From: Candidatus Calescibacterium sp.
GTDB taxonomy: Bacteria > Calescibacteriota > Calescibacteriia > Calescibacteriales > Calescibacteriaceae
Direction of reading: 5' to 3'
Assembly (NCBI GenBank): GCA_032249135.1
Contig: JAVVGL010000036.1
Location: 1-16,189, forward strand
Length of the DNA: 16,189 nt
Positions within the stretch are counted from its first letter, which is position 1. Every line of letters starts with the position of its first letter. The translations under genes and the position numbers were made by a program. Positions 1-16,189 of this stretch are shown piece after piece. Under the pieces are notes generated by a model. That model saw only the letters and a program-made list of their open reading frames with translations, did no database searches and was not told where the DNA came from.

Positions 1-890
1 GCAATATAAGATAAGACCGCGCAAGCAAAACCTATAAATAAAGCACCTCCGATATTAACAAATCCAGCAGCAGGTGTTATTCCAACAAGACCGGCAAGAA
101 GCCCTGACGTAGCTCCAAGCATAGTAGGTTTTTTTCTGTGAATCCATTCAATAACCATCCATACTACCGCTCCAAAAGATGCAGCAGTATTAGTATTTAT
201 AAGAGCCGCACCTGCAAGACCAGATGCAGAAAGAGCGCTCCCAGCATTAAAACCAAACCAACCAACAAGTAAAAGACCTCCTCCCAAAAGAACCAAAGGC
301 ATCTGCGAAGGCAAAATACCCTCCTCTTTCCTTCTACCAAGAGCAAGAGCTAATGCAATTCCAGCCATACCTGCATTTATATGAACAACTGTGCCACCGG
401 CAAAATCAAGAGCTCCAAGATTTGCCAAAAAACCACCACCCCACACCCAGTGAGCAATAGGAGAATAAACAAAAGTTACCCACAAAATTGAAAACAAAAA
501 CCAAGCAGAAAACTTCATTCTCTCCACAACCGAACCAGAAATAAGAGCAGTAGTTATAGCTGCGAATGTGAGCTGAAATGCGCAAAAAACAAACTCTGGA
601 ATAGTTCCTGAAACGGACTTTACTCCTATACCGTTCATAAAAAACTTCTCAGTACCACCTATTATACCCCACTTTGATGGTCCAAAAGAAAGAGAATATG
701 CCCATAAAACCCAGACAACACTTACAATAAAGTATGTCGCTGCGTTCATCATAAGAGTGTTGATAATACTTTTCGCTCTTGTAAGCCCTCCATAAAAGAG
801 AGCAAGAGCTGGCAAAGTCATCAAAGCCACCAGCCCCGTTGCAACTATAAGCCAAGCCGTATCTCCTTGATTTATTACTGCCTCTTGCAT
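1..890 (-). CDS. amtB: Ammonium transporter (Amt family), 3' end outside window; absent from the supplied ORF track
   Basis: Manual translation of the minus strand from ATG 890 gives MQEAVINQGDTAWLIVATGLVALMTLPALALFYGG...FQLTFAAIT...VERMKF...YSPIAHWVWGGG...ALDFAGGTVVHINAG...GWFGFNAGS...AGLVGITPAAG, all hallmark Amt motifs. The frame is open to base 1. SD GGAGGTG at 898-904. The ATG overlaps the upstream TGA (TGATG). Confidence 0.97.
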   Translation of the reverse strand, partial: MQEAVINQGDTAWLIVATGLVALMTLPALALFYGGLTRAKSIINTLMMNAATYFIVSVVWVLWAYSLSFGPSKWGIIGGTEKFFMNGIGVKSVSGTIPEFVFCAFQLTFAAITTALISGSVVERMKFSAWFLFSILWVTFVYSPIAHWVWGGGFLANLGALDFAGGTVVHINAGMAGIALALALGRRKEEGILPSQMPLVLLGGGLLLVGWFGFNAGSALSASGLAGAALINTNTAASFGAVVWMVIEWIHRKKPTMLGATSGLLAGLVGITPAAGFVNIGGALFIGFACAVLSYI

Positions 891-1420
891 CACCATTCAC
901 CTCCTTCTTTTTTATTTTTTTGTTTAAGAAAAGAGAAAATCTCCGTTATAAATTTCTCTGCATTCGACCAAATAAACTTTATCTCATGAGACAAGAAGAA
1001 TTTCATCTCAATTGTCTGAACAACAAAAACACCTAATAAATCACCGTTTTTTACAATAGGTATAGCAAGAAAAGATTGATATTTCTCTTCACCAGAACCC
1101 GGAACATAGTAAAAATCAGGATGACGATATGGTTCTTTGACAGAAATGGGTCTCATCTCCCTTGCGCATTTGCCAACAAGCCCTCTACTTATAGGAATTC
1201 TTGTTCCCCAACTTGCCTTATCTAAACCGTAGCTACACCAAAGAATAAGTTCTTTCCTAAATTCATCGTATATATAGATCGTTGCAACATCAACTCCCAA
1301 AAAATGAGCAATATCTTTCAGCTTTAAAAACAACCTATCTTTGTCCATAACCTTTTCCATAATCTCATCTATTTTGACATCATTTTTCATCTCAAACTTG
1401 TCTATACTTAACATACCCAT
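890..1420 (-). CDS. Stand-alone GAF domain protein resembling the N-terminal GAF of PtsP (EI-Ntr)
   Basis: Motifs GLVGKCAREMRPI, HPDFYYVPGSGEEKYQSFLAIPI and LLGVFVVQ resemble the PtsP GAF pattern (G.VG.V....EP.N..., HP.F.Y.P...EE....FLGVPI, LLGVLVVQ). No output domain. SD GGAGGT at 1429-1434 favours ATG 1420; GTG 1423 is the alternative. Confidence 0.85.
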   Translation of the reverse strand: MGMLSIDKFEMKNDVKIDEIMEKVMDKDRLFLKLKDIAHFLGVDVATIYIYDEFRKELILWCSYGLDKASWGTRIPISRGLVGKCAREMRPISVKEPYRHPDFYYVPGSGEEKYQSFLAIPIVKNGDLLGVFVVQTIEMKFFLSHEIKFIWSNAEKFITEIFSFLKQKNKKEGGEW

Positions 1421-1422
1421 CA

Positions 1423-2244
1423 CTATTTACCTCCTTTCAAATCTATATCAACATCAAGCTGTAATGTCCAAATCCACCCCTCTGGAACACCGGCTGCGGT
1501 CTTATCAAAAAAGAATACAGGTCCTGTAAGCAAATCAATAGTTGGAGTTATAAAAAAGTATATTCCACCTCCCCAGGCACCCAAACTGTGTTTGCCAGTC
1601 ATAATATCAGCAGTAAGAACTATTTTCTCTATAATAGGAACATCTATTGGATAAGAAAACCAACCTGCAAGCAATCCAAGATTATTTTCCTTTCCATCAG
1701 AAGATTTAAATAAAGTTTTTTCAAGTCCATAAAAAGCTCCTACTTGAATAGTTCCCAAATATTTCAAAGCTCCCCAATCTTCAAGCATAGTTTTCCCAAG
1801 CATAAAATAGAGTATGTTGTAATTATTCACTCCTCCCTTAAAACCGAGATTGAAAATTCCAAAAGACCAACCAGGCTGACCTTTGAAAAATGTATCCTCC
1901 GGTGTTCCAATTTTTGTATTAAGGAGCAAAGGAAAAACCTCCTTTCCTTGCTGATCTTTGAAAGGAGATGGCAAGAATAAATCAAATCCGAATTCCCAGT
2001 TTAGCTCTTTTAAAGGCAGAAGACCAATCGTCAAGCCAGTAATAATGGGATAAGCAGTTTTGTGATTAAAATAAGTATCATAAGTTATGTGTAGGACGCC
2101 AAAAGGTTGAAGATAAGGAGTAGATGGAGCCCAGAATGTTGTGGATGGTGTTGATTGAGCATTCCGAACCACCAAAACCGAACTCAAAACAAAACCAACC
2201 GCTGCCAAAACAATACAATAGTATCCCCTTTTTATTTTTTCCAT
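1423..2244 (-). CDS. Secreted protein, probable outer-membrane beta-barrel/porin-like
   Basis: N-terminal signal peptide (KIKR, hydrophobic stretch, AQS-like cleavage site). Many alternating aromatic/hydrophobic beta-strand segments, ending WIWTLQLDVDIDL. SD GGAGGTG at 2252-2258. The CDS is well supported; the porin function is inference. Confidence 0.6.
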   Translation of the reverse strand: MEKIKRGYYCIVLAAVGFVLSSVLVVRNAQSTPSTTFWAPSTPYLQPFGVLHITYDTYFNHKTAYPIITGLTIGLLPLKELNWEFGFDLFLPSPFKDQQGKEVFPLLLNTKIGTPEDTFFKGQPGWSFGIFNLGFKGGVNNYNILYFMLGKTMLEDWGALKYLGTIQVGAFYGLEKTLFKSSDGKENNLGLLAGWFSYPIDVPIIEKIVLTADIMTGKHSLGAWGGGIYFFITPTIDLLTGPVFFFDKTAAGVPEGWIWTLQLDVDIDLKGGK

Positions 2245-2435
2245 ATCTTTTCACCTCCTTTCTTGATTTTTTTTTGTTGCTCTTTCTTAAACTGAAATTT
2301 CTCTTATCCTTAACAATAGTTAGAGTATCCCCGTATTAGATTTGGTCGATCTTTTCCTTTTCCGCTTTTTTTTTTACAGAAGGTCGCTACTACTTTTTAT
2401 ATCACATCTAGAACAGTTTCCTCTCTCGCTTCAAA

Positions 2436-3863
2436 TCAAATATCGTAGTATGACATAAATTCCCATGGAGTTGGGCGAGCATAAAGTTCTTTTACTTCTT
2501 TTTCATATTTCCATTCTATATATTCATCAATAAATTGTTTGGAAAATACTCCTCCTTTGAGCAAAAATTCATGGTCTCTTTTGAGCTCTTCAAGCGACTC
2601 AGCCAAAGAAGAAGGAGTTTTTGGAACTTTTGCGAGAACTTCTGGCGGGAGCTTATATATGTTTGTATCAAACGGCTCGCCCGGATTTATCTTCTTCTCT
2701 ATACCATCAAGCCCAGCCATAAGCATAGCAGCGAACGCTAAATAGGGATTGCAAGATGGGTCAGGGAATCTCACTTCTATCCTCTTTGCTTTTGGAGAAG
2801 GTGAATACATAGGAATTCTTATTGCAGCGGACCTATTTCTTTGCGAGTAAGCAAGATTTATAGGAGCTTCGTATCCTGGAACAAGTCTTTTATAAGAGTT
2901 TGTAGTCGGATTAGTTATTGCGCAAAGAGCTCTACCATGAGTTATTATACCACCTATATACCACATCGCAAGTTCTGAAAGACCAGCATATTTCTCACCC
3001 GCAAAGAGAGGTTTCCCGTTTTTCCACAAGCTCTGATGTGTATGCATACCAGAACCGTTGTCCCCGAAAATAGGTTTAGGCATAAAAGTAGCAGTTTTTC
3101 CATATTTTTTTGCAACATTCTTTACAACATATTTGAGCATTACCGCATTATCTGCCATCTCAACCAGAGGTCTTGCTTTTATATCTATCTCACCTTGACC
3201 AGCAGTTGCAACCTCATGGTGATGAACCTCAACCTCTATCCCCATACTTTCAAGTATCATTGAAATCTCATTTCTTATATCTGTGAGAGTATCAAATGGA
3301 GGAGCGGGGAAATAACCTTCTTTGTACCTTATTTTGTATCCTTTGGAGTTTTCGTCTCCACTTCTCCATAGTCCCTCCTCTGAATCTATTTTGTAGAAAG
3401 AATAATTTGGAGCTTCTCCGAATGAAACCGAATCAAAAATGAAAAATTCAAGTTCTGGACCAAAAAGGGTAGAATCTGCTATACCTGTTTCTTTGAGGTA
3501 TTTTTCTGCCTTCTGAGCTATATATCTTGTATCTTTATAATATGGTTCATGAGTTATGGGGTCTTTGATATTTGCTATAACAGATATTGTTTTTTCTTTG
3601 AAGAACGGATCAACAACTGCGGTTTTTGGGTCAGGGAAAAGGAGCATATCTGATTCGTGAATTGACTGCCACATACGAATAGATGAACCATCAAAACCAA
3701 TACCCTCCTCCTCTATAACCTCCTGAGTTATCTTATCAGCAGGTACCGTCAGATGCTGTAAAAGACCGAGAGGATCTAAAAACTTTATATCAACAAACTT
3801 TGCATTCTCCGCCTTAATGAATTCAATCAAGTCCTTTGCATCTCGTGGTCTTTGCTTTGCCAT
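2436..3863 (-). CDS. glnA: Glutamine synthetase type I (GSI-beta-like)
   Basis: Motifs FDGSSI, GPELEFFIFD, HHHEVATAGQGEI, TATFMPKPIFGDNGSGMHTHQSL, NSYKRLVPGYEAP, RNRSAAIRIP and RIEVRFPDPSCNPY. The beta-type insertion after EFFIFD and the adenylylation-site Tyr (NIYKL) are present. SD GGGGGT at 3871-3876 favours ATG 3863 over 3899. Confidence 0.98.
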   Translation of the reverse strand: MAKQRPRDAKDLIEFIKAENAKFVDIKFLDPLGLLQHLTVPADKITQEVIEEEGIGFDGSSIRMWQSIHESDMLLFPDPKTAVVDPFFKEKTISVIANIKDPITHEPYYKDTRYIAQKAEKYLKETGIADSTLFGPELEFFIFDSVSFGEAPNYSFYKIDSEEGLWRSGDENSKGYKIRYKEGYFPAPPFDTLTDIRNEISMILESMGIEVEVHHHEVATAGQGEIDIKARPLVEMADNAVMLKYVVKNVAKKYGKTATFMPKPIFGDNGSGMHTHQSLWKNGKPLFAGEKYAGLSELAMWYIGGIITHGRALCAITNPTTNSYKRLVPGYEAPINLAYSQRNRSAAIRIPMYSPSPKAKRIEVRFPDPSCNPYLAFAAMLMAGLDGIEKKINPGEPFDTNIYKLPPEVLAKVPKTPSSLAESLEELKRDHEFLLKGGVFSKQFIDEYIEWKYEKEVKELYARPTPWEFMSYYDI

Positions 3864-3986
3864 ATCATTTACCCCCTTTTTTCTTTTTGTTTTTGCCATA
3901 TTTTATTTTCTTTTCAAAGATTTTTTTTATTCTTTTAAACAGGTTTTTATTTATTCTTTCAATTCAAAAATTCTTTCATTTTATAC

Positions 3987-4003
3987 AGGGAAAAGTGTGC
4001 CAA
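3987..4003 (-). promoter_or_regulatory. Candidate sigma54 (-24/-12) promoter for the glnA operon
   Basis: Minus strand reads TTGGCACACTTTTCCCT. The -24 element (TTGGCAC) is perfect, but the -12 reads TCCC instead of TTGC. It lies between a GAFTGA-containing activator gene and glnA. Confidence 0.5.
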
Positions 4004-4020
4004 GGTTTTTCATTAAGAAC

Positions 4021-4090
4021 TTTTACATTTTTGTTAAAATTTATGACAAAGAAGCAAGATTTTTTACAATTTTGTTATCTTTTTTGTCAA
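4021..4090. promoter_or_regulatory. Two tandem operator/enhancer-like boxes 41 bp apart (core TGTTA-N7-TG[A/T]CA)
   Basis: 4021-4049 TTTTACATTTTTGTTAAAATTTATGACAA versus 4062-4090 TTTTACAATTTTGTTATCTTTTTTGTCAA, 23/29 identical by hand count. The dyad TGTTA-N7-TGACA is at 4032-4048. Confidence 0.6.
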
Positions 4091-4092
4091 TT

Positions 4093-5640
4093 TTACATAT
4101 CTTTCTTCTTTTTGGTAAATGAAATGCCATATTTTTTGATACGCCATTCAAGTTGCCTTCTTGAAATTCCAAGTTTGCGAGCAGCATCGGAGAGATTTTT
4201 TGATTGAGATAAAACATATTCAATTGCTTCCTTTTCTATCTTCTGAACAACAGAAGAAAGATCACCTTTAACACCAACTATACTCAAAATTTCCTTAAAA
4301 CCAAAATCCCTAACATTATCAAAGCTTGTCGCTCCTCCAAAAACTTCCTCTCTATTTACCTCACCTTTCTTTTTCATCACATAATCTCTGATATAATCGG
4401 GAAGATCATCAGGAGTTATTACAAGATCAGAAGATGTTATAACAAGGCGCTCCAGAAGGTTTTCAAGTTCTCTGACATTCCCAGGCCAGTAATACTCTTC
4501 AAAAATCAACATAACACCTTTTGAGATTGAAACATTTTTCCCGTATTTTTTATTGAATTTTTCAAGAAAGAAATCAACAAGAGGTCTTATATCTTCTTTT
4601 CTCTCACGGAGCGGAGGAATAAATATAGGTACAACATTTAATCTGTAATAAAGGTCTTCTCTAAATTTTCCCTCTTTCACGAGTTCTTCAAGATTTCTGT
4701 TTGTTGCAGCAATAATTCTGACATTAACTTTCTTTGGTGTTCCCCCAATAGGTTCAATTTCCTTTGTTTGAATAACTCTGAGGAGTTTTGCTTGAAGAGA
4801 AGGAGAAAGATCTCCGATTTCATCTAAAAAAATAGTTCCGCCCTCTGCAAGTTCAAACTTACCCTTTTTATCATATAATGCTCCTGTGAAAGCACCCTTT
4901 TTATATCCGAAAAGTTCGCTTTCAAGAAGGTTTTCAGGAATTGCGGCACAGTTTATTTTCACAATCTGTTTCCCTGCTCTATCTGAGTTTTCATGAATAA
5001 GATCGGCTATGAGCTCTTTTCCAACACCACTCTCACCTCGTATGAGAACCGTAGCATCTGACTTTGCAACTTCAAGAGCAAGCCTTATAACTTCCTCCAT
5101 TTTTCTTGACCTGAAAATTATATTACCAACCTTTTTTACATCTGCTTTCTCTCTTGCTAAAATAAAGAAAGAAAACCCAATCATAGTCCCCACAACAGAA
5201 AGAAAATTCAATTTTATGTCAGCATCTTTGTCGTCAGAGAGTCCGCTTATGAATCCCAAATCTCTTCCCTCAACCCTTATTGGAGAGACGAGGATTTTGA
5301 GCTCGTGAAAATCTATAATATCTTTTCTTGGAGCTCTTGCAATTTTTTTCTCTTTTTCTTCTCTCTCATCTTCCTTTGGTCTGAGGGAGCTTGAAAAATT
5401 CAGAATAGATATAGATGGATTTATTATTCCGACTTCGCTTTCTATAACATGAAAGACCTGTTTCAAAATACTGTCAAATACTCCATAAGATGAAAGTATC
5501 TTTGAAATTCTCTCTAATGCAGAAAAATACCTTTCTAAACCACTTCCCACAAATAAAATAATTTGATGGGACTGCAACTTGAACCTCAAATTTACAAACA
5601 AACAAAAAATGAAAAGCTTTGATAAACACAAAATTGACAA
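4093..5640 (-). CDS. Sigma54-dependent enhancer-binding protein, NifA-like (degenerate GAF + AAA+ + Fis-type HTH); start uncertain, possibly GTG 5550
   Basis: Walker A GESGVGKE, NCAAIPENLLESELFG, GAFTGA, Walker B FLDEIGD, FREDLYYRLNV, WPGNVRELEN and C-terminal HTH NLSDAARKLGISRRQL. No receiver domain. The first ~30 codons from TTG 5640 look non-coding. Confidence 0.95.
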   Translation of the reverse strand: MSILCLSKLFIFCLFVNLRFKLQSHQIILFVGSGLERYFSALERISKILSSYGVFDSILKQVFHVIESEVGIINPSISILNFSSSLRPKEDEREEKEKKIARAPRKDIIDFHELKILVSPIRVEGRDLGFISGLSDDKDADIKLNFLSVVGTMIGFSFFILAREKADVKKVGNIIFRSRKMEEVIRLALEVAKSDATVLIRGESGVGKELIADLIHENSDRAGKQIVKINCAAIPENLLESELFGYKKGAFTGALYDKKGKFELAEGGTIFLDEIGDLSPSLQAKLLRVIQTKEIEPIGGTPKKVNVRIIAATNRNLEELVKEGKFREDLYYRLNVVPIFIPPLRERKEDIRPLVDFFLEKFNKKYGKNVSISKGVMLIFEEYYWPGNVRELENLLERLVITSSDLVITPDDLPDYIRDYVMKKKGEVNREEVFGGATSFDNVRDFGFKEILSIVGVKGDLSSVVQKIEKEAIEYVLSQSKNLSDAARKLGISRRQLEWRIKKYGISFTKKKKDM

Positions 5641-5642
5641 AT

Positions 5643-6728
5643 CTAAACTACATCTGGCAAAACTTTTTCAACGAATAGTTTCATAGATTTCATAACCTTT
5701 TCGTGGTCAAGTCCGCCGAGCCTTGTCCAGCATAGCAAATCTGTAAGCTTGTAATCATTTATAAGTTTTTTTAACTTCTGGGAAACATAATCTGGTGTAC
5801 CGACCAAAAATCCATGTTGGAAAGGACTTTGTGTTACGACAAATTCAAATTTAAGTTTCCCCCTATCATAATCGTTTATCATTTGGGTCATAATAAAATG
5901 TAAGTTCTTATAGAAATCTTCTCCCTCAGGATACTTTTGAGCTGGGATGAGCTTTGTAAAAGTTCTGAAATACCACATACAAGGTTCCTCAAACTCCGAA
6001 AGAGCTTTTCCCATATCTTCACTGACATAAACAAAAACAAGCCCTCCAATTCTATATTTTTTCGGGTCTTCTCCTTCTTCCTCCAATGTCTTTATATACT
6101 CATCTATCTTATCCGGTCCTGCAAGAAGAGGAGAGAAAATAAGGTTCATTTTCTTTTTCGCTTGAAACTTTATTGTATCTTGATTGAAAGATGCTCCAAA
6201 TAGCGGTGGATGAGGTTTCTGCAAAGGTTTTGGTCTTGGTCTCGCTCCTTTTATTACAAAATGTTTTCCTTCAAAATTCACCTCATCTTGTGTCCAGGAC
6301 ATTTTTATTATTTGAAGAGCCTCCTCAAACCTTGTTCTACTTTCTGATATTGGGACTCCATAACCTTCAAATTCGTGAGGTTGATATCCTCTGCCGACGC
6401 CGAAATCAAGTCTCCCATCTGATAGAACATCTAAAAATGCGAACTCTTCTGCAACTCTTATTGGATGATGAAATGGGAGCACAACCACCCCTGTTCCTAT
6501 TCTTATTCTTTTGGTTATTCCGGCTATGTATGAGCCAAAAACTTGGGTAGACGGCATAACACCATAGTCAGAGAAATGATGTTCTGCAATCCACACAGTA
6601 TCAAGTCCAATCTCATCTGCATATTTTATAAGTTCTATGTTTTCCTCATAGAATTGTTTTTCTGTTTTTCCTCTTGCCGACTCAAAAAGGTGTAAAAGCC
6701 CACATCTTAATTTAACTCCATCTTTCAT
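5643..6728 (-). CDS. LLM-class (bacterial luciferase-like) flavin-dependent oxidoreductase
   Basis: Motifs ADEIGLDTVWIAEHHF, TKRIRIGTGVVVLPFHHPIRVAEE, LDVLSDGRLDFGVGRGY, PKPLQKPHPP and SMKLFVEKVLP. SD GGAGGTG at 6735-6741 favours ATG 6728. Confidence 0.93.
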   Translation of the reverse strand: MKDGVKLRCGLLHLFESARGKTEKQFYEENIELIKYADEIGLDTVWIAEHHFSDYGVMPSTQVFGSYIAGITKRIRIGTGVVVLPFHHPIRVAEEFAFLDVLSDGRLDFGVGRGYQPHEFEGYGVPISESRTRFEEALQIIKMSWTQDEVNFEGKHFVIKGARPRPKPLQKPHPPLFGASFNQDTIKFQAKKKMNLIFSPLLAGPDKIDEYIKTLEEEGEDPKKYRIGGLVFVYVSEDMGKALSEFEEPCMWYFRTFTKLIPAQKYPEGEDFYKNLHFIMTQMINDYDRGKLKFEFVVTQSPFQHGFLVGTPDYVSQKLKKLINDYKLTDLLCWTRLGGLDHEKVMKSMKLFVEKVLPDVV

Positions 6729-6815
6729 CTTTTTCACCTCCTTTTTTATTTTTTGTTCTGCTACGAAGATATGTTAGTAATTTTTGAGGAAAAAGTGTTA
6801 AAAAAATCAAGTTTT

Positions 6816-6833
6816 AAGTGTAAATTTACACTT
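6816..6833. promoter_or_regulatory. Perfect 18-bp palindrome, candidate transcription-factor operator
   Basis: AAGTGTAAATTTACACTT is its own reverse complement. It lies in the divergent intergenic region ~90 bp upstream of the LLM gene, with a related half-site AAGTGTTA at 6793-6800. Confidence 0.6.
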
Positions 6834-6936
6834 TTTATTTTGTTTTTCCAATGGGAAATCTTTGAAAGGGTAAAACGGAAAAATGGACTTAAAAAATTTT
6901 TCTCATATACCTAAAATAAAAAGTAAAATCATTATT

Positions 6937-6966
6937 TTGAGCATCAAAAGAAAATGCGACTATAAA
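6937..6966 (+). promoter_or_regulatory. Possible sigma70-type promoter for the Rpn-like gene
   Basis: TTGAGC (6937-6942), 18-nt spacer, TATAAA (6961-6966), ending 13 nt before ATG 6980. The AT-rich background lowers specificity. Confidence 0.3.
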
Positions 6967-6979
6967 TAGAATAGAAAAA

Positions 6980-7849
6980 ATGGAAAAACAAAAACAGAAA
7001 AGTCGAGAATACAGAAAAGAGCTGAAAAGGTTTGACCCTATCTTGAAAGAGATCTTCTCAAAAGCAGCTGGAAAACTTATATCCATAGCAACCGGTGAGA
7101 AAATCAATCAAAAAATTGAAGACATAACAGCCGAAATAGAATTTATCAAATCACTTCGTCCTGACATGGTTTTCAGAGCAGGAGATAAAATTTTCCATAT
7201 TGAAATTCAAGCCCAACAAGATAAGGATTTGCCCGAAAGGATGCTCATATATTCTCTGGCAATTAAGGAAAAATTTGGTCAAAAACCTGTGCAGATCATC
7301 TCGTTCGTGGGAAAAGGAAATCCTCCGCCTTCTCTGTTCAGGGACGAATTCACGATTCACAAATTCATAGTTTTAGATATGAAAAAAATAGATCCCGATG
7401 AGTTTATAAAAAGCAAAAAACCAGAGGAGGTTATCGTTGGAATTTTAGTGGGAAAATTCAAAGATAAACCCAAAATTATAAAAAAAGTCAAAGAAAGAAT
7501 TATAGAAATTGTGAAAAACGAAGAAAAAATTGCTAAATATATAGATAGTATAAGCTTTTTGGCAGGTTTATTTGATGTTAAAATAGAGGTGAAACCTATG
7601 CCAATACAAGTTGATATAAGGAAAACTTTCCTTTACAAATGGGGAAAAGAAGAGGGGTTAAAAGAATCAATTTTGAGGATTGTCAGAGTAAGATTTAGTA
7701 GTTCAAAAGCAAAGCAAATCAAAAAACTTTTAGAAAAAATAGATGATATAAAATACCTGAAAAAAATAGAAACAGAAGCAATAAAAGCAAAAACCTGGGA
7801 TGATTTTGTCAGATATATCAAAAACTCAAATTCAAAAAACAAAATTTAG
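6980..7849 (+). CDS. Rpn/YhgA-like PD-(D/E)xK nuclease (putative-transposase family)
   Basis: FDPILKEIF...RPDMVF...FHIEIQ...DLPERMLIY matches the Rpn-family PD...ExQ core, followed by a GKEEG linker and a short helical C-terminal domain (..RF......I..I.D...L....). Confidence 0.8.
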   Translation: MEKQKQKSREYRKELKRFDPILKEIFSKAAGKLISIATGEKINQKIEDITAEIEFIKSLRPDMVFRAGDKIFHIEIQAQQDKDLPERMLIYSLAIKEKFGQKPVQIISFVGKGNPPPSLFRDEFTIHKFIVLDMKKIDPDEFIKSKKPEEVIVGILVGKFKDKPKIIKKVKERIIEIVKNEEKIAKYIDSISFLAGLFDVKIEVKPMPIQVDIRKTFLYKWGKEEGLKESILRIVRVRFSSSKAKQIKKLLEKIDDIKYLKKIETEAIKAKTWDDFVRYIKNSNSKNKI

Positions 7850-8086
7850 CCACTCTATTTGATGTTAAAATAGAGGTAAAGCCTATTCCAATACAGGTTG
7901 ATATAAGAAAACTTTTCTTTATAAATGGGGTAGAGAAGAAGGTTTGAAAGAAGCAATTTTATTGGGAGTTCAAATCAAGTTTGGTAAATCAAAGGTGAAA
8001 GAGATAAAAACTCTTCTGGAAAAAGCTGATGATTTAAATCATCTCAAAAAAATAAAGAGAGAAATAATAAAAGCAAAAACCTGGGA
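7569..8086 (+). repeat. Imperfect tandem direct repeat (period ~286-287 bp) with two exact blocks
   Basis: TATTTGATGTTAAAATAGAGGT at 7569-7590 and 7856-7877 (22 bp). AATAAAAGCAAAAACCTGGGA at 7780-7800 and 8066-8086 (21 bp). Confidence 0.92.
7598..7849 (+). CDS. Predicted intragenic small protein (RpnS-like antitoxin), 83 aa, in frame within the Rpn-like gene
   Basis: SD GAGGTG at 7586-7591, 6 nt before in-frame ATG 7598 (7598-6980=618). Product MPIQVDIRKTFLYKWGKEEG...KNKI corresponds to the C-terminal domain. Confidence 0.65.
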   Translation: MPIQVDIRKTFLYKWGKEEGLKESILRIVRVRFSSSKAKQIKKLLEKIDDIKYLKKIETEAIKAKTWDDFVRYIKNSNSKNKI

Positions 8087-8120
8087 CGATTTTATCAAAG
8101 TGGTCAGAAATCACAAGTGA
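7856..8120 (+). pseudogene. Diverged, silenced duplicate of the Rpn C-terminal module (orphan cassette)
   Basis: Translates FDVKIEVKPIPIQVDIRK/(1-nt deletion in A-run 7908-7911)/TFLYKWGREEGLKEAILLGVQIKFGKSKVKEIKTLLEKADDLNHLKKIKREIIKAKTWDDFIKVVRNHK* with TGA at 8118-8120. About 51/78 aa identical to 7598-7849 by hand count. The ATG is replaced by ATT at 7885-7887. Confidence 0.9.
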
Positions 8121-8121
8121 T

Positions 8122-9066
8122 CTATTTAACCCCGAGTTTCTGTTTGAACCATTCTATTGTTTTTTTTAGACCTTCACGAAAAGGTGTTTTTGGTTCCCAT
8201 CCTAACACTCTCTTTATTTTAGATATATCTGGTCGCCTTTTTTTTGGGTCGTCTGGGAGGGCAGGTCTGAAAACAATTTCAGATTTTGATCCTGTCATCT
8301 CCTTTATTATCATCGCAGTCTCAATAACAGAATATTCCTCCGGATTTCCAACATTGAAAACTTCACCTGATATTCCGTCTGCTGTTGCTATTTTGAAAAT
8401 TCCTTCAACAAGGTCTTTGACATAGCAATAGCTCCTCGTCTGCGTTCCGTCTCCATTTATTTCTAAGGGCTTACCCAAAAGAGCAGCAGTTATAAAGGAT
8501 GGAATAACTCTACCATCATCTGCTCTCATTCTCTCTCCGTATGTGTTAAAAATTCTTGCTATTCTGACATCAACCTTGTGCTCCCTAAAATAAGCCATGC
8601 AAAGTGCCTCAGCAAACCTCTTTGCCTCATCATAAACGCTGCGAGGACCTATTGGATTCACATTTCCAAAGTAAGTTTCAGGCTGAGGATGAACAAGGGG
8701 ATCTCCATAAACTTCGGAAGTTGAGGCAAGGACATACCTTGCTTTTTTTTCTTTTGCAAGTCCTAATGTGTTCAAAGTTCCCAAAGAATCAACTTTCATC
8801 GTATGAATAGGGTGGTTAAAGTAATCTTTTGGTGATGCGGGAGAGGCAAAATGCAAAATCAAATCTAATTTTCCTGAAATATAAATGAAATTTACAACAT
8901 TGTACTTTATAAAGTGAAATCTTTCGTTTTCAAGAAGATGAGCTATATTATCTGGTGAGCCTGTGAGGAAATTATCTATTCCTATAACATAAGCACCCTC
9001 CTGAAGGAATTTCTCTGCAAGATGAGAGCCGATAAAACCTGCAACACCAGTTATAAGCACTCTCAT
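8122..9066 (-). CDS. UDP-glucuronate decarboxylase (UXS)-like extended SDR / NAD-dependent epimerase-dehydratase
   Basis: Motifs [46 protein letters not shown] (YxxxK), [17 protein letters not shown] and [10 protein letters not shown]. Confidence 0.92.
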
Positions 9067-9190
9067 ACTTTTAAAAATTGATTTTTTATTCAGAGTTTCT
9101 CTATAATCAAAAGATTTTATAAGTTCAGCTAAACATATCTAACTCTGCCTTATCCCCAAAATTTTTTACCAGCAGATTTTCCGTTTGAAT

Positions 9191-10768
9191 TTAATATTTG
9201 AAGTTTTTGACAAGGTCAAGAAGTTTTTGAGCTTTTACTTTAAGTTCAGAAATCCTCTCCTTTATTGAGAGTAATGAACTTCGTGAGTTTTCAAGTGATT
9301 GGGCAATATAAGTTATGCTCCTTGATATTTCTGCAGAAGTTCTCTCCTGTTCTTCAAAAGATGTAGCTATTGCTGATACCTGCTCTTTTATCTTTGAGAA
9401 GTTCTGAGTCACTTTTTGTAAAACTGCAACATTTTCAGAGGCTTTTTGAGCGTTCTCGTGAACTTTCAAAGATATTTCATTTATGCTTGACATAGCTTTG
9501 TTCATCTCATCTGTAAATTTTGAAACTATTTGAGATATCTCTTTTGCCATCTGAGAAGTTCTACCTGCAAGTCTTCTCACTTCTTCTGCAACGACCGCAA
9601 ATCCCTTTCCATGTTCCCCCGCTCTTGCTGCCTCTATTGAAGCGTTCAAAGAAAGAAGATTTGTCTGCTCAGTAATATCCATTATACCTGAAACAAAATC
9701 CTTTATTTTCTTTTGAATTTCCTCAACTCTTTTCATTCCAGAAATAACATTTTGCATACCGTAAGAAAGCTCCTGAATACCAGTTAGAGAAGAAATTATT
9801 TCTTTGCTCCCCTCCGCAAAGCTCCTTCCTGCTTCCTCAGTGAAGTGAGATATGCTTGAAAGATTTTTTGCAGATTCTGATATTGTTGAAGAGAACTGCT
9901 CTGCTGATGTAGAAATTCTTGCTATCTCATCAAGCTGAGTAGAAATTGCACTATAAAAGTTTTCAACAAGTTTATAATTTTCATCAACAAAAGCATAAAG
10001 ATCATTTACTGTACTCACAACTTGACTCACTATTTCTCTGAGTTTATCTAAAAATGAATTGAAGTTTTGTGCTAACTGTCCCATTTCATCTTGGGTTTCA
10101 ACCTTTATCCTTTTGGTAAGATCACTCGCACCTTTTGCCATACCAGAAAGAGACCTTGAAACCCTTAATATAGCTCTTGATACATTTGAAGAATAAAGAA
10201 AACCAATAATAGATAAGAAGATCAAAGATAAAACTATAGATAAAATAACCGAAAGATTCTGCATCGCAACTATATTTCTTATCCTTTCTGAATAGCTTCC
10301 TTTGAGCTTATCATATCCCTCCCTCACCTTCAAGTTGTAATCTGTAAGTTGAGATAAAATTTCAGGATCAAACCCAGAATCAGACTGAGAAGCTTTACGG
10401 ATAAGCTCTTTATATTTTTTTACCTCATCTTCAAAAAATGCTACTTTAAGTCCTAATGCTCTGAATTTGCCCAAATATGTTTCCAATTCGTCAAAAAGAG
10501 GCAAAGCATCTTGAAGTTTTTGAGGAGCAGAAAATTTTATCGCTTCCCCCACACCTTTATCTATTTCTCTCAAAGTGTTATCAATCATCAAAATATTCTC
10601 ATAATTTACAGCCATACGGGTTATCCTCTGCCCGCTGAAAAAAATGAAAATTCCCGCTATAAAAAATGCAAAGGAACCTAATACGAACCCTAAAATCAGT
10701 TTTGCCTTAATACTTAGTTTCGGGAGTAAATCCCTCATAGTAAAAAATTTAAAAATTAAAAGAACCAT
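9191..10768 (-). CDS. Methyl-accepting chemotaxis protein (2 TM, periplasmic sensor, HAMP, MA domain); start may be ATG 10738
   Basis: Two TM segments, [26 protein letters not shown], and signalling tip [37 protein letters not shown]. Confidence 0.96.
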
Positions 10769-10896
10769 TTTGTGAAAAATTTTAACTGCAAGGAAAAAGA
10801 ATTTTTTAGATAATAAAGTATAATATATTCATCCTCTATATGTTCTCTATTGCATGTAGTAAGAAATACAATTATTGAAATTTATTGAAATTGCTA

Positions 10897-12060
10897 TTAG
10901 AATGTTGCTTCTTTGTTCCTGGATTTTTCTTTCTGTTCTAAAATTTCAAGGATTTTAGACAATATCTCCTCTGGATTTTTTCCAGTCTTTGAAACTGGAA
11001 CACCATCTATATAGAATGCGGTAGAAGTTCCACCACCAACTACTCCAACATCTGCGACATACGATTCTCCGGGACCATTTACAACACATCCCATTACTGC
11101 AACGGAGGATTTTATCTTTCTCTTTATCATTTCTGTTTCAAGCTCTTCCGCGATTTTCATAACATCAATTTGAGTTCGTGCGCAGGTCGGACAAGCTATA
11201 ACTTTTCCCTCCTCTTTTCTTAAACCTAATGATTCTAAAATTCTTTTTCCAACTATAACCTCGTCTCTGGCAGGAGCTGCAAGAGAGACCCTTATTGTAT
11301 CTCCTATTCCATGCCATAAAAGAATTCCCAAAGCAACGGCAGATCTTGCAGTTCCTGAAATCTTCGTGCCAGCTTCTGTGACACCAACATGCAGTGGATA
11401 ATCACTCAAAGATGAAAAAAGAAAATAAGCTAAAATAGTATCAAAAGGAGAAGATGATTTTAAAGATACTTTCATGTTGTAGTACCCCATACTTTCTATA
11501 AGTCTAACATTATAAAGGGCACTTTCGCACAGAGCGTACGGATTTGGTTTCCCATACCTTTTCAATATAGGTTTCTCAAGGGACCCAGAATTTACTCCGA
11601 CCCTTATCGGTGTATTTGTTTTTTTTGCTAAATCAACTATTTTTTCAAGTTTCTCTATGCCTCCAACTTTTATATTTCCCGGATTTATTCTTACACAGTC
11701 TGCAAGCCCATCTTGTAAAACTAAAATAGCCATTCTTGGGTCAAAGTGAATATCAGCAACTATTGGAATTTTAACCTTATCTCTTATTTTTGAAAGTGAA
11801 ATCACGGATTTTTCATCAGGAACCGATATTCTAACTATGTCCGCCCCTACTTCCTCTATTTCTTTTATTTCTTGAAGTAAAGCATCTGTGTCCTCTGTCG
11901 GATTTTTTGTCATAGTTTGAACAGAAATAGGAGCATCACCACCAACGAAAACATTTCCCACCTTTATTTTCTTTGTTTTTCTCCTGGGAAATGGTCCAAA
12001 ATTTTTCTTCAAACTTGAAACTTTTTCATGAACCTCTTCAAAAATATCTTTTTCGCTCAT
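10897..12060 (-). CDS. ispG: (E)-4-hydroxy-3-methylbut-2-enyl-diphosphate synthase (GcpE)
   Basis: Motifs VGGDAPISVQTMT, ADIHFD, RINPGNI, IRVGVNSGSL, YPLHVGVTEAG, GIGDTIRVSL, and Fe-S ligands CPTC...MGCVVNGPGE. ATG 12060 is preferred to TTG 12105 (start uncertain). Confidence 0.97.
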   Translation of the reverse strand: MSEKDIFEEVHEKVSSLKKNFGPFPRRKTKKIKVGNVFVGGDAPISVQTMTKNPTEDTDALLQEIKEIEEVGADIVRISVPDEKSVISLSKIRDKVKIPIVADIHFDPRMAILVLQDGLADCVRINPGNIKVGGIEKLEKIVDLAKKTNTPIRVGVNSGSLEKPILKRYGKPNPYALCESALYNVRLIESMGYYNMKVSLKSSSPFDTILAYFLFSSLSDYPLHVGVTEAGTKISGTARSAVALGILLWHGIGDTIRVSLAAPARDEVIVGKRILESLGLRKEEGKVIACPTCARTQIDVMKIAEELETEMIKRKIKSSVAVMGCVVNGPGESYVADVGVVGGGTSTAFYIDGVPVSKTGKNPEEILSKILEILEQKEKSRNKEATF

Positions 12061-12130
12061 TCTTTTTAATTTTAACCTTGCTGACAAAAATTTATGATTT
12101 TTCAAGTATCAAATAAGATATATTATTTTT

Positions 12131-12718
12131 TTGATGGTGAAAGAGGGAAACATCATATCAATAATAGGTTTAGGAAATTGGGGAAAAGAGTATTTGAGGA
12201 CACGCCATAATTTTGGTTTCATATTCTGCGATTTCATAGCGGAAAAAACAGGTGAAAAGTTCAAAAATCTCAAATTTGGAGCCTATTTTGAAACTCAAAT
12301 TGAGGGTAAACGAGTATTTGTATTCAAAGGGAAAACTTTTATGAATATATCAGGCGAAGCAGCAAAAAAATTTTTAGATGAGTTCAATCTTTGGGGATAT
12401 GAGATTATAGTATGCCACGATGATTTAGATATACCTTTTGGTATGATAAGAATAAAGAAAAATGGAGGCACTGGCGGACACAAAGGAGTAGAATCAATAG
12501 TAAAAAACATAGGTAAAGACAACATAAGATTTAGATTTGGAATAGGAAGACCAGGAAAAGACAAAAATATAGCGGATTATGTTTTGAGCGAATTTTCAGA
12601 CGAAGAGTTAAATAATTTAGAAAAAATTTTAGAGTTAGGTTTTTCAGCTTTAATCACCCTTGCAAGCGAGGGAGTTGAAAAGGCTATGAGCTTATACAAC
12701 GGCAGAAAAATTTTCTGA
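12131..12718 (+). CDS. pth: Peptidyl-tRNA hydrolase
   Basis: Motifs GLGNWGKEYLRTRHNFGF, TFMNISG, HDDLD, GGTGGHKG, RFRFGIGRP and DYVLSEF. The start may be ATG 12134. Confidence 0.96.
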   Translation: MMVKEGNIISIIGLGNWGKEYLRTRHNFGFIFCDFIAEKTGEKFKNLKFGAYFETQIEGKRVFVFKGKTFMNISGEAAKKFLDEFNLWGYEIIVCHDDLDIPFGMIRIKKNGGTGGHKGVESIVKNIGKDNIRFRFGIGRPGKDKNIADYVLSEFSDEELNNLEKILELGFSALITLASEGVEKAMSLYNGRKIF

Positions 12719-12720
12719 TA

Positions 12721-13194
12721 CTACCATCTGTAATGAGCAAATGTTCTGTTTGCCTCTGCAATTTTGTGTAGCTCTTCTTTCTTCTTCACAGCTTCACCTT
12801 TGCCCGCAGCCGCATCCATTATCTCGTACGCAAGTTTTTCTATCATTGTTCTCTTATCTTTTCTTTCACGAGCTGCTTCAACTAAAAATTTCAAACCAAG
12901 ATGAAGCTTCCTCCTATCAATACACTCAACTGGAATCTGATATGTAGCACCTCCGACCCTACGACTACGCACCTCCATCTCGGGTTTAACATTTTCAAGA
13001 GCTTTCTTGAAAACTTCAAGTGGATCCTGTCCTGTCACTTTTCTTATGAGTTCAAAAGCCGAATAAACAATGTACCTTGCAAGAGATTTTTTCCCGTCAT
13101 ACATTATTTTATTTATTAATTTTTCCACCTCAACACTTCCGTATACCAAATCAGGTTTTATTTCTCTTACTTCAACTTTTCCTTTTCGTGGCAT
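12721..13194 (-). CDS. rpsG: 30S ribosomal protein S7
   Basis: MPRKG, DGKKSLA, EVRSRRVGGATYQIPVE, AEANRTFAHYRW; SD GGAGGT upstream. Confidence 0.99.
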   Translation of the reverse strand: MPRKGKVEVREIKPDLVYGSVEVEKLINKIMYDGKKSLARYIVYSAFELIRKVTGQDPLEVFKKALENVKPEMEVRSRRVGGATYQIPVECIDRRKLHLGLKFLVEAARERKDKRTMIEKLAYEIMDAAAGKGEAVKKKEELHKIAEANRTFAHYRW

Positions 13195-13252
13195 AAAAAA
13201 TTACCTCCTTTTGTTTTAGATTTTTCTTATTACATTTTACATTTCAAGTTTT

Positions 13253-13648
13253 TTATTTTTTAGCTTGTACTTCCCCTTTTGGTCTTTTCGTTCCGTATTT
13301 TGACCTTGATTTTCTCCTATTTTCCACACCAGCAGCATCAAGAGCACCGCGAATTATATGATATTTTACTCCGGGCAAATCCTTAACTCTACCGCCTCTC
13401 ACAAGAACAACAGAGTGTTCCTGCAAATTATGTCCTATACCTGGAATATAAGCAATTACTTCTCTGCCATTTGAGAGTCTAACTTTTGCAACCTTTCTTA
13501 AAGCTGAGTTCGGTTTTTTCGGAGTTGTAGTATAAACCCTGATACATACTCCCCTTTTTTGCGGGCAACCTTCAAGAGCAGGAGATTTGCTCTTCCATTT
13601 TTTAGGTTCTCTTCCAAACCTTATAAGCTGATTTATGGTAGGTGGCAT
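13253..13648 (-). CDS. rpsL: 30S ribosomal protein S12
   Basis: [48 protein letters not shown]. Confidence 0.99.
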
Positions 13649-13700
13649 ATTTTTTAAAAATAAAAGACAAAAGAAAAGAATAGAAAAAATCAGAAATTTA

Positions 13701-16189
13701 CTATTTCAAAAATGCCCTAAAAAGCCAACCAGAGAAATCAAGTAAGAAAACCATATTTTTAGCTCCTCTGAAATATTTCATCGCCTTTGCGCCTATATCA
13801 AATAGTGCTGGCGTTACAGCAAAGATATTTATATTTTCCTTACCAGAAGTTCTAACAAAATCAGTTGCGTCAAAGATCAAAAGAGCGGATATTTTTGAAT
13901 AAATTTGAGGTATTGAAAGACCAACGAAAATAAAATCAAGTAAACCTCCGCCAAAAAACTCATCTATTACAGACTGCACATCAAACTCAGACACAGAAGG
14001 ATAAATACCAGCATACCAAGAAAACTCTTTTATCTTTGCAAGATCTATACCAAATGTTCTTATTTTTATATAATTCCCCTCTGATGAAACCTCAAAAAGA
14101 ATATTCTGATATAATTTCAAGAGCCCCCCTCCCTCACCTTGAAGTTCCTTTTCCACTTTTCCTCCCCTTATAAGATATAAAGAGTTTGTTGAAGACATAA
14201 CCACATCCCCTGATGGAAAAATCTCAAAAGATACAGGAGAACTATCAAATACCAATCTTGATACCTCTTTCAGAGTGAATGAAGAGAGGTCAAGATCTAA
14301 CTCTACTACTGTGAATTGCGTACTTTGGCATACTGTTCCACCAACAACCACCTTATACCTGCCAGAATCCAATTTTTTAACATAGAAAGAATTAATTGAG
14401 TGAATGCCGAGCTCAGAGTAAGGTTTATAAATTTTCGGCTTACGCTTGCGAACAGAATCCTTATCTCTGAAATCGTAAATTAAAATCCCTGAAAAAATCC
14501 ACTCCTCTCCACAACCTGACCTTTCTAAAACAGCAGCTATAATATTTTCATCTAAATAATGCTTTTTGACAGAGTAATTTACATCAGCAAATTTTCCATC
14601 AGGTTTGATATACAAATGAAGATCTAAATCTTGAAAATTTCCAGCCCTATCAAATCTCAATATTTCAATCCCGCCAATACCTCCAACAGATAAGTAGATT
14701 GTAGTTTCGGTTTGAAAACCAGAAAGAGATTCTGGCTGAACTCCAAGAGACTCATAGTCAAGCGGATTTAACCTATTTCCACTGAAATCATACGCAGAAA
14801 TAAATCCACCCGAATATAAAATTGATGTAGAACTCCAAGAGTATATAATTTTACTTTGTGGCTCAAAAGTTATGCAGTTCTTCCACTTCAATACCTGCCC
14901 CCCAAAAAACATAAAAGGGTATATACCACTCTTTTCGCACCTCTTTCCACCATCTAACCTATCAAGACATATAAGAGATAAAATACAAACTCCTTTATCA
15001 CTACACAAAGAAAAACTCTGAGGAATAAAAAAGTCTAAAATGTTTATGTTGTAATTATATGGATCAGACAAAGGACATATTTCTGAATGAGGGATATTCT
15101 GAACCACTTGTTCCATAGGTATATTTGTTCTATTTACAAGCTGACAAGAACCTTCTTCACAAGACGATATATCAAAAATATATGTTCTTGATGCGAATAG
15201 ATTTTCCTGTTCACCCGTTGAAATAATAATATAAATTCTCCCTCCTTCTTTGAAAAAAGAAATCCGAGTTGGAGTATAATCTAAATCAAACTCATATTTT
15301 TTCTCATAACCCTGAACTATGTAAGATTTATAAAAATTATCATAACTTATTTTCATCTTATATACCACTACCTTGTTCTGACGCTCAACTTTGTGTGCAA
15401 AGAATAAAAAATTCCCTTCCCTGAAAATTGAGTAAGGAGAAGAAAAGTTATAGTCTAAATTAGTTGAAAAATCAAATTCAAAAGAGGGATAAGGTATAAA
15501 ATACCTGAAAGAATTGCCAGAGAACAAAGCAATAGCAGTTAAAAAATTTGGGTAATGCAAAAAGGAGGCATCAGCATAGTCGCGGCTTATTTCAAAGATT
15601 TTTTTGTTCCAATTGACATAAGAACCAGAAATTTCAAAACCAAAAATCTGCCCAGCAGCTTTATAAACCAAAAGTTTTTCATTTTGAGTTTCTCCAATAT
15701 CAACTCCATAAACACTTTCTGCAAACCTTCCGGATGAGTCAAATATAAACCTTCCATCTCGGAATGAATACTCCTGAACACCAAAATCAACTCTTGAAGA
15801 AAAAAGCTTTAACGAATCTCCCAAATCAGCGGCAAAAACTTGGGGACGCTGAACAACAAAAGGTAAGAAACCAAAACTTTCAATTCTTCTCGCAACATAT
15901 ATAGGAATAAGATTTGTACTTTCACACTCGTTTCCACCATCGTCTATAACTTTAACACGAGGAGTATATATCCCGAGTTTCTGGTATGTAAATGAAAATG
16001 TAGGTTGATTGGTTTCTCCGTCTTGCTGAAATTCTCCTCCCTGATTATCTGCATCCCATATAAATTTAAAATCGCATTTTATCTCGTCTTGTGGAGAGAA
16101 GCTTCCACATCTATCGTCTGAAACTACCGCACCGAGCTGAACACCAAACGGAGGCAACCCAATAACATCCCCACGAGGGGGAGAAACAA
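13701..16189 (-). CDS. Large PKD-domain, beta-rich, probably exported protein; 5' end outside window
   Basis: The frame stays open from 16157 to the window edge ([18 protein letters not shown]...). PKD pattern F.WDAD..G.F...F.Y...G.Y...V.V.DD.G, then ~700 aa of short beta-strands (propeller-like) with several Cys. Confidence 0.7.

Follow-up and report, generated by a model that had tools for sequence, protein, structure and literature searches.

A stand-alone GAF protein of the PtsP type is encoded immediately ahead of the ammonium transporter gene amtB in Candidatus Calescibacterium, where it forms part of a gene row made up of a NifA-like sigma-54 activator, a sigma-54-type promoter, glnA, a secreted 273-aa protein, the GAF protein, amtB and glnK. 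In this system, the GAF protein is an addition to the full classical nitrogen apparatus (GlnD, one GlnK, GlnE and type I glutamine synthetase), and is an extra sensor as opposed to a substitute for P-II, because glnK is encoded right after amtB. The reading preferred here, which draws on analogy with PtsP and which we regard as evenly balanced between right and wrong, is that the GAF protein may serve as an accessory nitrogen-metabolite sensor acting in trans, with both its ligand and its partner predicted. The stretch of DNA that was analysed (the window) is 16,189 nt long and is the entire contig C36, with amtB running off its end at base 1. The features of the row that lie in the window are these:

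3..896, minus strand: 5' part of amtB (298 codons), truncated where the contig ends (Pfam Ammonium_transp, 4.8e-83)
890..1423, minus strand: gene of the stand-alone PtsP-type GAF protein (ORF, Pfam and NCBIfam)
1423..2244, minus strand: gene of a 273-aa protein with a signal peptide, assigned to no known family (ORF)
2436..3899, minus strand: glnA for a type I glutamine synthetase, starting at either 3899 or 3863 (TIGR00653, 1.1e-200)
3988..4002, minus strand: sigma-54-type -24/-12 element upstream of glnA (relaxed regex)
4093..5640, minus strand: sigma-54 activator with a NifA-like AAA+ domain and an HTH (Sigma54_activat, 1.4e-71; HTH_8)

The product of the GAF open reading frame is 177 aa long when read from the GTG at 1423, or 176 aa from the ATG at 1420, and start and stop codons overlap at both borders of the gene. 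At the downstream border, the stop codon TGA (892-890) and the amtB ATG (890-888) have one base in common (TGATG; ATGGTGATGCA gives the minus-strand letters 896-886 of the junction), just as the first-pass annotation of this DNA had read it when it described a GAF-only frame whose stop overlaps the amtB start. A GGAGG is located 9 nt upstream of this ATG at 890, which is one of three alternative amtB starts (ATG 896, GTG 893 and ATG 890). At the upstream border, the TAG stop of the 273-aa gene and the GTG of the GAF gene share one base (TAGTG), and the GAF ribosome-binding site is contained inside the last codons (KGGK) of the 273-aa gene. The GAF gene does not directly adjoin glnA, as the 273-aa gene (1423-2244) stands between the two.

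Among relatives at 69-99% identity, the length of the GAF gene and both of its borders are kept, and dN/dS values of 0.13-0.17 in six comparisons indicate purifying selection. The frame is disturbed in 3/12 related loci: in G001 and L048, an almost identical pair, ~35 codons at the start are out of frame with the core of the GAF, and L050 has its GAF match spread over two frames. These disturbances represent either errors or decay in some populations. The ORF is genuine and encodes a cytoplasmic single-domain protein. Metatranscriptome contig cover suggests that the gene is expressed, as contigs from RNA libraries span the GAF/amtB junction in 3/4 runs and the junction between omp (the 273-aa gene) and GAF in 2/4 runs; such contigs may contain DNA and are no proof of a single transcript. 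Two further observations on these libraries, neither of them usable as evidence, are that none of the four runs had a contig over the bin 3974-4100, which lies upstream of the promoter-like element, and that contig word-depth was several-fold higher for glnA than for omp-GAF-amtB.

GlnK is the usual partner and regulator of AmtB, and AmtB-GlnK is among the most conserved regulatory pairs in prokaryotes. It had been noted, correctly, that the interval from glnA to amtB contains no P-II gene; the apparent absence of glnK, however, is due to the contig break that cuts amtB. The only P-II gene of the genome is found on contig C1 (C1:207837-208154), 128 nt short of the contig end, and just before it stands GLDSSQHGEKAFNM*, the last 14 codons of an Amt gene, of which only one was found in the genome. 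In L042, a metagenome contig of 99% identity, a complete 406-aa amtB ends in the same 14 C-terminal residues and is followed by an identical 112-aa glnK, and glnK comes after amtB in 10/10 related loci that reach past amtB; from these three lines it follows that the row ends in amtB-glnK. To place the GAF gene in the slot normally held by glnK is therefore misleading, and the main point of the first-pass annotation fails: the canonical glnK turned up directly after amtB, where the first-pass annotation had itself proposed to look for evidence against its reading. The correction to be made is that the Amt system here does not lack P-II. GlnK retains R47 and Y51, and GlnD and GlnE homologues are present in the genome; because these canonical regulators are all present, nothing requires an extra sensor.

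The assignment of the GAF protein to the PtsP type, which had also been claimed at the outset, is borne out by profile HMMs, by a PDB sequence search, by fold and by phylogeny. Against Pfam, the protein matches GAF (PF01590) at 46.6 bits (cut-off 22.4) and GAF_2 (PF13185) at 44.9 bits (cut-off 28.6), and it matches no other Pfam family, P-II and ANTAR included. Its best NCBIfam match is the PtsP model NF008283, at positions 4-149 of 748 with an E-value of 1.8e-21; the score of 76.1 bits lies below the whole-protein threshold of 583 bits, and the protein ends at residue 177 without EI domains. The best matches in the PDB sequence search are 3ci6 from Acinetobacter (2.5e-23) and 3trc from Coxiella (3.4e-20), both of them solved PtsP GAF domains, and the same two structures are the best Foldseek matches of an AF2 model (pLDDT 87.5) that matches many solved GAF domains at a Foldseek probability of 1.00. 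In a sample of 11 PtsP GAFs, 30 columns are conserved in 9 or more of the sequences, and the GAF protein is identical at 24 of these 30, including those of the GLVG, HP, GEE and VVQ motifs. In the tree, the protein belongs to a supported clade of 7 that is nested in a supported clade of 16 rows. All 16 are stand-alone proteins, 139-177 aa long, and the PtsP rows fall outside this clade.

To our knowledge, PtsP is the only context in which a PtsP-type GAF has been studied. L82, in the GLVG motif of the GAF protein, is what we take to be the candidate counterpart of Caulobacter L83. In the available parts of the PtsP literature, the GAF domain is described as required for the response to glutamine and 2-oxoglutarate, and the L83Q substitution in Caulobacter PtsP as abolishing the glutamine response (PMC13104625, PMC4848567). 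Control of autophosphorylation, which is the known output of PtsP, is inapplicable to the GAF protein, because it has no EI domains and neither NPr nor EIIA-Ntr turned up in the genome. A search of the genome (87.5% complete) gave no match to HPr (PF00381) or EIIA-Ntr (PF00359), and its controls recovered these families in 7/14 reference genomes; the EI N-terminal family PEP-utilisers_N was likewise not found at this completeness. The only other EI-like match in the genome is a 1067-aa frame, which, when read by eye, appears to be pyruvate phosphate dikinase.

The linkage between GAF gene and amtB, for which a neighbourhood survey had been suggested, is kept in the order omp-GAF-amtB in 12/12 related loci. 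The G003 locus shows the amtB-glnK row in full, and the activator gene is kept beside glnA in those related loci that reach that far. This linkage was found only in the window's genus, and the GAF gene was found in 0/3 genomes of the family's other two genera. When 400 other genomes were sampled at E<=1e-22, 13 matches were obtained outside the genus, 12 of them in PtsP frames of 763-811 aa and one in a 210-aa frame, and genome and metagenome scans for GAF homologues yielded nothing other than full-length PtsP genes and the window's genus. The closest homologues outside the genus are proteins of 148-151 aa from Brevinematales/Spirochaetia MAGs, at 48-54% identity. Among 20 short-frame GAF loci that were fetched, 15 encode GAF-ANTAR proteins, one an HTH-GAF protein and four GAF-only proteins; a single locus of the 20, a GAF-ANTAR, lies within 5 kb of amtB-glnK. 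No paper describing a stand-alone PtsP-type GAF next to amtB came up in the literature search, and in the available portion of the Calescamantes genome paper amtB appears only in a figure legend and GAF is unmentioned.

In the sister genus, the position ahead of amtB is held by a different protein. The order in both genomes (G005 and G006) is glnA, a protein of 132 or 155 aa, amtB and glnK, with the stop codon of the small gene 16-17 nt before the amtB start codon. The structural model of the small protein (pLDDT 85) adopts a PAS/Cache-like sensor fold, whose best Foldseek matches are YkuI (2.8e-7), KinD and dCache ligand-binding domains, and the similarity between the GAF family and this protein is not significant. 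As judged from its predicted fold, what precedes amtB-glnK in the sister genus is thus an unrelated PAS/Cache-like single-domain protein, which is a new finding, and the occurrence of an unrelated sensor fold in the same position suggests a recurring accessory input to ammonium uptake. No homologue of the window's activator was found in the 11-kb stretches fetched from the sister genus.

In the window, the Ammonium_transp match of the amtB part covers profile positions 1-290 of 399, and glnA also matches Pfam Gln-synt_C and Gln-synt_N. The 273-aa protein is probably an outer-membrane protein; it has no Pfam or NCBIfam match, its protein-atlas look-alikes are unnamed and about 255 aa long, and its similarity to the BBP2 porin part of the AmtB frame in G004, and to the 260-aa secreted protein of locus L092, is not significant. 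The sigma-54-type element ahead of glnA reads TGGCACACTTTTCCC in the window, its -12 part being off consensus in this lineage; in the lineages of G003 and G002 it corresponds to the consensus TGGCAC-N5-TTGC. When searched for with the relaxed regex, the element was found at the same relative place in 10/10 sequences (the window and nine loci). The window contains 0 matches to the strict sigma-54 consensus, and the loose pattern TGG-N9-TGC is uninformative at 8 matches against 4.07 expected; over positions 1-4200, 0 terminator-like sites were detected, along with 7 sigma-70 promoter-like sites against 11.2 expected by chance. The activator probably begins close to 5550 and lacks a receiver domain. 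The nifA model matches it only from residue 167 onwards, and the ~165 aa at its N-terminus are without a family match.

In the preferred reading, the GAF pocket, which is glutamine/2-oxoglutarate-sensing in PtsP, would bind a nitrogen-status metabolite, and, because the GAF protein has no output domain, the signal would be relayed to a second protein of the module through a contact that depends on the ligand. The first-choice partner would be the AmtB-GlnK pair, or glutamine synthetase, which are preferred because they are the only neighbours common to the GAF protein and the PAS/Cache-like protein of the sister genus. The original proposal of a non-P-II nitrogen sensor acting in trans is therefore retained in part: a sensor in trans is plausible, whereas one that stands in for P-II is not, with glnK after amtB. 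A complex prediction that combined AmtB (406 aa, L042), GlnK and the GAF protein scored 0.00 in two runs without controls, which speaks neither for nor against binding. A bolder form of this idea, to which we would give a fairly small chance, is that interchangeable single-domain sensors (GAF in one genus, PAS/Cache-like in the other) could be third subunits of AmtB-GlnK, co-produced with the channel and docking on AmtB or GlnK in such a way that a metabolite such as glutamine gates ammonium uptake directly, without GlnD. In the accessible part of the work on Azospirillum, the GAF domain of NifA binds P-II and regulates in trans, where it controls an N-truncated NifA in response to fixed nitrogen (PMC3854208).

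This Azospirillum precedent bears equally on a rival explanation, in which the free GAF acts in trans on the adjacent NifA-like activator by supplying or blocking its nitrogen input, with feedback on glnA-amtB-glnK. Neither a sensor nor a receiver domain is recognisable in the activator, whose N-terminal domain may represent a degenerate GAF, as GAF_2 is matched weakly in 2/6 orthologues (best E 0.003, Pfam at E<=10); when the GAF family was compared by hhalign with this N-terminus, however, both as a single sequence and as a 6-row profile, the similarity was not significant, and the GAF protein is of the PtsP type and not of the NifA type. While the activator gene adjoins glnA in the loci reaching that far, with the sigma-54-type element between them, the translational coupling of the GAF gene is to amtB and not to the activator, and in the sister genus a small sensor-like gene precedes amtB-glnK without an activator homologue in the 11-kb stretches. 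Action on the activator is considered unlikely, although it keeps a modest chance. A slim chance is assigned to the GAF protein having no part in regulating nitrogen assimilation and simply riding in the operon, either as an enzyme with a GAF fold, for instance a free methionine-R-sulfoxide reductase (fRMsr), or as a binder of some other ligand, such as a cyclic nucleotide. The fRMsr structures 3mmh, 4mmn and 3ksf (Foldseek ranks 5-33 for fRMsr) and cNMP-binding GAFs are among the fold matches, but the best matches in both sequence and fold are PtsP GAFs, and at E<=0.01 neither NCBIfam nor Pfam gave a match to an fRMsr family. The cysteine C86 is invariant in the 7 closest homologues but is not conserved in the wider stand-alone clade, and this explanation also has to contend with the 24/30 PtsP-conserved columns that are retained and with the fixed place between nitrogen genes, with overlapping codons, in all 12 loci.

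The two remaining explanations are very improbable. That the ORF is a remnant of a broken ptsP or sensor-kinase gene, which had been named as a possible refutation of the initial proposal, might be suggested by its best family match to the PtsP N-terminus, by the PTS-protein names that public records of its homologues carry and by the three disturbed frames, but it is contradicted by the low dN/dS, by the constant length and borders, and by membership in an old clade of stand-alone forms. In addition, there is no room for EI domains after the GAF, because amtB starts within the GAF stop codon, and EI, HPr and EIIA-Ntr were not found in the 87.5%-complete genome. It is hardly credible, too, that the GAF protein replaces GlnK as the regulator of Amt in a genome without P-II at amtB; the window, which contains no P-II gene at all, gives this impression, but glnK follows amtB directly across the contig break and in the ten related loci that reach past amtB, and GlnK keeps R47 and Y51 in a genome with a GlnD homologue. 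If the preferred reading, that of an accessory sensor in trans, is correct, a free PtsP-type GAF in a genome in which no PTS parts were found would show signalling by protein contact alone. As a small protein of a hot-spring thermophile, it would also suit ligand-binding and structural work on the recognition of glutamine and 2-oxoglutarate.

Compared with known systems, the GAF protein is most like the N-terminal GAF of PtsP/EI-Ntr, as described in Escherichia coli, Caulobacter and Sinorhizobium, with which it shares its best HMM, PDB and fold matches and a link to nitrogen metabolism. It differs from PtsP in that it has no EI phosphotransferase domains, no NPr or EIIA-Ntr having been found in the genome, in that it belongs to a separate, old clade of single-domain proteins, and in that it is encoded within a glnA-amtB-glnK row. 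Of the short proteins with related GAFs in the sampled genomes, GAF-ANTAR proteins form the most frequent kind (15/20 fetched), and one of them (G162, L092) adjoins amt-glnK-glnA; these proteins have an RNA-binding ANTAR output (PF03861), whereas the window's protein has no ANTAR. The stand-alone enzyme fRMsr is likewise a single GAF domain of similar size that is matched in fold, as opposed to family, and the only invariant cysteine of the close clade (C86) is not conserved in the wider one.

Like GlnK, the GAF protein is small, cytoplasmic, encoded beside amtB and probably co-made with it, and it is a predicted sensor, but it is unrelated to P-II in fold and family, with no PF00543 match, and the true GlnK is encoded just downstream. 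A further parallel is with the NifA GAF of Azospirillum brasilense, which binds GlnB and regulates NifA in trans and which, in the part of that study available, is also a separate GAF polypeptide in nitrogen control, with a NifA-like sigma-54 activator beside the GAF in both systems and a P-II partner in Azospirillum (PMC3854208). The window's GAF matches the PtsP model and not the nifA model, and, going by the same portion of the Azospirillum study, the split between GAF and activator was engineered there, whereas the free GAF described here is a natural one (PMC3854208).

The source assembly (2.1 Mb, 51 contigs, 87.5% complete) holds the window as contig C36 in full, where every gene named here lies on the minus strand, as assigned by Pfam and NCBIfam:

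5643-6737, minus strand: luciferase-like monooxygenase gene (Pfam/NCBIfam)
4093-5640, minus strand: sigma-54 activator gene (Pfam/NCBIfam)
3988-4002, minus strand: sigma-54-type element of the window's lineage, TGGCACACTTTTCCC (sequence scan)
2436-3899, minus strand: glnA (Pfam/NCBIfam)
1423-2244, minus strand: gene for a signal-peptide protein (273 aa) without family match (Pfam and NCBIfam)
890-1423, minus strand: GAF ORF (Pfam GAF and GAF_2)
3-896, minus strand: amtB, running off the contig end (Pfam/NCBIfam)

At the border of the GAF gene and amtB the minus strand reads ...GAAGGAGGTGAATGGTGATGCAA..., so that the GAF stop TGA (892-890) overlaps the amtB ATG (890-888) as TGATG, with GGAGG 9 nt ahead of this ATG. 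The 273-aa gene ends in AAAGGAGGTAAATAG, and the GAF start GTG (1423) has its G in common with the TAG of that gene, the next ATG being at 1420. This codon overlap at both GAF borders indicates that the 273-aa gene (omp), the GAF gene and amtB are tightly packed. Absent from the first-pass account, the 273-aa gene separates glnA from the GAF gene, and is found between them in 12/12 related loci; its product may serve ammonium uptake as a channel in the outer membrane. The nearest Atlas clusters to this protein are unnamed proteins of ~255 aa from Omnitrophota, Myxococcota and Thermodesulfobacteriota. The monooxygenase gene ends 3 nt ahead of the listed start of the activator gene and keeps its position in the same-genus genome G003 and in the metagenome loci L042, L044 and L049.

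The first-pass annotation had placed the free GAF in the slot of glnK, as a possible non-P-II sensor, on seeing no P-II gene between glnA and amtB. The sole P-II gene of the genome lies on another contig (C1:207837-208154, minus strand), 128 nt from the contig end, and the terminal bases of C1 on the minus strand encode GLDSSQHGEKAFNM followed by a stop; the only Amt match in the genome is the truncated amtB of the window. In the metagenome contig L042, which has a GAF gene 99% identical to that of the window, amtB is complete (406 aa), with its first 298 residues matching the window amtB and a C-terminus that is exactly GLDSSQHGEKAFNM, followed by a 112-aa glnK identical to the C1 copy and then by the lipoprotein and ABC-ATPase genes also found on C1. 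From this match to both contigs it follows that ~94 amtB codons are missing between C36 and C1 and that glnK comes directly after amtB. The "missing" glnK is explained by a contig break, and the placing of the GAF in the glnK slot is refuted by a canonical glnK directly after amtB, an outcome that the first-pass annotation had itself named as refuting. R47 and Y51, which we take to have the roles known from the E. coli AmtB-GlnK literature, are kept in GlnK. GlnE is present, as is a GlnD homologue (TIGR01693, E 1.5e-113, under the model cut-off); the genome has the classical GlnD, P-II, GlnE and GS set, and replacement of GlnK by a non-P-II GAF is wrong.

In Pfam, the only families matched by the GAF ORF itself are GAF and GAF_2, each above its cut-off; in NCBIfam the ORF matches positions 4-149 of the 748-position PtsP model (E 1.8e-21). 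With a profile of the 7 closest sequences, the top solved matches were the PtsP GAF domains 3ci6 (2.5e-23) and 3trc (3.4e-20), which were also the best Foldseek matches of an AlphaFold2 model (25-row alignment, pLDDT 87.5). Thirty alignment columns are conserved across the PtsP GAFs sampled (9 or more of 11 sequences); at 24 of these the window GAF carries the identical residue, and at the remaining 6 it differs by a conservative change. In a tree of 35 rows (22 stand-alone GAFs, 11 PtsP GAF regions and 2 outgroup GAFs from this genome), selected by us from match lists and including short rows that may be incomplete on their own contigs, the window GAF falls in a clade of 7 with Brevinematales/Spirochaetia-type proteins (98/93), inside a clade of 16 (96/94) in which all members are stand-alone and 139-177 aa long and from which every PtsP row is excluded. 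No PTS was detected in the genome (87.5% complete), with no match to PTS-HPr, PTS_EIIA_2 or PEP-utilisers_N; the PtsP model also matches two other frames in the genome, one of 1067 aa that by eye is a pyruvate phosphate dikinase and one of 464 aa in which a GAF is followed by what, again by eye, is a GGDEF domain.

Among the 40 nearest genomes, GAF orthologues (69-80% identity) occur only in 3 others of the same genus, two genome records among the relatives being Candidatus Calescibacterium nevadense and bacterium HR19, and scans of genome and metagenome collections added 9 further metagenome contigs, giving 12 distinct loci for comparison (genomes G001-G003 and contigs L042-L050). The order omp-GAF-amtB is kept in 12/12, glnK follows amtB in 10/10 loci extending beyond amtB (in full in G003), and the activator and glnA precede in every locus extending that far. 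The GAF-amtB linkage described in the first-pass annotation is conserved, the TGATG overlap is seen in the window's minus-strand sequence, and the assignment to the PtsP type is borne out by HMM, PDB profile search, Foldseek and conserved columns. The first ~35 GAF codons are out of frame with the core in G001 and in L048, which is nearly identical to it; the cause is either a sequencing error within an A-rich stretch or genuine decay. L050 has its GAF and amtB matches spread over two frames. The dN/dS of the GAF gene is 0.13-0.17 (six pairwise comparisons). The gene encodes a conserved single PtsP-type GAF domain under selection. The G001 frame disturbance lies at about 4630-4770 of the fetched stretches L031/L032, and in two other loci, L042 and L045, it is the 273-aa gene whose frame is split.

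Beyond the genus, 400 other genomes gave 13 matches at E<=1e-22, of which 12 are in 763-811-aa frames and 1 in a 210-aa frame; 6/7 gammaproteobacterial loci from the collection scans, in 745-769-aa frames or cut by a contig end, are PtsP; the other two genera of the family (G004-G006) had no GAF match at E<=1e-14. From about 36 short-frame GAF matches listed, 20 were fetched: 15 are GAF-ANTAR, 1 HTH_17-GAF and 4 GAF only (one cut by a contig end). Just 1/20 has amtB, glnK and glnA within 5 kb, and since this is a GAF-ANTAR, in the unrelated genome G162, linkage of a free GAF to amtB was found only in the window's genus. The closest outside homologues are proteins of 148-151 aa from Brevinematales/Spirochaetia MAGs (48-54% identity). 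Searched against a 1.8-billion-protein representative library, the GAF profile matched 7903 proteins at E<=0.001, the short ones (139-190 aa) amid many multi-GAF giant proteins, and the Atlas holds GAF-only clusters of 156-172 aa from several phyla. Searches of the literature turned up no description of a stand-alone PtsP-type GAF associated with amtB. The G162 locus (C32:1-9300) has its GAF-ANTAR gene (3736-4446) beside a sigma-factor-like gene and amt-glnK-glnA. The gene for a 260-aa secreted protein comes directly after a second P-II gene there (424-744), so that in this locus too nitrogen genes are accompanied by both a GAF sensor and a secreted protein.

The sister genera carry other genes near amtB:

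L070:5136-5534 (genome G005) and L071:5153-5620 (G006), minus strand: 132/155-aa ORF between glnA and amtB-glnK
L072:6255-8615 (G004), plus strand: amtB-porin frame, Amt and BBP2 (OmpL-like) beta-barrel

In G005 and G006, which belong to one genus, the order is glnA, the 132/155-aa ORF, amtB and glnK, with the stop of the small ORF 16-17 nt ahead of the amtB start codon. No similarity between its product and the GAF was detectable, and a search of the window's genome gave no homologue. A sub-threshold match to dCache_1 is weak, and an AlphaFold2 model (8-row alignment, pLDDT 85) matches PAS/Cache-type sensor domains at TM-scores around 0.5-0.57, including the YkuI PAS-like domain (2.8e-7), the KinD sensor and amino-acid-binding dCache domains. 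With a GAF in one genus and an unrelated PAS/Cache-like fold in the other, two sensor-fold single-domain proteins thus occupy the same place before amtB-glnK; both have glnA, amtB and glnK as neighbours, whereas the activator and the 273-aa protein are not shared. The small protein is single-domain and cytoplasmic with three invariant Cys, and had only 6 homologues in a 5.8-billion-protein set, all unnamed. In G004, of the third genus, amtB is a 786-aa frame that encodes a signal peptide followed by Amt (1.2e-129) and BBP2 outer-membrane porin (1.2e-60) domains. Either amtB and a porin gene are genuinely fused here, or the stop codon separating them has been lost; glnA is downstream, and no glnK was found within the stretch fetched. 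A second signal-peptide-like stretch lies between Amt and BBP2 in this frame.

Upstream of glnA, all 10 sequences scanned (the window and 9 loci) have a sigma-54-type element in an equivalent position, reading TGGCACACCTTTTGC in the G003/G002 lineages, and a scan of 1-4200 found no terminator-like site; the GAF gene lies in a row from this sigma-54-type promoter through glnA to glnK. The -12 part is the consensus TTGC in the G003/G002 lineages and TCCC in that of the window, a contrast that looks like a one-base spacer difference; the comparison covers the corresponding site in L029, L030 and L049. Four metatranscriptome runs from four studies (X15-X18) cover the region, and single contigs bridge the GAF/amtB junction in 3/4 runs and the omp/GAF junction in 2/4, although RNA libraries can contain DNA and a two-gene contig is no proof of a single transcript; one such contig extends 303 nt beyond window base 1, into the amtB continuation. 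The activator N-terminus has no sensor domain recognisable by Pfam, NCBIfam or profile comparison; GAF_2 matches weakly in 2/6 orthologues (best E 0.003), and by eye the region resembles a shortened GAF (helix, strand, charged linker, hairpin, helix). Some 130-165 N-terminal residues (window 5137-5535, minus strand) are without family match.

What remains after the GlnK-replacement claim fails is a testable, putative accessory sensor of narrow distribution. The free GAF would bind a nitrogen-status metabolite and signal by contact with another protein, for which AmtB-GlnK, or GS, is ranked as the first candidate because of the codon overlap with amtB and the sister-genus analogue, and the NifA-like activator as the second. 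Glutamine and 2-oxoglutarate are described as acting on PtsP in opposite ways that both depend on its GAF (PMC13104625), and a point change in a conserved part of the Caulobacter GAF is described as removing the glutamine response (PMC4848567).
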